A stretch of DNA of 64,000 nucleotides, taken from the NCBI GenBank assembly GCA_028699255.1, contig JAQVUX010000004.1, forward strand, positions 88,668 to 152,667. The letters run 5' to 3'. Position numbers and translations under genes: made by a program. The stretch comes from Candidatus Omnitrophota bacterium. Lineage in GTDB: Bacteria; Omnitrophota; Gorgyraeia; 2-01-FULL-45-10. This document shows, piece after piece, positions 1 through 64,000 of the stretch; within the stretch, counting starts at the first letter, position 1, and every line of letters starts with the position of its first letter. The notes below the pieces were generated by a model. The model saw only the letters and a program-made list of their open reading frames with translations. It searched no databases and was not told where the DNA came from.

Positions 1-1
1 G

Positions 2-505
2 GCGACCCACGATGGGCTGACGGGGCTCTACAATATCCGGCATTTCAACCTTCTTCTCGAAGCCGAACTTAAAAACGTTTCTGTTTATAAAACAAGGCGG
101 CTCGCGATAATTATGGCGGATATTGATAATTTTAAACATATCAACGACACCTACGGCCACCGTTCAGGCGATGTAATGCTGAGGGAGTTCGCGAAGACGA
201 TACAGTCGAAGTGTCGTCGCAACGATATTGTGGCAAGATACGGAGGAGAGGAATTCATAATAATGCTTACCGGCGCCGGCGAGAAGGAAGCGTTTGAGGT
301 AGCTGAAAAGATACGCGAGGCCGTACAGGATAGGAAGATAAAATTTAAAAATAAAGTGCTCAGTACAACTATGAGCCTGGGCGCGGCCGAATTTTCGGGC
401 GAACGCGACAGGGAAGATCTCATCGAAAAAGCCGACAGCGCTCTTTATAAAGCTAAGAGCGAAGGCAAAAACCGCGTATATCTATATTCCGCAATAAGTC
501 GATAG
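2..505 (+). CDS. GGDEF-domain diguanylate cyclase; 5' end lies outside the window
   Basis: Frame continues from the window edge. Motifs D-x-LTGL-N-R and RYGGEEF (the GGEEF active site) are present, as is the C-terminal NRVY. Confidence 0.8.
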   Translation, partial: ATHDGLTGLYNIRHFNLLLEAELKNVSVYKTRRLAIIMADIDNFKHINDTYGHRSGDVMLREFAKTIQSKCRRNDIVARYGGEEFIIMLTGAGEKEAFEVAEKIREAVQDRKIKFKNKVLSTTMSLGAAEFSGERDREDLIEKADSALYKAKSEGKNRVYLYSAISR

Positions 506-509
506 GACT

Positions 510-1883
510 TTAAAAGGTCAATCCGAACCTTGTGCCCACCACGACAGCGTTATCGATATTATGCCCACCGCTGGGATTTACGATATACTGCATATCCGGT
601 TGTAGGAACATCCAGGGTGTTATCATGAGTTTATATGAGAAGTCGAAGGCGAGTTCATAACTTTGTATCGGCGTTGTCGAGCCGTTGACTTCCTGATTAT
701 CGCGCTCGTAATGCGCCAGGTCGCTCGAATACTTTCCATACGAGAATCCTATAGCCATCACGTCATGTTTTCGCGTCGGGACGGAGCCTTTCCATACGAA
801 CCCGCCGTCGATAAAGAATGGGAACTTATTTATACTGTCGGGCGCCAGCGTAACCACCACAAACGGCGTAATGCCTTCATTGCACTTTGTCCCGGGCTTC
901 CGGTATATCATCTGGTCCGCGTGGAAATATAATCCGTAATTACCTATATGCTTTTTTGCCGGCAATCCCGTTATCGCGGCGGAAGAACCGTTGACATCCG
1001 AATAGTAGTCCCGGAATGTGCCGCCGTGATAATAAAAACCTGCCTTGTAACGGCCGGGAAGCGTATTGAGTTTATATCCCGTATCTGTGCTATTCGCATT
1101 GGGAGCGTAAGCGAGCTCCTGGGCGAAGATTATTCCCTGCTTTAAGCGCATCGAAAAGTCGAGTCCGCATGCCTCCATGCGCCCGACCCTTGGATCGCCG
1201 TTATAAAGTCCGCTGATAGTGTATACGTCTTTAGCTATATCGCATTTTGCGCGCACTCCCCATACCGCGGTAGGATAAGTGGGGAAGAATACGTTTATAG
1301 GCACCGCGATTGGGTTTCCGTCGATGGCGTTGGTAACGAAGTTCCAGTAGATGTCGGAGGCGGCGAAATCATCTCCTGCCGCGATGCGGCCGGCGCGAAT
1401 ATTTAGCTTCTTATCGAGAAATGTTTTTTCGATGTACAGCCCGTAGAGCCTGAACTGCTGACTGCCGTAGATACTGCTCGCTACGAAGGCGTTACCGATG
1501 AGCGTGGAGGAGAGGTTCTGCCCGGTGCGCCACAAACCGGATATATGAAACTGCGTGCCTATCATGCCGACCGCTTTTTCAAGGTCGAAGTTAATATCCC
1601 AACCCGTTGAACTGTTCCATCTGGCGCCCTGATGCATTCCGCCGGAGACGTTTCCGAGGGTATCGGCCACGAAGCTTGATTCGAAGGTTACGCCTTTTGC
1701 CGCGATCTCCGACCTGGCGCCACCCCATTTGCCGGTCATCGGCGGGATCTTTGAGCTCGGGCATATGTCGGAGGCGTCGTAAAAATATTTATCGGCGGTT
1801 ATCGCATCATCATCATCATCCGCGGAAGCATACGGCGCCCCCGCGAATAGAAATACGAAAAGAAGGATAATCGCCTTTTTCAT
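510..1883 (-). CDS. Outer-membrane beta-barrel porin, OprB/carbohydrate-selective-porin-like
   Basis: Signal peptide is followed by an acidic D-run. The protein is aromatic- and Gly-rich, consistent with a beta-barrel, and ends with C-terminal ...GLTF. It sits next to a sugar transporter. Confidence 0.5.
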   Translation of the reverse strand: MKKAIILLFVFLFAGAPYASADDDDDAITADKYFYDASDICPSSKIPPMTGKWGGARSEIAAKGVTFESSFVADTLGNVSGGMHQGARWNSSTGWDINFDLEKAVGMIGTQFHISGLWRTGQNLSSTLIGNAFVASSIYGSQQFRLYGLYIEKTFLDKKLNIRAGRIAAGDDFAASDIYWNFVTNAIDGNPIAVPINVFFPTYPTAVWGVRAKCDIAKDVYTISGLYNGDPRVGRMEACGLDFSMRLKQGIIFAQELAYAPNANSTDTGYKLNTLPGRYKAGFYYHGGTFRDYYSDVNGSSAAITGLPAKKHIGNYGLYFHADQMIYRKPGTKCNEGITPFVVVTLAPDSINKFPFFIDGGFVWKGSVPTRKHDVMAIGFSYGKYSSDLAHYERDNQEVNGSTTPIQSYELAFDFSYKLMITPWMFLQPDMQYIVNPSGGHNIDNAVVVGTRFGLTF

Positions 1884-3286
1884 TTCGCGCCCTCCTTCGA
1901 GCCGAGCATGCCGAAACGCTTACCCGAGCGCAGATAGGCTTCTATATTTTCGAGCGTGTGCCCTTTTGTTTCCGGGACGAAGAAGTAACAGAATATTATG
2001 CCTATTATACACACCGCGCCGTAGAACCAGAAGGCGCCTGCCTTGCCGAGCTTATCCGTGAGCGTAAGGAATGTGGCGGCGACGACCATATTGCATCCCC
2101 AGTTTGCGACGGTGGCCAGGCTCATCGCCCTGCCGCGTATTTTCAGCGGGTATATCTCCGCGATTATGAGCCAGAATATAGGCCCGAGCGATATAGCGAA
2201 TGAGGCGATGTACCCCACGACACTTAACACGGTCAGCATTTTAAGGGAGCTGGCAAGCTCAGGTGTGTGAAACGCGAATCCGAGTATGCCGAGCGATATC
2301 GCCATACCCGTCATTCCTATATAAAGAAGCGGTTTTCTGCCCAGCCGGTCCAGGAACCATATCGCTACAAGCGTCATTAAAACGTTTACTGTTCCGACGC
2401 CAACAGTGGCTAATATCGAAACCTTGTGTGAGGCGAATCCTGCGAATTCGAATATCGTCGGGGCATAATATATTATCGTGTTTATGCCCGTTACCTGCTG
2501 AAAGAAAGCTAAGGCGATGCCGACAACGAGGGCAGGCCTCATCCACGGCTCGAAAAGTTCCTTCCAGCCGCTCTCCTTGACGCCGAGCGAATTGCGGATG
2601 TCGGTTATCTCTTTGTCGACTTCCTGGACGGGGAAGGTGTGCATCAATATCTTGCGCGCCTCTTCATCACGGTTTTTACTTACGAGCCAGCGCGGACTCT
2701 CGGATAGAGCTATCATTCCCACGATAAGTATAAGTGCCGGTATCGCGCCCAAGCCGAACATCCACCGCCATTCATTTTGTCCGGAGGATAGCACGTAATC
2801 CACAAGATACGACACTACTATGCCGCAGGTTATCATGAGCTGGTTTAACGATACCAAGGCGCCCCTTGCCTGCGGGGGCGATATTTCGGAGATGTAGAGA
2901 GGGGCTGTGTATGACGCGACGCCGATAGCTATGCCTATGATGAGACGGAATCCGATGATCATTGCGACGTTTAAAGCGAGCGAGGCGCCTATGGCGCCGA
3001 CCGCGAAGAGGATGGCAGTTACAATAATTACTTTTTTCCGTCCGTAACGATCCGCCAGGGCGCCCGATAATGCCGCGCCGATGACCGCGCCCAAAAGGAC
3101 AGCGCTGACGACGCTTTCTACCGCGTGTGAAGCCAGAGAGAACTGATCCTTTATGAAGAGTATCGCGCCTGAGATGACGCCGGTGTCGTATCCGAAGAGA
3201 AGTCCGGCGAGCGCGGCTATGGCCGCGGTAAGATATATGAATGCTTTGGCATGACTTTCGAACGAGGGCACATTCTTTTGTTCCAT
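1880..3286 (-). CDS. MFS sugar porter family transporter (sugar:H+ symporter)
   Basis: Twelve-TM topology with GRKK, PESPRWL and PETKG signature motifs. Confidence 0.85.
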   Translation of the reverse strand: MEQKNVPSFESHAKAFIYLTAAIAALAGLLFGYDTGVISGAILFIKDQFSLASHAVESVVSAVLLGAVIGAALSGALADRYGRKKVIIVTAILFAVGAIGASLALNVAMIIGFRLIIGIAIGVASYTAPLYISEISPPQARGALVSLNQLMITCGIVVSYLVDYVLSSGQNEWRWMFGLGAIPALILIVGMIALSESPRWLVSKNRDEEARKILMHTFPVQEVDKEITDIRNSLGVKESGWKELFEPWMRPALVVGIALAFFQQVTGINTIIYYAPTIFEFAGFASHKVSILATVGVGTVNVLMTLVAIWFLDRLGRKPLLYIGMTGMAISLGILGFAFHTPELASSLKMLTVLSVVGYIASFAISLGPIFWLIIAEIYPLKIRGRAMSLATVANWGCNMVVAATFLTLTDKLGKAGAFWFYGAVCIIGIIFCYFFVPETKGHTLENIEAYLRSGKRFGMLGSKEGAK

Positions 3287-3346
3287 GACACCTCCTATTT
3301 TATTCAGTCATAGTGCTGGCTAAGTGCCGAAGCCTCCGGCCTCGGC

Positions 3347-3730
3347 CTATTTTATAAGCGTAGTTACCTCCTGAGGAAGATTTTCCGACTTTTTTATAAA
3401 CGCCACTCCTATATCGTAAGACCCATTATCGTTGTCCTCTATCCTTACCACTTTTCCCAAAAGCCGATTATCGACTATGAGAGCGAGTTCTTCGATCTCT
3501 TCGCAAAGCCTCGTCGTCCTATAGTCGACATCGAGGATGATTATACTGGACAGCCTCGGCGGATATACGCTATTGAAGAGCATGCCCGATGCGCTTAAGT
3601 TTTTAGTAACGGCGTCGGCCAGGTCGGATACCGAATGGTCTTTTAAAGATATCTCTTTAAAATGCGCCTGTCCGTCATGCCTGTACCGGAAAAATTTTCT
3701 TCTATCCGCGCCCGCAAAATTGTCCGACAT
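3347..3730 (-). CDS. PilZ-domain c-di-GMP binding protein
   Basis: RRKFFR (RxxxR) and NLSASG ((D/N)xSxxG) motifs sit at the spacing expected for a PilZ domain. Confidence 0.65.
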   Translation of the reverse strand: MSDNFAGADRRKFFRYRHDGQAHFKEISLKDHSVSDLADAVTKNLSASGMLFNSVYPPRLSSIIILDVDYRTTRLCEEIEELALIVDNRLLGKVVRIEDNDNGSYDIGVAFIKKSENLPQEVTTLIK

Positions 3731-3746
3731 ACCGCCTCCTAAAGAT

Positions 3747-4064
3747 TTATTGGAAAATTACATCCGTAACTATGTTATTGCGGAAGGTTATCTTCATGTA
3801 TCTGGTTTTCTGCGGCTTCAAGTTTAATAATAAAAACTTGTCGCCCATATTGGTCTTGTAGGTCCATGTTTCCGTGCATACGCCGTTTTCCGACGACGAT
3901 GTTTCCGAATCCGGGTAACCGAATGTAGTGAAGATATATGTCTTGTTGTAATTTATGTGGGTGAGGGTTTCATTCATGGCGTTCAGCATATTGGATTGCT
4001 GTTTAAGTGATTGGGCGCATCCGGTCATCAGGGCAAGGCAGAGTACTATCGAAAATATCCGCAT
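3747..4064 (-). CDS. Small lipoprotein, hypothetical
   Basis: Lipobox LMTGC follows a signal peptide. A possible RBS (AAAGGAG) lies upstream of the internal Met at 4064; the ORF could instead start at 4127. Confidence 0.4.
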   Translation of the reverse strand: MRIFSIVLCLALMTGCAQSLKQQSNMLNAMNETLTHINYNKTYIFTTFGYPDSETSSSENGVCTETWTYKTNMGDKFLLLNLKPQKTRYMKITFRNNIVTDVIFQ

Positions 4065-4131
4065 TATTATAATGATCTCCTTTAATATTAAACTACACAA
4101 GTATAACACATAAATAGGGTTATGCAAGGGT

Positions 4132-5064
4132 CTATTTGCTAAGTGTCAATATGATATTGTATGTGCCGTCGATCACTTTTGACATATTCGCGTAATCGAG
4201 CGTTTCGGCGCGGTCATTTTTGGAATGCATATAAGGATTGCGGTAGATGCACGTGTCGGTTATCCATATCGACTGGTATCCGAATACCCAGAAAGCGCGA
4301 TTGTCCGATGTCATGAGGCCGGGGAGTATCGGAGCAGGTATTATAAGGTATTCCGTCGGGATATCTGTCGCTTTTTTAAACTCGCCTACCGCCTCGCGCA
4401 GTATGGTGTATGCCGACAGGTCGCCGCTGAAACCTATGAAATTGCCCTTATCCGGATAGAACGGGGCGAGGGGGAGGGGGCGCTCCTGCGAGCCGGGCTT
4501 GTCGGAGTAGTAGCCGATCATGTCGATGCATATGACAAGCTCGATGTCGTCGCCTCTTATCCGCGCGTCTTTGGCGTACCGGTAACTGCCCGTGTCCTCA
4601 TCTTCGGAAACGAACTCGAGCTCTTCATTGGTGAATGCGATAAATTTCACCGTTTTTTCCGGATTCTCGGCGGAGAAACGCCGGGCCAGCTCCAGCACGG
4701 CGGCGATGCCGGAGGCATTATCATCCGCGCCGGGCGAATTCCAGTGAGTATCGTAATGGGCGCAGACTATTATGATCTTGTCCTTTTTGCTTCTGCCTTC
4801 CTTTGTGGCGATTATATTCTTAAACCGTCTCTCCGGTGAAAAGCCCGCTTCCATGGCGTAGACTTGCTCTTCGGGTTCGTAGCCGTATCGCCGGAATTCA
4901 TTTTCGATGTAATCTGCCGCGCGTTCGAGATTCCGGTAGTGGAGAGTATTGCGTGGGCCTATGATGGAGGATAAGACGCGGACATGCCGCGCAGTATCGT
5001 CTTCGGCATGCGCGTTAAAAACCGCGCACAATATGACAAGAATAGCGAAAAATAATTTTTTCAT
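4132..5064 (-). CDS. M28 family zinc aminopeptidase
   Basis: Signal peptide; HYD...DDNASG metal-ligand block typical of peptidase M28. Confidence 0.75.
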   Translation of the reverse strand: MKKLFFAILVILCAVFNAHAEDDTARHVRVLSSIIGPRNTLHYRNLERAADYIENEFRRYGYEPEEQVYAMEAGFSPERRFKNIIATKEGRSKKDKIIIVCAHYDTHWNSPGADDNASGIAAVLELARRFSAENPEKTVKFIAFTNEELEFVSEDEDTGSYRYAKDARIRGDDIELVICIDMIGYYSDKPGSQERPLPLAPFYPDKGNFIGFSGDLSAYTILREAVGEFKKATDIPTEYLIIPAPILPGLMTSDNRAFWVFGYQSIWITDTCIYRNPYMHSKNDRAETLDYANMSKVIDGTYNIILTLSK

Positions 5065-5175
5065 ATACTTATGGAAAATATTACATCATATCCGGCCCTT
5101 TGGCAAGGGCGATTCAAAGTATTTGAAAAAACCGCCGCCCTGTGCTACAATTCTTTCAGCTCTTTGAACAATTGT

Positions 5176-5531
5176 TCCCCTGTAGCTCAGTCGGTAGAGC
5201 ATCTGGCTGTGCACGAGCGAAGCGCCGAGTGCAAAACTCGGCGTACAGCGCCTAAAGTTAGCAGCCTGCGACGGAAACGTCGCGGTGAAAAGCGAGTAAA
5301 TTCAGGGAAATCCGTCAATGTATAATTGGCGGGCTATCCTGAGCCAAGCCTCACAATTGTGGGGAAGGTGCAGAGACTAGAGACTCGCTACCTAAGTCCT
5401 TTCGTCATTGCGAGGCCCGAAGGGCCGAAGCAATCTCAAGGGATATGGTAATGGTATAGTCCGACTCTCCGGGTAACCGGAGTCAGATCGTAACCAGAGT
5501 GTCCGAGGTTCGAGTCCTCGCGGGGGAGCCA
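5176..5531 (+). tRNA. tRNA-Asn(GUU) interrupted by a group I intron; exons 5176-5210 and 5491-5531, CCA encoded
   Basis: The exons give the acceptor stem TCCCCTG/CGGGGGA, discriminator G73, D-arm GCTC-AGTCGGTA-GAGC and anticodon stem TCTGG/CCAGA. The anticodon loop CUGU|UAA and T-arm CGAGG-TTCGAGT-CCTCG follow. The spliced sequence is near-identical in layout to E. coli tRNA-Asn. Confidence 0.8.
5211..5490 (+). ncRNA. Group I intron in the tRNA-Asn anticodon loop, 280 nt, no ORF
   Basis: The intron follows a U and ends in G. It contains R-like CAGAGACTA, S-like TATAGTCC and P-like AATTCAGGGAAAT elements, and a P9-like hairpin CCGGGTAACCGG. Confidence 0.7.
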
Positions 5532-5635
5532 TATTAGACAGGTAAGCCTTTTGGAATCATTCTAAGAGGCTTACCGTCTATGGATTAACGACTTAGGTGG
5601 CAAGCGTGCAGTTCTAAGATGCTGTAGCCCCGACA

Positions 5636-5667
5636 TCCCAAGCACACTTTGCTTGGGATTTTTTATT
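5636..5667 (+). terminator. Rho-independent terminator after tRNA-Asn
   Basis: Stem TCCCAAGCA/TGCTTGGGA followed by TTTTTTATT. Confidence 0.7.
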
Positions 5668-5752
5668 AGCAGGATGTGCAAAAAATAGGACGTCTTTAGA
5701 TACATACTCATTTGTAAGTTTTACAGGCACGATAAAGTTATGAAAGAATAAA

Positions 5753-6610
5753 ATGCCATTAGTGACATTATTTATTAGTAGATTGATACTATCAGCAATT
5801 CTAATCTATGCATCTATACTTGTATGGACCAAGAACGTAGATTTGATACAATGGGCAAAAACAAAAATAGAATCGGCGTTACCTGTAAATCCCCAGAGTA
5901 GCGAAAAACCTTACATTGTTTCGCAATCAATAATAAAAGGCGTGTTACCTGTTTGCACAATTAAAAAAATACCCTATCAAGCTTTTGGGGAAAAGCTTGA
6001 GCAGGAAGAAGATGGACTTTATTTCATATTAGAAATATCAACTGAAAATCAGCCGTTAAATTTGAGCCATATCATTTTAAAGGGCGAATTATTTTTAAGT
6101 GGTAACGAAGGATTGTGGCTAAAAGGGGTGGCTGGCAAGACATTATACCAAATTAACAATCAAATAAGCGAAAAACGTCCTTACTATGCAATAAAATGGG
6201 TGACATCATCTCCAATCCCAAATAAATTTGATAAAAATGAAAGCACGCTTGCGCTCTTCGTTCTTAAGGAGCAGGATACTGAGCAAGGCAGAAGCTTCTT
6301 AAGTGATAGCGATGATCATCTTAAAAATTATGTAGGATACAAAACACTAGGACAAGCACCTAAACTGGAAAGCACACATCCAAATATACAGGAATTTTTA
6401 GAAAAAAAGATAGATGGTAATAAAACGTATTTTTCAAATATCCGGAAAGATTTTTTGAATGGGAATATTAAATGGTATCTAAAAATTGGGGAGAAAGAAA
6501 TTTTAATCCCAAACGGAAAAATTAAACCTATAAAATTTCAACCTCTTGGTCAGGAAGATGACATTTTAAAAGTATCTTTGGAAAGCATTTATTATCGGAA
6601 ATCGTATTAA
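5753..6610 (+). CDS. Hypothetical membrane-anchored protein in a low-GC island
   Basis: N-terminal TM helix, no recognisable domain, AT-rich codon usage distinct from flanking genes. Confidence 0.4.
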   Translation: MPLVTLFISRLILSAILIYASILVWTKNVDLIQWAKTKIESALPVNPQSSEKPYIVSQSIIKGVLPVCTIKKIPYQAFGEKLEQEEDGLYFILEISTENQPLNLSHIILKGELFLSGNEGLWLKGVAGKTLYQINNQISEKRPYYAIKWVTSSPIPNKFDKNESTLALFVLKEQDTEQGRSFLSDSDDHLKNYVGYKTLGQAPKLESTHPNIQEFLEKKIDGNKTYFSNIRKDFLNGNIKWYLKIGEKEILIPNGKIKPIKFQPLGQEDDILKVSLESIYYRKSY

Positions 6611-6744
6611 AAAGTTTACGCAATAAAGCTAAATTAGGTGCAGTATTTAGTAAGTCCAAAATAATATATTTAATTAAAATTTCATACTACTCCAACAGTT
6701 TCTCTGCCTCACTCGTATACAAAAACCCTAAGACTTAAGGTTAA

Positions 6745-6780
6745 GGGGACGGTTCTGGCGGCAATCCCAGACCTGTCCCT
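6745..6780. repeat. REP-like imperfect palindrome, copy A (GGGGACGGTTCTGGCGGCAATCCCAGACCTGTCCC)
   Basis: Near-identical to the copy at 8836-8870 and in inverted arrangement to the copy at 7345-7402. It abuts the RAYT gene. Confidence 0.7.
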
Positions 6781-7258
6781 AAAAGAACAGCTCGTCCAGC
6801 AACTTATCCTTTTTTCCTAGGATTCTTGCCTTGTAGCTACTCCAACCGTAATCTTCAGGTCTTAATACGATATTTGCTCTTACGGGATTATATTCTACGT
6901 AGCTTATGCAATTGATAAGGTATTTATCTTTCTGGATCACATGGCTTTTGTACCTATCCTGCCAAAAATGACCCACGCTCTTATATTTATACCTGAAGTA
7001 TTGAGCATAGGAAAGATTTATGCCGTGCATAGCCTTGCTTAAGAAAGAGGACTCCATAACCATATGCACATGGTTATTCATCAGGCACCAACCGTATAAC
7101 TTAAACTTATACCTATCCTTGTACTTGAGTAGAAACTTATAATATGCTCTACAGTCGTTCTCATCCTTAAATATGGCCTGTTTCTGATTGCCCCTTGTTA
7201 TTACATGATAACATACGTTATCCAATATGAGCCTTGCCTGTCTGGGCATACACACCAC
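6779..7258 (-). CDS. REP-associated tyrosine transposase (RAYT) / IS200-like Y1 HUH transposase
   Basis: HVHMVM HuH motif and a C-terminal Y-containing motif. The length is typical for TnpA_REP, and the gene is flanked by inverted REP hairpins. Confidence 0.75.
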   Translation of the reverse strand: MVCMPRQARLILDNVCYHVITRGNQKQAIFKDENDCRAYYKFLLKYKDRYKFKLYGWCLMNNHVHMVMESSFLSKAMHGINLSYAQYFRYKYKSVGHFWQDRYKSHVIQKDKYLINCISYVEYNPVRANIVLRPEDYGWSSYKARILGKKDKLLDELFF

Positions 7259-7344
7259 CTCCTACTATATAGACGGTCAAAACGCGATTTTGTTGCAAAT
7301 TATTTTAAAAAAGATTATGTAGAGGACAAGTTTGAAATTGTAAA

Positions 7345-7402
7345 GGGGACGGCTCTGAGATACAATATGGGACAGGTCTGGGATGTCGACCGGAACCGTC
7401 CC
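7345..7402. repeat. REP-like doublet, copy B, two hairpins in inverted orientation
   Basis: GGGGACGGCTCTGAG...GGGACAGGTCTGGG...CGGAACCGTCCC. The second and third segments are reverse complements of copy A segments. Confidence 0.65.
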
Positions 7403-7435
7403 TTATTACATACTTATTACATAGAGGAGATAGTT

Positions 7436-7783
7436 ATGAGTGAAATAAAAGAAATTACAGGGAAAATAATACAATTTAGGGATGAGCGTGACTGGATGCA
7501 ATTTCATGACCCAAAGAATATGGCCGTTTCGATAATACTCGAAGCTTCTGAGCTTTTAGAGCATTTCCAGTGGAAGACGAAGGAAGAGGTTGAGAAATAT
7601 GTTATGCAAAATAAGTCGGAAATCAAAGACGAAATTGCCGATATCGCGTTATACCTTTTTGAATTAGCCGATAATCTCGGGATCAGTTTGAATAGCGCTA
7701 TGGAGGAAAAACTTAAAAAGAATGCGACGAAATATCCGGTAGAAAAAGCTAAAGGCAAACATACAAAGTATAATAAATTATGA
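7436..7783 (+). CDS. MazG-like nucleotide pyrophosphohydrolase (small, YpjD/MazG family)
   Basis: EASELLEHFQW...EIADIALYLFELA motif of the all-alpha NTP pyrophosphatase family. RBS GAGGAGA lies before the ATG at 7436. The stop overlaps the rsmH ATG (ATGA). Confidence 0.65.
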   Translation: MSEIKEITGKIIQFRDERDWMQFHDPKNMAVSIILEASELLEHFQWKTKEEVEKYVMQNKSEIKDEIADIALYLFELADNLGISLNSAMEEKLKKNATKYPVEKAKGKHTKYNKL

Positions 7784-8952
7784 ACATTTCTTTAGGAGCG
7801 GATGGAACTCCCAAAAGAAAACGGCGCGTGCGTTATAAGGGCAGGAATCCCCGGCGTTTTGACGAAAAATATAAGGAACTCAATCCGGTAAAATACGCGG
7901 ATGATATCGAGAAGATCGTAAAGAGCGGTAAAACTCCAGCCGGAACGCATCGGCCTATCTGTGTTAAAGAGATCCTGGAAGCCCTTGATCCTAAGCCCGG
8001 GCAAACCGGCTTAGACGGCACTTTAGGGTTCGGCGGCCACACAACGGAACTCCTTCGATGCATTATGCCCGCCGGGCGCCTTTTTGCTATAGATGCCGAT
8101 CCGATCGAGTTAAAGCGTACCGCTACGCGCCTGCGAGCTCTGGGCTTCACCGACAAAGAACTTATTTTTCGGCAAATCAATTTCGCCGGTATCCCTAAAA
8201 TGCTTACTGACGCAGGCGGCGGGTTTGATTTTATTTTGGCGGATCTGGGCGTTTCGTCAATGCAATTAGACAATCCCGCCCGGGGGTTTACCTTTAAATG
8301 GGAGGGGCCGCTTGATATGAGATTTAATCCCGAACGCGGCCAGCCGGCCTCGGCTTTGATCAAGACAATCTCCGAAAAATCTCTGGAAAAAATACTTTTT
8401 ATTAACTCCGACGAACCTCATGCGAAAACGATAGCCGCGGCTATCCATAAGAACTGCCATAAAATTAACACAACTAAAGCGCTTGCGGATACCGTAAAAG
8501 AAGCGCTGACTACTGTAGCGCATGTAGGTTCCAAGGATGAGATAACCACGTCGATCCGCCGTACATTCCAGGCTTTACGCATTGAAGTTAACGACGAGTT
8601 TTCGGCGTTGGAGCAGTTTTTAAGGAATCTACCGATATGCCTTAAGCCCGACGGGCGAGTGGCTATTTTAACCTTTCACTCCGGTGAAGATAACAGGGTG
8701 GTTAAGTCTTTCCGGGATGGATTGAGATCGGGCATCTATTCTGAAATTTCCCGCGATCCAATAAGGCCGACGCCTAAGGAATGTTTTGATAACCCGCGTT
8801 CCAAGAGTGCAATATTACGCTGGGCTATAAAAAATGGGGACGGTTCTGACGGCAATCCCAGACCTGTCCCTCGTAGCGAGCTAAAAATCACACCAAGTTA
8901 CCCATCCTATGATATAATTACTTCCGATGAAAAAGAAAATCCTGATCCTTAA
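7780..8952 (+). CDS. rsmH: 16S rRNA (cytosine1402-N4)-methyltransferase RsmH with N- and C-terminal extensions
   Basis: DGTLGFGGH, DLGVSSMQLD, GPLDMRF, TFHSGEDNRVVK and NPRSKSAILRWA blocks. A ~55-aa basic N-terminal tail is present. The last ~40 codons read through an embedded REP copy. Confidence 0.8.
   Translation: MNISLGADGTPKRKRRVRYKGRNPRRFDEKYKELNPVKYADDIEKIVKSGKTPAGTHRPICVKEILEALDPKPGQTGLDGTLGFGGHTTELLRCIMPAGRLFAIDADPIELKRTATRLRALGFTDKELIFRQINFAGIPKMLTDAGGGFDFILADLGVSSMQLDNPARGFTFKWEGPLDMRFNPERGQPASALIKTISEKSLEKILFINSDEPHAKTIAAAIHKNCHKINTTKALADTVKEALTTVAHVGSKDEITTSIRRTFQALRIEVNDEFSALEQFLRNLPICLKPDGRVAILTFHSGEDNRVVKSFRDGLRSGIYSEISRDPIRPTPKECFDNPRSKSAILRWAIKNGDGSDGNPRPVPRSELKITPSYPSYDIITSDEKENPDP
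8836..8870. repeat. REP-like palindrome, copy C, embedded in the 3' end of rsmH
   Basis: GGGGACGGTTCTGACGGCAATCCCAGACCTGTCCC, one mismatch relative to copy A. Confidence 0.7.
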
Positions 8953-9511
8953 CGGCAGTCCGAAGAAAAACGGCAACACCGACACGCTTGTTCGATGGTT
9001 TGTCGAAGGCGTTTCTTCAAAGGATGCCGAAATCGAAATAATTCACGCCGCGCGCCTTAAATTTAAGGTGGGCGGTTGCACGTCCTGCAGAATATGCCAG
9101 AAGATAAAGCGGTTTGAATGCGTCATCAATGATGACGTAAAGGATGTTCTTAAAAAAATGGCGAAGGCGGATATAATCGTCTTCGCGACACCGCTTTATT
9201 TTTACGCTTCCAGCGCCCAGCTCAAGCTCATAATAGATCGGATGTTTTCACTTTATAAATGGAATAATAAGACAGATACTTTCGTTTCACCTATGATAGG
9301 TAAAACGATGGGCCTTATAGTAAGCGCATACGAGAATATAGGGCTAAAGGTAGCTGAGGGGTCTTTTAAACTTACCGCCGATTATAGCGGTATGCGTTTT
9401 AAATCATTTCTGGTGTCAAACGCCGGGGAATCCGGCGAGGTCACGCGAATAAAGAATATACGCGATAGAACCGAAACTTTTGCAAAAGGTTTGTTAAAAC
9501 TCGCTAAATAG
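8927..9511 (+). CDS. NADPH-dependent FMN reductase / flavodoxin-like fold protein
   Basis: MKKKILILNGSPKKNGNT...IVFATPLYF pattern of NAD(P)H-dependent FMN reductases or iron-sulfur flavoproteins. Confidence 0.6.
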   Translation: MKKKILILNGSPKKNGNTDTLVRWFVEGVSSKDAEIEIIHAARLKFKVGGCTSCRICQKIKRFECVINDDVKDVLKKMAKADIIVFATPLYFYASSAQLKLIIDRMFSLYKWNNKTDTFVSPMIGKTMGLIVSAYENIGLKVAEGSFKLTADYSGMRFKSFLVSNAGESGEVTRIKNIRDRTETFAKGLLKLAK

Positions 9512-9542
9512 AAAGTTTTATATCCTTCAAAAGGAGGAAAGG

Positions 9543-10286
9543 ATGAAGAAGAGCCTGATTTTCAGCAGTATATTAGTCTCGGCGTTTTTAGTTGTACATA
9601 ACGTTTATGCTCAGGAACCCGCAATTGATTATAAGCAATTGATAGCTAAATGCAGTGAGGCAATTAAACAGGCAAAATCATACAATGCTAAGATGGAATA
9701 CGCAAACTCCTTTACAATTAACTCGCAGGAGAACAAGGGTAATTCCGCGGAGTTAAGCATAGCTTTTATAAGCCCGGACAAATTTAAGATAGCGCAAGTT
9801 ATAGATGAGGGCTCGGATGAGAAGTTGTGGGACGGCTGGATAGTTATAGGCGATGATTATTATGTTCTTAAGCCGGTTTTCGGATGGGCAAAGGAAGATG
9901 ACGATAATCGCAAAACAATGTGCAGAGCTTACTCTCCCGAAGGCATTATAAAACAGTTAGCAGAGATCGAAAAGGGGTACAGGAGAGATTCGATAAGCTC
10001 TGCTACTAAAGACGGAATAGAATATTTTGTAATCAAATATTTATTCGGCAAAGAATCAATTAATGTCGAATCTTTACCGCCGGAATTAAAAGATAGCAAA
10101 ATAAACGGAACATATGAAATTTGGATCAATAAAAATAATTATTTACCGGTAAAACAATCGGAGGAAGTTTCCTATTATTCGAATGAGCGGAATAAGGGGA
10201 CTTCATCAGCGGTCACAAATTATTTCGCATATAATGATGATAAGATAAAAATCGACGTGCCTGTGCCCGGCGATAAGACTTTTTAA
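9543..10286 (+). CDS. Hypothetical exported protein
   Basis: Signal peptide, no motif recognised. Confidence 0.4.
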   Translation: MKKSLIFSSILVSAFLVVHNVYAQEPAIDYKQLIAKCSEAIKQAKSYNAKMEYANSFTINSQENKGNSAELSIAFISPDKFKIAQVIDEGSDEKLWDGWIVIGDDYYVLKPVFGWAKEDDDNRKTMCRAYSPEGIIKQLAEIEKGYRRDSISSATKDGIEYFVIKYLFGKESINVESLPPELKDSKINGTYEIWINKNNYLPVKQSEEVSYYSNERNKGTSSAVTNYFAYNDDKIKIDVPVPGDKTF

Positions 10287-10350
10287 CAGGATACCATAAA
10301 TTAAAATGGCAGTTTAAGCGGGGGGATTTTGGCGTGGTAGGGGAGGATAT

Positions 10351-10965
10351 ATGATTTCCTGCCCCTATCATCCTCATCCGTGTTATAATTACAGCATGCA
10401 GACATATTCCAATCGTAAGCATTGCATTCATTTCCGCCGCAACAGGACTATCAAAACATTCATAATAACCGCCTGCCTCGTTTTTTTATTTACGCTTCCC
10501 GCAATGTGCATATCTACCGGTGAGAAAGCGCCTTATTTTAAGATAACTTCGGGCAGTAGTGAAGTTCTTACGGCCGATATGTTGAAAGATAAAATAGCTG
10601 TTATCTTTTACGAGACAAAAGATACAAAAGAAAAGAACAGGGCACTCAAAGAAGATCTAAACGCTTTTTACAAAGAGCGATCCGCGAAAATACAAAAAGA
10701 AATAATGAAAGTGGCCGTTATACGATGCTCTGCCTTTATGCCGAATATATGGCGACAAAGTTTGCGTGAGAATTCCAAAAAAGAAGGCATGATTATATAC
10801 GGAGATTGGGATGGTGCCATGCAAAATGAGTACGGTCTGGCCGTTGGAGAAAGTAATTTTATTATTATTGATAAGAACGGCATTGTTATATATACGAGGG
10901 CAGGATTTATTCCAAAAGAAGATTTTCCGGCAATAAGAAATATTTTAAATGGTGCAGGAGAATAA
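10351..10965 (+). CDS. Hypothetical membrane-anchored protein, possibly thioredoxin-fold without CxxC
   Basis: RBS AGGGGAGGA before the ATG, one TM helix, redoxin-like spacing but no catalytic Cys pair. Confidence 0.35.
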   Translation: MISCPYHPHPCYNYSMQTYSNRKHCIHFRRNRTIKTFIITACLVFLFTLPAMCISTGEKAPYFKITSGSSEVLTADMLKDKIAVIFYETKDTKEKNRALKEDLNAFYKERSAKIQKEIMKVAVIRCSAFMPNIWRQSLRENSKKEGMIIYGDWDGAMQNEYGLAVGESNFIIIDKNGIVIYTRAGFIPKEDFPAIRNILNGAGE

Positions 10966-10980
10966 TGGCCGGGGGTATTT

Positions 10981-11613
10981 GTGGGATTAATATCGCTTCT
11001 CTTCAGTAACCCGGCCCTATTTGTAATTCTCGCCATCCTGCTTTTGTATTCTGTGATAATCCATGAGATTGCTCACGGCTGGGCCGCGTATCTTTTTGGA
11101 GATGATACGGCGATGCGTTCCGGCAGGCTTTCTCTTAATCCGATGTTTCATCTCGACCCGGTAGGGACGATAATGCTTTTTATCGTGGGTTTCGGTTGGG
11201 CAAAACCGGTACCTGTTGATTATTCGAGGCTGAAAAATTTTCGCCTGGGCCTCATCTCTGTTTCGCTGGCAGGATGCCTGGCAAATATACTCATAGCGGC
11301 CATCGCGCTATTTTTGCTTCGGGCCGGTATCGCCGGCTCAAATCCTACGGCTGTATTTTTGTTGTCCCTCGTCGCGAGGATAAATATAATACTTGGAGCC
11401 GTCAACCTTATACCGATTCCGCCTCTGGATGGGTCCAAAATACTTATGGGTTTTTTGCCCAGAACCGGACAGGCGATTTTAGCGCGATTCGACACATATG
11501 GACTGCTTCTCCTGATGCTCTTGCTTTTTTCAGGCCTTTTGAATCCGGTTATAATGTTCATGCAGAAGGCTATCCTGAGCATGCTAGGATTTCTGTTTGG
11601 GATGGTTAGATAA
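10981..11613 (+). CDS. M50 family (site-2 protease-like) zinc metalloprotease
   Basis: HEIAHGWAAY (HExxH) within a TM helix, and a downstream LDG motif. Polytopic membrane protein. Confidence 0.75.
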   Translation: MGLISLLFSNPALFVILAILLLYSVIIHEIAHGWAAYLFGDDTAMRSGRLSLNPMFHLDPVGTIMLFIVGFGWAKPVPVDYSRLKNFRLGLISVSLAGCLANILIAAIALFLLRAGIAGSNPTAVFLLSLVARINIILGAVNLIPIPPLDGSKILMGFLPRTGQAILARFDTYGLLLLMLLLFSGLLNPVIMFMQKAILSMLGFLFGMVR

Positions 11614-11663
11614 GGATAGCGGGTCAGCGACACTTTACATAACAATATAGAACGAGGTACCCG

Positions 11664-11876
11664 ATGATCGATAATAAACATAAAGATCCGCTTCATGGCG
11701 TTACCCTTGAAATGATCCTGATCCATCTGGTCGAGAAATACGGGTGGGAAGAGATGTCGCGGAGGATCAGGATAAATTGCTTCGCCAAAAATCCCAGTAT
11801 CAAATCTAGCCTGGCATTTTTGCGACGAACTCCCTGGGCCAGAAAAAAAGTGGAATGCCTGTACCTGGGCAAGTGA
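11664..11876 (+). CDS. VF530/DUF2132-like small protein
   Basis: PLHGVTLE...LV..YGW...I.INCF...[17 protein letters not shown] pattern. Confidence 0.45.
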
Positions 11877-11911
11877 TCTTCAGGAGAAAATGTAACGAAA
11901 AAGGACGTTTT

Positions 11912-12493
11912 ATGATATTCGCAGAGCAGGCATTCGAGACGAGGATATTCGAGAGCGTTTCCGCGCTCGGGCAGGATTTTTCCAGAAAAGAATTTTCCGG
12001 CTGTACATTCAAAGGGTGCGACTTAAGCGGATGCAGGCTATCCGGCTCGCTATTTAATGACTGCGCGTTTCTTGCCTGCAACCTTTCGAATGTAAAGATA
12101 GACGCTTGCAGTTTTCGGCGCGCGACTTTTGAAGAATGTAAGCTTGTCGGCATAGCGTTCTGTACGGTAAATCCGTTTCTTCTCGACTGGAGTTTTAAGA
12201 AATGCAGGATAGAGATGTGCGATTTCAGTAATATTAAAATGAAACACAGTCATTTCATCGAGTGCATTATACGCAAGACGGATTTTATCAGCGCCGATCT
12301 TACGGAGTCCGACTTTTCCGGCACCGATTTAAGCGGCAGTAGATTTCACCATACAAACCTGGAAAAGTCTGACTTCACAGGTGCTTTTCATTATTACATC
12401 GATCCCGCGAATAACAGATTGAAGCGGGCAAAGTTTTCCTATCCCGAGGCCCTGTCATTACTTGCGCCTTTCGAGATCGACATAGACGGTTGA
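11912..12493 (+). CDS. Pentapeptide-repeat protein (Qnr/MfpA-like fold)
   Basis: Continuous A(D/N)LxG-type pentapeptide repeats (CDLSGCRLSGSLFNDCAF...). Confidence 0.75.
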   Translation: MIFAEQAFETRIFESVSALGQDFSRKEFSGCTFKGCDLSGCRLSGSLFNDCAFLACNLSNVKIDACSFRRATFEECKLVGIAFCTVNPFLLDWSFKKCRIEMCDFSNIKMKHSHFIECIIRKTDFISADLTESDFSGTDLSGSRFHHTNLEKSDFTGAFHYYIDPANNRLKRAKFSYPEALSLLAPFEIDIDG

Positions 12494-12697
12494 TGGTATG
12501 TTTATTCAATAAGCAATTAGCGTACCCTTAAGCAAGTAGCAAGTAGCGCACCCTTAAGGGTGCGCTACGAGGATGCGCTACGAGTCCGGATGGCTCCTTG
12601 CCCCTTTCGAGATCGATATGCGTAAAGTGACGCGAAAAAATCGCTTGTAATGCTTAAACATAAATGGTAATGTTTAACTCGCCAAAGAAAGGTTTGT

Positions 12698-13738
12698 ATG
12701 AATAAAAGAGCGCTTCTTACCATATGTCTGGTATTATTTTTTTCCATATCTGTTTTTGCCGCAAGCAGTGATGCTTCTTATCCCGAGCTACCTTACAAAG
12801 AACGCATCTTCCCGCGGGGACTTATACCTTCGTCACATGCGCCGAGTATTGCGGAGTCGCCCGATGGAGAGCTACTCGTCGTATGGCATGCTTCCTGGAA
12901 CCCGAAGGCGGTTATATGGAGTTCGAGAAAGCCGGCGGGCGCCGATAAGTGGACCATGCCGTCGATCATTAATCGCACCATCGGACGCGGTAATAAAAAT
13001 CCGGTATTATATTTGGGCAAAAATAAGAAGCTATTTTTATTCTGGGCCGATGAAAAGAAATTTATATTTAAAATAATCATGGACAGACTGCAGGTAAAGA
13101 CGTCCGAGGATTTCGGGCATACGTGGAGCAAGACCCGCGATGTGGGTATCACGTGGTTTCTCCCGAGGACACATCCTGTAACGCTCGATAACGGTGACAT
13201 CGTCCTGCCGATATATACGGACTTAAGCACATCTTCCGCCTCAGCTGTTTCTAAAGACGGTGGCATGACATGGCAGGGGCCGAATTATATGCTGTTTTTC
13301 TTCGGTATTCAGCCGACTATAATACAGCGCTCCGATTCGAGCTTATTTGCTTTGATGCGCACCGGCATGTGGCCGCGTCTGGCCTGGCAGGCGGAGAGCG
13401 CGAATGGCGGCCGGTCATGGAAGAATCAGAAGCTCTCCAATGTGGAAAATCCCGGATACTCTCTTGAAATGATTAAGCTGAAGAGCGGGAATATCGTGCT
13501 CGCATTCAATGATTCCAAAAAGAAGCGTTCAAGCCTGAGCCTGGCCTTATCGTACGATGGCGGCAGGACATGGCCATGCGTAAGGACGATCGAAGATGAG
13601 CCTGGTAACGTGTTCGGTTATCCTTCCGTTGTGCAGGCCAGGAATGGCCTGATACACGTAGTATATTCTGCCGATGGCAGAAACAATATAGTCCATTTCG
13701 TTGCGGATGAGAAATGGCTTGAGGCCGGACGGCGCTAA
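12698..13738 (+). CDS. BNR-repeat exo-alpha-sialidase-like glycoside hydrolase (secreted)
   Basis: Signal peptide. Four SxDxGxTW BNR repeats: DFGHTWS, SKDGGMTWQ, SANGGRSW and SYDGGRTW. Confidence 0.7.
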   Translation: MNKRALLTICLVLFFSISVFAASSDASYPELPYKERIFPRGLIPSSHAPSIAESPDGELLVVWHASWNPKAVIWSSRKPAGADKWTMPSIINRTIGRGNKNPVLYLGKNKKLFLFWADEKKFIFKIIMDRLQVKTSEDFGHTWSKTRDVGITWFLPRTHPVTLDNGDIVLPIYTDLSTSSASAVSKDGGMTWQGPNYMLFFFGIQPTIIQRSDSSLFALMRTGMWPRLAWQAESANGGRSWKNQKLSNVENPGYSLEMIKLKSGNIVLAFNDSKKKRSSLSLALSYDGGRTWPCVRTIEDEPGNVFGYPSVVQARNGLIHVVYSADGRNNIVHFVADEKWLEAGRR

Positions 13739-13753
13739 TAGAAACGAGTATAC

Positions 13754-13787
13754 AAAAAACCCTCGGCTTTTGGCCAAGGGTTTTTTA
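13754..13787. terminator. Bidirectional intrinsic terminator
   Basis: A-run, stem AACCCTCGGC/GCCAAGGGTT, then T-run. It lies between convergent genes. Confidence 0.6.
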
Positions 13788-13805
13788 TTGCAATGACGCG
13801 CTGTT

Positions 13806-14078
13806 TTATTCTCCCGGCGCAGGTTCCGGCGCGGCATCTTTTACCGCAGGAATCGCGGGGGGAACAGGAGCGCCCGCTTCATCGGCAGGTGGCGCCGCCG
13901 GTTCGTCCGCCGTGCTCATTGCCGAAGCATCCTTTTCACCGGACGATCCAGCCGGACATTCACCGCATCCGGCACTGGCATACGGAACTACAGCTCCAAT
14001 AAGCCCCAGCGTTATAAACAATATTGCCAACATTTTCTTCATATCGTCCTCCTTTTGTATAACATAAGTATAGCACAT
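13806..14078 (-). CDS. Small secreted Ala/Pro-rich protein
   Basis: Signal peptide followed by a low-complexity PA-rich tail. Confidence 0.35.
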   Translation of the reverse strand: MCYTYVIQKEDDMKKMLAILFITLGLIGAVVPYASAGCGECPAGSSGEKDASAMSTADEPAAPPADEAGAPVPPAIPAVKDAAPEPAPGE

Positions 14079-14091
14079 ACTTGTTTGTTTG

Positions 14092-15195
14092 TCAATTTAT
14101 GTTAAAATCTCTAAGATCGAAACCTAATCCTTTGCAAATCGCGACCGCTTTTGTTGTAATATCATTTTTTAGGGCATCTTCTTTTTCCATCGCTTTCTCC
14201 CGTAACAACAACCCGCTTCTTACGAATGTCGCAAAAACAAATCCATCCTGACTTATGCCGGTTTTTTTTATTGCGTCATAGTTGTTTAGGACATGAATCG
14301 TACAGTCAAATCTTGTGTTTACGCCGGATTCGGATTGCCAACCAATGCCATTTTTAAGAGCCTCGACAAATCTTACAGGGTCATATTTTACGTAGTCGAA
14401 AAAATAAAGCACCTCGACGTTTTTGACGTCGAACGGAATTTGCAGAAAAGGGTTAAGTTTTTTCATCCCCTTAATTATCCCGAAGCTATAATTTTCCCGT
14501 ATGCAAAAATATATATACCTCAGGCTATGGTAGAAAAATAGCCATATATTAAGTAGGTTAAGATTTGACCCCGGAAATAGAGAAAAAACTTTAGATATCT
14601 GCGTCATTACTTTTTTTATGGTATTTTTACCATAAGTATTTCTAGAGGGAGGTTTCGAATAGACAAGAGATTTACTTTCAAAAAGAGTGGCTCCCCATAA
14701 TATAAAATGTATCTTTCGCTTAAAACATTCTTTCATTACCGCCGCCCTAATATCGTTTTCGCAGTAGGTGCACAAATTTACAAATCTTCTTAGGTACTTT
14801 GAGATGTAGAGCATTTCTATGACTATTTGATGACGAAATTTGGAATTGGTTATTATGAGATCGACGTTTAAGTTTTTGCAGATATTTTTAACGTTTTGAA
14901 TTGCGGTTTGAGGCACAAAACCGGAATCGAAAAATACCGCCAGAGGCTTAAGGCTGAGATTCTTGACGGCGTACATCAATACATATGAACTATCCTTTCC
15001 GCCGCTTATTGGTACGACGCAATCGTACTCGTAGTTTTTTTGCGACCTTATTTTCTCTAAAAGCTTTTTCGGGCCCAATTTACCGTCTAAACCGTATGCA
15101 GATCGGTCGAAGTTTCTGCAAAATGTGCATAATCCATTTTCTATAGTAACTCCTGGGCAAGAATCCGGTATTATGCATCTTCGGCATATTTGCAT
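14092..15195 (-). CDS. PP-loop ATP-pyrophosphatase, N-acetyl-sugar amidotransferase-like (LPS/glycan biosynthesis)
   Basis: N-terminal CxxC...CxxC zinc ribbon followed by the SGGKDS PP-loop. Confidence 0.5.
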   Translation of the reverse strand: MQICRRCIIPDSCPGVTIENGLCTFCRNFDRSAYGLDGKLGPKKLLEKIRSQKNYEYDCVVPISGGKDSSYVLMYAVKNLSLKPLAVFFDSGFVPQTAIQNVKNICKNLNVDLIITNSKFRHQIVIEMLYISKYLRRFVNLCTYCENDIRAAVMKECFKRKIHFILWGATLFESKSLVYSKPPSRNTYGKNTIKKVMTQISKVFSLFPGSNLNLLNIWLFFYHSLRYIYFCIRENYSFGIIKGMKKLNPFLQIPFDVKNVEVLYFFDYVKYDPVRFVEALKNGIGWQSESGVNTRFDCTIHVLNNYDAIKKTGISQDGFVFATFVRSGLLLREKAMEKEDALKNDITTKAVAICKGLGFDLRDFNIN

Positions 15196-15332
15196 CTATC
15201 GTTCCTCCGTTATTATTTTTTACATTATAGCATACCGCACAATAATTGCGGATAGCGTATTTTTGTGCGGGTATTGAATTACCGATACTCTGTGATATAC
15301 TTATACCGTTATTCTATGAAAAGGGGGAGAGC

Positions 15333-15548
15333 ATGAAGAAGATTTTTATCGCGGCGATGGTTTTTGCATTTGCGATAGGATTAAGCGCGATGGGATATTG
15401 CCAGGATGAAACCGCGGATGACAGGGCTATGGTTCAGTCCGAATCACAGATGGATTCCGGGCTTAGTTCCGAGATAGCGAGTGATCGGGCACAGAGCCAG
15501 GCCGAAGTGGATCAGGTCGACAGGTCGATGGATATCAGCGGTAATTAA
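15333..15548 (+). CDS. Small secreted acidic protein, hypothetical
   Basis: RBS AAGGGGGAGA, signal peptide. Confidence 0.35.
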   Translation: MKKIFIAAMVFAFAIGLSAMGYCQDETADDRAMVQSESQMDSGLSSEIASDRAQSQAEVDQVDRSMDISGN

Positions 15549-15557
15549 AAACAATAA

Positions 15558-15588
15558 ATAGCCGGCGCCTAATCGCCGGCTATTTTGT
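15558..15588. terminator. Bidirectional intrinsic terminator
   Basis: AGCCGGCG/CGCCGGCT stem with flanking A and T runs, between convergent genes. Confidence 0.6.
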
Positions 15589-17298
15589 GCCCTTTACTAT
15601 CCTTAACACCGCATCTCTTCGTATTTTTCGTGTTGCTGTTTTCGGAAGTTCTTCATAAGATATTTTGAAACTCATTATTCTTTTGTGCGGGGCGAGTTCT
15701 TTGCTAAGCCGGTTGACTTCGGCGGATATTTTATTTAAAACCGCTTCTTCGCTGGTGATATTCTCCTGCTCCAGTAACTCGCGGTTGGGCACGATGACGG
15801 CATAGACCTCTTCGTGCCCTTTACGCAAACCCCGCTCGGCGGTCTTCGGCAGAACGCATAATTCTTTTATATATAGGCTCTTTCCGATAACTTCTTCGAC
15901 TTCTTCGGGGAAGACTTTTTTCCCGCCGCCCAGGATTATTATGTTCTTCTTCCTGCCCGATATATATAGGAAGCCGTCTTTGTCGAAATAACCCAGATCA
16001 CCGGTATGGAACCAGCCGTCTTTGATAACCTCTGCGGTCTTTTCCGCCCGCATGAAATATCCCTTCATAACATGAGGGCCACGCGTGATTATTTCGCCCT
16101 CGGCATCTGTGTCGGAAGCTTTCAATATCTTTACCTCGACACCGGGCAGGGGTTTGCCGACCGAGCCGAAGCGGTTTTCCGTGAAAGTATTGACCGAGAT
16201 GACCGGCGCTGTCTCCGTGAGCCCGTACCCCTGCAATATTCTGAAACCCAGCGCATTCATGCCGATCTCGACGTCGAGATCCAGCGGCGCGCCGCCGCTT
16301 ATAAATGTGTGTAGGCGGGAGCCGAATTCTTTATGGATGGACGGAAAGAATATTCTACCCATGCGTATGTTGTATTTGAGCAAAATTGTCGATAAAGATA
16401 ATAGCGCACCGAAGATCTCGCGTTTTAACGGCGGTAGCTTTGATACCTTCTTCATTATGCCAGTCCAGATGAGTTTCAGGACGAGCGGTACGCATATCAT
16501 CGCGGTCGTGCCGGTTTCCCGCATGAGAGGCATGAGAGTATTCGTCTTCAATGTGTCGCAATAAGTTACACACGAGCCCGCGTATAGCGGCGCGAGGAAT
16601 CCGCCTGTTATCTCGAGCATGTGATTGAGCGGTAGGACGGAGAGTAGCCGTTCTTTCGGTGTGCATTGTATGATCTGGCTGAACTCGAGCATCTGGAAGA
16701 GGAGGTTCTTATAGCTGATCTCCACACCCTTGGCGACCCCGGTGGTGCCGGAGGTATAGACAATTATCGCCGTATCGTGGGGATGCACCGGGCGTTCCCT
16801 TTCTTTGCCACGGTGCGGCCTGAGCTTGTTCAGAGATATCATGTCCGTGCGCGTGCTATTGTCGAGAAGTATTATGTTGTGCAGATGAGGCAGGACTATG
16901 CGCAGGCGGTCGATAGTGCCTATGTGTGAAGCGCTTACAAATATGCATTTGGCCCGGCTGTCGTTTAGTATGAACTGTATTTCGCTGTCGGAAAGTTTGA
17001 CGTCTATCGGCAGGATGATGCCGCCGGAAGATATGATGCCGAAATACGCGCCTGCCCACTCGGGCCTGTTCTCGGAAAATATAGCGACCCGGTCGCCTTT
17101 ATCTATCCCGAGATTTATCAGTACGGAAGATATGCTTACGGCGCGCCGGGCTAATTTGACGTAGGATATTTCCCGGAAAGTACCGTTATCGTTTTTTATC
17201 CGGAGGGCGGTTTTATTACCATATTTTTTGTTTATCGCTTCGAGGACGTCTTTTATCGTAACGCTTTTCAGGACGTCTTTTACCATCGAATCTATCAT
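15580..17298 (-). CDS. AMP-dependent synthetase/ligase (long-chain acyl-CoA synthetase-like)
   Basis: YTSGTTGVAKG AMP-binding motif, GYGLTE, and a C-terminal K-containing motif. Confidence 0.8.
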   Translation of the reverse strand: MIDSMVKDVLKSVTIKDVLEAINKKYGNKTALRIKNDNGTFREISYVKLARRAVSISSVLINLGIDKGDRVAIFSENRPEWAGAYFGIISSGGIILPIDVKLSDSEIQFILNDSRAKCIFVSASHIGTIDRLRIVLPHLHNIILLDNSTRTDMISLNKLRPHRGKERERPVHPHDTAIIVYTSGTTGVAKGVEISYKNLLFQMLEFSQIIQCTPKERLLSVLPLNHMLEITGGFLAPLYAGSCVTYCDTLKTNTLMPLMRETGTTAMICVPLVLKLIWTGIMKKVSKLPPLKREIFGALLSLSTILLKYNIRMGRIFFPSIHKEFGSRLHTFISGGAPLDLDVEIGMNALGFRILQGYGLTETAPVISVNTFTENRFGSVGKPLPGVEVKILKASDTDAEGEIITRGPHVMKGYFMRAEKTAEVIKDGWFHTGDLGYFDKDGFLYISGRKKNIIILGGGKKVFPEEVEEVIGKSLYIKELCVLPKTAERGLRKGHEEVYAVIVPNRELLEQENITSEEAVLNKISAEVNRLSKELAPHKRIMSFKISYEELPKTATRKIRRDAVLRIVKGTK

Positions 17299-17336
17299 AA
17301 TATTCCCCTGGAATCAAACTTCGGAGACGAATGTTA

Positions 17337-18146
17337 TCAGATCCGCTTGTTGAGCCAACGCAGGAGGTCGTCGAATACTTTTTCCCGGCCGAGTTCCATG
17401 GTGAGCGAGTGGCGCATCCCGGGATATTCTATGATATCTTTATGCTCGAACTTTATGCCGTCGAATATCTTTCTGCTCGCCTTGGAGCATACGAAGGTGT
17501 CGGCGCCGGCGAGGAGGAAGAGGGTGTCGGTCCTGACTTTATGTTTGAAAAGCTTGCTGGAGAGTTGGCCGAGGAGAATGCTTTGCAGGAGTACGGGTGT
17601 GGCCAGCTTGTGCTCGAGCTTATCATTATCCATGATTTTTTTGCATTCCGGGTCGCGTGTACACATCTCGTTTGTGAATGGCATGACGAATTGCTTTTTG
17701 GCGTTGTAGAAACGCGCCGAGACCATACGGATATATTCCATTATGGAAAAATTGAGGCTACTCTTGAACCCGGGCGATACGCAGATGAGCCCGCGAAAAA
17801 GACGCGGTTTTTTTATTACGGTGAGAAAACCAGTCAGCCCGCCCATGCTTTCTCCGGCTAAGAATACCGGGATGCGTTTATGTTCCCGTCGGATAATACT
17901 GTAAAGCCGCCGGATATCATTGATATAGGTATTGAGCGAATCTATATGGCCTTTTACGCCATCCGTGTTACCGAAACCCTTTAGCTCTATCGAGTAGCAG
18001 GATATACCGTGTCCGACTAAGAAATTGGCTACGAATTCCCAATTGTTGCTGTGACCGCCGAGGCCGTGGACCATGAGCATGGCGGCTCGAGGGGACGAAC
18101 AGCCCCATTGCCTGTACATTATGCCTCTTTTATCGCAACGTTTCAT
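17337..18146 (-). CDS. Alpha/beta hydrolase (lysophospholipase / monoacylglycerol lipase-like)
   Basis: HGLGGHS oxyanion region and GESMGG nucleophile elbow. Confidence 0.7.
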   Translation of the reverse strand: MKRCDKRGIMYRQWGCSSPRAAMLMVHGLGGHSNNWEFVANFLVGHGISCYSIELKGFGNTDGVKGHIDSLNTYINDIRRLYSIIRREHKRIPVFLAGESMGGLTGFLTVIKKPRLFRGLICVSPGFKSSLNFSIMEYIRMVSARFYNAKKQFVMPFTNEMCTRDPECKKIMDNDKLEHKLATPVLLQSILLGQLSSKLFKHKVRTDTLFLLAGADTFVCSKASRKIFDGIKFEHKDIIEYPGMRHSLTMELGREKVFDDLLRWLNKRI

Positions 18147-18165
18147 GAAAATATTATACCACAGG

Positions 18166-18326
18166 TAGAAATAACCGCGTAGGTTATTTGAGTGAATGAT
18201 AGCGGGATAACCGCGTAGGTTATTTGAGTAAAATAACTGGCCAACCTACGCGGTTGGAGGGGTGTTGGTGTCAGATAACCGCGTAGGTTATTTGACGGTA
18301 AGCGCCTGTACAACCTACGCGGTTGG
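18166..18326. repeat. Array of five short palindromic elements (three ATAACCGCGTAGGTTAT, two CCAACCTACGCGGTTGG) in a divergent intergenic region
   Basis: Direct and inverted copies alternate, so the array can fold into two long hairpins. The same 13-mer recurs at 46438-46487 and 46898-46947. Confidence 0.7.
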
Positions 18327-18392
18327 GGTGGTGTTTTAATCTTGCGAACAGTTTTTGTTTAATGTAAAATTGAATGCTTCGAGAGGTGCTAT

Positions 18393-19379
18393 ATGCAGCG
18401 TGTCCGTTATGAAGTTGATCCTTATAATAGGTTGGTGATTGCCGACGACGGCTCCACCGGCGATCTTCCGAAGTTTCGACAGGCCATCGACGGGCAATTC
18501 AAGCTCGACGAATATAATAATCTGTCCTATCGCGTAAAGGCGCCGCTCTCCGAAGGCGATGATATTCCGCATCAGGTGGATATCGGCGGCAGTTGGCGGC
18601 TCGGAGACAAGCACGAGCTTAGGCTTGCCGTGGAGCAGGCTTCGCGCAAGACGTTCGGCGACGAGATAACCTTACAGGGCGATATTTTAGACGTCGATAA
18701 AAACTCGCTTCTTTTTTCGATTACTACGAGGACCAAGGCCGGCGGCCGTTCGACATACATAATGGCGCTCAAGGGCGTATGGAAAGCGGATGAAAATAAC
18801 CGGTTGTCTTTTTACGCCCGGCGGGAAAATGGTAATACCGACGCCCTGGTTTTTAATGGGGCCTGGGAGATAAACAAGAATCATCAGATAGTCTATAGAT
18901 ACGAAAAGACGCACGAGCTTGTATTCAAAGGACACTGGGACATAAAAGAGAAGTTTCGTCTGACATATCTGATGGATGTCAATTCTTCGTCGGCGTTTGA
19001 GTTCAAGGTCGGCGCAGGAGTGATGAAGGAAGATTATATAGCGTACGAGGCCGGCATAGGATTTCAGCGCGGGCTCAAAAAGATAAAGAAAAGGATCACT
19101 TTATACGGCGCGTGGAAATTAAAGAAAGACACGGGGTTAGTTTTTGAGATAGAATATGAATCCGGCGAGTTTTATTCCATCCTCTTCGGCGCGGATTGCG
19201 CGCTCGGACGGGGAGGCGTGGTATCGTTTAAACTCAAAGAAGGCGTTAGCGGACGGGATCTCGGGATGTCCGTGAAGTTATCCCGGGATATACTGGGAGG
19301 CGACGGCGAATTATTTATGCGCGCTCTGGCGTCGCGGCGGGAGTTGGCCGTATACGCGGGCGCGGCGTGGAGATTTTGA
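18393..19379 (+). CDS. Hypothetical protein, beta-rich repeat architecture
   Basis: No recognisable motif. Repeated KG.W.. segments. Confidence 0.4.
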   Translation: MQRVRYEVDPYNRLVIADDGSTGDLPKFRQAIDGQFKLDEYNNLSYRVKAPLSEGDDIPHQVDIGGSWRLGDKHELRLAVEQASRKTFGDEITLQGDILDVDKNSLLFSITTRTKAGGRSTYIMALKGVWKADENNRLSFYARRENGNTDALVFNGAWEINKNHQIVYRYEKTHELVFKGHWDIKEKFRLTYLMDVNSSSAFEFKVGAGVMKEDYIAYEAGIGFQRGLKKIKKRITLYGAWKLKKDTGLVFEIEYESGEFYSILFGADCALGRGGVVSFKLKEGVSGRDLGMSVKLSRDILGGDGELFMRALASRRELAVYAGAAWRF

Positions 19380-19401
19380 CAGGTCAATGGAGGGGGAAAA
19401 G

Positions 19402-19881
19402 ATGAAGACGCTCGTAACTTACTATTCATACAGCGGAAATACCGACAGGATCGCCGGAATATTTGGCAGGATGCTCGAGACAAGAGGCGAGGTTCATGTT
19501 CAGCGTCTTAAGCCTGTAACCGAAATAAAAAGTTTCATCGGCCAGTGCCGCGCGGCGCGGAAGGCGGAGAAAGCGATACTTCAGGAAGGCGTAAGGTTTG
19601 ACGTTACTTCCTACGATCTTGTTTTGATCGGCTCGCCTGTATGGGCATTCGCTCCGGTACCTGCGATAAATACATTTTTAGCGAACCTGACCGGATTGAA
19701 AGATAAACGCGTGATAGTTCTTTTGACATCCGGCAGTGGATTGGGCGTGAAGAATTGTTTTAAAAACATCAGGGCGATTCTTGAGGCAAAAGGCGCTTCC
19801 AGGATAGACGAGATAAATATTCCGGACAAGAAAAATAAAGACAACGATTTTGTGGCGGCGTCACTGCAGAAGGTATTATGA
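19402..19881 (+). CDS. Flavodoxin-like fold protein
   Basis: MKTLVTYYSYSGNT flavodoxin FMN-binding start. RBS GGAGGGGGAAAAG. Confidence 0.6.
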   Translation: MKTLVTYYSYSGNTDRIAGIFGRMLETRGEVHVQRLKPVTEIKSFIGQCRAARKAEKAILQEGVRFDVTSYDLVLIGSPVWAFAPVPAINTFLANLTGLKDKRVIVLLTSGSGLGVKNCFKNIRAILEAKGASRIDEINIPDKKNKDNDFVAASLQKVL

Positions 19882-20915
19882 AGAATATGCGCGTGTCGGT
19901 ATATTACGGAAATAAAGATATACGGCTTGAGGAGAGGACGGTGCCGCGGATAGGCGACGGCGAGCTTCTCGTCCGGATAGAGGCGAGCGGGATATGCGGC
20001 AGTGACTGTCTCGAGTGGTATCGCATAGACAGAGTTCCGCTGGTGCTGGGCCATGAGATAGCGGGCGTCGTCGTCGAGGCGGGCAAAGGTGTCGTGAGAT
20101 TTAAGATCGGCGACAGGGTGTCGGTGTCGCATCACGTGCCGTGCGGGGAGTGTAGATTCTGCCGTGATGGGCACGAGACGGTGTGTGATACGCTGAGAAA
20201 GACGAATTTCGATCCGGGCGGTTTCTGTGAATTCGTCCGGGTTCCGAAGATAAATGTGGATAAAGGCACGTACCTGATTCCCGACGATGTGTCGTTAGAG
20301 GAAGCGACTTTTATTGAACCGCTCGCCTGTGTCGTCAGAGGCCAGCGTTTAGCGAATTTTAAAAAGGATAATACCGTTCTTATCATCGGGAGCGGCATAT
20401 CAGGCCTTCTGCATATTCAGCTCGCGAAGGCCAACGGCGCCAGACGTATCATCGCTACCGATATCGCGCCTTCGCGGCTTGCCGCCGCAAAAAGGTTCGG
20501 CGCCGACTATGCGATAAATGCCGGAGAATATACCCCGGCGATGCTAAAAGATCTGAATGACGGCTGTCTCGCCGACCGTGTTGTAATTTGCGCGGGCGCG
20601 GACGCGGCATTTGAACAGGCCCTCAAGTCTGTAGAGCGAGGCGGCACGGTGCTTATATTCGCCGCGGCCCGGAAGGGGGCGCTTCTCCCTGTTCCGACGA
20701 ACGAAATATTCTGGAGGAATGAAGTAACTATTACCGGTTCGTATGCCGGAAGCCCCGACGATCATGTTAAGGCATTAGAAAAAATTACCTCGCATAAAAT
20801 AAACGCTTATGATATGATAACGCATCGTTTCGGATTAAAGGAGGCGGGCTTAGGATTTAAGCTCGTGGCCGAAGCAAAAGACTCAATAAAAGTTATAATA
20901 AAACCACAGGAATAA
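19878..20915 (+). CDS. Zn-dependent alcohol dehydrogenase, MDR family (sorbitol/threonine-DH-like)
   Basis: GHEIAGVV zinc site, structural Zn Cys cluster, and a GSGISGL Rossmann motif. Confidence 0.8.
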   Translation: MKNMRVSVYYGNKDIRLEERTVPRIGDGELLVRIEASGICGSDCLEWYRIDRVPLVLGHEIAGVVVEAGKGVVRFKIGDRVSVSHHVPCGECRFCRDGHETVCDTLRKTNFDPGGFCEFVRVPKINVDKGTYLIPDDVSLEEATFIEPLACVVRGQRLANFKKDNTVLIIGSGISGLLHIQLAKANGARRIIATDIAPSRLAAAKRFGADYAINAGEYTPAMLKDLNDGCLADRVVICAGADAAFEQALKSVERGGTVLIFAAARKGALLPVPTNEIFWRNEVTITGSYAGSPDDHVKALEKITSHKINAYDMITHRFGLKEAGLGFKLVAEAKDSIKVIIKPQE

Positions 20916-20916
20916 T

Positions 20917-22689
20917 ATGGCTACACCACTTGAGAAATGGGTTGAAGAACAGGCGAAACTGACAAATCCCGATAAGGTCTATTGGTGCGACGGTTCCGAA
21001 AAAGAGGCGCGCCATCTCGTCGAGATCGGTATGAAGGAAGAAGACATCGACGGTAGCCCGATCTTCCTGGAATTGAACCATAAGACATTCCCGAATAGTT
21101 ATCTGCACAGGAGCCATTCGACCGATGTCGCGCGTACCGAGCATTGCACATTCATCTGTCATCCGGATAAAGAGACGGCCGGTCCGAACAATAACTGGAT
21201 GGACCCCGAAGAAGCGAAGGCACGGATGAGGAAGCTCTCCGCAGGATGTATGCGCGGCCGGACGATGTATGTACTGCCTTATATGATGGGCCATCCGGAT
21301 TCGCCGTATTCCAAAGCGTGTGTCCAGCTTACGGACGTCTCATACGTCGCGGTAAGCATGAGGATAATGACGCGCATGACCAAAGATGTTATTGGAAAGA
21401 TAGGCGGCAATGAGAACTTTGTCAAAGGACTTCATTCGGTAGGCGATTTTAATCCGGAGAAACGTTTCATAATGCATTTCCCCGATGAGCATTTTGTATG
21501 GAGCATCGGTTCCGGATACGGCGGCAACGCCCTTCTCGGCAAAAAATGCTTCGCTTTGCGGATAGCGTCGTGGCTTGGTTTGAAAGAAGGCTGGCTTGCC
21601 GAACACATGGTCGTGATGGGTATACAGGACCCGAAAGGTAATATTTCGTACATAACGGCGGCGCTTCCGAGCGCTTGCGGCAAGACGAACCTTGCGATGC
21701 TTGAGTCGGCGCTCCCCGGATATAAAGTGTGGATCATAGGAGACGATATCGCCTGGCTCAACATAGGCCCGGACGGAAGATTGTGGGCGATAAACCCGGA
21801 GAGCGGATTGTTCGGAGTAGCGCCCGGCACGTCGATGAAGACGAATCCGAATATGATGCGCACGCTCAAGGCAGGGACATTCTATCCGACGCTGTTTACT
21901 AACACAGCGCTCGATGCGGACAAAAATGAGCCCTGGTGGGAAGGTATAGACGGCGGGATACCGGAAAATCTTTTAGACTGGCAGGGAAAGAAATGGGATA
22001 AGTCGGTGGGTACCAAGGCCGCCCAGCCGAATTCCAGGTTCACCGCATCTATATATCAATGCCCGACGCTATCGCCGGAGTTCGATAATCCTAAAGGTGT
22101 TCCGATATCGGCTATAATATTCGGCGGGAAAAGGAGACACGTCAACCCGCTCGTCATGGAAGGATTTAATTGGCGGCATGGCGTATTTATGGGCTCGAGG
22201 ATGGGCTCGGAGACGACGGCGGCCGCGACTCATAAAGAAGGTGTGGTGCGGAGAGATCCGATGGCGATGTTGCCGTTCTGCGGTTACAATATGGCCGATT
22301 ATTTCGGGCATTGGCTTAATATGGGTAAACGTATTACCAATCCGCCCAAGATATTTTCCGTCAACTGGTTCAGGACCGATGATAACGGTAAATATATCTG
22401 GCCCGGATTCGGCGATAACATAAGAGTGCTGAAATGGATAATCGACAGGGCTAATAACAGAGTCGGCGCGAAAGAGACGGCCATAGGGCTGGTTCCGCAT
22501 ATAAAAGATCTGGAAATGAAAGGCCTTAATATTCCAGCGGAAAATCTGGAGAAACTTTTTGCCGTAGATACTGCGGGATGGAAACGCGAAGCCGAAGACA
22601 CCGAAACGTTCTTCAATAAATTCGGCGATCGCATACCGCAGGAAATGCGGGATGAATTAAAGCAGATGAAGGAAAAGCTTAACGGATAG
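20917..22689 (+). CDS. pckG: Phosphoenolpyruvate carboxykinase (GTP)
   Basis: The kinase-1a motif FPSACGKTN and the full PEPCK-GTP layout. Confidence 0.9.
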   Translation: MATPLEKWVEEQAKLTNPDKVYWCDGSEKEARHLVEIGMKEEDIDGSPIFLELNHKTFPNSYLHRSHSTDVARTEHCTFICHPDKETAGPNNNWMDPEEAKARMRKLSAGCMRGRTMYVLPYMMGHPDSPYSKACVQLTDVSYVAVSMRIMTRMTKDVIGKIGGNENFVKGLHSVGDFNPEKRFIMHFPDEHFVWSIGSGYGGNALLGKKCFALRIASWLGLKEGWLAEHMVVMGIQDPKGNISYITAALPSACGKTNLAMLESALPGYKVWIIGDDIAWLNIGPDGRLWAINPESGLFGVAPGTSMKTNPNMMRTLKAGTFYPTLFTNTALDADKNEPWWEGIDGGIPENLLDWQGKKWDKSVGTKAAQPNSRFTASIYQCPTLSPEFDNPKGVPISAIIFGGKRRHVNPLVMEGFNWRHGVFMGSRMGSETTAAATHKEGVVRRDPMAMLPFCGYNMADYFGHWLNMGKRITNPPKIFSVNWFRTDDNGKYIWPGFGDNIRVLKWIIDRANNRVGAKETAIGLVPHIKDLEMKGLNIPAENLEKLFAVDTAGWKREAEDTETFFNKFGDRIPQEMRDELKQMKEKLNG

Positions 22690-22707
22690 CTCAGGGAGGG
22701 ACTTAAG

Positions 22708-23484
22708 ATGGACTGGGGAATGGCGAATAGGATGTCGCGTTTGTTTAGGCCGGATACCGGGAAAGCCGTATGGCTGGCCGTGGATCACGGTTATTTTTTA
22801 GGGCCGATATCGCGTCTCGAAGAGCCCGGCAAAACCATAAAGCCTCTTTTGTCTTTTACCGATGCGCTTATGTTGTCGCGCGGCGTCTTAAGGAACTGCG
22901 TCGAAACTTCTTTGAATATCCCCGTGATATTGAGAGTATCCGGCGGTAATAGTATAGCAGGCCCGGCGCTTTCAAATGAATCAGTGCAGGTCGCGATGGA
23001 CGACGCCGTGCGTTTAAACGCGTCTGCGGTTGCGCTTTCTATATATGTGGGCACGGAACACGAACACCAGACGCTTTCGGCATTGAGCAGTCTCGTCAAT
23101 GAGGGGCATAGGTGCGGCCTGCCGGTTCTCGCCGTAACTGCCGTTGGCAAAGAGCTCGCGAAGCGGGATGCGCGGTATCTGGGCTTGTGTTGCAGGATCG
23201 CCGCGGAACTTGGCGCGCAGGTCGTCAAAACGTACTACTGCGATGATTTCGAGAAGGTGGTAAAGTCGTGTCCCGTGCCGCTTGTAATAGCTGGAGGGCC
23301 GAAACTGAATACGCCGCTCGATGTGTTGAAATTGGCGCATAGCGCGATAGGTGAGGGCGCCAAAGGCGTCGATATGGGCAGGAACATCTGGCAGTCCGAT
23401 AACGCTGTCGGCATGATAAAGGCGGTGCGTAAGATTGTCCACGAAGGCGCGAGCGTAAAAGAAGCTGCAAAGTTGATAAAATAA
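22708..23484 (+). CDS. DhnA-type class I aldolase (fructose-bisphosphate aldolase / ADH synthase family)
   Basis: WLAVDHG and a KTYY Schiff-base lysine region. It is adjacent to pckG. Confidence 0.6.
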   Translation: MDWGMANRMSRLFRPDTGKAVWLAVDHGYFLGPISRLEEPGKTIKPLLSFTDALMLSRGVLRNCVETSLNIPVILRVSGGNSIAGPALSNESVQVAMDDAVRLNASAVALSIYVGTEHEHQTLSALSSLVNEGHRCGLPVLAVTAVGKELAKRDARYLGLCCRIAAELGAQVVKTYYCDDFEKVVKSCPVPLVIAGGPKLNTPLDVLKLAHSAIGEGAKGVDMGRNIWQSDNAVGMIKAVRKIVHEGASVKEAAKLIK

Positions 23485-23546
23485 CATTTGCTTTTTGTTT
23501 AATTAAGGCATATACTTTTTAAAGCGAACTAACCGGGAGGAAAGGG

Positions 23547-24059
23547 ATGGCAAGAAAAAATTTTGTATTTGCGGTTGCGGTATTATTAGCTATATTCATG
23601 GTATCCGGATGCAGTACTGTACCGAAAAAGTTTAAGGAAGAGGTCGGCGGAATAAAGTCGAAGGTTGATACTCTCGAATCGAGAGTTGAAAGTGTGGAAT
23701 CGAAGCAGGCGGAGTCCGAGAGGCTCGTAAGTCAGCAGAGCCAGACGATCGAGGAGATGAGAAGCGAAAAGTCAAGGAACGTAAACACCAACGTAATGAC
23801 TCGCTCCGGAACGGTTTCGGTAAAAGCGCGGGAGAGCGTAAAGGAAATTCAAAACTGTTTGAAGAATGCCGGGTTCTACAAAGGCGCGATAGACGGCGTA
23901 AAGGGCAGGGGCACCAAGAAGGCGATCAAAGAATTTCAGAGAGCGAATGGCCTTAAGGCTGACGGCAAGGTAGGGTCGAAGACGTGGGAAGCATTGTCCA
24001 GATATGCATCCGCGCCGGCTCAGGGTGCAGGTGCCGTAGAAGAGGGAGCGACGAAGTAG
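23547..24059 (+). CDS. Lipoprotein with C-terminal peptidoglycan-binding (PG_binding_1) domain
   Basis: Lipobox MVSGCS, a coiled coil, and a C-terminal DG..G..T..AI..FQ...GL..DG.VG..T block shared with the 26099 paralogue. Confidence 0.55.
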   Translation: MARKNFVFAVAVLLAIFMVSGCSTVPKKFKEEVGGIKSKVDTLESRVESVESKQAESERLVSQQSQTIEEMRSEKSRNVNTNVMTRSGTVSVKARESVKEIQNCLKNAGFYKGAIDGVKGRGTKKAIKEFQRANGLKADGKVGSKTWEALSRYASAPAQGAGAVEEGATK

Positions 24060-24091
24060 TAAAATTTAAAAGTCAAAAATTAAAACTTCAA

Positions 24092-24126
24092 GGGGCGCCC
24101 TCAAAAATATGTGCGGCGCCCCTTTT
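24092..24126 (+). terminator. Intrinsic terminator
   Basis: GGGGCGCC/GGCGCCCC stem followed by TTTTGAG. Confidence 0.55.
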
Positions 24127-24300
24127 GAGTTAGATATGATAACCCCGCCGGGAGTGAAAAAAAGGGCGGGGCGATTGCCTGAGTTAGATATGATAACCCC
24201 GCCGGGAGTGAAAAAAAGGGCGGGGCGATTGCCTGAGTTAGATATGATAACCCCGCCGGGAGTGAAAAAAAGGGCGGGGCGATTGCCTGAGTTAGATAAC
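24127..24300. repeat. About 3.2 tandem copies of a 54-bp unit, each with a CCCCGCC/GGCGGGG hairpin and A-rich loop
   Basis: The units at 24127, 24181 and 24235 are identical. They lie immediately upstream of the lrp start. Confidence 0.8.
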
Positions 24301-24318
24301 ATCAATCGGAGGTATGAT

Positions 24319-24804
24319 ATGAACGAGATTCTGGAAATACTGGAGAAGAATGCCCGGGCGACGCCCGAAGAGATAGCGAAGATGCTCGATATTACCCCGG
24401 CATCTGTGAAGAATTCGATAAAGAAGCTGGAGAAAGAAGGCGTCATATTAAAGTACAAGACGATAATAAATAAAGAGATTATCAGAGAAGAAGACTCCGG
24501 AGTTCGCGCGTTAATAGAGGTGAGAGTTACGCCGCAGAAGAACGTAGGTTTTGAGGCCATTGCCGAACGTATATACCAATTTCCGGAGGTGACGAGTTGT
24601 TATCTGATGTCGGGAGCTTACGACCTTCTGATCGTCGTCGAGGGAAGCAATATACAAAAGGTAGCGAGTTTTGTCGCGGAGAAGCTTTCCTCCATGGAGA
24701 ATGTCCGCGGGACCGCGACTCATTTCATATTAAAAAAATACAAAGAAGACGGGGATATATTAAAACAGCCGCAGTCCTCGAAGCGCCCGGCGATCACATT
24801 GTAA
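24319..24804 (+). CDS. Lrp/AsnC family transcriptional regulator
   Basis: An HTH (TPEEIAKMLDITPASV) followed by a RAM domain. RBS GGAGG lies before the ATG at 24319. Confidence 0.8.
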   Translation: MNEILEILEKNARATPEEIAKMLDITPASVKNSIKKLEKEGVILKYKTIINKEIIREEDSGVRALIEVRVTPQKNVGFEAIAERIYQFPEVTSCYLMSGAYDLLIVVEGSNIQKVASFVAEKLSSMENVRGTATHFILKKYKEDGDILKQPQSSKRPAITL

Positions 24805-24844
24805 ATGTAAAAGATCTATGTTCGTAAAACGATAAGGTTATTTT

Positions 24845-26026
24845 ATGAGTATGAAAATATCTAAACTGGTCGAACAGATACCGCCGTCGGGGATACGGGT
24901 ATTTTTTGAGCTCGTCCTTGGCATGAAGGACGTCATATCTCTGGGCGTCGGCGAACCGGATTTTGTCACGCCATGGAATATCAGAGAGCGGGCCATATAT
25001 TCTCTCGAGGAAGGCTACACGTCCTATACCTCGAACAAAGGTATGGTAGAGCTTCGCCGCGAGATATCGCGCTACCTTAAACGCAAACACGGACTGGACT
25101 ATGATCCGGAGGAAGAGATACTGGTTACGGTCGGTGTGAGCGAAGGATTTGATCTGGCCGTAAGAGCGATAACCGACAGAGGCGATAAGATACTTATCCA
25201 GGAGCCTGCCTATGTTTCATACGGGCCTGTTTCGACTATCTGCGGCGGTAAGCCCGTTCCGATAAAGACATTCCCCGAGGATGATTTTAAAGTAACATCG
25301 CGCCAGATATTGAAGTCCTGCGATAGGAAGACGAAGGCGATGGTATTAAGCTATCCAAACAATCCTACGGGCAATTCCTATTCGAAGAAAGAATTAAAAG
25401 CGATCGCAGGCGCGGTTGTGAGAAAAAACCTTATTGTTATAAGTGACGAGATATATTGCGATCTCACTTACGATTTTGAGCATACAGCTTTTGCTACATT
25501 GCCCGGGATGAGGGCTCGGACGATATATTTGAACGGATTCTCGAAGGCATTCGCGATGACCGGATGGAGGATAGGCTATGCCTGCGGCCCAAAAGAAATA
25601 ATAGCCGCGATGACAAAGATACATCAGTATACTATGATGTGTGTGCCGATAACCTCGCAGATGGCCGCGATGGAGGCTCTGAGGAACGGGGAGAAGTCCG
25701 TGCAGGAGATGAAGCGCGAATACAGGCGCCGTCGCGAATTCGTCATCGCGCGATTGAATGAGATGGGTCTTTCGTGCCACAAGCCCGAGGGGGCGTTTTA
25801 CGCTTTCCCGTCCATAAAGAAGTTCGGGCTGTCATCGCTTGAGTTTTCGAGCCGTCTTCTTAAAGAAGAGAAGGTGGCGGTTGTGCCCGGCACGGCATTC
25901 GGCAGTTGCGGTGAAGGATATGTAAGAATATCCTACGCTACCGGTTTTGATAAACTGAAAGAGGCCATGAACAGGATGGAGAGATTTTTACAGAATGTTA
26001 CTAATGCGCCGCCTTCTGCCAGATAG
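24845..26026 (+). CDS. Class I/II PLP-dependent aminotransferase (aspartate aminotransferase-like)
   Basis: SYPNNPTG and NGFSKAFAMTGWRIGY with the PLP lysine. Confidence 0.8.
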   Translation: MSMKISKLVEQIPPSGIRVFFELVLGMKDVISLGVGEPDFVTPWNIRERAIYSLEEGYTSYTSNKGMVELRREISRYLKRKHGLDYDPEEEILVTVGVSEGFDLAVRAITDRGDKILIQEPAYVSYGPVSTICGGKPVPIKTFPEDDFKVTSRQILKSCDRKTKAMVLSYPNNPTGNSYSKKELKAIAGAVVRKNLIVISDEIYCDLTYDFEHTAFATLPGMRARTIYLNGFSKAFAMTGWRIGYACGPKEIIAAMTKIHQYTMMCVPITSQMAAMEALRNGEKSVQEMKREYRRRREFVIARLNEMGLSCHKPEGAFYAFPSIKKFGLSSLEFSSRLLKEEKVAVVPGTAFGSCGEGYVRISYATGFDKLKEAMNRMERFLQNVTNAPPSAR

Positions 26027-26098
26027 GGCTTGACAAAGCGATATGTCGGGGTATAATTTTATTGTATATTATGACAGTATATAAAAAAGGAGGAGTAA

Positions 26099-26545
26099 AT
26101 GAACAAAGCATTTTTAATGATAGCCGTCGCGGCATTGGTCATTATGCCGCTTGCAGTTTTTGGTTGTAAGGGTAAAGTTGAGAAAGCTCAAGGCCTGGAA
26201 ACGAGTGCAGTGATGCCCGAAGCGATGACTCCGGCCGGCGATACGCTTGCCACACCGGAACCATCTCAGGTAGTAGCGACGGAAACTATACCTCCGTCTG
26301 CGGCCCCTCAGTTATCCACAGAGCCGGTTGTACAGCCTGTTAAGACGAGCGTCGATAATAGGAATAAGGATATTCAGACTGCATTAAAGAACGCGGGATT
26401 TTATGCCGGCTCCATAGACGGAAAGATAGGACCTAAGACGAAAAAAGCTATAGGCGAGTTCCAGAAATCTAAAGGATTGAAAGCTGACGGCAAGGTTGGG
26501 CCTAAGACATGGGCCGAACTCGAAAAATATTTAGTCCAACAGTAA
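26099..26545 (+). CDS. Exported protein with C-terminal peptidoglycan-binding domain (paralogue of 23547)
   Basis: Signal peptide with lipobox. The C-terminal block is near-identical to that of 23547. A strong consensus promoter, TTGACA-17-TATAAT, lies upstream at 26030-26058. Confidence 0.5.
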   Translation: MNKAFLMIAVAALVIMPLAVFGCKGKVEKAQGLETSAVMPEAMTPAGDTLATPEPSQVVATETIPPSAAPQLSTEPVVQPVKTSVDNRNKDIQTALKNAGFYAGSIDGKIGPKTKKAIGEFQKSKGLKADGKVGPKTWAELEKYLVQQ

Positions 26546-26561
26546 AAAGGAGGAGTTTTTA

Positions 26562-26915
26562 ATGAAGTCCCTGAAATTATTCCTGGTGTTTGTACTTGCC
26601 GCATCTCTCGTATCGCTGGCGGGTTGCGGTGTACCGAAAGATAAATACGAAGCGCTTCTTAATGAAAAGATTGCGCTGGAAGAAAAAGTATCCGTTCTGA
26701 CCGCCTCAAAAGATGCGCTCAGGAAAGAGTATGACAGTCTGTTGCAGGATAAAATGGACCTGGCGACCAAACTGGAGACGATTAATAACGAGAAGACCGC
26801 GCTTAAGGGCGAATACGATAAAATACTCGACGAGAAGGTCGTTCTCAAGGCGGCTTATGATAAGCTTGTAGCCGGCACTAATAAAGACGCTGTGAAAAAG
26901 GAGGGGTCTTTATGA
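26562..26915 (+). CDS. Coiled-coil lipoprotein, hypothetical
   Basis: Lipobox LAGCG followed by heptad repeats. Confidence 0.4.
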   Translation: MKSLKLFLVFVLAASLVSLAGCGVPKDKYEALLNEKIALEEKVSVLTASKDALRKEYDSLLQDKMDLATKLETINNEKTALKGEYDKILDEKVVLKAAYDKLVAGTNKDAVKKEGSL

Positions 26916-27346
26916 AGAAGTACGTATTAAGCGTATTATTACTCGCGGGTTTGTTTGCCATCCCGGGGTATTGCCAGGATAACCAGCCACCCGCAGAAAC
27001 TGTCGGGCAACCTCCGGCAGTTATTCAACCGGTTCAACCTCAGGAAATGGCTATTTATGGAGAGGTCAAAACTGTAAATACTGCGGCTGATTCTATCACT
27101 GTCCAGTATTATGATTACGACAGCGACGAAGAGAAGATTATAGAGATAGCTATTGATGGCACTACAAAGATAGAGAATGCATCTACTGTAAATGACATAA
27201 AGCAAGGGAATTGGACCGATGTTATTTATTCAGTTGTGGATGGAAAAAATATTGCCAGATCTGTAATAGTAGAGAAAGAGGAAGAGATTCCGCCTGTAGA
27301 GATGCCGTCCGCGGACGCGTCACAGGAAGCGCCGAAAGCCCAATAA
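26912..27346 (+). CDS. Secreted hypothetical protein
   Basis: Signal peptide. Confidence 0.35.
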   Translation: MKKYVLSVLLLAGLFAIPGYCQDNQPPAETVGQPPAVIQPVQPQEMAIYGEVKTVNTAADSITVQYYDYDSDEEKIIEIAIDGTTKIENASTVNDIKQGNWTDVIYSVVDGKNIARSVIVEKEEEIPPVEMPSADASQEAPKAQ

Positions 27347-27365
27347 TTTAAAAGGAGCGTTCACT

Positions 27366-28187
27366 ATGGCGTCCAGTCCTTCAAAAGCCGGACAGAGGAA
27401 AGAATTCAGATTTCCTGCCGGCTACGGTGATAACAAGATAGTTCTTCTTGTAAGGGATCCTTGGTGGCTCTTCGCGTATTGGGAGATCAGGAAGGGCAAG
27501 GAAGACGAAGTAACTGGCAAGATGAAGGCGTCTGGCGAAAAACCGGCAAAGTCTATCCTCCGGGTATATGATGTCACAGGTATAAAGTTTAACGGGCGGA
27601 ACGCCCGTTCTTTTTTTGACATAGACCTGAAGAATATGGCAAGCACCTGGTATATAAACGCGAACTCTCCGGACAGTTCGTGGGTTGTCGATATAGGTAT
27701 CGTCTCTAACAAAGGTAATTTTTATCTTCTGGCCAGATCCAATATAGTAACAACTCCGCGTTTTGGGATATCCGACCAGATTGATATCGAATGGAAGGCT
27801 CCGGAAGACGATTTTTTGAAGATGTTCGGTTTATCCGGAGGCATGGGTGTCGGGAAGGGATCGTTGGAAGTAAGGGAAATGTTCCGTAAACATCTCGAAG
27901 AACAGGTAACATCCGGTAACATATCAAGTGGCGCCTCTTTTTACAGAAAGCCGTCGGATCGGAAGTTTTGGCTCGTTGTGAATTGTGAGCTTATCGTCTA
28001 TGGAGCTACGGAGCCGGATGCCAAACTGAAGGTACAAGGCAAAGATGTGAAACTCAGGCATGATGGCACGTTCACCATGAGATTCGCTCTTCCCGACGGA
28101 AAGCAGGAGATCCCGGTCGAGGCTACCTCAAATGACGGCAAAGACCGCCGTCGCATAACCCCTATAGTAACGAGAAAGACAGAGTAG
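27366..28187 (+). CDS. DUF4912-like protein; this family is often adjacent to GH57 genes
   Basis: LLVRDPWWLFAYWEI motif. Confidence 0.4.
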   Translation: MASSPSKAGQRKEFRFPAGYGDNKIVLLVRDPWWLFAYWEIRKGKEDEVTGKMKASGEKPAKSILRVYDVTGIKFNGRNARSFFDIDLKNMASTWYINANSPDSSWVVDIGIVSNKGNFYLLARSNIVTTPRFGISDQIDIEWKAPEDDFLKMFGLSGGMGVGKGSLEVREMFRKHLEEQVTSGNISSGASFYRKPSDRKFWLVVNCELIVYGATEPDAKLKVQGKDVKLRHDGTFTMRFALPDGKQEIPVEATSNDGKDRRRITPIVTRKTE

Positions 28188-28192
28188 CTATT

Positions 28193-29782
28193 ATGCCAAA
28201 AGGTTATCTCGCGATAGTCCTTCACGCGCATCTGCCGTTTATACGCCATCCGGAATTTGACGATTTTCTCGAAGAAGATTGGCTTTTCGAGGCTATAACG
28301 GAAACCTACATTCCTCTCATAAAAGTCTTTGAAGGCCTGGCGCGCGACAAGGTCGAATACAAACTTACGATATCGCTCTCCCCGACATTGATGTCGATGC
28401 TCATGGACCCTCATCTGCAGTGGAAATACATAAAACATATTGATAAGCTGATCGAGCTTTCCTCCAAAGAGATAGACAGGACCAAATGGCAGGGGCAGTT
28501 CAATAACCTCGCCCATATGTATCACGATTCATTCCTGGATGCGAGACGCATATTTGTCGATGAATATCAGTCCAATCTCGTCAATGCTTTCAAAAAGTTC
28601 CAGGATTTAGGCAACCTGGAAGTGATCACGTGCTGTGCCACGCATGGTTACCTGCCTCTTATGGAAGTGGAGAGAGAGGCTTCCGTACGGGCTCAGGTTA
28701 AGGTGGCCGCGGATATGTACAAGAAAATATTCGGTCATCCGCCCGCGGGTATGTGGCTCCCGGAGTGTGGATATAAGCCCGGTGATGAGGAGATGTTGAA
28801 GAAAGAAGGGATAAAATATTTCTTCGTCGATACGCATGGTGTGCTCTTCGGCAGTCCACGGCCAAAGTTTGGAGTATTCAGCCCTTACCTTACAAAATGC
28901 GGCGCGGCGGCTTATGCTCGCGATACCGAGTCATCCAAAGCCGTATGGAGCGCAGTAGAGGGCTATCCGGGCGATTATAATTACAGGGAGTTTTACAGAG
29001 ATATAGGTTTCGATCTCGATTACGATTACATAAAACCTTACATAAATGCCGACGGTGTCAGGATAAATACCGGTATAAAATATTACAAGATCACCGGTAC
29101 TACGACTCATAAAGAACCGTATGTTCCGGAAGCGGCGCGTAACAGGGCCGCCGACCAGGCCGGCAATTTCATGTTTAATAGGGAGAAACAGATCGAGCAC
29201 CTCGTCGGCCAGATGGATGGGCGGGCGCCTATAATCGTCGCGCCGTATGACGCCGAATTGTATGGTCATTGGTGGTATGAAGGCCCGCAGTGGCTCGATT
29301 TCCTTATAAGAAAGATACGCTATGATCAAAAGACGATAGCACTTACCACCCCGGGTGAATATCTCAAGTTATACAAAAAGTACCAGGTCATGACTCCGGC
29401 CGCTTCAAGCTGGGGGTGGAAAGGCTACAGCGAGGTATGGCTCGAAGGATCTAACGACTGGATATATAGGCATACACATAAGATGGCCGAGCGCATGGTC
29501 GAAGTTGCTAAAGAGCATAAAAATGCGAAAGGGCTTATGCGCAGGGCGCTGAACCAGATGGCGAGGGAGCTTCTCCTGGCCCAGTCGAGCGATTGGGCAT
29601 TTATAATGAAGACGGGTTCTCACGTGCCGTATGCAGTCGAGCGGCTCCGTCAGCACGCGGAAAATTTCACAGAACTTTACGAGGAAGTGAAAGCGAATAC
29701 GTTCGACGAAGAGTATATAAAAAAGCTCGAAGACAAGTTTAACCTTTTCCCCGACATAGATTATTCCGTTTACGGGACATAA
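28193..29782 (+). CDS. GH57 family 1,4-alpha-glucan branching enzyme
   Basis: LAIVLHAHLPFIRHPE N-terminal GH57 signature. Length is about 530 aa. Confidence 0.8.
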   Translation: MPKGYLAIVLHAHLPFIRHPEFDDFLEEDWLFEAITETYIPLIKVFEGLARDKVEYKLTISLSPTLMSMLMDPHLQWKYIKHIDKLIELSSKEIDRTKWQGQFNNLAHMYHDSFLDARRIFVDEYQSNLVNAFKKFQDLGNLEVITCCATHGYLPLMEVEREASVRAQVKVAADMYKKIFGHPPAGMWLPECGYKPGDEEMLKKEGIKYFFVDTHGVLFGSPRPKFGVFSPYLTKCGAAAYARDTESSKAVWSAVEGYPGDYNYREFYRDIGFDLDYDYIKPYINADGVRINTGIKYYKITGTTTHKEPYVPEAARNRAADQAGNFMFNREKQIEHLVGQMDGRAPIIVAPYDAELYGHWWYEGPQWLDFLIRKIRYDQKTIALTTPGEYLKLYKKYQVMTPAASSWGWKGYSEVWLEGSNDWIYRHTHKMAERMVEVAKEHKNAKGLMRRALNQMARELLLAQSSDWAFIMKTGSHVPYAVERLRQHAENFTELYEEVKANTFDEEYIKKLEDKFNLFPDIDYSVYGT

Positions 29783-29794
29783 CCATTAAAAATC

Positions 29795-31441
29795 ATGGAT
29801 ACGAATAAGACGCTGGGTGTCGCATTTTTATGGCATATGCACCAGCCGTTCTACAAGGACCCGTTATCGGATAAATACATGATGCCGTGGGTTCGTTTGC
29901 GCGGCGTCAAAGATTATTTCCCTATGGCCGCGCTCGTCGACAGGGCTGAGCGTTTTAAGGCCACATTCAATCTGGTTCCGTCGCTTCTCGAGCAGATAAA
30001 CGATTACGTCTATAATTCCGCAACCGATACTTTTCTCGATCTTACCGTAAAGAAAGCAAGTTCGCTTTCGTTCCAGGATAAGGTTTCGATCCTGGAGCAT
30101 TTTTTTAAAGTCAATTTTAACCGGTTTATAGAACCGAACCCCGCTTATTCGCGCCTTCTCATGAAGAAAGGCGTAAGGCCGCTTTCCGGCGCCGCCTTGA
30201 AGTCTACGGTGAAAGATTTTTCCGACCAGGATTTTCTCGATCTTCAGGTTCTTTTTAATATGGCCTGGTTTCATTCTATCAATATCGACGAAGATAATAA
30301 TTTAAAAACTCTTGTGGACAAGAAGAATTATACCGAAGAAGACAAGGCCTACGTTGTATCTAAACAGCGCGAGATATTGGGCCGGATAATACCTTTATAC
30401 AAAAAGCTTCATTCCGAAGGGAAGATAGAGATAACCACGACGCCTTTTTATCATCCGATACTTCCTTTGTTGTGCGATACATCGGTTGCTTCTGTATCGA
30501 CGCCGGATATGGAACTTCCCAAAAGATTTCGTCATCCCGAAGACGCCGGATGGCAGATAGCGGAGGCCGTCAAATACCATACCGCGCAATTCGGCGTGAA
30601 ACCACGCGGGATGTGGCCGTCAGAGGGTAGCGTGTCCGATCAGGCGGTAGATGTCATGATCTCGAAAGGAATAAAATGGGCCGCTACCGACGAGGATATT
30701 CTTTTCCGTACCCTTTCGTCTTACGACAGAAGATACAAGGGCGTAGAGTTATTCGATAGAAGGATCATATATCGTCCTTATAAGGTGAAGAGAGATCGCG
30801 GTAGTATGACGCTTATATTCAGGGATAAGAACCTCTCGGACATGATAAGTTTCAGCTATAATTCATGGAACCCGCGCGACGCGGCATGGGACGTGATAGG
30901 GCATTGCAGGACGACGGCGCATAATTTGAGGCGCGACGCCGATATAGGGCTTATGACGATAGTTATGGACGGCGAGAACGCCTGGGAATATTACGAGGAC
31001 AATGGCAGGAGATTCTTCGAGACACTCTACGCCAATCTCGATTCTCAGGAAGAGATGTGCTCCACCACTATAAGTGGCTACCTCGCGGTCGATCCTCCAA
31101 AGAGAGTGCTTTCTAATATTTTTCCGGGCTCATGGATAAACCACAATTTCCGGATATGGATAGGCACGGAGCAGGATAACGTGTCATGGGATTACCTTGC
31201 CAGGGCGCGCAAAGACCTTGTCCGGTTCTCGAAAGAGCCGGGCGCGAAAATATCCGATGTTACACGGGCCTGGAGAGAGTTGTATATAGCGGAAGGCAGT
31301 GACTGGAACTGGTGGTATAACGGCAAGGCGCATGTGGGCGGGGATAATCCCTTCGATGAGCTCTACCTCACGCATCTTCAGAATATATATAAGATATTAA
31401 AAAAACCGGTTCCGGATTTTACAAAGATTTTTATTGCATAA
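29795..31441 (+). CDS. GH57 family glycoside hydrolase (alpha-amylase / 4-alpha-glucanotransferase-like)
   Basis: FLWHMHQPFY signature. MITDGENAWEYY block. Confidence 0.75.
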   Translation: MDTNKTLGVAFLWHMHQPFYKDPLSDKYMMPWVRLRGVKDYFPMAALVDRAERFKATFNLVPSLLEQINDYVYNSATDTFLDLTVKKASSLSFQDKVSILEHFFKVNFNRFIEPNPAYSRLLMKKGVRPLSGAALKSTVKDFSDQDFLDLQVLFNMAWFHSINIDEDNNLKTLVDKKNYTEEDKAYVVSKQREILGRIIPLYKKLHSEGKIEITTTPFYHPILPLLCDTSVASVSTPDMELPKRFRHPEDAGWQIAEAVKYHTAQFGVKPRGMWPSEGSVSDQAVDVMISKGIKWAATDEDILFRTLSSYDRRYKGVELFDRRIIYRPYKVKRDRGSMTLIFRDKNLSDMISFSYNSWNPRDAAWDVIGHCRTTAHNLRRDADIGLMTIVMDGENAWEYYEDNGRRFFETLYANLDSQEEMCSTTISGYLAVDPPKRVLSNIFPGSWINHNFRIWIGTEQDNVSWDYLARARKDLVRFSKEPGAKISDVTRAWRELYIAEGSDWNWWYNGKAHVGGDNPFDELYLTHLQNIYKILKKPVPDFTKIFIA

Positions 31442-31491
31442 AACATAGTAGTTGGTATAATTAAAATCAACAGTGAAAGGGGGGATATGTC

Positions 31492-31677
31492 ATGGTCAGA
31501 AACACGACGTTTAAATTGGGTAAGTCCTCGAACCCAACGATGACAAAAGAGGATGTGTGTAAGCTTGTTCAGAAGAAAGCTTATGAGCTTTACGAGAAGA
31601 GGGGTCGCAAGCCGGGTCATTCGATGGACGACTGGTTAGAAGCGGAAAGAATCATAAAAGGCAAGCTTTCCAGATAG
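31492..31677 (+). CDS. DUF2934-like small protein
   Basis: KKAYELYEKRG...DWLEAE pattern. Confidence 0.4.
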   Translation: MVRNTTFKLGKSSNPTMTKEDVCKLVQKKAYELYEKRGRKPGHSMDDWLEAERIIKGKLSR

Positions 31678-31701
31678 AAGTTAGCGATCAAATTTTATAA
31701 A

Positions 31702-31750
31702 GGCAGGGTAACGGTGTGGCCTGTGGGTCCAACGCCACCCTGCCTTTTTG
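31702..31750 (+). terminator. Intrinsic terminator
   Basis: GGCAGGGT...ACCCTGCC stem followed by TTTTTG. Confidence 0.65.
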
Positions 31751-32359
31751 CCCGGAGGGCGTATGAAAGCATTCCTGCTGTCTTTTATACCTGTATTTGT
31801 GGCTATGGACGCTATAGGCGTCCTGCCGATGTTTATCGGATTTACCGAGCATCTTAAGAAAGACGCTCAGCGCCGGATATTGACTCAGTCGATAATAACC
31901 GCTTTTGTCGTAGGTATATTCTTTCTCTTCCTGGGTAAATGGATATTCGAAGTTCTGGGAATAATGGTAGCCGATTTTAAGATAGCCGGCGGCCTGGTGC
32001 TTTTAGCGATATCGTTGCGCGATCTGCTTCGCAATGAGAAGACTCAGCGGATATCCCAGGATACGATAGGTGCGGTTCCGATAGGCACGCCTCTTATAAC
32101 CGGCCCGGCGGTATTGACTACCATAATCATACTGCTTGATTCCTATGGTCTGGTTCTTACCGTATCGTCATTCGTGATAAATCTGCTGATAACGTGGATA
32201 GCGTTTTACTACGCGACGGCGATATCCAATTTTCTGGGAAAGGCGGGCTCCAAGGCTTTTTCCAAAATAGCGAGTTTGCTTTTGGCCGCCATCGCGGTTA
32301 TGATGATACGAAAGGGCGTGCTTGACACGATAGCTTTTTTTGTAACTCAGAAAGTATAA
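31748..32359 (+). CDS. MarC family (UPF0056) integral membrane protein
   Basis: FIPVFVAMDAIG N-terminus. GTPLITGPAVLTT motif. Confidence 0.7.
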   Translation: MPGGRMKAFLLSFIPVFVAMDAIGVLPMFIGFTEHLKKDAQRRILTQSIITAFVVGIFFLFLGKWIFEVLGIMVADFKIAGGLVLLAISLRDLLRNEKTQRISQDTIGAVPIGTPLITGPAVLTTIIILLDSYGLVLTVSSFVINLLITWIAFYYATAISNFLGKAGSKAFSKIASLLLAAIAVMMIRKGVLDTIAFFVTQKV

Positions 32360-32366
32360 GTGCTAT

Positions 32367-33383
32367 ATGTTTTTAGCAATAATTTTAATAATAATACTTC
32401 TCGGCATAGCGGCGCTTACCGCCGCGGCTGAAATATCGATAATCGCGGTATCGAGAATAAAGCTCCGCAGGCTTGCCCTGTCCGGGTCTAAGTCTGCACA
32501 GCTCGTCATGAAGATGCTCGAGACGCCGGAGAAGTTCTTCAGCACGATCCTGGTCGTGAACAACATCGTCGATACGCTTATCGCGGCCATCGTTACTGTA
32601 ATAATGATCGAGGCCGTCGGCAATGAAAGTACCGGAATAGTGCTGGCCACGGTAATAGGTTCTCTGGCGATAATAGTTTTTGAGGTCGTGGCGAAGACGC
32701 TGGCCGCGACGCACTCGGAGAAGCTTGCCACTATCCTCGCGAAACCAGTTTATAGCTTCATAGTCATATTTTCCCCAGTAGTAAAAGGGCTTATCTATGT
32801 AACGAACTTCATACTTCATCTTGTCAGCGCACAGGCTCCGGCGAAACCCGCTCTTGTTACGGATGAGGAGTTGAAAGCTCTTATAAAGATAGGCGCGGAA
32901 GAAGACATTCAGCATAAAGAGAAATATAAGATGCTCTCGAAGGTTTTTGATTTCAGCGACGCGATCGTAAAAAATGTGATGACACCAAAAAAAGACATGG
33001 TCGCGATAAATATGGATTCGCGATTTGAGGATATTGTCGAAAATGTCCTGGAGTCCGGTTATTCAAGACTGCCGGTATATAAAGGAAGTCCGGAAAACAT
33101 AATCGGCATAATAAATATGAAGGATCTGCTTAGCATCTCGCTCAACAAAGAACTCGTCGTGCTTCAGGATATAGTGTATCCGGCTATATTTTTTCCCGGG
33201 ACGAAGAAGGTGTCCGAGCTTCTCAAGGAGTTCCAAAAAGGACATACCCACATCGCTCTTATAACAGATCCCGCCGGCAAACTTATGGGCCTTGTTACGC
33301 TCGAAGACCTCCTCGAAGAGATCGTCGGTGAGATTGAAGATGAGTACGATGTCCGCGCCAACTACTATAAAAATCCGCAATAA
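32367..33383 (+). CDS. CNNM/DUF21 transporter-associated protein with CBS pair (HlyC/CorC family)
   Basis: Four N-terminal TM helices (DUF21) followed by tandem CBS domains. Confidence 0.7.
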   Translation: MFLAIILIIILLGIAALTAAAEISIIAVSRIKLRRLALSGSKSAQLVMKMLETPEKFFSTILVVNNIVDTLIAAIVTVIMIEAVGNESTGIVLATVIGSLAIIVFEVVAKTLAATHSEKLATILAKPVYSFIVIFSPVVKGLIYVTNFILHLVSAQAPAKPALVTDEELKALIKIGAEEDIQHKEKYKMLSKVFDFSDAIVKNVMTPKKDMVAINMDSRFEDIVENVLESGYSRLPVYKGSPENIIGIINMKDLLSISLNKELVVLQDIVYPAIFFPGTKKVSELLKEFQKGHTHIALITDPAGKLMGLVTLEDLLEEIVGEIEDEYDVRANYYKNPQ

Positions 33384-33386
33384 TAC

Positions 33387-33431
33387 TTGACAAAAAGTAC
33401 GCCTGTGTTACAATTTTAAAAAATGTAACAC
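33387..33431 (+). promoter_or_regulatory. Putative sigma-70 promoter (TTGACA-16-TACAAT) overlapped by a perfect palindrome GTGTTACA-N11-TGTAACAC; candidate NikR operator
   Basis: The -35 is at 33387-33392 and the -10 at 33409-33414. The palindrome arms are at 33405-33412 and 33424-33431. Confidence 0.5.
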
Positions 33432-33444
33432 GAAGGAGCAACCG

Positions 33445-33858
33445 ATGGGGCTTGTAAGGTTTGGTGTTTCGCTCGAAAAAAATCTTCTCGATAAATTCGA
33501 CAAGCTGTGCGCCGGCAAGAATTATTCCAACCGCTCGGAGGCATTCCGCGATCTTATCCGCCAGGAACTCGTCAAAAAGGAATGGGAGGCGGACGAAGAT
33601 GTTGCCGGGACAATTACCATTATTTACGACCATCACCAGCGTGAACTCGTTACCAAGCTTATGGATATCCAGCACGATCAGGGTAAGGATATCATATCGA
33701 CCCAGCATATTCACGTAGACCACCATAATTGCATGGAGATAATAGCGGTGAGGGGAAGCGCAAAGAGTGTCCGCAAACTTGCCGATACCCTTAAAGCGGT
33801 AAAAGGCGTTAAGCATGCGACTCTTGGGATGTCGAGTACTGGAAAACATATAGGATGA
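33445..33858 (+). CDS. nikR: Nickel-responsive regulator NikR
   Basis: N-terminal ribbon-helix-helix (RFGVSLEKNLLDKFD). The C-terminal metal-binding domain carries the H..H...C..H ligand set (HQRE...HIHVDHHNCMEI). Confidence 0.8.
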   Translation: MGLVRFGVSLEKNLLDKFDKLCAGKNYSNRSEAFRDLIRQELVKKEWEADEDVAGTITIIYDHHQRELVTKLMDIQHDQGKDIISTQHIHVDHHNCMEIIAVRGSAKSVRKLADTLKAVKGVKHATLGMSSTGKHIG

Positions 33859-33907
33859 TTTTTTTGGAGTATAGTAGCACGATTATAATATTAGTAGCAC
33901 TATAAGG

Positions 33908-34894
33908 ATGGGGTATAGCATGAAGTCCGGCAAGATAATCGTAACCGGCGGCGCAGGTTTTATCGGGAGTTGTTTCTTGTGGAAACTGAACCGGGAAGGT
34001 ATTACGAATATAATAGTCGTTGATAATCTCGGGTCTTCCGATAAATGGCGGAATTTAGCAGGAAAGCAGTTTTTGGATTATATACAGAAAGACGATTTTC
34101 TGGGATTACTTGAAGGGGGCGTTAACATCGATGTTTCGGCTATCGTTCATTTAGGCGCCTGCAGTTCTACCACAGAAACCAATGCCGTGTATTTTATAAA
34201 AAATAATTACGAATACTCTAAAGCGCTTGCCAGGTGGTCGGAAGCCAACAAAGTAAAATTTATTTACGCCTCGTCGGCCGCTACATATGGGGACGGAGAA
34301 TTCGGATATGACGATTCCGATAAAACTACCCGTATACTGCGCCCGTTAAATATGTATGGTTATTCCAAACAACTTTTTGATCTGTGGATATTGAACAATA
34401 AGCTTAATCGGACTATGACGGGTGTTAAGTTTTTTAATGTATTCGGACCTAACGAATACCATAAAGGCGAGATGATGAGCGTTGTTTGTAAAAAATTCAT
34501 GGATGTGGATCGAACCGGACGAATAGAATTATTTAAATCTTACAAGCATGATTATAAGGACGGCGAGCAAAAGAGGGATTTTATATACGTAAAAGACGTG
34601 GTGGATGTTCTGGCATATTTTCTGGAACACTCGAAGCAGTCGGGTATATTTAATCTGGGATGCGGCGCGGCGCATAGCTGGAATGAGCTTGGGCGTGCTA
34701 TGTTCACCGCTCTTGGGAAAAAGCCCTGTATGGAATATGTTGACATGCCCGAAGGTTTAAGGCCGAAATATCAATATTTTACGCGAGCAAAGATGGATAA
34801 ATTAAGAAAAGCCGGCTACAAAGCTCGTTTTACACCGTTAGAAGAAGCGGTTAAAGATTATGCCGGTTATTTAAACGGGAAAAAATATTTATAA
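33908..34894 (+). CDS. hldD: ADP-L-glycero-D-manno-heptose 6-epimerase
   Basis: Near-collinear with E. coli HldD: IIVTGGAGFIGS, GACSSTTE, YASSAATYG, YGYSK and FFNVFGP. Confidence 0.85.
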   Translation: MGYSMKSGKIIVTGGAGFIGSCFLWKLNREGITNIIVVDNLGSSDKWRNLAGKQFLDYIQKDDFLGLLEGGVNIDVSAIVHLGACSSTTETNAVYFIKNNYEYSKALARWSEANKVKFIYASSAATYGDGEFGYDDSDKTTRILRPLNMYGYSKQLFDLWILNNKLNRTMTGVKFFNVFGPNEYHKGEMMSVVCKKFMDVDRTGRIELFKSYKHDYKDGEQKRDFIYVKDVVDVLAYFLEHSKQSGIFNLGCGAAHSWNELGRAMFTALGKKPCMEYVDMPEGLRPKYQYFTRAKMDKLRKAGYKARFTPLEEAVKDYAGYLNGKKYL

Positions 34895-34912
34895 GATTGG
34901 GAAGGACATACA

Positions 34913-35260
34913 ATGCATGATTTAAAATACGCGAATGAGATTTTAGCGGCTTTAAATAAAGCCGCTGTTAAAAAAAATAAGGCCTGCGCGATCGTCGTAA
35001 ATGTCAGGCTGAATCCTTTCAGCCATGTTACAGCCGAAGGGCTTGACGCTACCTTTAGGCTCCTTGCGGAGAGTGAGGGGTACGGCGATATACGGCTCAA
35101 TGTGCGAACTCTCGAATTTATCCTGCGTTGTAAAAGTTGCAGAAAAGTTTCACGGCATGGGGAGCCTATTTTTAAGTGCCCTGATTGCGGGAGTCCCGAT
35201 TTTGACATAGAAAAAGGCGATGATTTTTGCATAGACTCGATAGATGTGAACAAGAAATAA
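34913..35260 (+). CDS. hypA: Hydrogenase/urease nickel incorporation protein HypA
   Basis: MHD/E N-terminus. CxxC...CxxC zinc knuckle (CKSC...CPDC). Confidence 0.75.
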   Translation: MHDLKYANEILAALNKAAVKKNKACAIVVNVRLNPFSHVTAEGLDATFRLLAESEGYGDIRLNVRTLEFILRCKSCRKVSRHGEPIFKCPDCGSPDFDIEKGDDFCIDSIDVNKK

Positions 35261-35289
35261 TAAGGAATAATAATGAAAGGAGAAATGTA

Positions 35290-36717
35290 ATGTGGCGTAG
35301 TGTAATGAGAATAGCGGTGGTTATTATAGTTGCATCATTTTTATTACCGCCCATATCATGGGCGAGCGAGGATGAGCTTCGACGGGAAATAACCGCGCTT
35401 AAAGCGAAAGTTGCGGAGATGGATCAACTAAAGGCTCAAATAGCGGAGCTTCAGAAGCAGATGAGCGAGCAGAAGTGCAGTATACTGGCGCAACAGGGTA
35501 CCGTTAATGAGGTAAAACAGTCTTTGATACAGGCGGTGCCTTCCGAGGGTCTTATAAAATATGCGCCGGGCGAGGGGGTCGAGTTGCCGTGCGGGTTTAA
35601 ATTGCAGGCAGACGCTACCCTTATAATACAGGGCACTCCGAATGCCAATAATCCGGGCAGTGGCAATAAGTCCCAGTGCGATGCGTCGTGGTCAGCCGAT
35701 ATATTCATCGAAAAGGCGTTTGATGACTGGGGGCTCGCGCTTATGCATCTCGAGCCCGGGCAGTCGGACACGGTCGAGGGCGTTATGTCGCTGTATAGCA
35801 ATGTCAATAGGGACACTAACGATACCAGCGCTAATATACCGATAACGGAATTATGGTACGAGCATTATCTATTCGACAAGCAACTGACTATAACGGCCGG
35901 TAAGCTGGATCCGGCCAATTATTTGGATCAAAACGAATACGCATTCAATGAGTGCACGCAGTTTTTAGGCCGAATATTCAGGAATTCGCCCGCGATAGAA
36001 TGGCCTAACGATAATACGCTCGGCGCCTCTGTGACAGTGGCCCCGGAAGCCGTGCCGTATATTGCGGTGAACGCTTCGTATTTTAACGCCGATAATACAT
36101 ATAAAAATATATTTGATAAGCCGTTCATATCGGCGGAGCTTACATTCATGCCGGCAAAGGCGTTCAAATATGATGAAAATATGTGGGGCGGAAACTATAG
36201 GTTTTATTGGTGGTATAACGGCCTCGAGCATTCTAAATTGGTGAATGTGGGCGAATCGGCGGCTGATGTTTGCAAGGAGAAGAATACCGGTTTCGGCATA
36301 AGCTTTGACCAGATGATAACCGACATTTACGGAGTGTTTGCCCGTCTGGGCTGGGAGAGGCACGATATAAATATAGTCAGTACCAATCCCAATGCCGCGC
36401 CGTTGGAGGGCATGTGGGCGCTTGGTGCTCAGATGAAAGGTAAATATTGGAAGAGACCAGATGACGTGCTCGCCTTCGCTATAGGCCAGGCGGTTCCGAG
36501 TAGCCAGTATAAAAATTCTGACGATGCAATAGCCGCCGGCGCCGGCGGGGCACCCGAGGGGCATTTCGAAGTTTATTATAATATGAAACTTACGAAGAAT
36601 CTTGCTATAAGCCCGGACTTCCAGTGGATATGGAATCCGCATGGAATAAGCGAGTCATATCAAGGCTACGCCAATTCAATATTCGTTTATGGCGTAAGAG
36701 CGCAGTTGGACTTTTAG
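35290..36717 (+). CDS. Outer-membrane porin with N-terminal coiled coil (OprB-like), within the nickel locus
   Basis: RBS AAAGGAG. Signal peptide and a coiled coil, then an aromatic-rich beta-barrel ending in ...QLDF. Confidence 0.5.
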   Translation: MWRSVMRIAVVIIVASFLLPPISWASEDELRREITALKAKVAEMDQLKAQIAELQKQMSEQKCSILAQQGTVNEVKQSLIQAVPSEGLIKYAPGEGVELPCGFKLQADATLIIQGTPNANNPGSGNKSQCDASWSADIFIEKAFDDWGLALMHLEPGQSDTVEGVMSLYSNVNRDTNDTSANIPITELWYEHYLFDKQLTITAGKLDPANYLDQNEYAFNECTQFLGRIFRNSPAIEWPNDNTLGASVTVAPEAVPYIAVNASYFNADNTYKNIFDKPFISAELTFMPAKAFKYDENMWGGNYRFYWWYNGLEHSKLVNVGESAADVCKEKNTGFGISFDQMITDIYGVFARLGWERHDINIVSTNPNAAPLEGMWALGAQMKGKYWKRPDDVLAFAIGQAVPSSQYKNSDDAIAAGAGGAPEGHFEVYYNMKLTKNLAISPDFQWIWNPHGISESYQGYANSIFVYGVRAQLDF

Positions 36718-36731
36718 AAAGGAGAGAGAGT

Positions 36732-37415
36732 ATGCATATACCAGACGGATATTTAGGGCCTGTGACATGCGGGTTTTTTTATGCGGTCATGGTTCCTGTA
36801 TGGGCTTTTGCTTCAAAAATAGTTAAGAAAACTTTAAGCGTAAAACAGGTGCCGCTATTGGCAATCGGCGCGGCGTTCAGTTTTATAATAATGATGTTCA
36901 ACGTGCCGATACCGGGCGGTACAACAGGACACGCGGTAGGCGGCGTGCTCGTAGCGATATTGCTGGGGCCGTGGGCGGCATGCATAGCTATTACGGTGGC
37001 GCTTGTCATACAGGCGCTTCTCTTCGGAGACGGAGGGATTACCGCGATAGGCGCGAATTGTTTTAATATGGCCGTCGTCCTGCCGTTTGCGGGATATTAT
37101 ATATATAAAATAATAGCGCACAACGCCCCCGTCGATTCTAATAGACGGGTTATAGCCGCCGGCATGGCCGGATATATCGCGATTAATGTCGCGGCGGGGC
37201 TGACCGGGTTTGAATTCGGCATTCAACCGCTTATGCATCATACCGCGACCGGACAAGCGCTATACTGTCCTTACGGGTTAAATGTAGCGCTTCCCGCCAT
37301 GTTAGGTGAACACATGCTGGTATTCGGGTGGGTAGAGGCTATAGTTACCGCGCTCGTTATTAAGTATTTACAGAAACAGGCTCCGGAGCTTTTGAATGAA
37401 GGGAGGGTACAATAA
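36732..37415 (+). CDS. cbiM: Ni/Co ECF-type transporter substrate-specific component CbiM/NikM
   Basis: Hallmark MHIPDGYL N-terminus. RBS GGAGAGAGAG. Confidence 0.85.
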   Translation: MHIPDGYLGPVTCGFFYAVMVPVWAFASKIVKKTLSVKQVPLLAIGAAFSFIIMMFNVPIPGGTTGHAVGGVLVAILLGPWAACIAITVALVIQALLFGDGGITAIGANCFNMAVVLPFAGYYIYKIIAHNAPVDSNRRVIAAGMAGYIAINVAAGLTGFEFGIQPLMHHTATGQALYCPYGLNVALPAMLGEHMLVFGWVEAIVTALVIKYLQKQAPELLNEGRVQ

Positions 37416-37750
37416 TGAAAATAGTAACCAAGTTTTGGATCGCGTTGGCGATACTTATTGTGCTTTCGCCGCTCGGGCTGTTATTGCCGGAACATTTTAA
37501 GGCAGGCGCCGCATGGGGCGAGTGGGGAGCCGAAGAGATGAAAGAACTCGTAGGATATGTACCGCAAGGGTTGCAAAAACTGGCCGCTCTCTGGAACGCG
37601 CCTATACCCGACTACGCCTTTAAAGGTTGGGAAGAAAAAGGGTTGCCCCATCTCAGCTTAGCCTATATAATATCAGCTGTAGCAGGTATAGGTATTACCG
37701 TTATCGTGGTGATGTGTATAGGCAGGATGTTGACCAAAAAAGAGGACTGA
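37415..37750 (+). CDS. CbiN/NikN-like small membrane component
   Basis: Two TM helices flanking a periplasmic segment. Translationally coupled between cbiM and cbiQ. Confidence 0.5.
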   Translation: MKIVTKFWIALAILIVLSPLGLLLPEHFKAGAAWGEWGAEEMKELVGYVPQGLQKLAALWNAPIPDYAFKGWEEKGLPHLSLAYIISAVAGIGITVIVVMCIGRMLTKKED

Positions 37751-38607
37751 TGGCAAAAGTAAAGAATGCGGATTTCATAGAGCGCTCTATAATGGGCGCT
37801 CTATCTTTCTTGAAGGAAGCGGTTTTCTCCGACGAGTACGCTTCGAAAAATGGGCTTCTGCAGTCTCTCGATCCCAGGATAAAACTCGCGACATTCGCCG
37901 TATTTCTTTGTGCGGTACTTTTTACAAAAAGCATCCCGGCAGTATTATCTCTTTACATTGTATCGCTGGCGCTCGCGCGCCTATCCGGTATCGATCTCGG
38001 CTTCTTCCTGAAAAGGACGTGGATATTCATACCGCTATTCTCTTTCTTTATCGCGGTGCCGGCCATATTCAGCGTGTTTACGCCTGGGGATGCTATGGCA
38101 AATTTTAAAATTATCGGGTTAAATTTTGTGATAACGCGCCAGGGTTTTTTCGGCGCCGTCCTATTTTTAGCCCGGGTTATAACCTCGGTATCGTTCGCGG
38201 TACTCCTCAGTATAACCACGAAACATTTCGAACTTCTTAAAAGTTTGCGCACCTTCGGGGTACCGCAGGTTTTTGTCATGATACTGGGTATCTGCTACAG
38301 ATATATATATCTATTTACGGACGTGGTGCAAAATACCTATCTTGCCATTAGAAGCCGCGTTGGTGCCCGCATGCACCATAAAAAGGGCAGACAGATTGTT
38401 GCCTGGAACATGGCTTCGTTGTGGCACAGATCCTACCGCATGAACGAGGAGGTTTATAATTCCATGCTCGCGCGCGGGTATACGGGCGAGCCGGTTACAG
38501 TGAGCGATTTTAAAACTAAGACAGCGGACTGGGTATGGTTATTTTTCGTTATCTTTTTATCCGCCGCGGTTCTTTATTGCGGCAGTGCCTGGGAAATAAA
38601 AATATGA
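37750..38607 (+). CDS. cbiQ: ECF transporter transmembrane (T) component CbiQ/NikQ
   Basis: Polytopic membrane protein at the expected position. The internal start MAKVKN at 37750 overlaps the cbiN stop. Confidence 0.7.
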   Translation: MAKVKNADFIERSIMGALSFLKEAVFSDEYASKNGLLQSLDPRIKLATFAVFLCAVLFTKSIPAVLSLYIVSLALARLSGIDLGFFLKRTWIFIPLFSFFIAVPAIFSVFTPGDAMANFKIIGLNFVITRQGFFGAVLFLARVITSVSFAVLLSITTKHFELLKSLRTFGVPQVFVMILGICYRYIYLFTDVVQNTYLAIRSRVGARMHHKKGRQIVAWNMASLWHRSYRMNEEVYNSMLARGYTGEPVTVSDFKTKTADWVWLFFVIFLSAAVLYCGSAWEIKI

Positions 38608-39422
38608 ACGAGAATATATTTGAATTAAAAGACGTGTATTTTTCATACCTCGATAAATATCCCGCCTTAAACGGTATTGATCTTGATATAGTCAAAGGGC
38701 AGAGGGTGGCTATCATAGGGGCTAATGGTTGCGGTAAGTCGACGCTTCTGCATATTCTCGACGGACTTTTCTTTCCCCGGCGCGGCACTGTAAAAGCTTT
38801 TGGTGGAGACCTGAGCGAGAAAGCGCTCGCCGATGAGCGGTATGGCCGCCATTTCAGGGGGAAGGTTGGGCTTGTTTTTCAAAACCCGGATGTTCAGCTA
38901 TTTTGTCCGACGGTAAAAGAAGAGATATTTTTCGGTCCGCTTAATTTTGGTTTTAAACATACGCAGATTGAACAGACATTCGATGTAATTACGGAGATAT
39001 TCGGGATAAAAGAGCTTACCGGCAGAATGCCGCACCAATTAAGCGTGGGTGAGAAACGCAAGGTTGCTATGGCGTCAGTCCTGATATCGGGGCCGGAAGT
39101 GCTGCTCCTCGATGAGCCGACCGCAGGCCTTGATCCCAGAACTTCCAGGGATTTGGTCGACCTTTTAAACCGTTACCATGCCGACGGGAAGACTATAGTG
39201 ACCGCGACGCACGATATGCACATAGTAGGCGAGATCGCGGATATTATTTATGTCTTCGGTCGTGATAAAAGGATAATAAGGAGCGGTCCTCCGGAAGAGA
39301 TATTGGCAGATACCGGATTTTTGCAGGAACATAATCTTATACATACTCACATGCATACTCACAGCGGCAAGACGCATGCGCATCCGCATCAGCATCCGCT
39401 TCATGATCATCCGCACGCATAA
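38604..39422 (+). CDS. cbiO: ECF transporter ATPase CbiO/NikO with C-terminal His-rich tail
   Basis: Walker A GANGCGKST, LSVGEKRK signature and Walker B LLLDEPT. The last 26 residues are HTHMHTHSGKTHAHPHQHPLHDHPHA. Confidence 0.85.
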   Translation: MNENIFELKDVYFSYLDKYPALNGIDLDIVKGQRVAIIGANGCGKSTLLHILDGLFFPRRGTVKAFGGDLSEKALADERYGRHFRGKVGLVFQNPDVQLFCPTVKEEIFFGPLNFGFKHTQIEQTFDVITEIFGIKELTGRMPHQLSVGEKRKVAMASVLISGPEVLLLDEPTAGLDPRTSRDLVDLLNRYHADGKTIVTATHDMHIVGEIADIIYVFGRDKRIIRSGPPEEILADTGFLQEHNLIHTHMHTHSGKTHAHPHQHPLHDHPHA

Positions 39423-39496
39423 GACGAAAGCAGAAAAATATTTCAAATTTCCGGGAATAAAATTCCATTTTACGCGTCTAATATACGAGAGCTCAA

Positions 39497-40045
39497 ATGA
39501 ACGAAGATATCCTATGCATCGACAGATTTCTTAAAGGCGAAGAGAGAGGTTTCGAGGAACTGGTAAGAAGATACCAGGATCGGGTTCTCAACATAGTCCG
39601 TTCGCTGACCGGTAAAGACGCCGAAAGCGAAGACATAGCGCAGGAAGTGTTTATGAAAGTGTACTACGGGTTAAAATCTTTCAAGAAGGATTCCCGGTTT
39701 TCGACATGGCTTTACCGGATCACTGTAAACACGACATATAGTTTCCATCGCGGCAAGAAGGTTTTTTTCGAAGGCGCTGAAGCGCTTGAAAATAGTCCGG
39801 ATCCGCGTAAAGATCCAGGGGCGGCGCTACTCGCGAAAGAGAGAGAGGCAATGCTCCGCAAAGCCATGGATGATGTGCCCATCAATTTCAGGACGGCATT
39901 GGTGCTTAAAGACGTAGAAGGATTAAGTTACACCGAGATTTCGGAAGTTTTGGGTTGCCGGATAGGAACGGTGGAGTCAAGAATATACAGGGCAAGGCAA
40001 TTTCTTAGAGAGAGCCTGCTAAAATTAAAGGGAGGAGCGGTATGA
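39497..40045 (+). CDS. ECF (group IV) sigma-70 family sigma factor
   Basis: Region 2 (FMKVYYGL...STWLYRITVN) and a region 4 HTH (LSYTEISEVLGCRIGTVESR). Confidence 0.8.
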   Translation: MNEDILCIDRFLKGEERGFEELVRRYQDRVLNIVRSLTGKDAESEDIAQEVFMKVYYGLKSFKKDSRFSTWLYRITVNTTYSFHRGKKVFFEGAEALENSPDPRKDPGAALLAKEREAMLRKAMDDVPINFRTALVLKDVEGLSYTEISEVLGCRIGTVESRIYRARQFLRESLLKLKGGAV

Positions 40046-40482
40046 GAGAATGCGCGAAGGTGAAAAAACTCTTATCCCGGTACATAGATAAAGAGGCGAA
40101 TTTCGCGGAGGATAGCCTTGTCAGAACGCATATAGCGAATTGCGCTTTTTGTGAAAAGGAGCTTTCCGAACTCGCCGGCGTGAAAGCGCTTGTTTCCGGA
40201 AATAAGAGGGTAAGTCTGCCGCAGGATTACATGGTGTCGCGGTTGCGTACGGAGATCGGCCGCATACGTCAGGTAGGAGATAGGCTGTCATGGGCCGCGA
40301 TGGGAAATTTTGCGCGCAGGCTGATACCGATCCCTGCCGTCGCCCTGGTAGCTTCGATAGTATTCTTAGTTATTATATCCGGTCAGCCCGTAACTGGGGA
40401 TAGCCTGGAAGAGCATATATTCAGCGGTAATGCCGCTACGATGGATACGGCATTAAAGGTAGTGTTGGGTGCGCGAAACTAA
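40042..40482 (+). CDS. Putative zinc-finger anti-sigma factor
   Basis: Overlaps the sigma factor stop. H...C..C motif (HIANCAFCEK). One TM helix. Confidence 0.5.
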   Translation: MRECAKVKKLLSRYIDKEANFAEDSLVRTHIANCAFCEKELSELAGVKALVSGNKRVSLPQDYMVSRLRTEIGRIRQVGDRLSWAAMGNFARRLIPIPAVALVASIVFLVIISGQPVTGDSLEEHIFSGNAATMDTALKVVLGARN

Positions 40483-40491
40483 AGAGAGGAG

Positions 40492-41058
40492 ATGTTTTGT
40501 ATGAATAAGAATATGCTATATGTTGTTGGCCTTGCGGTACTGTGTGTCCTGGCCGGAGTGATTGTCGGCGCCGGCATAGTTAAAAAAGCGGGATTTCCGC
40601 CGTCATGTCATGATCGGGCGAGCTTTACCGCGCGGGCGGAGGGGTTCATGGGGCGTACCCCTGGAAATTTTGAGAGTCGCGGTGCTGGCCGGCATTTTGG
40701 CAAAGGAACTGAAGGAAAACGCCATCCGGACCTTATCAAGATCTTCGTGGATAAATTGACTCTTACAAAAGAGCAGGAAGCCAGGACAAAAGAAATACTG
40801 GACAGGACGCGGCAGGAGATCGATGAAGTTGGCAAGAGTGTCCGCGGCGCCATAACCAGTATCAAGGAGAAGAGTGACAAGGCGATCATGGATATACTCA
40901 CCCCGCAACAGCAGGAGAAGTTCAAAGCCATGATAGAAGAATTCGAGGCCAAGAAAAATAGCGGTCCGTGTGGTCAGAAAGGTGATCATGGCCCCATGGG
41001 GATGGAACAGCACAGGATGGGCCCGGACGGAGATAGTCTTCCGCCTCAAAACGAATAA
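40492..41058 (+). CDS. Periplasmic LTXXQ-motif protein (Spy/CpxP/ZraP family)
   Basis: Signal-anchor. LTLTKEQE and LTPQQQEK LTXXQ motifs. Confidence 0.55.
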   Translation: MFCMNKNMLYVVGLAVLCVLAGVIVGAGIVKKAGFPPSCHDRASFTARAEGFMGRTPGNFESRGAGRHFGKGTEGKRHPDLIKIFVDKLTLTKEQEARTKEILDRTRQEIDEVGKSVRGAITSIKEKSDKAIMDILTPQQQEKFKAMIEEFEAKKNSGPCGQKGDHGPMGMEQHRMGPDGDSLPPQNE

Positions 41059-41739
41059 TTGACGGAGAGGCATATGATAAGCAATGGCGCGTTGAAAAAA
41101 ATATTGAGCGTAGCTTTGTTAACGGTGTTTCTTTTGAACCAGGCGCCGCAGGCATATGCGTGGGGACGGGGTAACCCACGCCATCGCCCGGAGGACCCGA
41201 ATCGCGGCGGTTATTACACGCCTAACTATTCTCCGCATGGCAGGGCTGTGCTGGATCTGCCCGATGGGTACATAAGGACGATAATAGGCGGGCTCGAATA
41301 TTTTTATTGGCAGGGTATGTTCTATCGGATGATGGAAGACCGATATGTGGTCGTCCCGGCGCCAGTGGGGGCGGTTGTTACGACCATACCTCAGGGGTCT
41401 CAGCCTGTTATAGTCGATGGTATCCCGTACTATAACATCAACGGCGTTACCTATATGTACACGCCCGAAGGATATCAGGTTGTACCTCAACCCAAGACGA
41501 TCATAGTAAAAAAATATATCGTCGAAAAGGAAGATTCTGCTAAAACGGTAAATATTAAAGGAACGACTACTGCCGTGTCAGATTCCGATGAAGCATTCAC
41601 TATCAATATTCCCAACTCCAAAGGAAGTTATACTGCCGTAACCTTGAAGAGATCCGGCGCCGGTTTTGTCGGGCCCCAGGGCGAATATTACGCGGAATTC
41701 CCAAGGGTCAAACAATTAAAAGTAATGTATGCGAAATGA
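41059..41739 (+). CDS. Secreted hypothetical protein
   Basis: Signal peptide. Tyr- and Pro-rich. Confidence 0.35.
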   Translation: MTERHMISNGALKKILSVALLTVFLLNQAPQAYAWGRGNPRHRPEDPNRGGYYTPNYSPHGRAVLDLPDGYIRTIIGGLEYFYWQGMFYRMMEDRYVVVPAPVGAVVTTIPQGSQPVIVDGIPYYNINGVTYMYTPEGYQVVPQPKTIIVKKYIVEKEDSAKTVNIKGTTTAVSDSDEAFTINIPNSKGSYTAVTLKRSGAGFVGPQGEYYAEFPRVKQLKVMYAK

Positions 41740-41873
41740 GGCATGCATTGAATTACTGTTCGACGAACTATTCCCGGACGGATGGGGTGTCGTGCTTATG
41801 TTTATTGCCTGCTCCGACGGCTCTGACCATGCGCATTGACATGCCGCTTGTTTTATAGTAATCTTGTTCTAAT

Positions 41874-43538
41874 ATGAATAAGATAATAGAGCGGCCTGTT
41901 CTGGCCATATCAATCCTCACAGTCCTTTGCGCGTTTATATTCTTCTTCCGCCTTGGCGGAATGGCGCTGACCGATCCCGATGAGACTTTTTATGCCCAGA
42001 CGGCAAAAGAGATGCTTCATAGCGGTGATTGGGTTACTCCCAGCCTGTACGGAAAACCTCAATTCGAAAAACCGATACTCATTTACTGGCTCGTAGGCGC
42101 TTCCTATAAAATATTCGGCGTAAATGAGATGGCCGCCCGGTTTCCATCGGCAGTCTTTGCCTTTGCTGGGGTGATAGCCATATATTTTCTCGGCTCGCTC
42201 CTTTTTAACAGGCGCGCGGGTTTTCTCTGCGCGGTTATACTGGCCGCAAACATAGAGTATGTCATACTTTCGCGGGCGTGTATAACCGATATGGCGCTGA
42301 CCGTATCCATGCTCTTCGGCGTGCTCTTCTTTTTCTATGGTTATCTGAAAAATAAGCGGTATTTTTACGTCCTGTCATCGGCGGCGTTTGGCCTGGCCGT
42401 CCTCGCGAAAGGCCCTATAGCTATAGCGTTGCCCGCAGTGATTTTTTTCGTATTCCTTCTTTTGAATAAGGACCTGGGCCGTATAAAAAAAATGCCGCTT
42501 TTGTTATGCATAGCGGTGTTTGTGCTGGTTGCCGGGCCATGGTATTACACGGCATATAAACTGCATGGGCGGGAATTCATAGACGCATTTTTTGGATTTC
42601 ATAATATCACCAGATTTATGCAGTCGGAACACAAGATAGGTTCTCAGGTCTATTACAATATTCCCGTCATATTTGCCGGATTTTTTCCGTGGAGTGTATT
42701 TCTTCCGCTCGGTTTCTGGCATATGTTTAAAAAGAGTTTTTCCGGTATTGCTACCGAGAAGAGCCGCTCAATATTTATCCTGACATGGTTTTTTGCGATA
42801 TTTTTATTTTTCTCCGCTTCGCGCACGAAACTACCGACGTACGTATTCCCGTGCTTTATATCGCTGGCGCTTATTGTGGGCGCGCTATGGGATGATTTTT
42901 TACACGCAGGGAGGTTTAGCCGTAAATTTGCCATAGTATTTAAAGCATCGCATTATTTCCTCGTGTTTGCCGTAGTGGCCGGAGCGATCGGTGTAGCGAT
43001 TTATGCATGCTTTAAAATGCCGGAAGTATTATATGGCGCTATGATATCAGGCGCAGTGCTTGCCGCAGGTTTTTTTATTTCAGCAGTAGCATTTTTCAAA
43101 AAAAGATATATGGCGGCATTTTTTCTCATAGTTGTTGCGCTCATGGTATTCCTACTGCCGTTGAGTAAACTTGTTTTACCCGTTATCGATAGATACGAGG
43201 CAAGCAAAGAAATATCCGGCAAGATTTTACCGATGATTAAAGGCGGTGAGGAATTTGGGGCGCAGAGTAATTATATTCCGGGATTGGCATTCTATGCGGA
43301 TAAGTTCGCGAAAGACCTGGATAACCATGAGGTGCTTGTAAGGTTCCTGAATTCGGATAAACGTGTATGGTGCGTCATAAAAGAGCAGAATCACAGGGGT
43401 CTTTACGATCCGGAAATAAATAGCGAATATGTGAAACCTTCATACCTGGTTTACAGAGTGGGCAAGAGGTCGATCATTACGAATCAGGTGCCGGAAGACG
43501 GCGTCTATATACTCAAACGGGAGTTTGCCGGTAAATGA
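41874..43538 (+). CDS. GT83/GT39 family glycosyltransferase (ArnT/PMT-like lipid A or glycan modifying transferase)
   Basis: TDPDETFYAQTAKEM...KPIL.YW N-terminal loop with the DE motif. About 13 TM helices. Confidence 0.75.
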   Translation: MNKIIERPVLAISILTVLCAFIFFFRLGGMALTDPDETFYAQTAKEMLHSGDWVTPSLYGKPQFEKPILIYWLVGASYKIFGVNEMAARFPSAVFAFAGVIAIYFLGSLLFNRRAGFLCAVILAANIEYVILSRACITDMALTVSMLFGVLFFFYGYLKNKRYFYVLSSAAFGLAVLAKGPIAIALPAVIFFVFLLLNKDLGRIKKMPLLLCIAVFVLVAGPWYYTAYKLHGREFIDAFFGFHNITRFMQSEHKIGSQVYYNIPVIFAGFFPWSVFLPLGFWHMFKKSFSGIATEKSRSIFILTWFFAIFLFFSASRTKLPTYVFPCFISLALIVGALWDDFLHAGRFSRKFAIVFKASHYFLVFAVVAGAIGVAIYACFKMPEVLYGAMISGAVLAAGFFISAVAFFKKRYMAAFFLIVVALMVFLLPLSKLVLPVIDRYEASKEISGKILPMIKGGEEFGAQSNYIPGLAFYADKFAKDLDNHEVLVRFLNSDKRVWCVIKEQNHRGLYDPEINSEYVKPSYLVYRVGKRSIITNQVPEDGVYILKREFAGK

Positions 43539-44233
43539 CCGCGACCAAATATAACATATCTTTCGTGTTTCCCATGTTCAATGAGGCCGAGAATATTGCC
43601 GAGACCATTCGCAGGACGACGGCCCTGGCATCGCAGATATGCGATGACTATGAGATAGTGATTGCCGATGACGCGTCAACCGACGGAAGCGCGGATATCG
43701 TGGCTAAGCTGGCGACCCGGGATGAGCATATTAAACTCGCCCGCCTCAAGGTAAATACAAAGTTTGGAGGAGCGCTTAAAGAGGGGTTGAAAACCGCGGC
43801 AAAGGAGATAGTTGTATACACGGACTCGGATCTTCCGGCAAAAGAGGATGATATAAAAGGGGCGTTGGAGCTTCTGAGTGGGACGGATATCGTAACAGCG
43901 TACAGTCTTGTATTAAAAGACGCGAGTCTCAAGCGTATCATAATGTCGAAAGGCTATAATTTTCTTGTCCGCATTATGTTTGGATTAAAGATACGCGACA
44001 TCAATTCCGGGCTCAAAATCTACAGGAGGAAGGCGATCGAGGGGCTGGACCTGAAGTCGCGAAGCCCTTTTGTGGATGTGGAGATATTTACCGAAGCCCA
44101 GAGGCGCGGATTTAAGATAAAACAGTACGGCCTTATTTTCGACCTTCGCATCAGGGGTGAATCGACCATATCGCGCATGAGTGTCGTTATGCGTACATTC
44201 TGGGATATGCTACGCTACAGACTTTCACGGTGA
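43535..44233 (+). CDS. GT2 polyprenyl-phosphate sugar transferase (ArnC/DPM1-like)
   Basis: SFVFPMFNEAENI...IVIADDASTDGS, with the DxD motif. Confidence 0.75.
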   Translation: MTATKYNISFVFPMFNEAENIAETIRRTTALASQICDDYEIVIADDASTDGSADIVAKLATRDEHIKLARLKVNTKFGGALKEGLKTAAKEIVVYTDSDLPAKEDDIKGALELLSGTDIVTAYSLVLKDASLKRIIMSKGYNFLVRIMFGLKIRDINSGLKIYRRKAIEGLDLKSRSPFVDVEIFTEAQRRGFKIKQYGLIFDLRIRGESTISRMSVVMRTFWDMLRYRLSR

Positions 44234-44413
44234 ATTTTTTTCGTCTGACGCAGGCGGCGACTTTTGGGTGGTGCCTCCGCTTGTCGCGAATCGCATTAGG
44301 TATACGATTCGCTGTCAAAAATTTTAAGAGTCGCTTCGGCACGCACCCAAAAGTTCCGCCACCTCGTGTGTGAACATAATAAGTTTTAGGTTCTGACTGG
44401 AGTGGAAGGCAAT

Positions 44414-45265
44414 ATGAAATATCTGATCGTGAGCGCGGATGATTTTGGATTATCAGATAGTATAAATCACGGGATAATGCGCGGCTGTGAAGAGGGGATA
44501 GTGACATCGGTTAATGTTATCCCCTCCGGCGCGGCATTCTACGACGCGGCTTCTCTTCTGCGGATGTGTGGCATAAAAGAGCTCAGCGCGCATCTTGCGC
44601 TTACCGAAACAGCGCCGGTTACAGACCCGGATATGATTCCAGGGCTCTTGACGCAGGAAGGTGATTTTCATAAAAGTTACATGGGGTTCTGTTTCTATTT
44701 TTTACGTGGGGCTATAGTCCGCGATGAAATATATCTGGAGCTTAAGAATCAGCTTGAACGTCTTAAAACCTGTGGTTTACCTATAACCAGCCTAAGCAGT
44801 CACCAGCATATACATATACTTCCCGGGATACGGGAAATATTTATACAACTTGCCAAAGAATACGATATTCCCTCGATACGGTATCTGCACAATGACAAGT
44901 TATATTATCCGTATCGTGCGAAGAAGATATTCCGCAAGATGGTCCTGAAGTTTTTTGACAGGGGTATGAAGAACGCATTTGATAAGGCAGGTATTTGTCA
45001 TACCGACAACCTGCTCGGGTTTTTCGATTCCGGGGATATACGGGAAGAGCTTTTATTGGAGATGATAAACAGCTTAAAAAGCGGGGTTACCGAGCTTGTA
45101 ACCCACCCCGGTTTTATAAGCGCCGAAGTACTCGACAGATGCATATTCCACAGAAACTGCGAAACCGATCTCGCCGCGTTGACCAGCCGCCGTGTTAAAA
45201 AAGAAATAGCCCGCAAAGGTATCAAGCTCATCTCATTTAGCGATCTCGCCAAACTACGTAAATAG
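44414..45265 (+). CDS. YdjC/ChbG family carbohydrate deacetylase
   Basis: MKYLIVSADDFGLS N-terminus characteristic of the YdjC family. His-rich metal site. Confidence 0.7.
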   Translation: MKYLIVSADDFGLSDSINHGIMRGCEEGIVTSVNVIPSGAAFYDAASLLRMCGIKELSAHLALTETAPVTDPDMIPGLLTQEGDFHKSYMGFCFYFLRGAIVRDEIYLELKNQLERLKTCGLPITSLSSHQHIHILPGIREIFIQLAKEYDIPSIRYLHNDKLYYPYRAKKIFRKMVLKFFDRGMKNAFDKAGICHTDNLLGFFDSGDIREELLLEMINSLKSGVTELVTHPGFISAEVLDRCIFHRNCETDLAALTSRRVKKEIARKGIKLISFSDLAKLRK

Positions 45266-45319
45266 AAAAAAGCGGGTCAAACCTAAGGTTGATTTAAGAC
45301 GGAAATTATGCTATATTAA

Positions 45320-45781
45320 GTGCCGAAAATGACCGATAATATAGTCGCCACCAACAGGCGGGCAAGATTCGAATATAGCATCTACGAGAGCCTTGAGGCC
45401 GGCATAGCGCTTACAGGCACCGAGGTTAAGTCATTGCGTACCGGTAAGGCGAGCATTGCCAATAGTTTCGCGAGGATCGAAGGCGATGAGGTGTTCCTCC
45501 ATGGTATGCATATAGCGCCATACGAATTTGGTAATATTGCTAACCCCGATCCGTTGCGGCCAAGAAAACTGCTCCTGCATAAAAGAGAGATAAAACGGCT
45601 TGCGGAGGACGTTGGAAATAAGAAATTAACGATTATCCCGCTCAAAGCTTATTTTAAAGGCGGGATAGTTAAAGTAGAAATAGGCCTTGCGAAAGGCAAG
45701 AAGCTCTACGATAAGCGTGAAGCGATAAAGAAGAGAGATTCCGATAGAGAAATTAAGCGGATATCGAGAAGTACCAGGTAG
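45320..45781 (+). CDS. smpB: SsrA-binding protein SmpB
   Basis: IA.NRRARFEYSI.E..EAGIAL.GTEVKSLR N-terminal signature. Confidence 0.85.
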   Translation: MPKMTDNIVATNRRARFEYSIYESLEAGIALTGTEVKSLRTGKASIANSFARIEGDEVFLHGMHIAPYEFGNIANPDPLRPRKLLLHKREIKRLAEDVGNKKLTIIPLKAYFKGGIVKVEIGLAKGKKLYDKREAIKKRDSDREIKRISRSTR

Positions 45782-45796
45782 GGCCGTTCTTTTATA

Positions 45797-46244
45797 GGGG
45801 GTGAAAGGTATCGACTCAGATACGCAGAGCACAAGCAGCATGTAGAGGTTGCTAGGAGGCCTCTTGGCGCAAGCCATTCCTACGGTAACGTGGGGATAAA
45901 ACACCTGGCAAAAAATCAAATGCTGAAAACGTAAAAGTTCCAGCAACGGTGAACGAACTCCTAAGCACCATGCAAGTGGTGCCGGGGCCAGTTCTACCGG
46001 TAGCGTTACCTTTATAAGGTAACCCGTCAGCCGGCCTATTTCCGCGGGGCCGGGTCTGGCGACACTAGCGGGATAGTCCGACGGTGTTTAGCCTTTGGCG
46101 CTTTCGGGCGAAGCTTTCAAAGGATACCTTTTCGAAATTCCGCCTACTGAAGTTCGAAAGGGGAAATTAAAGAGCAGGATAAACATGTAGCGGCTTATGT
46201 TTTGATGTTTGAGGACGGCGGTTCAAATCCGCCCACCTCCACCA
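45797..46244 (+). ncRNA. ssrA: tmRNA (ssrA), about 448 nt, CCA encoded
   Basis: Lies immediately downstream of smpB. The 5' GGGGGUG...GGUAUCGAC pairs with a 3' tRNA-like end: T-arm GGCGG-UUCAAAU-CCGCC, then CACCUCC-A-CCA. The tag reading frame could not be read confidently by eye. Confidence 0.7.
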
Positions 46245-46437
46245 TACTCTGAAAATCTTTCGAAGAAGATTTTCAGGTCCTGGCGTCTAAGATACTTCGA
46301 TTTTGTTCCACAAAATCGAAGGACTCAGGAAACAACGCGAAGAAAGTTTTCAGGTCCTGGCGTCTAAGATACTTCGATTTTGTTCCACAAAATCGAAGGA
46401 CTGAAGAAGTATTTGTCGCGAGAGCGTTCCGACTACT
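46245..46437 (+). repeat. 3' trailer module Y1 after tmRNA (internal tandem duplication with 11-bp-stem hairpins)
   Basis: Begins TACTCTGAAAATC directly after the CCA. It is near-identical to the module after tRNA-Leu at 46683-46895. Confidence 0.75.
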
Positions 46438-46487
46438 GCAACCGCGTAGGTTTGCATGCGATAATCACAGGTAACCTACGCGGTTGT
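46438..46487. repeat. Palindrome pair GCAACCGCGTAGGTTTGC ... GGTAACCTACGCGGTTG
   Basis: Same 13-mer family as the array at 18166-18326. Confidence 0.7.
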
Positions 46488-46496
46488 TCAAGAGCT

Positions 46497-46556
46497 TTAG
46501 CGGGGCAATAGATACACAGTTGGGCGGAAGTGGCCCGCCTTCGCAATCAAGGCTTA
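46497..46556 (+). pseudogene. Partial duplicate of the tRNA-Leu upstream region plus the first ~12 nt of the tRNA, fused to a TIR-like sequence GGCCCGCCTTCGCAATCAAGGC
   Basis: GCGGGGCAATAGATACACAGTTGG|GCGGAAGTGGC matches 46574-46609 upstream of and into the real tRNA-Leu. Confidence 0.6.
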
Positions 46557-46597
46557 ATATGTTCGATGCTTTGGCGGGGCAAGAGATATACAGTTGG

Positions 46598-46682
46598 GCG
46601 GAAGTGGCGGAACTGGCATACGCGCAGGTCTCAGAAGCCTGTGCCGCAAGGCTTGAGGGTTCAAATCCCTCCTTCCGCACCA
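46598..46682 (+). tRNA. tRNA-Leu(CAG), CCA encoded
   Basis: Acceptor GCGGAAG/CTTCCGC, anticodon loop CUCAGAA, long variable arm, T-arm GAGGG-TTCAAAT-CCCTC. Confidence 0.85.
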
Positions 46683-46895
46683 TACTCTGAAAATCTTTCA
46701 AAGAAGATTTTCAGGTCCTGGAGTCTAAGATACTTCGATTTTTCTCTGAAAAATCGAAGGACTCAGGAAACAACGCGAAGAAAGTTTTCAGGTCCTGGAG
46801 TCTAAGATACTTCGATTTTTCCTGAAATTTTCTCCGAAAATTTCGAGAAAAATCGAAGGACTTTAGGAAGCAACGCGAAGAAATTCAATCGACTA
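46683..46895 (+). repeat. 3' trailer module Y2 after tRNA-Leu (duplicate of Y1)
   Basis: Same start TACTCTGAAAATC after the CCA and the same hairpins. It is followed by the palindrome pair at 46898-46947. Confidence 0.75.
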
Positions 46896-46987
46896 CTGCA
46901 ACCGCGTAGGTTTGCATGCGATAATCACAGAATAACCTACGCGGTTGTTCAAAATTACATAGAGGCCATATTACTACTTATAGATAT

Positions 46988-48097
46988 TTGCATTTAATCG
47001 TAGTAATCATATCAGTCGCGGTATTGACAGCCGGATGCGCTACTCAGGCAACGCATTTCCGGCTCGACACTTCTTTGCAGAAGGATATAGCGATGCTGAG
47101 CGGGGCGGAGTATATATCACTCGCGAAACTGTGTGATTTCTATGGAATAGAATATAAATACGACACTTTTACCGGTCGCGCCGATGTCAGGAAGGGGCCG
47201 AATATAGTGGTCATAAGGACGGGCGGCTCCGGCGTACTTGTAAACGGTGAATTTGTGAAATCCGATAATCCTGTCATAATGCGCGATGGCGTGCTTTTTG
47301 TGCCGATGGCACTTGTAAAAAACAACATGGGCCCTGTGATGGGCCGTCCAGCCGTTGCTATTCTACCTAAGGAGGAGGCGGGCCCGAAGAGGTTTTTCAT
47401 AAAATCAATAGTGATAGATGCCGGCCATGGCGGCAAGGATCCGGGCGCTTTGGGCAGGCGTAGCCGTTTAAGAGAGAAGGATATGACCCTCCGGGCCGCA
47501 CGAAAGCTTAAATCACTGCTGGAAGACGCCGGTATCCGGGTAATCATGACAAGGGATAGTGATGTTTTTATACCGCTTGAGACGCGCTCATCCATCGCCA
47601 ATCGCAGTGGTGCTGATCTTTTTGTAAGCGTACACATAAATTCCTCGCGCGCGCGTTCAATGAGAGGTTTCGAGTGCTACTATCTTGCGAATACGACGGA
47701 CGATAATGCCCGGGCCCTCGAGGCTATGGAAAATTCTTCGCTACGCCTGGATAGCGCGGCTCTGGTCGAACATTCGCGCCGTTTGGATAAAGCGCTCTGG
47801 GATCTGACGCTGACCGAAAACAGAATAGAGTCGGCAGAGCTTGCCGGTTCGATATGCGATTCCATCGATTCCGGGCTTACGATGGGCAATCGCGGTGTGC
47901 GCACGGCGAGATTCTATGTGCTTAAGTTCACGCATATACCGGCGGTTCTGGTCGAGGCGGGTTATTTAAGCAATAAATATGAAGAATTGAAATTGAAGGA
48001 TCCCGATTTCTTAGACAGGGTTGCGGAATCCGTAGCGCAGGGCATATTGAGATATAAGCGGGAGTACGAAAGAACCCAGGGGTTTACGAGGATATAA
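46988..48097 (+). CDS. N-acetylmuramoyl-L-alanine amidase (AmiC-like; AMIN plus Amidase_3 domains)
   Basis: Lipobox LTAGC. IDAGHGGKDPGA zinc site. E and H ligands lie downstream. Confidence 0.8.
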   Translation: MHLIVVIISVAVLTAGCATQATHFRLDTSLQKDIAMLSGAEYISLAKLCDFYGIEYKYDTFTGRADVRKGPNIVVIRTGGSGVLVNGEFVKSDNPVIMRDGVLFVPMALVKNNMGPVMGRPAVAILPKEEAGPKRFFIKSIVIDAGHGGKDPGALGRRSRLREKDMTLRAARKLKSLLEDAGIRVIMTRDSDVFIPLETRSSIANRSGADLFVSVHINSSRARSMRGFECYYLANTTDDNARALEAMENSSLRLDSAALVEHSRRLDKALWDLTLTENRIESAELAGSICDSIDSGLTMGNRGVRTARFYVLKFTHIPAVLVEAGYLSNKYEELKLKDPDFLDRVAESVAQGILRYKREYERTQGFTRI

Positions 48098-48098
48098 T

Positions 48099-48896
48099 AT
48101 GAGTGATCAGAGGCCTATAGGAGTATTCGATTCCGGCGTCGGCGGGCTTACGGTAGTCGATAAGATGCGCGGGATACTTCCAGGTGAGAGTATCGTGTAT
48201 TTCGGCGATACCGCCAGGGTACCTTACGGCACAAAGTCGAAAGATACGGTTACGAAATTTTCGGTCGAGAATGTGGAATTTTTGATGAAGCATAACGTTA
48301 AGCTCATCATAGTCGCGTGTAATACCGCCTCGTCATTGAGCCTGGATTTTTTAAAGAGATGTTTTAAAGTTCCGATAATAGGAGTGATAGAACCCGGCGC
48401 CAGAGAAGCTGTGAGTGCCACCCGCAATAATCGCATAGGCGTTATCGGTACTCACGCGACAGTGTCTTCCGGAGCCTATGAAAAAGCGATAAAAAAAATG
48501 GGCAGTAAGTATGCGGTGGTTACTCAGGCGTGTCCGCTCTTCGTGCCTATTGTTGAGGAAGGGTGGGCCGGCAGGGACATAGCGGGCCAGGTGGCAGAGA
48601 TTTATCTCAAAACACTTAAATCGAAAAACGTAGATACGCTTATCATGGGCTGTACCCATTACCCCGTTTTAAAGAACATGCTCGCGAAGGTTATGGGTAA
48701 GCGTGTTGTCCTGGTCGATTCGGCAAGAGAGGTCGCCAGGGGCGCCAGGGATATACTGGATGCAAACGGTATGTTGAACTTATCGCGCTCCAGGGCCGAA
48801 TACAAATTCTTCGTGAGCGACGAGCCGAACAGATTCGTTAAGATCGGCGAGAGATTCTTAAAACAGCGTATAAAATGCGTAAAGAGGGCCGGTTAA
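48099..48896 (+). CDS. murI: Glutamate racemase
   Basis: IGVFDSGVGGLTV, CNTAS and GCTHYP catalytic Cys motifs. Confidence 0.85.
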   Translation: MSDQRPIGVFDSGVGGLTVVDKMRGILPGESIVYFGDTARVPYGTKSKDTVTKFSVENVEFLMKHNVKLIIVACNTASSLSLDFLKRCFKVPIIGVIEPGAREAVSATRNNRIGVIGTHATVSSGAYEKAIKKMGSKYAVVTQACPLFVPIVEEGWAGRDIAGQVAEIYLKTLKSKNVDTLIMGCTHYPVLKNMLAKVMGKRVVLVDSAREVARGARDILDANGMLNLSRSRAEYKFFVSDEPNRFVKIGERFLKQRIKCVKRAG

Positions 48897-48898
48897 AC

Positions 48899-49255
48899 AT
48901 GTTTGAAATAAAGGTTAAGACAGATTTCAGCGCGGCGCACAACCTGCGGAATTATAAAGGCAAGTGCGAAAATCTGCATGGCCATAACTGGACGGTCGAG
49001 GCGGTATTCCGGTATAAAGATGTGGATAAAAACGGACTTGCGGTTGATTTCAGGATCGCGAAGGACGCGTTGAAAGGCGTTGTCGAGTCGCTCGATCATT
49101 CGTATCTAAATGGGGCGAAGTTTTTCAAAAAGGCGAACCCGACCTCCGAAAATATCGCGAAGTTCATATATGACGGTTTGAAGAAAAACTTGGAGAGTAT
49201 TTATTCCGTAGCTGTGTGGGAGAATGAAAAGTCGTGCGCCGTGTATTCTGAGTAA
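48899..49255 (+). CDS. queD: 6-carboxy-5,6,7,8-tetrahydropterin synthase QueD
   Basis: CxxxHGH zinc motif (CENLHGHNW). Length about 118 aa. Confidence 0.8.
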   Translation: MFEIKVKTDFSAAHNLRNYKGKCENLHGHNWTVEAVFRYKDVDKNGLAVDFRIAKDALKGVVESLDHSYLNGAKFFKKANPTSENIAKFIYDGLKKNLESIYSVAVWENEKSCAVYSE

Positions 49256-49276
49256 GATACCGGGAAAGAAGAGACG

Positions 49277-49984
49277 ATGAGTGATGTAAAAGGCCAGATA
49301 ACCGAAATATTTTCATCGATACAGGGAGAAGGTATATTCCTGGGCGCGAAACAGATATTCGTCAGATTCAAGAAGTGTAATTTGAACTGCGTATTTTGTG
49401 ACGAAGCTAAGGGTTTGGCCTCGAAAGAATATGCCCCGCTGGAACTGCTTAAAGAAATCAAGGCTATCGATGTGGCCCGCGGACCGCATCACTCCGTGTC
49501 GCTTACCGGCGGCGAGCCTCTTCTATACTGGGATTTTCTGAAAGTTTTTCTGAGAATAGCGAAAAAGAACAGGCTATTCAAGGCGTATCTTGAGACGAAC
49601 GGAACCCTGCCGCACGAACTTTCGAAGATTATCGATCTGGTCGATATAGTGGCTATGGATTTCAAATTGCCGTCATCTACCGGCGAAAGAAGCTATTGGC
49701 ACGAGCATGCGGACTTCCTGAGGATAGCTTCCAAAAAGAATGTATTCGTAAAAGCGGTTGTTACCGCCAATACCGACAAGGAAGATATCGAGAAGGCGCT
49801 TCTTTTAATGAAGAAAGCGCGCAAGAATATACCTTTTATCCTTCAACCGGTATCTCCTGTAAAATCCGACGATAGACAGATAGGGCATGACAGGCTTATG
49901 GGATTTTTAGAGATAGGGTTAAGGAACGAGATCGAAACCATGAGGGTCATTCCGCAGATACACAAAATATTAAAGGTAAAATAA
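49277..49984 (+). CDS. queE: 7-carboxy-7-deazaguanine synthase QueE (radical SAM)
   Basis: CNLNCVFCDE cluster motif. Confidence 0.8.
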   Translation: MSDVKGQITEIFSSIQGEGIFLGAKQIFVRFKKCNLNCVFCDEAKGLASKEYAPLELLKEIKAIDVARGPHHSVSLTGGEPLLYWDFLKVFLRIAKKNRLFKAYLETNGTLPHELSKIIDLVDIVAMDFKLPSSTGERSYWHEHADFLRIASKKNVFVKAVVTANTDKEDIEKALLLMKKARKNIPFILQPVSPVKSDDRQIGHDRLMGFLEIGLRNEIETMRVIPQIHKILKVK

Positions 49985-49988
49985 TCAT

Positions 49989-50378
49989 ATGAAAAGATCG
50001 CCATACGAAGGATTGCAAAACAAGGTTCGTGTCATGAAGACGCCGGTGATAGAGACATGGCAGAATCGTTATTCCGACAGGGATTATATTATAAGGATCG
50101 ACATTCCGGAGTTTACATGCATATGCCCAAAGACGGGATTGCCGGACTTTGCGTCGATCGTTATTAAATATATACCCGACCAGGCATGCATAGAATTAAA
50201 ATCGTTCAAATACTATACTATATTTTACCGCGATGTAGGTATATTCAATGAGCACGTTGTGAATAAAATGCTCGACGATCTGGTTAAGGCGTGCCGACCC
50301 AGGTGGATGGAGATTGCCGGTGAGTTTAACGCGCGCGGCGGGATCAAGACGACGGTGAGCGCGGAGTATAAAGGGTAG
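49989..50378 (+). CDS. queF: NADPH-dependent 7-cyano-7-deazaguanine reductase QueF (YkvM type)
   Basis: E(F/Y)..ICPKTGLPDF catalytic Cys motif. ELKS.K.Y motif. Confidence 0.85.
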   Translation: MKRSPYEGLQNKVRVMKTPVIETWQNRYSDRDYIIRIDIPEFTCICPKTGLPDFASIVIKYIPDQACIELKSFKYYTIFYRDVGIFNEHVVNKMLDDLVKACRPRWMEIAGEFNARGGIKTTVSAEYKG

Positions 50379-50411
50379 TATAAAAAGAGCGCAAGCGCCG
50401 GACGGGATAGC

Positions 50412-51254
50412 ATGAGAGAGATAAATGTTTCTAAAATAAAAGATGCAGTTGCTGAGCTTTGCCTTAAGGCGAACTTTGAACTCCGGCGGGATGTATTAAA
50501 ATCTCTCAAGACGGCCGTAGCGAAAGAAAAGAACCCCAGGGCTAAGAATATATTGAAGGCTATCATAGATAACGCCCGCCTTGCCAGGACGAAACGGATT
50601 GCGATCTGCCAGGACACAGGCATGGTTATAGTTCATCTTGAGATCGGACAGAATGTGGCTCTGCGCGGCGGAGCGCTCAAGGGCGCCGTCAACGCGGGCG
50701 TCGCGGAGGCTTATCGTAAAGGTTACTTGCGGAAGTCGATCGTCTCCGGCGCGTTATTTCGCGAGAATACAAAGACCAACACTCCCGCTGTTATATATGT
50801 CGATATCGTCGACGGCAACAATGTAAAAATAAGCGTTTCCCCTAAAGGTTTTGGCAGTGAAAATAAGAGCGCTATAAAGATGTTCAAGCCTACCGATTCG
50901 GCCGATGAGATAAAAGAATTTGTCATCGATGTTGTGAAGAAAGCCGGCCCCGATGCCTGCCCGCCGATGGTTTTGGGTATAGGCATGGGCGGCACTTTTG
51001 AAAGATGCGCCTACTTGGCGAAGAAAGCGCTTCTGCGTCCGGTTGGCAAGCGTAGCCGGCAGAGGCATATCGCGCGGCTTGAAACAGAACTGGAGCGCGC
51101 GATCAATTCGCTCGGGATTGGCCCCATGGGGCTCGGCGGTAAAACTACGGTTCTCGGCGTGAATGTGCTCGAAGAGCCAACGCATATAGCGGGACTACCG
51201 GTCGCGGTTAATGTCAGTTGTCACGCGACGAGAAGCGCGGAGAAAACTTTGTGA
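50412..51254 (+). CDS. Class I fumarate hydratase (Fe-S), alpha subunit / N-terminal domain
   Basis: CQDTGM motif and a Cys ligand set for the Fe-S cluster. Confidence 0.8.
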   Translation: MREINVSKIKDAVAELCLKANFELRRDVLKSLKTAVAKEKNPRAKNILKAIIDNARLARTKRIAICQDTGMVIVHLEIGQNVALRGGALKGAVNAGVAEAYRKGYLRKSIVSGALFRENTKTNTPAVIYVDIVDGNNVKISVSPKGFGSENKSAIKMFKPTDSADEIKEFVIDVVKKAGPDACPPMVLGIGMGGTFERCAYLAKKALLRPVGKRSRQRHIARLETELERAINSLGIGPMGLGGKTTVLGVNVLEEPTHIAGLPVAVNVSCHATRSAEKTL

Positions 51255-51799
51255 AGCCGGTTAAGATAAAGACGCCGTTGACAAAACAAGCGGTTGCTTT
51301 TCTCAGGGCAGGCGACGAGGTTCTTTTAAGCGGGACGATATTTACGGCAAGGGATATAGCTCACAAACGATTGCATGACATGATCGCGAAAGGCCATCCC
51401 ATTCCGCTGAAATTAACGGATGCGGTGATATATTACGCGGGCCCTGCGCCGGCGCGTCCCGGACGGGCTATCGGATCATGCGGGCCGACGACCTCCTCGC
51501 GCATGGATTCTTTTACACCGGAACTTTTGCGCTTAGGCCTTGGCGGCATGATAGGAAAAGGCGGCAGATCTCCGGAGGTAAGAGCGGCGATAAAAAAATA
51601 CAGACGTATATATTTTATCGCCATAGGAGGCATAGGGGCCCTGCTTGCGGAGAGAGTAATATCGGCGAAGCCCGTGCTCTTCAGCGACCTCGGCCCGGAG
51701 GCGATTTATAAAATGGAGGTCGTGGATTTTCCAATTATTGTAGGAATAGACTCGAAAGGAAACGATATATATGACCAGGCCCGACGGAAGAAAAAGTAA
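51251..51799 (+). CDS. Class I fumarate hydratase beta subunit / C-terminal domain
   Basis: GTG start overlapping the alpha subunit stop. GD.V.LSG.IFTARD.AH and GKGGR motifs. Confidence 0.7.
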
Positions 51800-52514
51800 C
51801 GAATTACGGCATCTCAAGATAACCAAGGATTACATAAAATACGCGGAAGGTTCGTGCTTGATAGAACTCGGTGACACCAAAGTCATAACGACCGCGACGA
51901 TAGAAAACACCGTTCCGTCTTTCCTGAAAGGCAAGGGCACCGGATGGATAACCGCCGAATACGGCATGATACCGCGTTCCTGCAGAACCCGTGTTCAAAG
52001 GGAGGCGGCGAAGGGTAAGCTGGGCGGCAGGACCATGGAGATACAGCGCCTTATAGGCCGTTCGATGAGATCCGTGGCCGACATGGCGAAGATAGGCGAG
52101 AGGACGCTTTGGATCGACTGCGACGTCATACAGGCCGACGGCGGCACCAGATGCGCCAGCATAACCGGCAGTTTTATTTCGGTCATTCTTGCCCTCGAGA
52201 AGATGCGCGCTCAGAATCTCATTAAAGAGATACCGGTTTCCGACTATGTCGCGGCCATTAGCGTAGGAATGATGGACGGTAAACCGATCCTCGACCTGAA
52301 TTATGATGAGGACTCGAACGCGGATGTCGATATGAATATCATTATGACCGGCGACGGTAAATTTATTGAAATACAGGGTACCGCCGAGAAGGAGCCATTC
52401 AGTAAAGAGGATATGAATAAGCTTTTAGCGTTGGCGAAGGAAGGGGTAGATGATCTCATCGCGGCGCAGAAGAAAGTTTTAAAGGGGATTATAGGCAAAT
52501 GCGAGAAATTGTAA
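51771..52514 (+). CDS. rph: Ribonuclease PH
   Basis: MTRPDGRK...LR N-terminus. TAEYGM.P.S motif. Confidence 0.85.
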
Positions 52515-53092
52515 TAGCGACCAAAAATGAAAAGAAGCTCCATGAATTAAAGCGTTATCTCAAAGGCGTAGACGCGAAAGTGGTTTCACTCAAAAATTTT
52601 ACGCACGTACCGCGCATAGTCGAGAACGGCGTGACATTTAAAGCGAATGCCGTAAAGAAGGCGCTCGTCATATCGCGTTTTACGAAAGGGCTCGTAATAG
52701 CGGATGATTCCGGCTTGGCGGTCAATGCGCTCGGTGGACGGCCGGGTGTGCGATCGTCGAGATTTGCCGGGCCACGGAAGAGCGATAAGCAGAATAACAA
52801 AAAATTGCTGGAAATTTTGAAGAAGACTCCGCCCGAAAAAAGGCAGGCGCGGTTTGTTTGCGCCGCGGCAATATGCGATAACAACAAGGTGCTTAAAGTC
52901 ATCGAGGAGTCGTGCGCCGGCGTTATAGCGTTCTCCGAAAAGGGCGGATACGGATTTGGATATGATTCGCTATTTCTGATACCAAAATATAAAAAGACCT
53001 TCGGTGAGCTTGGATTAAAAGTAAAAGATAAAATGAGCCACAGGTCTAAGGCGCTCAAAAAGGTTCGCGAGTTTTTAAAAAAGTACTTGTAG
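52499..53092 (+). CDS. rdgB: dITP/XTP pyrophosphatase (Ham1/RdgB family)
   Basis: IVIATKN.KK N-terminus. GFGYDS.F motif. Confidence 0.8.
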
Positions 53093-53103
53093 TATGATAT
53101 AAT

Positions 53104-53176
53104 CGGGGCGTAGCGCATCCCGCCCGGAAGCTGACAGGGGGCGGGACCCCGCCTTGAGTAAAACAGATGGCGGGGG
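53104..53176 (+). repeat. Pseudo-leader module X1: first 14 nt of tRNA-Pro fused to a conserved double GC-clamp hairpin core
   Basis: CGGGGCGTAGCGCA is followed by TCCCGCCCGGAAGCTGACAGGGGGCGGGACCCCGCCTTGAGTAAAACAGATGGCGGGG. A TATAAT-like sequence lies immediately upstream. Confidence 0.75.
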
Positions 53177-53216
53177 CTGGCTAATAACCGGTAGTCGTGT
53201 AGATATTTGTAATTTT

Positions 53217-53293
53217 CGGGGCGTAGCGCAGCTGGCTAGCGCGCTTGGTTTGGGACCAAGAAGTCGACAGTTCGAATCTGTCCGCCCCGACCA
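53217..53293 (+). tRNA. tRNA-Pro(UGG), CCA encoded
   Basis: Acceptor CGGGGCG/CGCCCCG, anticodon loop TTTGGGA, T-arm GACAG-TTCGAAT-CTGTC. Confidence 0.9.
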
Positions 53294-53336
53294 CTGACTT
53301 TGCCGTTGTTCTCTTAGGGCATATTTTATTTTTACG

Positions 53337-53520
53337 CGTCCCTGTAGCTTCCCGCCCGGAAGCTGACAGGGGGCGGGACCCCGCCTTGAGTAAAACAGAT
53401 GGCGGGGCAGTTGGATATTGATTAACAACGTCCCTGTAGCTTCCCGCCCGGAAGCTGACAGGGGGCGGGACCCCGCCTTGAGTAAAACAGATGGCGGGGC
53501 AGTTGGATATTGATTAACAA
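53337..53520 (+). repeat. Two identical 92-bp pseudo-leader modules X2/X3: first 14 nt of tRNA-Arg, the same double-hairpin core, and a 21-nt spacer
   Basis: The units at 53337-53428 and 53429-53520 are identical. Each begins CGTCCCTGTAGCT as the real tRNA does at 53521. Confidence 0.8.
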
Positions 53521-53521
53521 C

Positions 53522-53893
53522 GTCCCTGTAGCTCAGTTGGATAGAGCATCTGCCTTCAATAGGAGCGTCTATGCGGAATATGAACGCATAGAATGAATGC
53601 AGCTATATGCAAGGAACCCCTGTCATACACAGGGCAATTTGCAGGCAACCAAGCGAGCTACAGATAAATCGGTCCATGGGAAGGAGGTGAAGATTGCAAC
53701 ATTAATAACCAAAATCTTCACGTTAAATGGGCCGACGATTATCTGAAGCTCGAATGGGAGTCCTCAGAGACTATACGCTGCACACCTGAAATGGTGAAGA
53801 CATAGTCCAGACCGCAACGTAACAACGGCCGGAGTAATCCGGTGCGGTAAGCTAAGCAGAGGGTCGCCTGTTCGAATCAGGCCAGGGACGCCA
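53522..53893 (+). tRNA. tRNA-Arg(UCU) interrupted by a group I intron; exons 53522-53556 and 53852-53893, CCA encoded
   Basis: The exons give acceptor GTCCCTG/CAGGGAC and G73. The D-arm GCTC-AGTTGGATA-GAGC is identical to that of E. coli argU. The anticodon stem is TCTGC/GCAGA, the loop is CUU|CUAA, and the T-arm is GCCTG-TTCGAAT-CAGGC. Confidence 0.7.
53557..53851 (+). ncRNA. Group I intron in the tRNA-Arg anticodon loop, 295 nt, no ORF
   Basis: Follows a U and ends in G. It contains R-like CAGAGACTA, S-like GACATAGTCC and a P9-like CCGGAGTAATCCGG hairpin. It resembles the tRNA-Asn intron. Confidence 0.65.
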
Positions 53894-54040
53894 TCCGCCT
53901 TCGCATTCAAGGCGTAAAAGAGAGAATGCTTCGGCGGATTTTTATCCGCCATAGCCAGCATGTCGTAAAAGGCAGAAGGCGACGGCGGATGAGCCCGCCG
54001 AAGCACCTTATCTATTAAGCGTTGATTGCGAAGGCGGGCC
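53894..54040. mobile_element. MITE-like element with ~20-bp terminal inverted repeats (CCGCCTTCGCATTCAAGGCG ... GCGTTGATTGCGAAGGCGGG) and internal hairpins
   Basis: Inserted directly after the CCA of tRNA-Arg. A solo TIR-like copy is at 46534-46555. Confidence 0.5.
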
Positions 54041-54053
54041 ATTAAACTCCAAT

Positions 54054-54299
54054 ATGCACTACGTCTATATACTAAAAAGCCTCAAAACCAAAGATAAGCT
54101 CTATGTCGGATTAACCGGCAATCTTGAGCGTCGCCTTAAAGAACACGACGAGACATCAAGCGATCATTACACATATCGCCATCGTCCATGGAAACTCGAA
54201 ACATATATTTCATTTCAAAGTAATTTGGCTGCTAAGAAATTCGAGGCTTATTTAAAAACAGGTTCAGGCAGGGCATTCATTAGGCGGCACCTTATTTAG
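54054..54299 (+). CDS. GIY-YIG nuclease superfamily protein (UPF0213/YhbQ-like)
   Basis: YVYILKS...LYVGLTGNLERRLKEH GIY-YIG core. 81 aa. Confidence 0.8.
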   Translation: MHYVYILKSLKTKDKLYVGLTGNLERRLKEHDETSSDHYTYRHRPWKLETYISFQSNLAAKKFEAYLKTGSGRAFIRRHLI

Positions 54300-54391
54300 T
54301 TGTTCGCTATCAGTTAACCGATTTCTCTATTTCCAATCTCTTCTAAATATCCTGCCAAAATCTCTTCTTAATCCCTCTCTTTATCTCTGGT

Positions 54392-55015
54392 TTACTTTTC
54401 GGGTGGTTTAGTCGTAAAATCAGGTTTTTTGGCGTCTTTATCAATCCTTCTTAATATAACTTCTCTTGAAACCACAAAATCCCGGGCTAATAATTCAACG
54501 ACCCTATCCATGATAACATCATCATTTTTGATGCCCAAAGCCCTGATCTGCTTTGAATGATATTTTAACCTCTTTTCCAGATGATGGCTTGGCACCAGGA
54601 CTAATCCGGCAAATTGATTCGCCTGCCATTCAAGCCATGACCATTCATCTTCCGGAAAAGTCTCCATAAAATCCTTCCAATCTCCGGTCGTATTGAATCC
54701 GCGATGCTTGTAAACAGCCTCGTGCATAATAGCATGGCCTACCTCATGGGCTAGAGTAAAGCGATATCGGCCTTGTCTATGCTTATATACGTATTCATCT
54801 ATGGAGATATTCGACAAATCTGAGGATATGAAACCGTCGATTTCTATTATTTCGTGAAGTCCGGGGATCGGAATGATATCAATGTTGAGCTTAAGCTCTA
54901 TGATCTCTTCGATCGGAGTGGGGAAGGCATCCCTTGGATGGTATTTGTGCAGGAAATCCGAAGCTATCTTCTTTATGTGGTCGTAGTTTTTGTAAGGAAC
55001 AAATACATCTGACAT
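54392..55015 (-). CDS. ImmA/IrrE family metallopeptidase (COG2856)
   Basis: HEVGHAIMH HExxH motif. Paired with an upstream XRE regulator. Confidence 0.75.
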   Translation of the reverse strand: MSDVFVPYKNYDHIKKIASDFLHKYHPRDAFPTPIEEIIELKLNIDIIPIPGLHEIIEIDGFISSDLSNISIDEYVYKHRQGRYRFTLAHEVGHAIMHEAVYKHRGFNTTGDWKDFMETFPEDEWSWLEWQANQFAGLVLVPSHHLEKRLKYHSKQIRALGIKNDDVIMDRVVELLARDFVVSREVILRRIDKDAKKPDFTTKPPEK

Positions 55016-55018
55016 TCT

Positions 55019-55387
55019 TTACGATTCCTTGATCAATTTTATCAACTTATCGAGCTTCTCTTTCGAGATCTTTTTACCCCTGATGGTGCGGAATAAAAAT
55101 GGCATTCTCGCGACGATCTCTTTTTCCCTAAGCTCCTTTGGCAGCCGGCCTGATTCCGCGGCCGCAAGGTCAAAGAATTCATACCACTCGTTCGACGCCT
55201 CTTTCAGTTTGAGATAATGAGCGTATTTCTTCAATATCTCATCTTTTGGCGGCGGCAACACGCCTCTTTCAATCTTACTTAAATTTCCAGGATCCATGCT
55301 GTGTTTCTCGCAGAATTGGCGCAGCGTCATGCTCAGCTTTATTCTTCTATCTTTAAAATACGAGCCGAATGTTTTACGTCCGTCCAT
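55019..55387 (-). CDS. XRE-family helix-turn-helix transcriptional regulator
   Basis: LSMTLRQFCEKHSMDPGNLSKIERG HTH. Confidence 0.7.
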   Translation of the reverse strand: MDGRKTFGSYFKDRRIKLSMTLRQFCEKHSMDPGNLSKIERGVLPPPKDEILKKYAHYLKLKEASNEWYEFFDLAAAESGRLPKELREKEIVARMPFLFRTIRGKKISKEKLDKLIKLIKES

Positions 55388-55492
55388 TTTAGTCGCCCCC
55401 CTCCTTGTCTATTATAAGTATACCATGTAGTAATAAAATTACAACACTTAAATGCAAAATATTTATTTTCTAACATTGGGAAGGGTGATGGG

Positions 55493-55867
55493 TTAATGCG
55501 CTAGCTTATTCCAAGCCTCGAGTTGCTTCTGCCAGTAGATTTCTTTGGCTATGCCGCGGATTTTACGCTCTGTAACCTTACGGATTTTGTCGGTGTTTAG
55601 CAATAATATCTCCTTCTGTATTCTAGGACACAGGAGGAGCAGGCTTGTTATCTGTTTTATCCTCGTATAAGTTATACCAAGCCATTCGGCGATTTGGCTC
55701 AGATCCTTTGCCTTCTCTTCACAAAGCGCTCCTTCTATTTGATTAGATAGCACCAGATATTGTCGTAGCTTCGGCTCGTTTGCTATCTTGGCCATATGAT
55801 ATCGATAAGACTTATGCCTTACGGGCTTTATATCAACTTTGAATTCATATTTTAGATTCGTATTCAT
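55493..55867 (-). CDS. Hypothetical protein with possible HTH
   Basis: LSQIAEWLGITYTRIKQI segment. No other motif recognised. Confidence 0.3.
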   Translation of the reverse strand: MNTNLKYEFKVDIKPVRHKSYRYHMAKIANEPKLRQYLVLSNQIEGALCEEKAKDLSQIAEWLGITYTRIKQITSLLLLCPRIQKEILLLNTDKIRKVTERKIRGIAKEIYWQKQLEAWNKLAH

Positions 55868-56252
55868 AAAATCTATAATTATTTAAGACCATATCCAGCT
55901 TACCAGTCGTTCCGTCGTATTTTACTTCTTTAACCATGCGTTTTAATGCCTCATGTTTTAACTGTGGGAATAGCGCATCCCAGATGGCGAGAATTTCTGT
56001 CAGTTCTTTTTGTGGCATCTTGCCAAGGCAATCTATTACAGAGTCCTCTATAGCCTGTGCATTTACCGATTTGGTAGGGCACGAATTTGAGCCTTGTTTT
56101 TGAACACTTTGGCAGACATAATATCTGTATTTATATTTACCTCGCATCGCATAGGTATGGAACATTGCTTTGCCACAGGCCTTACAACGCAAGATATCGC
56201 TGAGTGGGGCTGTATTTCTCGAATAACCAGCCTTCTCGCGTGTTACGCGCAT
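55845..56252 (-). pseudogene. C-terminal fragment of a large serine recombinase (zinc-ribbon/coiled-coil region only)
   Basis: CxxCG...YYxC...C recombinase zinc beta-ribbon. No resolvase catalytic domain is encoded upstream. Confidence 0.55.
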
Positions 56253-56319
56253 CTTATATTGACACCATATCTCTCGAGGCTTATAATTAACATAAATAAG
56301 CTATATTCCTTTGGCTACA

Positions 56320-56456
56320 TATAAAAGGAAGCGGGGGAACCAAGCCACGGTCTACGATAGATCTTGGGGCGAATATCTAAAATATCTACAATGTAGTAGA
56401 TTAGGGTCACTCAACCCGAGCCCGACAGCTAACCCCGTAAGCTAACATGAGAGAAT
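56320..56456 (+). promoter_or_regulatory. Candidate c-di-AMP riboswitch (ydaO/kimA class) in the kdp leader
   Basis: GCGGGGGAACCA, UUGGGGCGAAUAUC, and GGGUCACUCAACCCGAGCCCGACAGCUAACCCCGUAAGC resemble conserved ydaO-motif segments as recalled from memory. An intrinsic terminator follows. Confidence 0.55.
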
Positions 56457-56458
56457 GC

Positions 56459-56495
56459 AAACCAGAGATAGGCATCCTCTGGTTTTTCTTTTTAA
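56459..56495 (+). terminator. Intrinsic terminator / riboswitch expression platform
   Basis: ACCAGAG/CTCTGGT stem followed by TTTTTCTTTTT. Confidence 0.65.
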
Positions 56496-56508
56496 GGGAA
56501 TCCGTATT

Positions 56509-56589
56509 ATGGATATTTTATTTATAGGAATAATTTTGGGTCTCACGATAATATCTTTTGCATTTGTCGCAGTATGCGGCAGATTATAA
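56509..56589 (+). CDS. 26-aa hydrophobic leader or micro-membrane peptide (MDILFIGIILGLTIISFAFVAVCGRL)
   Basis: RBS AAGGGA lies before the ATG. It is the first ORF after the riboswitch terminator. Confidence 0.3.
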   Translation: MDILFIGIILGLTIISFAFVAVCGRL

Positions 56590-56604
56590 GGCTGGGGTAG
56601 TAAT

Positions 56605-56697
56605 ATGACTATTATTTATTGGATAGGCGGCATAGTTTCACTGTTTTTATTTGCCTATTTATTGATCGCTCTATTGAAGCCGGAGATATTTTCATGA
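56605..56697 (+). CDS. kdpF: K+-transporting ATPase subunit KdpF
   Basis: 30-aa single TM peptide ending YLLIALLKPEIFS, as in the KdpF consensus. Confidence 0.6.
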   Translation: MTIIYWIGGIVSLFLFAYLLIALLKPEIFS

Positions 56698-56773
56698 TCC
56701 TTCGGCGTGGCCAACAGTCTGACAATAGCCTTGCTCAGGATTATTATGGTGAGCGAGCGAAGCGAGTCGAACC

Positions 56774-58519
56774 ATGAATTGGAATAATATTATTCAAGGC
56801 GGGATCTATCTTATAGCGCTAATCCTATTAGTTAAGCCGCTTGGGACATATATGGCCCGCATATACGAGGCAAAACCCGTTGGTCTTAACGTATGGTTTG
56901 GGCCTATTGAAAGATTAGTTTATCGCGTGTCAGGTATTAATCCTGAAGCAGGTATGTCTTGGAAGACATATGCTTTGGCAGTAATGATGTTCAATATTAT
57001 TGGCATAGTCGTTGTTTACGCTATTCAGAGACTTCAGCCACATCTTCCCCTAAACCCAATGTCCATACCACAAGTCCCCCCAGACTTAGCTTTCAATACC
57101 GCTGTGAGCTTTGCTACAAACACCAACTGGCAAAGTTATGGTGGGGAGGCCACATTAAGCTATTTTACTCAGATGATGGCTTTAACAGTTCAGAATTTTG
57201 TGTCAGCGGCAACGGGCATGGCAGTGCTTGTGGCTGTGATAAGAGGATTTATCCAAAAACAAACGGAAACCATAGGTAACTTCTGGGTAGATCTTGTTCG
57301 ATCTACATTATATATACTGCTTCCACTAGCTATAATACTTTCCGTTGTATTGGCTTCCCAGGGTGTTGTTCAGACATTTGCTCCGAGCGTAAAAGCTACG
57401 CTTATCGAAGCAACTAAAGATGCTACTGGAAAGATTGTTCCTGAACAGGTGATAGCTCTCGGTCCTGCCGCTTCTCAAATAGCTATTAAACAGCTAGGAA
57501 CTAATGGGGGAGGGTTTTTCAATGTCAATTCTGCCCATCCCTTTGAGAACCCCACGCCTCTGTCAAACTTCGTGGAGGTTTTGGCCATACTTTTAATAGC
57601 TGCAGCATTATGCTATACATTCGGATACATGGTTAAAGACAGGCGCCAAGGATGGGCGATTCTGGCCGCTATGTTAATTATCTTTATCCCATGTCTCTGG
57701 TTATGTACGCACATTGAACAACAGGGGAATCCTTTGTTAAGCAAATTAGGAATTGATCAGAGTGCGAGTGCTATGCAGCCAGGCGGTAATATGGAAGGCA
57801 AGGAAGCACGTTTTGGCATCGCGAATTCAGCTTTATGGGCAACAGCTACGACTGCCGCCTCCAATGGTTCGGTCAACTCAATGCATGATTCTTACATGCC
57901 TCTTGGCGGGATGATATCGATGTGGCTTATGCAATTAGGGGAGGTTATATTTGGCGGGGTTGGTTCAGGTCTTTACGGTATGATCGCATTTATTATTGTC
58001 GCTGTATTTATATCGGGCCTTATGATAGGGCGCACTCCCGAATATTTAGGAAAGAAAATCGAAGCGTATGAAATGAAAATGGCTTCTCTTATGATTTTAA
58101 TACCTCCGATGATTGTTCTTATGGGCACAGCCATTTCGGTAATTGTGCCTGCTGCTAAAAACTCAATTTTAAACCCTGGGCCGCATGGATTTAGTGAAAT
58201 ATTATATGCTTTTTCATCGGCAGGAAATAACAACGGAAGCGCGTTTGCGGGTTTAACTACGAATACGTTTTTCTATAATATCGCTCAAGGATTAGCGATG
58301 TTTTTCGCTAGATACTGGCTTATAATACCGGCTCTTGCGATAGCCGGATCACTTTCTAAGAAAAAGATAGTGCCTGTAAGTCAAGGAACTTTGCCTACAC
58401 ATACGCCGCTTTTTATTGTATTTCTGGTTATGGTTATATTGATTGTAGGTGCGCTCACTTTTTTCCCGGCATTGGCTCTTGGGCCTATTGTTGAGCACTT
58501 AACCCTTACTTCTATATGA
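56774..58519 (+). CDS. kdpA: K+-transporting ATPase subunit KdpA
   Basis: Typical KdpA N-terminus and selectivity-filter-like G-rich loops. Length 581 aa. Confidence 0.9.
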
Positions 58520-60579
58520 AAACAAAATCATTATTCGACCTCGCTATTGTAATTCCGGCGATTGTGGATTCTATAAAAAAATTGAACCCCAAGCATCAGA
58601 TTAAGAATCCAGTTATGTTTGTCGTGTTGGCGGGAAGCGTGCTTACCACAGGCTTATATATTCAGGCCATTGTTGCGCATGGGGAAGCACCGGCAAGTTT
58701 TATTCTGGCTATAACGCTGTGGCTTTGGTTCACGCTAATATTTGCTAACTTCGCGGAAGCTATGGCTGAAGGTCGCGGTAAGGCGCAAGCCGCAAGCTTA
58801 AGGAAGGCAAGACGGGATACCCCAGCGAAGAAACTCTCAAGCCCTAAATATGGCTCAAGCTATGAAACAATTTCAGCTACGACAATAAGGAAAGGAGATA
58901 TTGTTTTAATCGAAGCGGGCGACATTATACCGATGGATGGTGAGATTATAGAAGGAGTAGCTTCGGTTGATGAAAGCGCGATAACAGGAGAAAGCGCGCC
59001 CGTCATACGCGAATCAGGCGGGGATCGCAACGCTGTTACCGGGGGAACGCGAGTACTTTCAGACTGGATAGTAGTACGAGTTAGTTCAAATCCTGGCGAG
59101 ACATTCTTAGATCATATGATAGCGATGGTCGAAGGCGCGAAACGACAGAAGACGCCCAACGAAATAGCGCTTAGCATTTTACTTGCGGTATTTACGATAA
59201 TATTTCTTTTAGCCACAGTAACGCTCCTTCCATTTTCTATCTATAGTGTTGTTAGCGCTGGCCATGGTGTACCTATTACAGTAACAGTATTAGTGGCGTT
59301 ACTCGTATGCCTTATACCGACTACTATAGGAGGCCTTTTGCCTGCCATTGGTATCGCTGGAATGGATAGGATGATCCAGGCAAACGTTATAGCTACTTCA
59401 GGACGTGCCGTTGAAGCGGCAGGGGATGTTGATGTTCTACTGCTTGATAAAACAGGTACTATAACGTTGGGTAATAGACAGGCGGTTGCTTTTATACCGG
59501 CCCAGGACGTCAAAGTCGAAGCATTGGCGGATGCGGCACAACTGGCTTCATTATCTGACGAAACTCCGGAAGGCAGAAGCATAGTGATATTAGCTAAAGA
59601 GAAATACAATATTAGAGAACGCCAAATCCATGAGCTTGAAGCGAAATTTATCCCTTTTACTGCCCAAACAAGAATGAGCGGAGTAGATTTAGGTGATGGA
59701 CGGCAGATCAGAAAAGGCTCAGCCGATGCGATAGAAGATTATGTGAAAAAGCTCGGAGGACTTTTCCCTGAAGATTTGAAATTAAATATTCAGAACATAT
59801 CCAAGACTGGCGGCACGCCGCTAGTAGTAGCGGAACATAAGAATGTATTAGGTGTTATTCAGTTGAAGGATATAGTGAAGGGTGGTATCAAAGAACGTTT
59901 CGCGGAACTGCGACGTATGGGAATCAAAACTATAATGATCACAGGTGATAACCCATTGACAGCTGCGGCCATAGCTGCCGAGGCAGGTATGGATGATTTT
60001 TTAGCGCAGGCGACACCTGAAACAAAACTTAAGCTTATCCGGGAGATGCAGCTTGGCGGTAGACTTGTCGCAATGACAGGTGATGGTACTAATGATGCAC
60101 CCGCTCTCGCGCAGGCGGATGTCGCAGTTGCTATGAATACAGGGACGCAGGCCGCGAAGGAAGCGGGCAATCTCGTAGATCTCGATTCTAATCCTACAAA
60201 ATTAATTGAGATCGTTGAAATTGGAAAACAATTACTTATGACCCGAGGATCATTAACTACTTTTAGTATCTCTAATGATGTTTCAAAATACTTTGCGATC
60301 ATTCCGGCGGCTTTTGTAGGAACATATCCTCAGCTAGACGCGCTTAATATAATGCACCTTACCACGCCGTCTAGCGCTGTTCTATCTGCGGTTATTTTTA
60401 ACGCCATTATCATAATAATGCTAATTCCACTGGCTCTGCGCGGTATACCTTATAAGCCGATGTCGGCAAGTCGCCTTCTGAGAGACAATCTTTTGATCTA
60501 TGGCATAGGCGGCATTATCGCGCCATTTATAGGGATAAAACTAATTGATATGTTGTTGGCTGCCTTGCATTTGGTATAA
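58516..60579 (+). CDS. kdpB: K+-transporting P-type ATPase subunit KdpB
   Basis: DKTGTIT phosphorylation motif. TGDN and [10 protein letters not shown] motifs. Confidence 0.9.
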
Positions 60580-60640
60580 AGCCGATGTCGGAGACATCGG
60601 CACTTAGCTGGCACCGTGGCTTAATAAACTTGGGATAATT

Positions 60641-61219
60641 ATGTTTAGAGAACAGTTAAAATCTGCCATTCTTGTTTTTATAATATTGACGATAATCACA
60701 GGAGTTCTCTACCCGCTATTTGTAACAGGAATTGCTCAAGCTTTTTTCCATACCAAAGCTAACGGTAGCCTTATATATCGAAATGGAAAAATAATTGGTT
60801 CAGCCCTTATAGGACAACCATTTGATGATCCTAAATATCTATGGGGACGGCTGTCGGCCACATCGCCCGTGCCTTATAATTCTAATTCGTCATCGGGCTC
60901 AAATATTGGGCCGTCGAATGGAGCACTTTTAGAAACTGTAAAGTCCCGTATTGAAAAACTGCGTGCAGCCGATCCTAAAAACAAGATGCCTATACCCGTA
61001 GATTTAGTGACATCATCGGCGAGCGGGCTTGATCCGCATATAAGTAAGGCTTCCGCTTATTATCAGGTTCCTCGAATAGCGAAACAACTAGGGCTCTCTG
61101 TAAATATTGTAAAAAACATTGTTGATCAAAACGCAAAAGGGCGTCTCTTTGGTTTAATCGGAGAGCCGGTTGTAAACGTATTGAAGGTAAATATGGATTT
61201 GGATTCATACAAAAAATAG
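60641..61219 (+). CDS. kdpC: K+-transporting ATPase subunit KdpC
   Basis: Single N-terminal TM helix. SGLDPHIS motif. Confidence 0.85.
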   Translation: MFREQLKSAILVFIILTIITGVLYPLFVTGIAQAFFHTKANGSLIYRNGKIIGSALIGQPFDDPKYLWGRLSATSPVPYNSNSSSGSNIGPSNGALLETVKSRIEKLRAADPKNKMPIPVDLVTSSASGLDPHISKASAYYQVPRIAKQLGLSVNIVKNIVDQNAKGRLFGLIGEPVVNVLKVNMDLDSYKK

Positions 61220-61233
61220 AGTATATTATAGAC

Positions 61234-63420
61234 ATGACAAACGAAAATAATAATATCGACGAAATTCTGGCGCGGGTAAAGAGCGAAGGATCTAACCGCG
61301 GAAAGCTTAAGATTTTCTTCGGGGCAATGGCCGGAGTAGGGAAAACTTATTCCATGCTTGAAGCGGCAAGAGTTCTGAAAAAAGAAGGAATTGATGTTGT
61401 TGTCGGTTACGTAGAGACGCATGGACGCGCAGACACAGACGTTTTATTAGAGGGCCTTGAAATCCTGTTTCGTAAAGAAGTGTCATATAAAAACATCAAA
61501 CTTAGTGAATTCGATGTTGATTCGGCCTTAAAGAGGCGTCCCTCTACGATATTGGTTGATGAGTTGGCTCACTCGAACGCCCCCGGTTCTCGTCATCCTA
61601 AGCGTTGGCAGGATGTAGAGGAGCTCTTGGACGCAGGCATTAATGTCTATACGACTCTAAATGTCCAACACTGTGATAGCGCCAATGACGTTGTGGCCCA
61701 GGTTACAGGGGTAACAGTGCGCGAAACCGTCCCTGATACCTTTGTTGAAAAAGCAGACGATATAGAATTAGTAGATCTCCCTCCAGAAGACTTACTTAAG
61801 CGCCTCAAAGAAGGCAAAGTTTATCTTGGTGAGCAAGCCCAGCGGGCAATCCAGAATTTCTTTCAGATAGGAAATCTTATTGCACTGCGCCAATTAGCAC
61901 TACAGTATACAGCTAGGATCGTAGACGCTAAAATGCGATCCTATAAACAGGCGTATTCTATAACAAAGGTTTGGAATGTAAGAGATCGACTTTTAGTATG
62001 CATAAGCGCCAGCCCTCGAGCCACACGGCTTATACGGGCAGGAAAGCGCATTGCTTCCAGCATTGGTGTTGAATGGATTGTTGCTTACGTTGAGCCGATT
62101 TCTCAAATACCTAATAGAAGGGGCAAGGCCGATATAGTAGAGACAATGCGCTTTGCCGAACGATTGGGCGCTGAAACGGTTACACTTACCGGGTTAAATA
62201 TAGCGGAGACTATAATCGAATACGCTCGGTCAAGGAACATCACAAAAATTATTATTGGAAAGCCTGGCAAGCCCAAGTGGCATGAATTTATTTTTGGGTC
62301 CGTGATAAATGCGCTTGCGAGAAAATGCGGTGAGATAGATTTGTATCTTATGAGTGGAGAAACGCAGGAGCCGCCTGCCAAATACGAAGCGCCCACTTTA
62401 AAACCATTCCCATGGAAAGGTTTATTATGGGCTATGGGCGTCGTTGCAATTTGTACCATAGTAGATAGTTTTTTATTTAAGCACTTAAGCCTTGTAAATT
62501 TAATAATGATTTATTTATTAGGAGTTACCTGGATTGCTTATAAGTATGGCCGCAGAGCGTCAATTATAGCCTCGATCTTAAGCGTCTTATCTTTTGATTT
62601 CTTTTTTGTCCCGCCTTATTTCACATTTGCCGTAGCCGATGTAGAATATTTTATAACATTCACAGTTATGTTAGCGGTAGGCGTTATAATAGGAAGTCTT
62701 ACAGGACGACTTCGGCAGCAGACTACAGCTATGCGACTGCGGGAAAACAGGACTCAGGCATTATATTATCTGAATAGGGATTTGGCCAAAACATCCAGTC
62801 TGGATGAAATCTTTCAGATATCGGTTCATTATGTTCAAGAGTTTTTTAAATGTCCGGCTGTTATTTTTACGCCCGTAAAAGGGAAGAGTATCGCAATTCG
62901 TTTTGGCGATACCAAAGTAATGCCATTAAGCCCAAACGAAGAAGCTGTGGCCCAGTGGGTATATGAGCATAGAAAGATGGCGGGGAAGGATACGGACACA
63001 CTTCCAGGCTCACGAGGTATTTATTTGCCGTTAACCGGTGCTGAAAAGACCGTAGGCGTTATTGGGCTATTTCCTAGAGAAGAGAGGCAGTTAAACGATC
63101 CGGATCAATTGCATATACTCGAAATATTCGTAAAACAAACTGCCTCGGCGGTAGAAGGCGCTCAGCTTGCCGCCGCCGCGGTTAAAACTGATGCGGAAAT
63201 CGAAAGCCAGCGTCTGCGAAACTTGCTTTTAAGTACATTTTCTCTGGATCTTCCCGCGCCGTTAAAAATAATTTCTGAAGCCACTGCGGAATTGTTAAAA
63301 CCCGAGAATATGGATGATAAATTAAAACGTAGTGAATTAATTCAGAAGATCCGCGAACAGGCACAGCGCTTGAACGACCTCTCCTCCGAAATGACAAAGA
63401 TAATTAAATCGGAAGAGTAA
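61234..63420 (+). CDS. kdpD: KdpD-like sensor lacking the histidine kinase module (KdpD N-terminal domain, Usp, 4 TM and GAF only)
   Basis: GKLKIFFGAMAGVGKT P-loop of the KdpD N-domain, a Usp region and a TM cluster. It ends after a GAF-like region at 728 aa. No HisKA/HATPase domain and no kdpE follow. Confidence 0.75.
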   Translation: MTNENNNIDEILARVKSEGSNRGKLKIFFGAMAGVGKTYSMLEAARVLKKEGIDVVVGYVETHGRADTDVLLEGLEILFRKEVSYKNIKLSEFDVDSALKRRPSTILVDELAHSNAPGSRHPKRWQDVEELLDAGINVYTTLNVQHCDSANDVVAQVTGVTVRETVPDTFVEKADDIELVDLPPEDLLKRLKEGKVYLGEQAQRAIQNFFQIGNLIALRQLALQYTARIVDAKMRSYKQAYSITKVWNVRDRLLVCISASPRATRLIRAGKRIASSIGVEWIVAYVEPISQIPNRRGKADIVETMRFAERLGAETVTLTGLNIAETIIEYARSRNITKIIIGKPGKPKWHEFIFGSVINALARKCGEIDLYLMSGETQEPPAKYEAPTLKPFPWKGLLWAMGVVAICTIVDSFLFKHLSLVNLIMIYLLGVTWIAYKYGRRASIIASILSVLSFDFFFVPPYFTFAVADVEYFITFTVMLAVGVIIGSLTGRLRQQTTAMRLRENRTQALYYLNRDLAKTSSLDEIFQISVHYVQEFFKCPAVIFTPVKGKSIAIRFGDTKVMPLSPNEEAVAQWVYEHRKMAGKDTDTLPGSRGIYLPLTGAEKTVGVIGLFPREERQLNDPDQLHILEIFVKQTASAVEGAQLAAAAVKTDAEIESQRLRNLLLSTFSLDLPAPLKIISEATAELLKPENMDDKLKRSELIQKIREQAQRLNDLSSEMTKIIKSEE

Positions 63421-63608
63421 AAATTGTATTAATCACAAAAATGTCCGCCTATCAAAATTTCAAAATCTCTCGCCAATAATAGATAATTGTTATATAATAG
63501 CGTTGCCTACATCAGAGATAAGTATCAGAAAGCCCTATAAAGGGGACGCCAACATTCTTCACCCTTCCGTGATTTTGCTACGGAAGGGTTCCGGAGAAAA
63601 GTCTAACT

Positions 63609-64000
63609 ATGATAAAAGTTACGACCGAACTTATGAAGGACATCTCGGCCAAAGCAAAATCGTCCGCCAGGAAGCGGACGAACTACAATTTCCACAAAAA
63701 TCTCTCCGATCCTATCCAGCGCATGCTGAACGCGGCGGAGCCCGGCACTTATATCCAGCCGCACAAACATGAATCCCCCGACAAGATCGAGGTTTTTATC
63801 ATACTTAGCGGAAGGGCCGTCATGGTTGAGTATGACTCTGCCGGCAACATAGCCGATCATATTATTCTCGACGCGAAAGACGGGGCAAAAGCGGTAGAAA
63901 TACCGCCGAGACATTGGCATTCTTTTATAACGTTAAAGCCCGGCACAGTATTGTACGAAGTAAAGGAAGGCCCGTACGACGAAAAAGCCGACAAGCATTT
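63609..64000 (+). CDS. WbuC-family cupin; 3' end lies outside the window
   Basis: NFHKNLSDPIQRMLNA...PHKHESPDKIEVF...PRHWHSF cupin motifs. The ORF runs to the window edge. Confidence 0.5.
   Translation, partial: MIKVTTELMKDISAKAKSSARKRTNYNFHKNLSDPIQRMLNAAEPGTYIQPHKHESPDKIEVFIILSGRAVMVEYDSAGNIADHIILDAKDGAKAVEIPPRHWHSFITLKPGTVLYEVKEGPYDEKADKH

Follow-up and report, generated by a model that had tools for sequence, protein, structure and literature searches.

The tmRNA gene (ssrA) and the tRNA-Leu gene of this uncultured Omnitrophota bacterium are each followed by a copy of the same palindrome-rich trailer, here called W1 and W2. With a probability of roughly 0.55, we read the pair as a segmental duplication specific to this lineage, located at a hotspot of recurrent rearrangement that has tRNA-like 3' ends as its borders. 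This reading draws on the paralogy of the two trailers, the rearranged gene orders, the independent sharing of trailers in relatives and the dispersal of a 13-mer within the window, which is the whole stretch of 64,000 nt that was analyzed.

In the window, smpB (45329..45781, plus strand), whose homologues carry the Pfam SmpB domain and whose product matches an NCBI Omnitrophica MAG protein at 100% identity, precedes ssrA (45797..46244, plus strand; ARAGORN, and Rfam RF00023 at 149 bits), which ends in ...CCTCCACCA. ARAGORN and Rfam also place tRNA-Leu(CAG) at 46598..46682 on the plus strand. The sequence TACTCTGAAAATCTT... begins directly 3' of the CCA in both RNA genes. W1 covers 46245..46491 (plus strand, 247 nt), and its paralogue W2 covers 46683..46952 (plus strand, 270 nt), both longer than the ~200 bp given in the earlier note. 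The claim of near-identical modules directly after both CCA ends was borne out by alignment, BLAST and k-mers. W1/W2 identity ranges from 81 to 91% with the measure used: 91% for the ungapped family pairing 46220-46381 with 46658-46819, a mean column identity of 87% in the MAFFT alignment, and 80.6% over 299 nt by BLAST (E = 2e-78). Two pairs of blocks are 100% identical (46430-46470 with 46890-46930, and 46472-46491 with 46933-46952). Moreover, diagnostic 20-, 22- and 28-mers of the trailers occur only at these two sites in the 64 kb, where 0 are expected by chance.

W1 consists of TACT, HP1, two 77-nt units that each contain HP2, a linker, HP3 and TTCAA. HP1 (46249..46276, plus strand) lies 4 nt past the CCA and pairs CTGAAAATCTT with AAGATTTTCAG in an 11-bp stem with a 6-nt loop. 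HP2 of unit 1 (46279..46329, plus strand; fold z -5.4) comprises CCUGG.GUC, a UAAGAUA internal loop, a 12-bp CTTCGATTTTGT stem and GAC.CAGG, and the HP2 core of unit 2 (46372..46398, plus strand) follows 77 nt past unit 1. The module had been described as internally duplicated from two hairpins; this holds for the 77-nt repeat with its CTTCGATTTT hairpin but not for the first hairpin, which is complete once per trailer, the repeated unit carrying its 3' arm only. HP3 of W1 (46439..46486, plus strand) has the 14-bp stem CAACCGCGTAGGTT and a 20-nt loop, and HP3 of W2 (46899..46947, plus strand) has a 14-bp stem and a 21-nt loop. The supposed identical 60-nt end hairpin is a near-identical 62-nt block, in which the hairpin itself spans 48-49 nt with a 14-bp stem and a 20-21-nt loop. 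In the alignment, W2 carries a 22-nt palindromic insertion that lengthens its second HP2, and the junction of a truncated third unit stands where W1 has its linker. Locus-specific changes are common to both 77-nt units of one trailer, and a G-C to T-A swap is seen at the top of HP2. Changes in the palindromes are thus visible at the DNA level.

The stem of HP3 is a dispersed 13-mer, AACCGCGTAGGTT, with 9 exact copies at 3 loci in the 64-kb window. Five of them form an array at 18173..18324, in the order + + - + - and with a period of about 34 nt, in the divergent promoter region between two divergently transcribed genes. Since the 13-mer is also arrayed there, the HP3 stem belongs to a dispersed REP-like palindrome family. 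HP1 and HP2 have no further copy in the 64 kb and are private to the trailers. The concern that the module might recur elsewhere as a generic family therefore applies to the HP3 stem but not to HP1 and HP2. The module is a patchwork: its private hairpins have expanded through local duplication and palindromic insertion, and a further hairpin is REP-like and belongs to a dispersed family.

The surrounding gene order varies among relatives. The conserved core of the cassette is smpB-ssrA, with homology to all relatives over 45285-46244, and the neighbors (YdjC, SmpB, an Amidase_3 protein and then conserved que genes) are syntenic in all of them. In 7 of 7 related Omnitrophota genomes, tRNA-Leu lies upstream of smpB on the opposite strand and points outward like ssrA. 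In this clade the three genes tRNA-Leu(CAG), smpB and ssrA make up a compact cassette, bounded on its two sides by the tRNA-Leu and ssrA 3' ends, which resemble each other (GGTTCAAMTCC...CACCA). Genomes of the direct type (L007/8/9, L010, L016/17) have the order YdjC+ / Leu- smpB+ ssrA+ / amidase+, and those of the inverted type (L003, L005/6, L012, L013) have the cassette flipped between identical flanking genes; by BLAST and block homology, the flanks swap in step with cassette orientation. The window shows a third arrangement, unlike either type. Its tRNA-Leu retains the amidase flank together with an L005-like upstream region, and homology to all relatives on the smpB side ends at 45285, a position that, by our reading of the sequences, falls inside the -35 element of the tRNA-Leu promoter in the relatives. 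At least two inversions appear to be needed on a star-like NJ tree, plus the window's own event, although with eight genomes and such a tree the number and direction of inversions are statistically insecure.

Shared trailers were also found in relatives. In L003, an element of ~107 nt, which we call X, follows both ssrA and tRNA-Leu (81-82% identical) as inverted copies at 9720-9826 on the minus strand and 10931-11037 on the plus strand. The X copy beside tRNA-Leu is on the amidase side, at the site where X follows ssrA in the direct-type L016, and the downstream terminator there is retained; this placement is the prediction of an inversion-linked duplication. In L005, a shared hairpin and a weakly similar unit of ~50 nt follow both genes (alignment score 20 versus -11.6 +/- 4.8 for shuffles). 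The shared trailers of L003 and L005 are unrelated to each other and to W, and all-against-all BLAST of W against the relatives' trailers gave no similarity. In the window, L003 and L005 alike, homology begins at the CCA, and each gene retains its own acceptor strand. Trailers are shared in the window and in 2 of 4 inverted-type genomes (L012 and L013 have no common trailer) and in 0 of 3 direct-type genomes, an association with orientation (3/5 inverted type including the window versus 0/3 direct) that is not statistically secure. A covariance model of X, searched against the window plus 17 loci (241 kb), matched after ssrA in L003, L013 and L016-18 and after tRNA-Leu in L003/L004 only. It found nothing in the window, which rules out W as a diverged X. 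X, which is conserved downstream of tmRNA in relatives, was separately flagged as an unannotated feature.

These relatives also bear on whether the duplicate trailers could be an assembly artefact, a mis-join or a collapsed repeat. Over 10.5 kb, an independent Logan assembly (L002) matches the window at 100% identity, but it ends at 45862 inside ssrA, before the trailers are reached, so the trailers rest on one assembly. However, the end of L002 falls in an ssrA stretch that is conserved among co-occurring relatives, a trivial cause of contig breaks. Artefactual repeats would match fully, whereas W1 and W2 differ by substitutions, the 22-nt insertion and the replaced linker, and their 9-19% divergence with indels argues against an artefact. 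The junctions leave both functional genes intact, and analogous sharing recurs in independent assemblies of relatives (L003 = L004, L005 = L006). An artefact is therefore extremely unlikely. Unitig breaks at the cassette ends in the short Logan contigs L004, L014 and L018 were also considered as signs of a population-level inversion; this idea was dropped, as tRNA/tmRNA ends that co-occurring species have in common explain them trivially.

Folding of the trailers, a check proposed in the earlier note, showed both to be strongly structured, at -93 kcal/mol for W1 (z -7.35) and -104 kcal/mol for W2 (z -9.24). W1 and W2 differ at 15 of 158 paired but 20 of 89 unpaired positions (p = 0.007), and this sparing of paired sites, together with the very stable hairpins, also fits selection on RNA structure and so speaks against our reading. 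The trailers might then be functional 3' external transcribed spacers, serving in termination, 3' exonuclease blocking, processing of both stable RNAs or the release of a small RNA like that of the E. coli tyrT repeats/rtT or 3'ETS-leuZ, and copied because both genes use the module. The exceptional fold stability (z -7.4 and -9.2 when rounded) and the stems spared or compensated between W1 and W2 favor such a role. A hairpin directly past the CCA, followed by hairpin units of ~50-77 nt, recurs after tRNA-Leu in L005 and L012, and X after ssrA (L003, L013, L016) has compensatory changes in 7 of 30 pairs. Since no separate strong tRNA-Leu promoter was detected, ssrA and tRNA-Leu could also be co-transcribed through W1.

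Several results weigh against such spacers, and we consider them unlikely. The W sequence is unconserved outside this genome: none of the relatives fetched has the module, nor do the public collections scanned contain it. The close relatives L007 and L010 have no trailer, with ssrA abutting the amidase gene and tRNA-Leu abutting YdjC, and the tRNA-Pro and tRNA-Arg genes of the same window do without W in their trailers. The hairpins were correctly said to have no U-tracts: HP1 and HP2 have A+T-rich stems that include the T-run, TTCAA comes after HP3, and a terminator scan of 45200-47100 gave no terminator-like site in either trailer. Over the locus, tmRNA and tRNA alone pass the Rfam 15 gathering threshold; W matches no family at that threshold, RtT and tmRNA extensions included, its matches being microRNA-type noise far below it, and permissive Rfam thresholds over the trailers and three relatives returned nothing besides tmRNA and tRNA. 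HP3 also stands between two gene starts, where it cannot be a trailer, and templated correction at the DNA level would likewise yield perfect palindromes and apparently compensatory changes. The suggestion of a shared 3'-processing or stability element was accordingly not upheld as a conserved function, and an RNA-level function of the trailers is possible but not supported. We would rather expect the trailers to be transcribed and then removed, with no sequence-specific RNA function. The covariation in X would fit a genuine structure, formed either by RNA or by single-stranded DNA. A broader proposal seems rather improbable to us, namely that W, X after ssrA in L003/L013/L016 and the L005/L012 units after tRNA-Leu are fast-evolving structured 3' spacers or small elements that specifically colonize tRNA-like 3' ends, spread between ssrA and tRNA-Leu through recognition of their common T-arm/CCA end and, as co-transcribed RNAs, might affect tmRNA or tRNA maturation or stability.

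Fragments of tRNA genes are scattered around the same ends. A 41-nt partial duplicate of tRNA-Leu (46494..46534, plus strand) contains 30 nt of upstream sequence and tRNA nt 1-11; it is 93% identical to 46568-46608 and also matches L005 sequence upstream of tRNA-Leu. The 5' copy recognized earlier is hence real, but it ends one nucleotide short of the 12 claimed. As had been noticed, this fragment is fused to a TIR-like sequence, a solo CCGCCTTCGCAATCAAGGC 19-mer (46535..46553, plus strand), which is one arm of a 43-nt inverted repeat at 53895-54037. There the same 19-mer ends a 143-nt inverted-repeat element, with 43-nt terminal inverted repeats, that lies 1 nt past the tRNA-Arg CCA and adjoins a GIY-YIG ORF. 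The window's tRNA-Pro and tRNA-Arg loci, and a tRNA locus in L012, carry fragment duplications comparable to those at tRNA-Leu. As a separate observation, intron-containing tRNAs were flagged in these organisms as features without annotation.

Alternatively, the trailers may be what is left of small mobile or integrative DNA that targets tRNA-like 3' ends and arrived independently at ssrA and tRNA-Leu, either as decayed att-flanked elements mobilized in trans or as hairpin-ended non-autonomous transposons. The 3' ends of tRNA and tmRNA genes are classical integration sites, and the module starts exactly past the CCA in both genes, as do the shared trailers of L003 and L005. In L005, 21 nt of the tRNA-Leu 3' end recur 350 nt downstream as an attR-like copy, and in L012 one tRNA-Leu allele has been replaced in situ by another. 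The 143-nt element near the GIY-YIG ORF, with one of its ends fused to the tRNA-Leu 5' fragment, and the membership of HP3 in a dispersed family point the same way. Nevertheless, W lacks the marks of such an element. Its ends, TACTCTGAAAATC (left) and CGCGGTTGTTCAA (right), are not inverted repeats, its flanks (CACCA / GAGC or AATT) are not duplicated as target sites would be, and the 3' ends of ssrA and tRNA-Leu do not recur past W1 or W2. No integrase, recombinase or transposase lies beside the trailers among the conserved syntenic neighbors (eight window ORFs were scanned against Pfam). HP1 is unrelated to HP3, unlike the paired ends of hairpin-guided transposons, and HP1 and HP2 are uncopied elsewhere in the 64 kb. 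Genome, metagenome and viral collections were equally without support: the 20-mer GTCTAAGATACTTCGATTTT has 1 match in genome_contigs, in a Promethearchaeota MAG, where ~1 is expected by chance, and none in metagenome_contigs or viral_contigs; GCAACCGCGTAGGTTTGCATGC has no match in metagenome_contigs or viral_contigs; and HP1, the TIR 19-mer and a gapped HP3 pattern have none in viral_contigs. We regard a mobile relic as doubtful. Two specific mechanisms were rejected, namely an integrase crossover in the T-loop, because each gene retains its own T-stem and acceptor strand, and an IS200/IS605-type hairpin-guided mini-transposon, given dissimilar left and right hairpins and no extra copies.

Taken together, the cassette in both orientations, the third arrangement in the window, the sharing of unrelated trailers in three lineages and the scattered tRNA fragments support the recombination hotspot that the earlier note had offered as one reading. 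We infer both the course of events and the molecular mechanism behind it as follows. A palindrome-rich non-coding stretch would have been copied from one tRNA-like gene's 3' flank to the other's, the DNA just past the two CCA ends serving as a reused breakpoint, and the cassette may have inverted more than once, each time with an inverted duplication of the flank. Staggered breaks could duplicate the flank during inversion; alternatively, template switching anchored on the tRNA-like ends could copy it, with homologous recombination then inverting the cassette. The window would descend from an inverted-type ancestor with the module as an inverted repeat at both sides, and a second inversion of smpB-ssrA-trailer would have put ssrA upstream of tRNA-Leu, turning the W copies into direct repeats 438 bp apart. 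Under this segmental-duplication model, loss must be assumed for L012 and L013, which have no common trailer, and the 41-nt direct duplicate does not follow from a simple second inversion and requires a separate tandem duplication. Nor was a single-copy, ancestral form of W found in the genomes and collections searched.

If the model is true, a pair of breakpoints at the outward 3' ends of two tRNA-like genes is used repeatedly to flip a small essential cassette (tRNA-Leu, smpB, ssrA), and flanking DNA is copied from one of these genes to the other. This would be a clean bacterial case, resolved to the single nucleotide, of reused breakpoints and of duplication linked to inversion, and it would explain assembly breaks around ssrA and tRNA genes in these organisms. 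It also cautions that strongly folded duplicates after stable-RNA genes are not necessarily processing signals.

Several known systems resemble parts of this locus, although a literature search on tmRNA in Omnitrophota itself found nothing relevant. The E. coli tyrT distal repeats, a 178-bp unit repeated 3.14 times, are the source of rtT/RttR RNA, and Egan and Landy reportedly described in 1978 that each unit opens with the tRNA's last ~19 nt. Like tyrT, the window has structured repeat units directly downstream of a tRNA gene, and L005, with its 21-nt tRNA-Leu 3' end plus trailer repeated, has the tyrT layout. Unlike tyrT, the window copies follow two genes (tmRNA and tRNA-Leu) that keep their own 3' ends, the units contain no tRNA 3' fragment, and the trailers show no RtT or Rfam similarity, evident peptide or Rho site. 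The 3'ETS-leuZ of E. coli illustrates that a structured tRNA-precursor trailer can act as an RNA in its own right; the window trailers may be likened to it by structure alone, as targets, conservation and accumulation are not in evidence here. Loci of att-site integration likewise have hypervariable DNA from the ssrA or tRNA 3' end and tRNA fragments nearby, but the window has no integrase or island, its fragment is 5' and promoter-proximal DNA, and the acceptor strands are unexchanged. The HP3 stem recalls REP/BIME elements in being palindromic, intergenic, alternating in orientation, spaced at ~34 nt and containing GTAG, whereas only 3 loci in the 64 kb carry it, HP1 and HP2 lack dispersed copies, and no RAYT gene was seen among the eight window ORFs compared with Pfam. 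In the staggered-break model, developed from Drosophila chromosomes (Ranz et al. 2007, PMC1885836), inversions bear inverted breakpoint duplications, that is, inverted copies of a formerly single-copy and non-repetitive flank, breakpoints are reused, and the duplicates diverge by substitutions and small indels (PMC1885836). Our case differs in that it is bacterial, its breakpoints coincide with the CCA ends of two tRNA-like genes that 1.1 kb separates, L012 and L013 have no copies, and the window copies are now direct repeats, after further rearrangement. The shared trailers of L003 and L005, however, directly fit the staggered-break pattern.

The two hairpin-rich trailers that follow ssrA and tRNA-Leu, W1 (46245-46491, +) and W2 (46683-46952, +), share an ungapped alignment of 162 nt at 91% identity and additional blocks of 41 and 20 nt that are each 100% identical, and BLAST matched them at E = 2e-78. 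This confirmed the duplicated structured trailer described in the earlier note; the two trailers are clearly paralogues, and an assembly artefact is a highly improbable source of the duplication. On the forward strand, the locus consists of YdjC (44402-45265), smpB (45329-45781), ssrA encoding tmRNA (45797-46244), W1, a 41-nt partial tRNA-Leu copy comprising its upstream region and nucleotides 1-11 (46494-46534), the sequence CCGCCTTCGCAATCAAGGC joined to this 5' fragment (46535-46553), tRNA-Leu(CAG) (46598-46682), W2 and an Amidase_3 gene (46988-48097). The window derives from a Candidatus Omnitrophota MAG, and its SmpB matches a 'Candidatus Omnitrophica bacterium' protein at NCBI with 100% identity. 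The tmRNA tag predicted by ARAGORN, AENVKVPATVNELLSTMQVVPGPVLPVALPL, is unusually long (31 aa), does not end in the usual AA and is near-invariant across the clade (the window and all relatives).

Each trailer is composed, in order, of TACT, the hairpin HP1, two 77-nt units each containing the hairpin HP2, a linker, the hairpin HP3 and TTCAA. HP1 has an 11-bp stem; in HP2, a 12-bp stem is lengthened by GUC/GAC and CCUGG/CAGG, which flank a UAAGAUA internal loop; and HP3 has a 14-bp stem with a loop of 20-21 nt. Folding of both trailers was much more stable than that of shuffled controls (z = -7.35 for W1 and -9.24 for W2). Scans of the trailers revealed no canonical terminator, and an Rfam search returned no family match for either.

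A GA/AG difference separates unit 1 from unit 2 in W1 and W2 alike. A GGCGTC/GGAGTC difference separates W1 from W2 and is common to both units inside one trailer, and the top pair of HP2 (G-C to T-A) and its loop are also trailer-specific, both units of a trailer being alike. In W2, one HP2 contains a palindromic insertion of 22 nt. Substitutions between W1 and W2 are rarer at paired (15/158) than at unpaired sites (20/89; p = 0.007). Such patterns are consistent with selection for structure or, alternatively, with DNA-level templated correction and palindrome growth. The W trailers could constitute a functional 3' spacer, which we consider unlikely. The module shared by W1 and W2 was not found after tRNA-Pro or tRNA-Arg of the window, in 17 related loci, or in genome, metagenome or viral collections, so that the shared processing or stability element suggested by the earlier note is unsupported as a conserved function.

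The HP1 and HP2 sequences have no further copy within the 64 kb. The HP3 stem, AACCGCGTAGGTT, occurs exactly nine times in the window, four times in the trailers and five times in an array at 18173-18324, in which the 13-mers alternate in orientation (+ + - + -) with a period of ~34 nt, and the stem is kept while the loops differ and vary in length (21-22 nt). The array occupies a divergent promoter region; on one side an alpha/beta-hydrolase gene starts, and on the other an unknown 328-aa ORF with no match in Pfam. The hairpins of the array can therefore be neither trailers nor terminators. The array may be of REP/BIME type or may consist of protein-binding sites. Given this array away from the trailers, HP3 probably belongs to a family of dispersed, REP-like palindromes and lies incidentally within the duplicated segment, and because its loop is common to W1 and W2, it was copied along with the module rather than inserted twice. 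A k-mer scan additionally detected ~200 nt of tandem repeats that include CCCCGCC/GGGCGGGG hairpins at 24126-24328 and a 36-nt repeat, GGGGACGGTTCTGGCGGCAATCCCAGACCTGTCCCT, present twice ~2 kb apart (6745-6780 and 8836-8871).

We compared the smpB locus of seven related genomes, whose SmpB is 75-85% identical to that of the window. In 7/7, the opposite strand upstream of smpB carries tRNA-Leu(CAG), and thus tRNA-Leu and ssrA both direct their 3' ends outward from a ~1.1-kb cassette. The order is direct (YdjC, cassette, amidase) in three genomes (L007-9, L010 and L016/17), and the cassette is inverted between unchanged flanks in four (L003, L005/6, L012 and L013); BLAST showed that the flanks change partners between orientations. 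At least two inversions would be required, on a star-like and poorly resolved tree. The window represents a third arrangement, with the smpB-ssrA pair turned the other way; as in the inverted type, the amidase side still flanks tRNA-Leu, whose upstream region is L005-like. The simplest derivation would be a second inversion, of the segment trailer-ssrA-smpB. Homology with all relatives on the smpB side stops at 45285, which by our reading of the sequences probably falls inside the -35 element of their divergent tRNA-Leu promoter.

Trailers are also shared in relatives. L003 carries a ~107-nt element, X, after both ssrA and tRNA-Leu (10931-11037, +, and 9720-9826, -), starting from the first base past CCA, the two copies being 81-82% identical. 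X is also present in L013 (4903-5009, +) and L016 (4893-5002, +) and absent from the window. It is multi-stem and conserved, begins at the first base following the tmRNA CCA, shows compensatory changes in 7/30 predicted pairs and is without an Rfam match, making it a candidate new structured element tied to ssrA in some Omnitrophota. From its presence in L003, L013 and L016, X after ssrA is the ancestral state. Only in L003 was X copied to tRNA-Leu, where it occupies the flank next to the amidase gene, together with the terminator of that flank, the very site of ssrA-X in direct-type L016. In line with the staggered-break model (PMC1885836), this is the remnant expected from an inversion that duplicates its breakpoint sequence; formation of an inverted repeat followed by homologous inversion would give an identical outcome.

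In L005, a related hairpin (TGTACCACTCGC...GCTCGGGTACA), whose inner stem shows a compensatory change, follows both genes, with a weakly similar ~50-nt unit beyond it. The W, X and L005 trailers are mutually unrelated in sequence. L007 and L010 are essentially without trailers, and those of L012, L013 and L016 are unshared between ssrA and tRNA-Leu; therefore, sharing is limited to inverted-type genomes and the window, in small numbers. In all sharing cases, neither gene has lost its own T-stem or acceptor strand, and homology starts inside or right after the common CACCA, which rules out a T-loop integrase crossover. The junctions would fit microhomology, filtered through selection for intact genes.

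The 5' duplicate of tRNA-Leu in the window is not unique. In L012 (3367-3540, -), the intact gene has upstream of it two 20-nt 5' fragments of tRNA-Leu, both with the same 63-nt spacer behind them. The first of these, nearest the promoter, belongs to the other allele type, that of the window, L013 and L016, and the tRNA-Leu allele was therefore replaced in situ; disagreement of allele types with the smpB/ssrA tree also implies replacement. Before tRNA-Pro of the window (53103-53196, +), one unit joins nucleotides 1-14 of that gene, a 58-nt insert and nucleotides 15-22; before tRNA-Arg(TCT) (53337-53520, +), two identical tandem 92-nt units derive from its nucleotides 1-12 and 13-22. Their common plan is the first 12-14 nt, the insert, the next 8-10 nt and a short leader, and the two-hairpin insert (TCCCGCCCGGAAGCTGACAGGGGGCGGGACCCCGCCTTGAGTAAAACAGATGGCGGGG) includes an inverted duplicate of the 5' end of tRNA-Arg. 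In L005 (9170-9700, -), the hairpin comes first after tRNA-Leu, then four ~50-nt units in tandem, a unique stretch of 130 nt, a 21-nt tRNA-Leu 3'-end duplicate, the same hairpin and two more units, which makes a tyrT-like distal repeat (21-nt tRNA 3' end plus trailer, repeated). A single homologue of the ~50-nt unit follows tRNA-Leu in L012. Small duplications and newly formed palindromes thus gather generally at the stable-RNA genes of this lineage.

One nucleotide past the tRNA-Arg CCA lies a 143-nt MITE-like element (53895-54037) with 43-nt imperfect terminal inverted repeats, whose terminal 19-mer is the sequence joined to the tRNA-Leu 5' fragment. It is followed by an 81-aa GIY-YIG ORF (54054-54299, +; Pfam E = 1.7e-14), and such an ORF adjoins tRNA-Arg in L005 too. 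The W trailers might be remnants of elements that home to the 3' ends of tRNA-like genes, an explanation we regard as doubtful.

The anticodon loop of tRNA-Arg(TCT) itself (53522-53893, +; no ARAGORN call) is interrupted by a group I intron of ~295 nt (Rfam RF00028, 44.8 bits over 53546-53825, slightly below the gathering score of 50); in L003, L005 and L007, the tRNA-Arg beside tRNA-Pro is intron-less. A second split tRNA (5176-5531, +), also without an ARAGORN call, has exons TCCCCTGTAGCTCAGTCGGTAGAGCATCTGGCT... and ...CCAGAGTGTCCGAGGTTCGAGTCCTCGCGGGGGAGCCA bracketing a group I intron (5243-5483; Rfam, 70.5 bits). A c-di-AMP riboswitch of the ydaO/yuaA type lies at 56289-56458 (+; Rfam, 84 bits).

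Taken together, we favor, with a probability of about 0.55, a lineage-specific segmental duplication of the trailer linked to recurrent cassette inversion, wherein the tRNA-Leu/smpB/ssrA cassette would invert at the CCA termini of the two tRNA-like genes that it contains and a later, second inversion would turn the trailer copies into direct repeats. The recombination hotspot envisaged in the earlier note is supported by the occurrence of the cassette in both orientations, the sharing of unrelated trailers and the fragment duplications at other tRNAs.

For HP3, the closest known analogue is the REP/BIME elements. For the trailers, the tyrT distal repeats and rtT of Escherichia coli are among the closest. 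Inversion-linked inverted duplications (PMC1885836) also belong among the closest known analogues.

Follow-up and report, generated by a model that had tools for sequence, protein, structure and literature searches.

tRNA genes are classical landing sites of large integrative elements, and the target gene is restored by the copy of its 3' end that the element carries. In classical att sites, the identity block begins in the anticodon loop or the T-loop and extends as far as the 3' end (Williams 2002, cited in PMC9897764), and in known tRNA fragments of integrative origin kb-scale elements separate the fragment from the complete gene (PMC9897764). A different type of attack is described for phage T6, in which the GIY-YIG endonuclease SegB cleaves inside tRNA genes and a tandem segmental amplification, joined at microhomology, depends on its nuclease activity (PMC13096335). 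Among the small palindromic repeats, the REPs of REP clusters are repeated in tandem along with the DNA that flanks them, and the GTAG-1/2 REP families have extra bases between tag and stem (PMC3733652).

Here we analysed a 64,000-nt stretch of DNA from a Candidatus Omnitrophota bacterium (GCA_028699255.1, JAQVUX010000004.1:88668-152667; hereafter the window) that carries hairpin-containing modules upstream of two tRNA genes. In contrast with the classical elements, the elements found here are tiny, non-coding and lodged within tRNA sequence, most of the tRNA copies are 5' fragments, and their borders coincide with structural boundaries of the tRNA. With about even confidence, we interpret the modules from their sequence as a non-autonomous, tRNA-gene-targeting hairpin element that sits in partial duplications of tRNA genes.

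Module layout at the tRNA-Pro and tRNA-Arg genes

Three exact copies of a 58-nt core (TCCCGCCCGGAAGCTGACAGGGGGCGGGACCCCGCCTTGAGTAAAACAGATGGCGGGG) are present in the window, one upstream of tRNA-Pro and two upstream of tRNA-Arg, as stated in a preliminary description of this DNA; shuffled sequence gave 0 matches. In the list below, X and Y' are the tRNA-derived bases located 5' and 3' of a core, respectively.

53074..53103, + strand: predicted sigma-70-like promoter (TTTAAA-18-TATAAT with TG), abutting the first base of the Pro module
53104..53117, + strand: X(Pro), dead copy of tRNA-Pro nt 1-14
53118..53175, + strand: core copy 1, 58 nt, with hairpin 1 (T)CCCGCCC-N13-GGGCGGG(A) and hairpin 2 CCCCGCC-N15-GGCGGGG
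53176..53183, + strand: Y'(Pro), tRNA-Pro nt 15-21 as a dead copy (GCTGGCTA) that stops at the final base of the D-loop
53184..53216, + strand: spacer of the Pro module, 33 nt, AT-rich
53217..53293, + strand: intact tRNA-Pro(UGG) (ARAGORN, Rfam)
53338..53429, + strand: Arg unit 1, with X (nt 1-12) at 53338-53349, core at 53350-53407, Y' (nt 13-21) at 53408-53417 and spacer at 53418-53429
53430..53521, + strand: Arg unit 2, identical to unit 1, with X at 53430-53441, core at 53442-53499, Y' at 53500-53509 and spacer at 53510-53521
53522..53893, + strand: tRNA-Arg(UCU), with exons at 53522-53556 and 53852-53893 and a 295-nt group I intron at 53557-53851

The two Arg units form a perfect tandem (TRF, 53337-53533: period of 92 bp, 2.1 copies, 100% identity). 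The bases preceding the core are nt 1-14 of tRNA-Pro in the Pro module, and nt 1-12 of tRNA-Arg together with the base at -1 in the Arg modules. On the other side of the core the tRNA sequence resumes, with nt 15-21 in the Pro module and nt 13-21 (CAGTTGGATA) in each Arg module, and tRNA similarity stops exactly at the last base of the D-loop in both types. Because the tRNA sequence resumes after each core, the Pro module and both Arg modules are, on alignment, dead copies of tRNA nt 1-21 into which the core is set. The preliminary description had rightly seen that the modules start with the 5' end of the downstream tRNA and that the 92-bp Arg repeat is perfect. However, it took the 5' end to be simply fused to the core, missing that the tRNA continues to the end of the D-loop, and it read as a 21-nt spacer what are 10 nt of tRNA followed by a 12-nt spacer. 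Insertion at position 14/15, as it proposed, applies to the Pro module but not to the Arg modules, in which the core lies at 12/13; likewise, the 13-nt loop given for hairpin 1 stands, whereas the loop of hairpin 2 measures 15 nt rather than 16. The interrupted copy of nt 1-21, the tRNA-Arg intron and a minimal GIY-YIG gene beside the locus had been overlooked.

X(Pro) begins 11 nt past the rdgB stop codon. Since the intact tRNA-Pro of relatives starts 5-26 nt past the same stop codon, the dead fragment occupies the ancestral position of the tRNA-Pro 5' end, and the net change at the Pro gene is a 113-bp insertion. Furthermore, the TGATATAAT of the promoter predicted in front of the Pro module also precedes the unmodified tRNA-Pro of a relative (L009).

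The intact gene is separated from its module by a spacer of 33 nt (Pro) or 12 nt (Arg). Apart from that of a tRNA-Leu module, the module spacers showed no significant similarity to the upstream flank, and none was significantly similar to the rest of the tRNA. A template for the spacers was sought elsewhere in the window and none was found; the Pro spacer, which resembles neither its upstream flank nor the remaining tRNA, has no further copy there. We therefore rejected the spacers as copies of the upstream flank produced by simple tandem duplication or unequal sister exchange, tRNA-Leu excepted, and as the decayed remainder of a full-length pseudo-tRNA. The core hairpins were also rejected as intrinsic terminators, as a scan of the module region returned no terminator-like site and no T-run follows the core. 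A search of Rfam at permissive thresholds (52900-54100) gave no family for the core and returned only tRNA, group I intron and chance-level matches.

The tRNA-Arg announced downstream of the Arg modules is real, although its intron had escaped notice. Once joined, its exons yield a canonical tRNA-Arg(UCU) identical to the intron-less tRNA-Arg of relatives. The intron scored 44.8 bits (E 6.6e-10) with the group I covariance model of Rfam, under the gathering score of 50, while the intron of a tRNA-Asn gene in the window scored 70.5 bits with the same model and its joined exons give tRNA-Asn(GUU). With a model match and canonical joined exons in both cases, tRNA-Arg and tRNA-Asn of the window qualify as carriers of group I anticodon-loop introns. 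ARAGORN does not call tRNA-Arg because of the 295-nt intron inside it, and it missed 2 of the 4 tRNA genes identified in the window. Fragments and introns of this type make tRNA finders miss or miscall genes in uncultivated phyla.

Distribution, insertion and turnover of the core

Folding of the core gives a pair of GC-clamped hairpins, hairpin 1 with an 8-pair stem and a 13-nt loop and hairpin 2 with a 7-pair stem and a 15-nt loop. The hairpins measure 27-30 nt apiece, with GC-rich stems of 7-8 bp, and pairing is 100% across 12 copies. Over all copies the core measures exactly 57-59 nt, its two hairpins form a head-to-tail pair and its termini are inverted (TCCCGCC...GGCGGGG). The stems are near-invariant and the loops are variable, both loops keeping the common motif GAG-N3-RACA. 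All 5 variant stem cells are C-to-T changes after which pairing on the tRNA-sense strand stays G-U-compatible, and in one pair the change is compensated. Covariation was not significant, as 68 of 500 shuffles reached the observed score, in a test that is powerless on such near-invariant stems. As a separate observation, X(Arg) is complementary to the loop of hairpin 1 (CCCTGTAGCTTCC / GGAAGCTGACAGGG), which could have hinted at an origin by fold-back, but this complementarity occurs only in the core variant of the window.

A loop-tolerant core pattern was run over a collection containing one genome per species, and a second pattern over metagenome contigs. The former returned 4 stretches, all from two Candidatus Omnitrophota MAGs, and the latter 4 further stretches; all 8 are Omnitrophota or of the same context type, and in each the core lies in tRNA-derived flanks by a tRNA. 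No core was found in a scan of viral contigs. Furthermore, a covariance model built from 12 copies was searched over 180 kb and recovered 13 full cores, scoring 73-89 bits, all in tRNA sense and all inside tRNA-derived sequence, with none outside a tRNA context. These copies show that the putative element inserts in one orientation only. The 13 cores adjoin intact tRNAs of seven isoacceptors, at sites in the D-arm, T-loop or acceptor stem. Hence the core is not restricted to the two loci at which it was first noticed, and duplicated 5' ends are indeed found at other tRNAs, namely tRNA-Leu in the window (nt 1-11) and further tRNAs in the public stretches.

The site most often shared is nt 12/13, where the core separates AGCT from CAG in tRNA-Thr(UGU), tRNA-Val, tRNA-Arg(UCU), tRNA-Thr(CGU), tRNA-Asn and tRNA-Met, the last with decayed flanks around an intact core. 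In two orthologous pseudo-tRNA-Val copies a core lies in the T-loop, between GGTT and CAAGTC, and a 3' fragment downstream of an intact tRNA-Thr carries one at 56/57. In L009, a relative reached via RdgB, a tRNA-Arg(CCG) fragment has a core at 6/7 and a single hairpin at 13/14. Overall, insertion points fall in the D-arm (11/12 to 14/15), the T-loop (55/56, 56/57) and the acceptor stem (6/7). The duplicated block starts at tRNA +1 in 5 of 6 clear cases, the exception being L009 (-4), and it ends at nt 21-24, or at 60/61 in the T-loop type. As aligned, the duplication borders are structural borders of the predicted cloverleaf, unlike those of a random tandem duplication. No tRNA 5' fragment lacking a hairpin was found among the 22 tRNAs examined.

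A weaker relative of the core lies upstream of an Lrp-like gene of the window.

24126..24298, + strand: tandem repeat of 3.2 x 54 bp, its unit made of one weakly related hairpin and a local-flank copy (TGAGTTAGATA)

This hairpin had been assigned to the same stem family as the core. It is related, but only weakly: it is a single hairpin that scored 29-31 bits with the core model, whereas true cores reach 73-89 bits. A further two single hairpins are also weak relatives, and together with the 54-bp repeat they span 25-31 bits.

Comparison of related genomes gave a filled and an empty site. The pseudo-tRNA-Val of STD1_81 (L003) contains the T-loop core only and its D-arm is uninterrupted (TTAGCT-CAGCTGG), while its ortholog in fen_1320 (L002) has a second core precisely at the AGCT/CAG junction, no base being duplicated. 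At the level of sequence, this pair shows that the core inserts precisely and without target site duplication (TSD).

Module-free relatives, whose existence had been anticipated, were also found. Four genomes (L009, L015, L017 and L018) have the same locus, rdgB-tRNA-Pro-tRNA-Arg, without modules and without intron. Their RdgB is ~81% identical to that of the window, compared to 71.6% for fen_1320, the most distant one, which nonetheless carries one Arg module and a decayed Pro fragment (nt 2-11, then CCCGCCC, then an NN gap). That a distant genome has the Arg module and nearer ones do not implies that modules have probably been gained repeatedly, or lost cleanly and repeatedly. Similarly, the tRNA-Arg(CCG) module is present in L009 and absent in L015. 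Core presence thus varies between related genomes, and the 92-bp units show local tandem amplification.

Furthermore, in both genomes the dead copy of tRNA-Val agrees with the live gene of its own genome at 4 of the 5 sites by which the two genomes differ, including a compensatory pair in the anticodon stem. These shared states show concerted evolution of the presumed dead copy and the live gene, and a perfect tRNA-derived flank is therefore not in itself a sign of function. In the Arg and Pro modules the flanks remain perfect, which fits a recent origin or gene conversion, and equally selection for function.

Selection for function would be expected if the modules were parts of a pre-tRNA leader, co-transcribed with the tRNA, whose GC hairpins and tRNA-like flanks serve in processing, stability or regulation, for instance by protecting the end of the upstream rph-rdgB mRNA after RNase P cleavage, or by competing with the true 5' strand for the 3' strand of the acceptor. 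We consider this explanation unlikely. It would account for the tRNA sense of all core copies, for the compensated pair and the five G-U-compatible stem changes, for the strong promoter-like site that abuts the Pro module and for flanks that remain perfect while the spacers are unalignable; in addition, in a modelled fold of the RNA from 53093-53296, module X can base-pair with the acceptor 3' strand of the genuine tRNA. On the other hand, the modules are absent from the same locus in four related genomes, flanks have decayed around an intact core in some modules (such as that of tRNA-Met in L003), and insertion points vary by tRNA (6/7, 11/12, 12/13, 14/15, 55/56, 56/57). Moreover, the stems are near-invariant as in mobile repeats, without significant covariation, and no Rfam family matched.

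Mobile repeats bring up the possibility of a REP/BIME-type element moved on single-stranded DNA by a REP-associated tyrosine (RAYT, HUH) transposase, with G7-T8-A9-G10 of the tRNA, beside the D-arm hairpin, mimicking the GTAG tag of REPs and drawing the insertion there, and the GIY-YIG genes as bystanders. A RAYT-like gene is present in the window.

6746-6779 and 7369-7402: inverted 34-nt palindromes flanking the RAYT-like gene (GGGACGGTTCTGG...CCAGACCTGTCCC), with another copy at 8855
6781-7251: RAYT-like gene (Pfam Y1_Tnp, 53.9 bits; NCBIfam REP_Tyr_transpos, 77 bits for a cut-off of 80)

Copies in the D-arm carry the tRNA's own GTAG 1-5 nt 5' of hairpin 1, a placement that resembles the GTAG-1/2 REP families, and the fixed orientation and lack of TSD fit HUH transposition. 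However, the palindromes that bracket the RAYT-like gene are its own and unrelated to the core, GTAG is missing from the T-loop and acceptor-stem copies as well as from hairpin 2, a head-to-tail hairpin pair is rare for REPs, and the core has a low copy number and is confined to tRNA contexts. A role for RAYT thus appears improbable. The suggestion of a REP/BIME-like element inserted in the D-loop and followed by repair nevertheless came close to the evidence: the core behaves like a palindromic insertion in the D-arm, but the head-to-tail arrangement, the lack of TSD and a RAYT-like gene accompanied by other palindromes give no support to a literal membership in REP/BIME.

We also considered whether the modules could be attL/attR-type scars left by an integrase that targeted the 5' part of the tRNA, the element having carried a replacement nt 1-21 and having since been deleted down to the spacer, with the core as a secondary insertion or an arm-site remnant. 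The identity block, from the first base of the tRNA to the end of a stem-loop, is a mirror image of classical att blocks, the X copy lies at the ancestral position, and remnants of an integrated element, including a serine-recombinase fragment, adjoin tRNA-Arg. Such scars are nevertheless very unlikely because only 12-56 nt, plus the core, separate the repeats of nt 1-21 in every case; there is no ORF, hence no integrase gene, between the repeats, and at least 6 independent deletions to <60 nt would be needed. The modules are no classical 3'-end attB duplications either, as previously argued, since they copy nt 1-21. Finally, although tandem units of 92 bp pose a difficulty for assembly and an NN gap interrupts the orthologous region of fen_1320, the probability that the modules are artefacts of a metagenome-assembled genome is close to nil, given the same architecture in independent assemblies from NCBI, JGI and ENA.

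A second hairpin type and minimal GIY-YIG genes

A second type of hairpin occurs in the window, as does a small GIY-YIG gene.

46494..46597, + strand: module upstream of tRNA-Leu(CAG), with a copy of nt 1-11 at 46524-46534, a CCGCCTTCGC-type long hairpin and an 18-nt spacer
53894..54038, + strand: second GC-clamped hairpin element, directly after the tRNA-Arg CCA (TCCGCCTTCGC...), closing with the inverted repeat GCGAAGGCGGG and then CCA
54054..54299, + strand: 81-aa ORF with the GIY-YIG catalytic domain only (Pfam PF01541, 54.3 bits)

The ORF begins 160 nt after tRNA-Arg, with the second hairpin element in between. Homologs of this hairpin occur in other genomes, where they separate the 3' end of a tRNA from a GIY-YIG gene. 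The hairpin of the tRNA-Leu module is likewise homologous to it and belongs to the type located after tRNA 3' ends next to GIY-YIG genes. A second, partial tRNA-Leu unit (41 nt, 93% identical) is located 74 nt upstream. By sequence, the nearest solved relatives of the ORF product in the PDB are SLX1 and UPF0213, and it scored only 18.8 bits with the NCBIfam model for group I intron endonucleases (cut-off 56).

A profile search of all ORFs in the Omnitrophota DNA that it covered returned three GIY-YIG ORFs, each ≤300 nt from module-bearing tRNA loci, and none at module-free loci. The GIY-YIG ORF of fen_1320 lies between rdgB and the Pro fragment, and that of STD1_81 between tRNA-Met and pseudo-tRNA-Val. 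Homologs are widespread, many on short contigs, and mostly 78-131 aa long, typically ~80. For those of 79-100 aa, every informative context examined had a tRNA gene within ~300 nt. L027 and L028 both have a tandem hairpin array between tRNA and GIY-YIG ORF, with a different copy number in each. In L032, copies of tRNA-Asp nt 61-76 and nt 57-76 come after a GIY-YIG gene, and beyond them the gene is present a second time, the T-loop breakpoints being the same as in the Omnitrophota modules. We know of no role for the very widespread ~80-aa GIY-YIG family. Literature searches found no specific account of small bacterial GIY-YIG genes adjoining tRNAs, and no described element combining a tRNA fragment with a hairpin.

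These observations suggest how the modules might arise. A tRNA gene would be cut at structural boundaries, that is at nt 1, at the loop/stem border 21/22 or 60/61, or at the 3' end. The staggered break would then be filled in and rejoined with filler DNA, duplicating nt 1-21 (or 1-60, or 57/61-76) and leaving an intact gene. The hairpin element would be captured at the break, or inserted later, into an arm of the dead copy, and we propose that it sits in the dead copy because only there would insertion not be lethal. Recombination between X repeats could subsequently expand the array or delete it cleanly to give a module-free locus. The likeliest cutting agent would be the minimal SLX1/UPF0213-like GIY-YIG nuclease encoded by the small tRNA-adjacent genes, such as ORF 54054-54299. 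Against such cutting, the predicted 81-aa nuclease lacks the DNA-binding domain of Seg-type homing endonucleases, and a GIY-YIG gene is near only 3 of ~10 module-bearing loci. In addition, a staggered cut alone fails to explain the presence of a hairpin in every 5' fragment seen among the 22 tRNAs.

Taken further, these steps could describe a previously undescribed, self-healing mobile system that homes to tRNA genes, in which a structure-specific minimal GIY-YIG nuclease nicks cloverleaf boundaries, repair duplicates the end of the gene, and hairpins or the nuclease gene are installed in the dead copy, the 58-nt core and the CCGCCTTCGC hairpin being non-autonomous members alongside autonomous ones. 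We offer this scenario tentatively, as a rather doubtful possibility. If the GIY-YIG link were true, it would provide a function and a mobility mechanism for the ~80-aa family, and would mean that the SegB principle, nuclease-driven duplication at tRNA genes, operates on bacterial chromosomes as well as in phages.

Comparison with known systems

The core shares several features with MITEs and with the palindrome-associated elements of the IS200/IS605 type, being small, non-coding and structured, with inverted termini. Like IS200/IS605, it is found in one orientation and without TSD; unlike these elements, it offers no space for subterminal guide and cleavage sites. MITEs differ in turn, since the inverted termini of the core are not accompanied by a TSD at the filled site of L002 compared with the empty site of L003. 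No autonomous partner sharing the ends of the core was found.

The modules resemble attL/attR fragments in that an incomplete tRNA copy neighbours a complete one and a stem-loop marks the end of the identity block. In contrast, the fragments here are mostly from the 5' end, are split by a hairpin and lie 12-56 nt from the gene, with no integrase gene in between.

A further likeness is to REP/BIME elements, which are also short GC-rich palindromes with near-invariant stems that tolerate G-T pairs, are reiterated in tandem with flanking DNA and vary in copy content between lineages; a RAYT-like gene is likewise present in the window. As imperfect palindromes with GC stems, the core hairpins (27-30 nt) fall within the 20-40 nt of REPs. 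However, the core pair is head-to-tail rather than inverted and has no constant GTAG or CGTC tag. Core copies are few and, over the 180 kb and the 8 public stretches, confined to tRNA-derived sequence rather than dispersed in intergenic regions, and the RAYT-like gene of the 64 kb examined is flanked by a different, cognate palindrome.

By analogy, the closest working precedent would be SegB of phage T6. As in T-even phages, a GIY-YIG gene lies beside tRNA genes, and ORF 54054-54299 shares the catalytic domain (PF01541) of the Seg type. In our own comparison, the SegB cleavage motif RAWTSGAAC resembles the T-loop box. Cutting of a tRNA target by the minimal GIY-YIG proteins, as by Seg proteins, is a candidate activity suggested by genes that adjoin tRNAs and by tRNA-end duplications with recurrent breakpoints. 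Seg proteins are ~200-250 aa long and have a C-terminal DNA-binding domain, which the 81-aa Omnitrophota ORF lacks, and we do not assign the proteins found here to the Seg family. Furthermore, the proteins considered here (79-100 aa, catalytic domain only) are nearer to SLX1/UPF0213, chromosomal rather than phage-borne and known from sequence, and the duplications are 20-60-nt gene fragments instead of whole genes. The modules are akin to two known kinds of DNA, small palindromic mobile repeats and tRNA-targeted mobile DNA, and what is unusual about them is the putative link to minimal GIY-YIG nucleases.

Group I introns in tRNA genes

We observed that two tRNA genes of the window are interrupted by a group I intron, and that neither of them was called by ARAGORN.

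53557-53851: group I intron of 295 nt in tRNA-Arg(UCU), located in the anticodon loop between U34 and C35
5176-5531: tRNA-Asn(GUU), the second intron-containing tRNA, with a group I intron of 280 nt at 5211-5490 (Rfam, 70.5 bits)

The intron of tRNA-Arg(UCU) is missing from the identical tRNA-Arg in five related genomes. Furthermore, tRNA-Asn(GUU) in the metagenome contig L008 lacks an intron but bears a module, i.e. a dead partial tRNA copy split by the 58-nt double-hairpin core. A tRNA-Thr(CGU) sequence shared by two other contigs, L005 (12000-12620) and L007, bears the core between nucleotides 12 and 13 and, in its D-loop region, an additional insertion of 48 nt. No intact 5' copy was found downstream of this sequence, and the two contigs part ways directly past its anticodon loop. 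Three readings are possible: a pseudogene, a junction left by integration, or an intron that went unrecognised.

Hairpin families and GIY-YIG genes beside tRNAs

In the genome of the related Omnitrophota STD1_81, the tRNA-Pro, tRNA-Arg and tRNA-Met genes are surrounded by hairpins of yet a further family, GCTTCGTAGGAAT...CCTACGAAGC, that contains a GCGAAGTAGAA motif, suggesting that the families found at tRNA flanks may differ from genome to genome.

L017 2450-2745 and L003 4250-4350: STD1_81 hairpin family GCTTCGTAGGAAT...CCTACGAAGC

Elsewhere, hairpin units of the type CCGCCTTCG...CTTCGGCGG form a tandem array between tRNA-Arg(CCG) and a GIY-YIG ORF (L027 2240-2490, L028 2189-2490). Since the number and order of these units differ between the otherwise near-identical contigs L027 and L028, our observations point to an array that is still expanding and contracting. 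Two different minimal GIY-YIG ORFs, which encode only the catalytic domain, follow tRNA-Val and tRNA-Asp in contig L032 (1737-3134). The second one is followed by copies of tRNA-Asp nucleotides 61-76 and 57-76 and then by the same gene again, a tandem layout bordered by tRNA 3'-end repeats.

The tmRNA and tRNA-Leu region

45797-46244: tmRNA whose predicted tag, AENVKVPATVNELLSTMQVVPGPVLPVALPL, is unusually long

Related genomes share the conserved C-terminal part of this tag. A direct repeat of 162 nt (46220-46381 and 46658-46819, 91% identity) spans the 3' end and trailer of tmRNA in one copy and those of tRNA-Leu in the other. Each copy is followed by a AACCGCGTAGGT...ACCTACGCGGTT hairpin (46440 and 46900), which also makes up a 69-bp repeat at 18206-18335. 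Because tRNA-Leu lies on the opposite side of smpB in relatives, this region must have undergone rearrangement.

Low-GC stretches and a riboswitch of the window

54392-56252: low-GC block adjoining tRNA-Arg, encoding a peptidase of the ImmA/IrrE type and an HTH protein, along with a serine recombinase fragment
56289-56458: riboswitch for c-di-AMP (ydaO type), scoring 84 bits, with the ORF at 56774-58519 lying downstream
6781-7251, minus strand: REP-associated tyrosine transposase (RAYT)-like gene

The block is probably the leftover of an element integrated next to tRNA-Arg; its recombinase fragment comprises the zinc-ribbon part only. The RAYT-like gene, also located within a low-GC stretch, is flanked on both sides by inverted 34-nt palindromes, GGGACGGTTCTGG...CCAGACCTGTCCC (6746-7402), an extra copy of which lies at 8855-8870. 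Together, gene and palindromes look like a small REPtron, unrelated in sequence to the core.

Follow-up and report, generated by a model that had tools for sequence, protein, structure and literature searches.

The window, by which we mean the whole stretch of 64,000 nucleotides analysed here, contains a tRNA-Arg(UCU) gene that is split by an insert in its anticodon loop and followed by a small GIY-YIG gene. When introns were allowed, ARAGORN returned a single tRNA-Arg(tct) at 53522-53893 with a 295-nt intron (gcctt-intron-ctaag), in agreement with the initial annotation, which had placed an insert of this length after a U and had it end in G. The 5′ half ends in ...CUGCCUU and, after the 295 nt, the gene resumes with CUAAGCAGA... 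and runs to the CCA. Once joined, the exons give the tRNA-Arg(UCU) with G73 that had been proposed; ARAGORN predicts it to be 77 nt long, with a perfect cloverleaf and an encoded CCA. Over nt 4-70 it is 83.6% identical to annotated E. coli tRNA-Arg genes. In its default mode ARAGORN did not call the interrupted gene in the window, and a gathering-mode Rfam scan of the window reported neither the gene nor its intron. For annotation this means that standard tRNA finders overlook this gene, and the genome would consequently seem to have no AGA decoder. AGA accounts for 55 of the 291 arginine codons in 14 ORFs of the window. A codon this common would call for a working tRNA-Arg(UCU), which argues indirectly for splicing of the intron.

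The insert is a genuine group I intron. The model RF00028, with which the initial annotation had proposed to check it, found the intron at 53546-53825 in a local search (E = 5e-10), although the score of 44.8 bits stays under the curated cut-off of 50. The score falls short because of a 102-nt insertion in P6 and because the seed of the model contains no bacterial sequences (Williams 2020, bioRxiv 10.1101/2020.01.27.920355). The resulting alignment sets P1, P3, P4, P5, P6 (with 102 unaligned bases), P7, P3′ and P8. We also built a covariance model, R1, from an alignment (A1) of 20 compact tRNA-Arg(UCU) introns, with the window left out. The window intron scored 173.2 bits with R1 (E = 2.6e-51), the match covering model positions 1-230 of 230, with one 102-nt insertion, located in the P6 loop. 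Three non-canonical pairs were flagged in this full-length match, and every core helix pairs. Between them, the two models place the complete core (P3-P4-P6 and P7-P3′-P8), J8/7 and the P3/P7 pseudoknot, so that RF00028, R1 and ARAGORN together confirm the group I intron that had been claimed for tRNA-Arg(UCU) at position 34/35 (Table 1).

Table 1. Features of the interrupted tRNA-Arg(UCU) gene, its intron and the downstream gene (positions in the window; R1, covariance model described in the text).
Feature	Position	Strand	Details	Basis
tRNA-Arg(UCU) 5′ exon	53522..53556	+	tRNA nt 1-34; last base U34 = intron U-1	ARAGORN with introns allowed, sequence
P1	53554..53565	+	exon CUU + intron c (53554-53557) / GGAG (53562-53565), loop AAUA, U-1.G wobble	hand pairing
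Group I intron, 295 nt	53557..53851	+	at anticodon-loop 34/35; final base omega-G 53851	RF00028, R1
Possible 3-bp P10	53560-53562 / 3′ exon	+	uag / CUA of 3′ exon	hand pairing
P2 hairpin	53568..53592	+	TCTATGCG / CGCATAGA	R1; compensatory changes in 8/9 pairs (homologues)
P3	53598..53603 / 53777-53782	+	TGCAGC / GCTGCA	R1; 5/6 pairs covary
P4 around P5	53608..53643	+	P4 TGCAAG / TTTGCA; P5 CCCTGT 53618-53623 / ACAGGG 53629-53634	R1, homologue alignment
P6	53644..53763	+	GGC 53644-53646 / TCC 53761-53763; loop extension ~100-110 nt	R1
PD-(D/E)XK homing-endonuclease gene remnant	53683..53805	+		MAFFT, translations, PF11645 on intact relative, tblastn
P7	53769-53774 / 53802-53807	+	GACTAT / ATAGTC	RF00028, R1; invariant in 55/55
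P8	53783-53786 / 53793-53796	+	CACC / GGTG; inside P7, beside P3 3′ strand	
J8/7	inside P7 span 53769..53807	+	AAGAC	RF00028, R1
P9 around P9a and P9b	53811..53848	+	P9 ACCGCA / TGCGGT; P9a 53818-53827; P9b CCGG AGTAAT CCGG 53829-53842	P9, P9a, P9b all covary
tRNA-Arg(UCU) 3′ exon	53852..53893	+	tRNA nt 35-76, CCA encoded	ARAGORN
GIY-YIG ORF, 81 aa	54054-54299		160 nt past tRNA-Arg CCA	

Conservation of the fold was examined on an alignment (A3) of the 55 full-length R1 matches, with the split matches of long endonuclease-bearing introns left out. In this alignment 97.8% of the cells of P1-P9 and the P3/P7 pseudoknot are paired, a percentage that is inflated by the fitting of A3 to the model. 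Changes occur on both sides in 39 of the 59 pairs, and the covariation score is 0.46. Shuffles score 0.14 (none of 500 reached 0.46), and sliding the partners gives 0.07 at most. RNAalifold, run independently on a plain MAFFT alignment, found 38 of 61 pairs covarying; it cannot draw the P3/P7 pseudoknot, and P7 was added by hand. Two further RNAalifold helices were judged spurious and taken out of the consensus structure. The U.G wobble at the splice site is present in all 55 homologues, as is P7 without a change. The window intron has its U-1 in this wobble (CUUc/GGAG) and ends in omega-G; the pattern used in the genome scan described below itself demanded omega-G and a 3′-exon CUAA.

What is established about group I chemistry allows the steps by which the window intron would be removed to be proposed. 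The precursor would fold into P1-P9, and exogenous guanosine would attack after U-1, whose U.G wobble in the 4-bp P1 is invariant. Omega-G would then dock in P7, and exon ligation would yield a normal tRNA reading AGA. Splicing activity of the window intron is thus a prediction from its sequence and fold.

The intron had initially been described as ORF-less. It indeed holds no intact ORF, and that part of the description stands. Its P6 loop, however, contains an internally deleted PD-(D/E)XK homing-endonuclease gene, recognized by MAFFT alignment, by its translations, by PF11645 on an intact relative and by tblastn, and the intron is therefore not simply ORF-less. The relatives' introns at this locus are either clean, at ~200 nt, or ~640 nt long with an ORF in the P6 loop, and MAFFT aligns the whole core. 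The intact ORF of the longer form encodes ~152 aa of a PD-(D/E)XK protein (PF11645, E = 1.1e-29) and reads through P6′-P7-P3′-P8 to a TAG in J8/7-P7′. What remains of its 5′ part in the window is a ribosome-binding site, GGAGGTGA, and the start TTG CAA CAT (53683-53702), followed by TAA. The 3′ part comprises 18 C-terminal non-core codons, NNQNLHVKWADDYLKLEW (53704-53757), which are in frame with the core, and the frame continues through P6′-P7-P3′-P8 to a TAG at 53803-53805. In the MAFFT alignment with the ~640-nt relatives, ~125 internal codons are missing from the window gene. For the remnant, tblastn gave 73% identity over 33 aa (E = 4.6e-12), the last 15 residues of which overlap the conserved ribozyme core. 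In some phage copies, an HNH gene takes the place of the PD-(D/E)XK gene. The window copy probably represents an intermediate between the ~640-nt form with its intact gene and the clean ~200-nt form, and the pattern agrees with the cycle of invasion and decay that homing-endonuclease genes usually go through. A single orthologous site in Omnitrophota-type genomes thus presents all three stages of the cycle: intact endonuclease gene, deleted remnant and clean intron.

A generic core pattern (AGAGACTANACG..GAAGANATAGTCC) run on a viral collection matches any group I intron. Because of this lack of specificity, we scanned the species-representative genome collection with a pattern specific for Arg(UCU), J8/7-P7′-P9 start ... 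omega-G|CUAA. The J8/7-P7-P9-omegaG|CUAA arrangement was found in at least 120 species-representative genomes, and the matches listed belong to Gammaproteobacteria (Thiodiazotropha, Woeseiaceae and others), Bacillus cereus and other Bacillaceae, Bacteroidota, Omnitrophota, Nitrospiraceae, Elusimicrobiota and a Vibrio. At least 127 interrupted tRNA-Arg(UCU) genes were extracted, of which one is that of the window, 11 come from phage contigs and the others from the genome loci; their intron lengths cluster at ~200-230, 285-320 and 600-680 nt. On IMG/VR phage contigs, both exons and the 3′ intron core match the window gene (BLAST), and on several of them ARAGORN finds a tRNA-Arg(tct) interrupted at the same position by an intron. 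The presence of this intron class in phage-encoded tRNA-Arg(UCU) genes offers a plausible route for its wide spread. In IMG/VR we noted six contigs, and others, with a tRNA-Arg(UCU) of this kind, some of them with an HNH gene. Other phage tRNAs have related introns that share the P9 architecture and have the 3′ junctions G|GTAA, G|TTAA and G|AAAA.

The gene order rph-rdgB-tRNA-Pro-tRNA-Arg, including the intron, is syntenic in eight relatives (tblastx). These MAGs bear the labels Omnitrophota, Planctomycetia or Elusimicrobia, and their flanking proteins have only 48-60% amino-acid identity to those of the window. Synteny that accompanies such divergent flanking proteins indicates that the intron is old at this locus, and the shared gene order points to an Omnitrophota-type bacterium as its host. 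The exact RdgB sequence of the window occurs on a single public contig, of 6 kb. Among the matches listed, the nearest introns (84-94% identity) come from Omnitrophota-type MAGs, including the syntenic L232, and those of phages reach ~76%; in their exons, L139 and L232 scarcely differ from the window gene. The intron would have occupied the orthologous locus since before the divergence of the Omnitrophota-type lineages. Vertical descent with decay of the endonuclease gene is the course of events that the sequences suggest, and the comparison of descent with repeated homing is one among intron-bearing relatives, as the scan pattern required the intron.

The GIY-YIG gene lies downstream of the tRNA gene and outside the intron, where the initial annotation had put it. 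Its product is a bare catalytic domain with no DNA-binding domain. From 208 homologues, we examined nine with longer contigs. Two contigs begin too close to the gene for its upstream DNA to be read, namely L252 (P0004, ~50 nt of upstream sequence) and L256. At all eight readable independent loci (nine placements, with two genes in L255), the GIY-YIG gene is found 24-262 nt downstream, on the same strand, of an intronless tRNA or tmRNA gene. These upstream RNA genes are tRNA-Arg(CCG), Val, Asp, Met, Thr(GGU), Arg(UCG), Gly and Ile, and one tmRNA. A repeat of the final 17 nt of tRNA-Asp follows the GIY-YIG gene in L255. Since the placements are all beside intronless tRNA or tmRNA genes, the link of the GIY-YIG genes is to the 3′ ends of such genes and not to the intron.

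In several of the spacers between RNA gene and GIY-YIG gene, (T)CCGCCTTCGC... follows directly on the CCA and ...GCGAAGGCGG forms the end. The segment 53894-54040 of the window, directly after the tRNA-Arg CCA, is one of these leaders and forms an imperfect inverted repeat with 43-nt arms that are 81% complementary (TCCGCCTTCGCATTCAAGGC ... GCGAAGGCGGGCC); it has no match in Rfam. Homologous inverted-repeat leaders precede GIY-YIG genes at four other loci, and one occurs in L247 without a GIY-YIG gene. The left arm of the window repeat resembles the insert of a partial tRNA-Leu copy described below. Judged from their sequences and placements, the GIY-YIG genes and their leaders look like a family of small mobile cassettes at tRNA and tmRNA 3′ ends. 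The searchable literature gave nothing specific on bacterial GIY-YIG genes 3′ of tRNA genes, which is no proof of novelty. A conceptual precedent is SegB of phages T4 and T6, encoded by a GIY-YIG gene within a tRNA cluster, where it drives tandem amplification.

Directly upstream of tRNA-Arg, positions 53337-53520 are occupied by two identical 92-nt units. In each unit, a 57-nt double-hairpin insert separates tRNA nt 1-12 from nt 13-21, and an 11-nt spacer follows. The 57-nt element (TCCCGCCC..GGGCGGGACCCCGCC..GGCGGGG) also sits inside a partial 5′ copy of tRNA-Pro (53103-53196), which makes three occurrences in the window. The tRNA-Leu gene (46598) likewise has a partial 5′ copy (46524-46597), with a different hairpin insert. 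Partial tRNA copies are found beside intact genes at nine other loci, loci of relatives included; 
the copies comprise either the 5′ part (nt 1-11..21) or the 3′ part from the T-loop to the CCA, and their inserts are small, GC-rich hairpins. In a metagenome scan, the 57-nt element was present at 10 loci, nearly always within partial 5′ (D-arm) or 3′ (T-loop) tRNA duplicates beside intact genes, and at two non-tRNA sites the target is partly duplicated too. The element is absent from the relatives' loci that were retrieved, save at the broken end of L001. Neither a target-site duplication nor integrase att sites fit the succession of nt 1-12, insert, nt 13-21, spacer and intact gene. For partial tRNA duplicates with hairpin inserts, too, the searchable literature gave nothing specific, again without proof of novelty.

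A few further observations concern repeats and RNA genes. At ~1200-1410 of the Omnitrophota MAG locus L199, the first 5 nt of tRNA-Pro are apparently replaced, and a 49-nt hairpin unit with CGGGGGCGTG occurs twice just before the gene; either the gene is disrupted or this is one more insert of the hairpin kind. Within the window, 24126-24298 consists of 3.2 perfect tandem copies of a 54-nt unit that has a CCCCGCC..GGGCGGGG hairpin, and 18206-18335 is a 1.9 x 69-nt repeat; both may be further members of the hairpin-element families. For the tmRNA at 45797-46244 (149 bits), ARAGORN predicts an unusually long tag peptide (AENVKVPATVNELLSTMQVVPGPVLPVALPL), which may reflect a miscalled resume codon. 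A c-di-AMP riboswitch (56289-56458, 84 bits) lies upstream of kdpA, an ordinary arrangement.

We read the locus as a tRNA-Arg gene with a predicted self-splicing group I intron of known type, which has long been at its locus and whose endonuclease gene has decayed, and give this reading a probability of about 0.88. The interrupted gene could instead be recent phage or island cargo and not the host's own. The homologous genes on IMG/VR phage contigs would agree with this, as would the ImmA/IrrE and HTH genes and the mobile-looking GIY-YIG gene just downstream. Yet the gene order is kept in eight relatives, the exons hardly differ from those of L139 and L232, the nearest introns among the matches listed are those of Omnitrophota-type MAGs and not of phages, and a search of the window for a repeat of the tRNA-Arg 3′ end, the signature of an island, found none; cargo of this kind is extremely unlikely. 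A dead relic, with an intron that no longer splices and tRNA-Arg(UCU) supplied by another gene, would be consistent with the degraded endonuclease gene, the sub-threshold RF00028 score and a view of the genome confined to the 64-kb window. Against it stand the pairing of all core helices with only three non-canonical pairs flagged by R1, the intact P7 and J8/7, the perfect exon fold and the frequent AGA codons. The P6 loop, moreover, is peripheral and holds a whole ORF in presumably functional relatives, and we consider the loss of splicing very unlikely.

The window holds another group I intron, in tRNA-Asn(GUU) (5211-5490, at 35/36; RF00028, 70.5 bits), which belongs to the published Asn.4Ug class. 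The initial annotation regarded the two introns as apparently related and suggested intron transposition or spread by reverse splicing within this genome, one copy having seeded the other. Both are group I introns in anticodon loops with P7 motifs, and both have CAGAGACTA and ATAGTCC as well as a terminal hairpin with a CCGG stem, all of which are present in the Arg intron (53765-53773, 53802-53808 and CCGG..CCGG at 53829-53842). The first two motifs, however, are P7 and invariant across the whole family, and the CCGG hairpins are P9 stems of the ordinary kind, capped by GNRA-like loops, so that features generic to this type of intron imply no special link between the two. The alignment that had been proposed as a check revealed no similarity beyond the core motifs (global alignment, z = 1.3, no better than shuffles). 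R1 gives the Asn intron 35 bits in a partial match that skips 69 model positions, against 173 for the Arg intron, and RF00028 ranks them in the opposite order (70.5 against 44.8). The introns differ in site (34/35 and 35/36) and in their peripheral helices: in the Arg intron, P6 contains the remnant of the endonuclease gene, P8 is short and P9 has three helices, whereas in the Asn intron the P2 region and P8 are both long and P9 is a single hairpin. These differences leave spread within the genome unsupported. Distant relatives, moreover, have full-length homologues of the Arg intron at the orthologous locus, and it was hence not recently seeded from the Asn intron; Asn.4Ug and Arg.3Ug are also separate published classes. 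We assign sister copies a next to negligible probability. Asn(GUU) introns at 35/36 are reported to be rare outside Patescibacteria (Nakagawa 2026, PMC13011429). The free-standing GIY-YIG protein, finally, might act in trans as the homing endonuclease of the endonuclease-less intron, a collaborative homing of the kind known from T4 mobE/I-TevIII, and trans-homing has a precedent (PMC2790892). Its gene is 160 nt from the interrupted tRNA-Arg, and small GIY-YIG genes also occur near the tRNA-Pro/Arg cluster in L155, L154 and, in two copies, L199. The placements beside intronless genes at all eight independent loci speak against such a role, as do the intron family's own endonuclease gene, which is of the PD-(D/E)XK type, and the small size of a protein that consists of the catalytic domain only, and its probability is accordingly very low.

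More tentatively, in a reading that we consider less likely than not, miniature GIY-YIG cassettes (~80 aa, often with the CCGCCTTCGC...GCGAAGGCGG leader) may home to tRNA and tmRNA 3′ ends across phyla. Their breaks, together with REP-like double-hairpin elements, could explain the hairpin-bearing partial tRNA duplicates, and the same nuclease could in principle mobilise the intron. If this is true, the tRNA-Arg locus would reveal something undescribed, though the intron itself is ordinary. The GIY-YIG cassettes 3′ of tRNA and tmRNA genes and the hairpin-bearing partial tRNA duplicates may merit a study of their own.

The preferred reading, that of an ordinary intron long resident at its locus, can be set against the known classes. 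The settings of bacterial tRNA group I introns were extended from 4 to 21 by Williams 2020 (bioRxiv 10.1101/2020.01.27.920355), whose seed alignment contains Rba190.Arg.3Ug, with the P1 CUUC AAUA GGAG, and also Pam37.Asn.4Ug. In 4,934 complete genomes, Nakagawa et al. 2026 (PMC13011429) counted 333 tRNA group I introns, including tRNA-Arg(UCU) introns with PD-(D/E)XK endonuclease genes, for which Bacteroidota and Campylobacterota are named, and Asn(GUU) introns at 35/36. In the literature, the classical bacterial tRNA introns are given as IC3, and IC introns as 81% of tRNA introns.

With Arg.3Ug the window intron shares the host tRNA-Arg(UCU) and the site U34|C35 (34/35; ARAGORN), the P1 CUUC-AAUA-GGAG of the seed member Rba190.Arg.3Ug and full-length homology (R1), and the PF11645 endonuclease family, which members of the class may have or lack, is also found in P6 of its relatives. 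It differs from Arg.3Ug introns with an endonuclease gene in that only a deleted remnant is left and in its Omnitrophota-type host. The cyanobacterial and plastid tRNA-Leu(UAA) intron (Leu.3Ug) interrupts a different tRNA. It resembles the window intron in its site, 34/35, and in a short P1 with a U.G pair, and it is compact (~200-300 nt), usually without an ORF and long vertically resident in its lineage. The Azoarcus tRNA-Ile(CAU) and Agrobacterium tRNA-Arg(CCU) introns are small bacterial group I ribozymes with P2, a simple P5 and a P9 that has GNRA-type loops. These two (Ile2.5Ug and Arg.5Ug; IC3) are inserted at 36/37, whereas the window intron lies at 34/35. Leu.3Ug, Ile2.5Ug and Arg.5Ug are all listed in Williams 2020 (bioRxiv 10.1101/2020.01.27.920355), and the window intron is a further member of the published class Arg.3Ug, which changes nothing in what is known about group I introns.

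Follow-up and report, generated by a model that had tools for sequence, protein, structure and literature searches.

A c-di-AMP riboswitch, a KdpD lacking its histidine kinase and a conserved 26-residue peptide gene in a kdp operon, probably from Omnitrophota

The potassium pump operon kdp has been described in two settings that are close to the one reported here. In Bacillus thuringiensis BMB171 it lies under a c-di-AMP riboswitch of the ydaO class, encodes a truncated KdpD and lacks a kdpE gene (Wang et al. 2019, PMC6488665). There, c-di-AMP promotes termination at the kdp leader, and the arrangement was reported in 12 species and described as restricted to the Bacillales (PMC6488665). The second setting concerns KdpD itself. 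This is a tandem serine/histidine kinase, the N-domain of which phosphorylates KdpB (Silberberg et al. 2024, PMC11018627). The serine-kinase activity of the N-domain holds without DHp-CA, and KdpDs truncated in this part were found mainly in Campylobacterota and Archaea, with no link drawn to riboswitches (PMC11018627). Some KdpD proteins also carry Usp domains that bind c-di-AMP (PMC4686210, PMC8214093). The consensus for these is (A/G/C)-x-S-x-S-x2-N ... (Y/F), and the Asn confers c-di-AMP specificity (PMC8214093).

We have analysed a kdp locus in a window of 64 kb, by which we mean the whole stretch of DNA studied; the leader elements and kdp genes given below lie on its forward (+) strand. 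The locus is a variant, probably in Omnitrophota, of the arrangement already described in 2019 and 2024, and is less novel than a sequence-only reading of this DNA had implied. It shares with the B. thuringiensis operon the riboswitch class in the 5′ leader of kdpFABC, the terminator, a non-kinase kdpD after kdpC and the lack of kdpE. The differences lie in the hosts, which here are probably Omnitrophota and Phycisphaerae-type Planctomycetota rather than Bacillales, in the form of KdpD, and in an extra 26-amino-acid cistron before kdpF.

The leader opens with a sigma-70 promoter, TTGACA-17-TATAAT (56259–56287), that matches the consensus at 12 of 12 positions. Identical hexamers with identical spacing are found in one related locus (L081), and together these observations suggest that no activator is required. 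Immediately downstream, positions 56289–56458 match the Rfam covariance model for the ydaO-yuaA class (RF00379) over model positions 1–134 of 134, with 84.3 bits and an E-value of 3.5e-18. The gathering score is 38 bits, so the ydaO-class leader that had been proposed from the letters alone is borne out by the Rfam scan. The aptamer is followed by an intrinsic terminator at 56459–56493, the putative expression platform, with a 9-bp stem (AAACCAGAG / CUCUGGUUU), a 9-nt loop and then the U-run UUCUUUUU. This hairpin was not picked up by a general terminator scan with a loop limit of 8. It had been called strong; a terminator is indeed present, but its stability is moderate and typical (−11.9 kcal/mol, z = −0.95 against shuffles).

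The same riboswitch lies upstream of kdp in eight related loci, where it was detected by nhmmer, Rfam and a covariance model of our own, with aptamers scoring 69–82 bits. When the nine aptamers are aligned, compensatory changes on both sides are seen in 12 of the 36 consensus pairs. A pseudoknot between a hairpin loop, CUCA (56410–56413), and the 3′ tail, UGAG (56448–56451), is supported by complementarity that is kept in four variants among the relatives (CTCA/TGAG, TCTC/GAGA, CTTCT/AGAAG and CCTC/GAGG), although these segments were aligned by hand and by script, which is a weaker test than helix covariation. Five relatives (L081, L089, L087, L088 and L048) likewise have a hairpin and U-run after the aptamer. 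The U-run is short in two others (L148 and L035), and a clear hairpin was not seen 3′ of the aptamer in L090. A search for an antiterminator, in which partial transcripts from five loci were folded with the 3′ strand of the terminator forced to be unpaired, gave no conserved alternative pairing.

Downstream of the terminator the order is a 26-codon ORF, kdpF, kdpA, kdpB, kdpC and a gene for a KdpD-like protein of 728 amino acids. KdpFABC is complete, with Pfam matches for all four subunits and the catalytic motifs in KdpB. The canonical KdpF that was expected after the hydrophobic 26-residue ORF is confirmed by two models: kdpF (56605–56697, 30 amino acids) scores 30.9 bits with PF09604 and 34.7 bits with TIGR02115. 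It is followed by kdpA (56774–58519; PF03814, 834 bits), the P-type ATPase gene kdpB (58516–60579), with TGES at residues 157–160 and DKTGT at 311, and kdpC (60641–61219; PF02669, 242 bits). KdpB Ser160, in the TGES motif, corresponds to Ser162 of Escherichia coli. As had been noted, no kdpE follows kdpD; the remaining 580 nt hold a gene for a DUF6016/cupin protein instead. An insertion of about 80 nt, flanked by a CATGA repeat, separates kdpF from kdpA (56698–56777) and holds promoter-like hexamers at 56719–56747. It is absent from L081, L082 and L089; L081 has the stop codon of kdpF and the start codon of kdpA overlapping in ATGA. Copies of this insertion, and of another between kdpB and kdpC, were sought in the relatives and none was found; they are unique to this window, which has one inverted partial copy at 3294–3346.

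The KdpD-like protein (61234–63420) keeps most of the architecture of a full-length KdpD. Pfam places the N-domain with its Walker A/B motifs at residues 22–228 (61297–61917), the Usp domain at 251–365 (61984–62328), the four-helix transmembrane DUF4118 at 398–501 (62425–62736) and the GAF domain at 522–641 (62797–63156). The N-domain, the transmembrane part and the GAF domain have relatives in the PDB (2r8r, 2ksf and 4qpr, respectively). Neither HisKA nor HATPase_c matches this protein at threshold, and only a sub-threshold HisKA match is seen on the tail. However, the tail (residues ~651–728, about 63184–63417) can be aligned gap-free with full-length KdpDs across the two DHp helices. What is missing is the acceptor His: the H-box sequence is FSLDLPAPL, against SHDLRTPL in full-length KdpDs, which puts Leu at the acceptor position, and across the clade this position is L, S, F or Y. 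The protein ends where DHp helix 2 ends, and the catalytic ATPase (CA) domain is absent. Against the model for the KdpD sensor histidine kinase (NF007793) it scores 713 bits, below the cut-off of 1123, over positions 9–712 of 895. Thus the earlier description, sensor modules kept with no HisKA or HATPase domain, holds for the N-domain, Usp, transmembrane and GAF modules and for the ATPase; 'no HisKA' is true only in a functional sense, as the DHp hairpin is retained without its His. Lacking the acceptor His, the ATPase domain and any KdpE partner within the window, this KdpD cannot be a histidine kinase.

That said, the motifs for the other KdpD activity are all kept. They comprise Walker A (GAMAGVGKTY, with the aromatic Y39), Walker B (D109/E110) and R190. 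The protein has what is expected by motif of an atypical serine kinase of the KdpD type, including the target Ser160 in the TGES of KdpB. The likeness to the KdpD of Silberberg et al. extends to the same G-x5-GKT Walker A, the Walker B Asp-Glu, the adenine-coordinating Arg and the serine in the KdpB TGES, and in that work too histidine-kinase-less architectures belong to species without KdpE. At our locus such a truncated KdpD goes together with a riboswitch, and its serine-kinase role is predicted from motifs. The Usp domain reads C-I-S-A-S-P-R-A ... Y, which agrees with the c-di-AMP-binding consensus at 4 of 5 positions; the specificity Asn is replaced by Ala, and in the beta2 strand the sequence WIVAY resembles more the WxAVY of E. 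coli. The sequence-only reading had put this domain forward as a c-di-AMP sensor, a role that it may have.

The KdpDs of the B. thuringiensis type are about 365 amino acids long and consist of the N-domain and Usp only, whereas the protein described here adds the transmembrane and GAF parts. The Omnitrophota type also has the His-less DHp, which is absent from the Bacillales form. A similar described family is NF038185, the 'KdpD-like non-kinase potassium sensor': residues 9–374 match model positions 7–371 of 373, although the 384 bits fall below the cut-off of 550 and our protein carries some 350 extra residues (transmembrane, GAF and DHp remnant).

How general is the coupling between riboswitch and KdpD type? 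At the nine riboswitch loci, including this one, KdpD is either kinase-less or cut by the end of the contig. The riboswitch is present at 8 of 19 loci with a kinase-less KdpD and at 0 of 69 with a full-length KdpD (Fisher p = 1.2e-6), an association that may in part reflect phylogeny, because the full-length loci are mostly from Proteobacteria. Likewise, kdpE lies 3′ of kdpD at 106 of 121 full-length loci, but at 0 of 22 where KdpD is kinase-less. Among the closest relatives that share this kinase-less KdpD, about half have no riboswitch (L082, L001–L003, L085 and L097), so this KdpD does not require it. A conserved substitute leader was looked for in these relatives and none was found. The Rfam score, the covariation among relatives and the association with KdpD type support control of kdp by a terminator-coupled c-di-AMP riboswitch. 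The sequence-only reading, which had proposed transcription attenuation of kdp by c-di-AMP, is in this respect upheld, and the precedent in B. thuringiensis adds to its support.

The first cistron deserves separate discussion. The ORF at 56509–56589 (MDILFIGIILGLTIISFAFVAVCGRL) encodes a predicted single-helix membrane peptide of 26 amino acids and is preceded, at a distance of 9 nt, by a ribosome-binding site (AAGGGA). A peptide of the same family is encoded just upstream of kdpF/kdpA at 49 of 94 kdp loci from many phyla. Its consensus is MD-(hydrophobic)13-S/T-(hydrophobic)6-C-x-R/K-L, with conserved positions at the Met-Asp start, Ser/Thr16, Cys23, Arg/Lys25 and Leu26. Searches of Pfam and NCBIfam with the ORF gave no family match, a tblastn search of plasmids with one family member gave no matches, and KdpF is the only kdp peptide mentioned in two reviews of small proteins. 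The gene has been missed by annotation because it is shorter than 90 nt. In consisting of one hydrophobic helix, the peptide is like KdpF and the other single-helix partners that P-type ATPases have, and like KdpF it is encoded where a kdp operon begins. We considered that it might be a paralogue of KdpF, and rejected this: hhalign gives it a probability of 2.6% when set against a KdpF profile, there is no match to PF09604 or TIGR02115, and in place of the LLKPExF motif of KdpF it has the MD start and the C-x-(R/K)-L end. The peptide co-occurs with KdpF and does not replace it. It could be a fifth subunit of KdpFABC, or a regulator of the pump or of KdpD.

The identity, conservation and co-occurrence of these parts are direct observations, and from them we propose a mechanism. 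The constitutive-type sigma-70 promoter would produce a transcript that starts with the c-di-AMP riboswitch. Abundant c-di-AMP would signal that potassium or osmotic balance is sufficient, and binding of the ligand to the aptamer, whose fold includes the loop-tail pseudoknot, would let the hairpin and U-run terminate transcription. The six cistrons (the 26-residue peptide, kdpF, kdpA, kdpB, kdpC and the kinase-less kdpD) would then not be made. If c-di-AMP dropped, polymerase would read through and the pump would be produced. The kinase-less KdpD most likely keeps only the second activity of KdpD, in which the N-terminal Walker A/B domain would phosphorylate the TGES serine of KdpB and so shut off existing pumps. 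This kinase would be governed by the K+-sensing transmembrane/GAF module, with the His-less DHp hairpin holding the dimer together, and the Usp domain may provide an additional control. We regard this reading, a riboswitch that acts as an OFF-switch for the six-cistron operon together with a KdpD confined to its serine-kinase role, as quite probable. Against it speak the moderate stability of the terminator, the lack of an antiterminator pairing in the folds and the relatives in which this KdpD occurs with no riboswitch.

Other readings of the same parts can be put forward. The control could be split, as it is in Anabaena, Deinococcus or Alicyclobacillus: this KdpD would work with a histidine kinase (a TM/GAF/DHp-CA chain) and a KdpE-like regulator whose genes are not linked to kdp, and the riboswitch would be an extra layer. 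Heterodimers with such a kinase could form through the DHp hairpin that is retained, species are known in which the serine- and histidine-kinase functions reside on separate chains (PMC11018627), and a KdpE-like gene does lie about 3 kb upstream of kdpA at two kinase-less loci that have no riboswitch (L006 and L101). However, no KdpE-like or kinase-catalytic sequence is found within the 64-kb window or beside kdp in any riboswitch-bearing relative, a promoter with the full consensus should need no activator, and riboswitch and working KdpDE are mutually exclusive both in our loci and in those of PMC6488665. We therefore think split control improbable. A scan for a diadenylate cyclase motif by regular expression covered the window and the related loci, and none was found there.

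Is this KdpD then simply a decaying, functionless remnant, with the riboswitch as the sole regulator of the pump? The acceptor His and the CA domain are gone, the varied residues at the His position are as expected of a relaxed site, and in B. thuringiensis deletion of the truncated kdpD left kdp transcription unchanged (PMC6488665). Yet its domain set and length recur, at 63–90% identity, in more than 120 clusters of proteins some 725 amino acids long, so it is not a pseudogene; conservation extends to Walker A/B, R190 and the transmembrane and GAF domains, the DHp helices still align gap-free, and serine-kinase activity has been demonstrated for a short KdpD (PMC11018627). Decay is thus very hard to credit. 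For the 26-residue ORF the competing idea, close to the leader peptide first proposed, is that translation itself, and not the peptide, tunes kdp expression. As the first cistron, separated by 15 nt from the U-run before it and by 15 nt from kdpF after it, and as an unannotated ORF below the size limits of gene callers, it is well placed for this. Against it, the amino-acid pattern and the 26-residue core length are conserved across phyla despite low DNA identity, and differences at codon positions 1, 2 and 3 number 554, 309 and 685. It also occurs whether or not a riboswitch is there, and next to kinase-less as well as full-length KdpDs; the riboswitch-less relatives listed above have the ORF too. 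A role in regulation through translation is accordingly improbable, and the leader-peptide label has to be dropped for an ORF that the terminator precedes, that riboswitch-less relatives conserve and that belongs to a small-protein family of several phyla. The joint proposal, that the ORF encodes an undescribed but widespread component of kdp and that, separately, the Omnitrophota-type KdpD with its His-less DHp acts purely as a K+-sensing serine kinase, its part in transcription having been taken over by the riboswitch, we put forward tentatively, with slightly more doubt than belief.

These results bear on the biology of Kdp in several ways. Riboswitch-only transcriptional control would extend from the Bacillales to uncultured members of the PVC group (the Planctomycetes-Verrucomicrobia-Chlamydiae superphylum), namely Omnitrophota-like organisms and Phycisphaerae, which contradicts the published Bacillales-only view. 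In at least two KdpD truncations that differ in structure, the kinase has been lost and the riboswitch gained together, and this supports the idea that post-translational control of the pump is the ancestral and indispensable job of KdpD. The peptide family may be the more useful by-product of this work; its culturable carriers include Chromobacterium and Solimicrobium. If the peptide is translated, a much-studied transporter operon would have, at roughly half of the loci sampled, a conserved cistron that annotation has passed over.

The leader of the kdp operon had been read as carrying a candidate c-di-AMP riboswitch, and an Rfam scan bears this out: RF00379 matches along the whole length of the model at 56289-56458 (+), with 84.3 bits and an E-value of 3.5e-18, where the gathering score is 38. 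A sigma-70 promoter of perfect consensus (TTGACA-17-TATAAT, 56259-56287, +) ends two bases 5′ of this aptamer. For comparison we collected 163 loci with kdpD from genome and metagenome collections and by look-ups of encoding contigs. Across 2.1 Mb, an nhmmer profile, the Rfam model and a covariance model built in this analysis concur on an identical nine sites, all upstream of kdp and scoring 69-84 bits with Rfam: the window and loci L081, L087, L088, L089, L090, L035, L148 and L048. The RNAalifold consensus gives the multi-helix ydaO architecture, with changes on both sides in 12 of 36 pairs. Complementarity between the last-hairpin loop and the 3′ tail is kept in four variants (CTCA/TGAG, TCTC/GAGA, CTTCT/AGAAG and CCTC/GAGG), which fits a loop-tail pseudoknot, a feature of ydaO-class riboswitches. 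The comparative sequence evidence indicates that the kdp riboswitch is real and conserved.

The aptamer is followed by a hairpin and U-run at 56459-56493 (+), consisting of AAACCAGAG, a 9-nt loop and CUCUGGUUU, then UUCUUUUU. The sequence-only reading called this a strong intrinsic terminator. Hairpin and U-run are indeed present, but 'strong' is an overstatement, since at -11.9 kcal/mol the hairpin is unexceptional against shuffled sequences (z = -0.95). It is absent from the automated terminator scan because the scan allows loops of up to 8 nt. Five of the eight relatives (L081, L089, L087, L088 and L048) likewise have a hairpin and U-run 3′ of the aptamer, a short U-run follows it in L148 and L035, and no clear hairpin was seen after it in L090. 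Folding revealed no conserved antiterminator; the case for an OFF switch is therefore based on homology with the kdp leader of Bacillus thuringiensis, in which termination is promoted by c-di-AMP (PMC6488665). By this homology, the window leader is a predicted OFF switch in which c-di-AMP would favour termination.

Downstream, all on the forward strand, lie kdpF (56605-56697), kdpA (56774-58519), kdpB (58516-60579), kdpC (60641-61219) and a gene for a 728-aa KdpD homologue (61234-63420) with KdpD-N, Usp, DUF4118 (transmembrane) and GAF domains. This protein had been described as lacking HisKA and HATPase domains. It has no match to HisKA or HATPase_c at threshold, but both DHp helices are retained: it aligns gaplessly with full-length KdpDs across them and ends where the CA domain would start. 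The HisKA match to this stretch is below threshold only, while its identity to the DHp of one full-length KdpD is 40% (E 1.7e-9). The H-box reads FSLDLPAPL, compared with SHDLRTPL in full-length KdpDs, and KdpDs of the Omnitrophota-type clade (725-730 aa) have L, S, F or Y at the His position. The nearest homologues (84-90% identity) are metagenome-derived, all about 728 aa long and of the same domain set; the named ones among them are labelled Candidatus Omnitrophica/Omnitrophota. The window KdpD is not a relic: its length and domains are shared by more than 120 clusters. The NCBIfam non-kinase KdpD model (373 positions) covers residues 9-374 only, with a score under the cut-off. A second kinase-less group (640-691 aa), from Phycisphaerae, Holophagales and others, stops just past GAF.

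In its N-domain, the truncated protein retains Walker A (GAMAGVGKT-Y), Walker B (D109/E110) and R190, and KdpB retains TGES, whose Ser160 is the counterpart of E. coli Ser162. Motifs of this kind have been shown to underlie a serine-kinase activity of the KdpD N-domain towards KdpB that does not depend on DHp-CA (PMC11018627). The Usp domain, put forward in the sequence-only reading as a possible c-di-AMP sensor, reads C-I-S-A-S-P-R-A ... Y and matches the (A/G/C)xSxSxxN...(Y/F) consensus (PMC8214093) at four positions out of five; missing is the Asn responsible for c-di-AMP specificity. The beta2 strand of the domain, WIVAY, is similar to the WxAVY form of E. coli (PMC4686210).

As had been noted, no kdpE follows: the next gene encodes a DUF6016/cupin protein, and neither KdpE-like nor kinase catalytic domain sequence was found across the whole 64-kb window. 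Among compared loci, kdpE follows kdpD in 106 of 121 with a full-length protein and in 0 of 22 with a kinase-less one. Counting only loci whose region upstream of kdpA was included, the riboswitch occurs in 8/19 with kinase-less KdpD versus 0/69 with full-length KdpD (Fisher p = 1.2e-6, inflated by shared ancestry). L089 is an additional riboswitch locus, its kdpD interrupted by the contig end. Wang et al. described such mutual exclusivity, and it recurs here in other phyla. The riboswitch is not obligatory, as L082, L001-L003, L085 and L097 have an Omnitrophota-type KdpD without it, and no other conserved leader was found in these. Two riboswitch-less loci whose KdpD ends after GAF, L006 (443-898) and L101 (342-794), have a KdpE-like response-regulator gene some kb upstream of kdpA, a possible sign that these lineages have a separate two-component system.

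A module resembling a mobile element occupies the reverse strand directly 5′ of the kdp promoter: a serine recombinase remnant (C-terminal Zn-ribbon part, 135 aa, 55845-56252), an unknown 124-aa ORF (55493-55867), an HTH_3 protein (55019-55387) and a Peptidase_M78 protein (54392-55015). In L081 the module upstream of the riboswitch is intact, with a 406-aa recombinase and DUF2924, and a second such pair lies downstream of kdp. Homology between L081 and the window starts again at ~56250, which suggests a deletion breakpoint, and the riboswitch-kdp unit is possibly mobile. L082 has its kdp operon at another locus, adjoining smpB. Within the window operon, an insertion of ~80 nt with CATGA repeats on its flanks (56698-56777) separates kdpF from kdpA. 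It is missing in L081 (whose kdpF stop codon overlaps the start of kdpA), L082 and L089, and no second copy was found in the window or compared loci. It contains promoter-like hexamers (CTGACA-17-TATTAT, 56719-56747) and might uncouple the translation of kdpA or allow transcription independent of the riboswitch. The kdpB-kdpC spacer (61 nt, versus ~8-9 nt in L081 and L082) is occupied by a 53-nt element with a GC-rich hairpin (60581-60633). An inverted, 77% complementary copy is intergenic at 3294-3346, 57 kb distant, and the element may be a small dispersed palindromic repeat.

Other repeats and insertions lie elsewhere in the window. A group I intron (RF00028, 70.5 bits, match 5243-5483) sits in the anticodon loop of an apparent tRNA gene at 5178-5530, whose 5′ exon starts tcccctgtagctcagtcggtagagcatctgg and 3′ exon ends ccagagtgtccgaggttcgagtcctcgcgggggagcca; ARAGORN makes no call for this interrupted tRNA. 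Behind smpB (45320-45781) lies a 448-nt tmRNA (45797-46244) whose predicted tag peptide is unusually long. A 162-nt stretch that begins within the 3′ end of the tmRNA (46220-46381) is repeated at 91%, beginning within the 3′ end of tRNA-Leu (46658-46819), and more short repeats lie nearby; an integration or a duplication may have left this scar. Two exact 92-nt tandem copies (53337-53520) and a 71% copy (53105-53196) flank tRNA-Pro (53217-53293), and a 65-nt unit occurs in three exact overlapping copies at 54-nt spacing (24126-24298).

The window's regulatory design combines that of B. thuringiensis from 2019 (PMC6488665) with the 2024 concept of a serine-kinase-only KdpD (PMC11018627). The riboswitch-kdp arrangement was described as restricted to Bacillales (PMC6488665), whereas the host lineages here lie outside that order. 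Further differences from known systems are that the window KdpD retains the K+-sensing transmembrane/GAF module and a His-less DHp, that the riboswitch also accompanies the second truncation type, in Phycisphaerae, and that there is an additional small cistron.

This cistron, a 26-codon ORF (56509-56589, +; translation MDILFIGIILGLTIISFAFVAVCGRL), had been taken for a leader micro-peptide. That description does not hold, as the ORF sits past the terminator and an ORF of 26-28 codons is present in all Omnitrophota-type relatives, riboswitch or not. A 31-member HMM, run against the whole 2.1 Mb translated in six frames (E <= 0.01), gave 52 matches; 50 of them are on the strand of kdpA and no more than 400 nt upstream of it, and the remaining two are also in kdp operons. 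The family is found in 49 of 94 loci, including ones labelled Polyangiaceae, Burkholderiales, Chromobacterium and Gemmatimonadales, where KdpD is mostly full-length. Its core aligns over 26 columns with no gap; Asp2 is invariant, and Ser/Thr16, Cys23, Arg/Lys25 and Leu/Val26 are conserved. Differences at codon positions 1, 2 and 3 number 554, 309 and 685, as would be expected of a coding sequence. No Pfam or NCBIfam family matches the peptide, versions of at least 30 aa have database entries solely as 'hypothetical protein', and the small-protein reviews searched name KdpF alone among small kdp peptides. Profile comparison showed no relationship to KdpF. L087 has an extra small ORF, MQDKIYWLGAGVCAMLVIYLAVGLLMLHQA (~2015-2110), located past the riboswitch terminator and ahead of the 26-aa-type ORF, which resembles the N-terminal part of KdpF. 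We infer that the 26-aa ORF is probably translated into a membrane peptide, which may serve the pump as an accessory subunit or regulator. This peptide family is the most novel lead of the locus.
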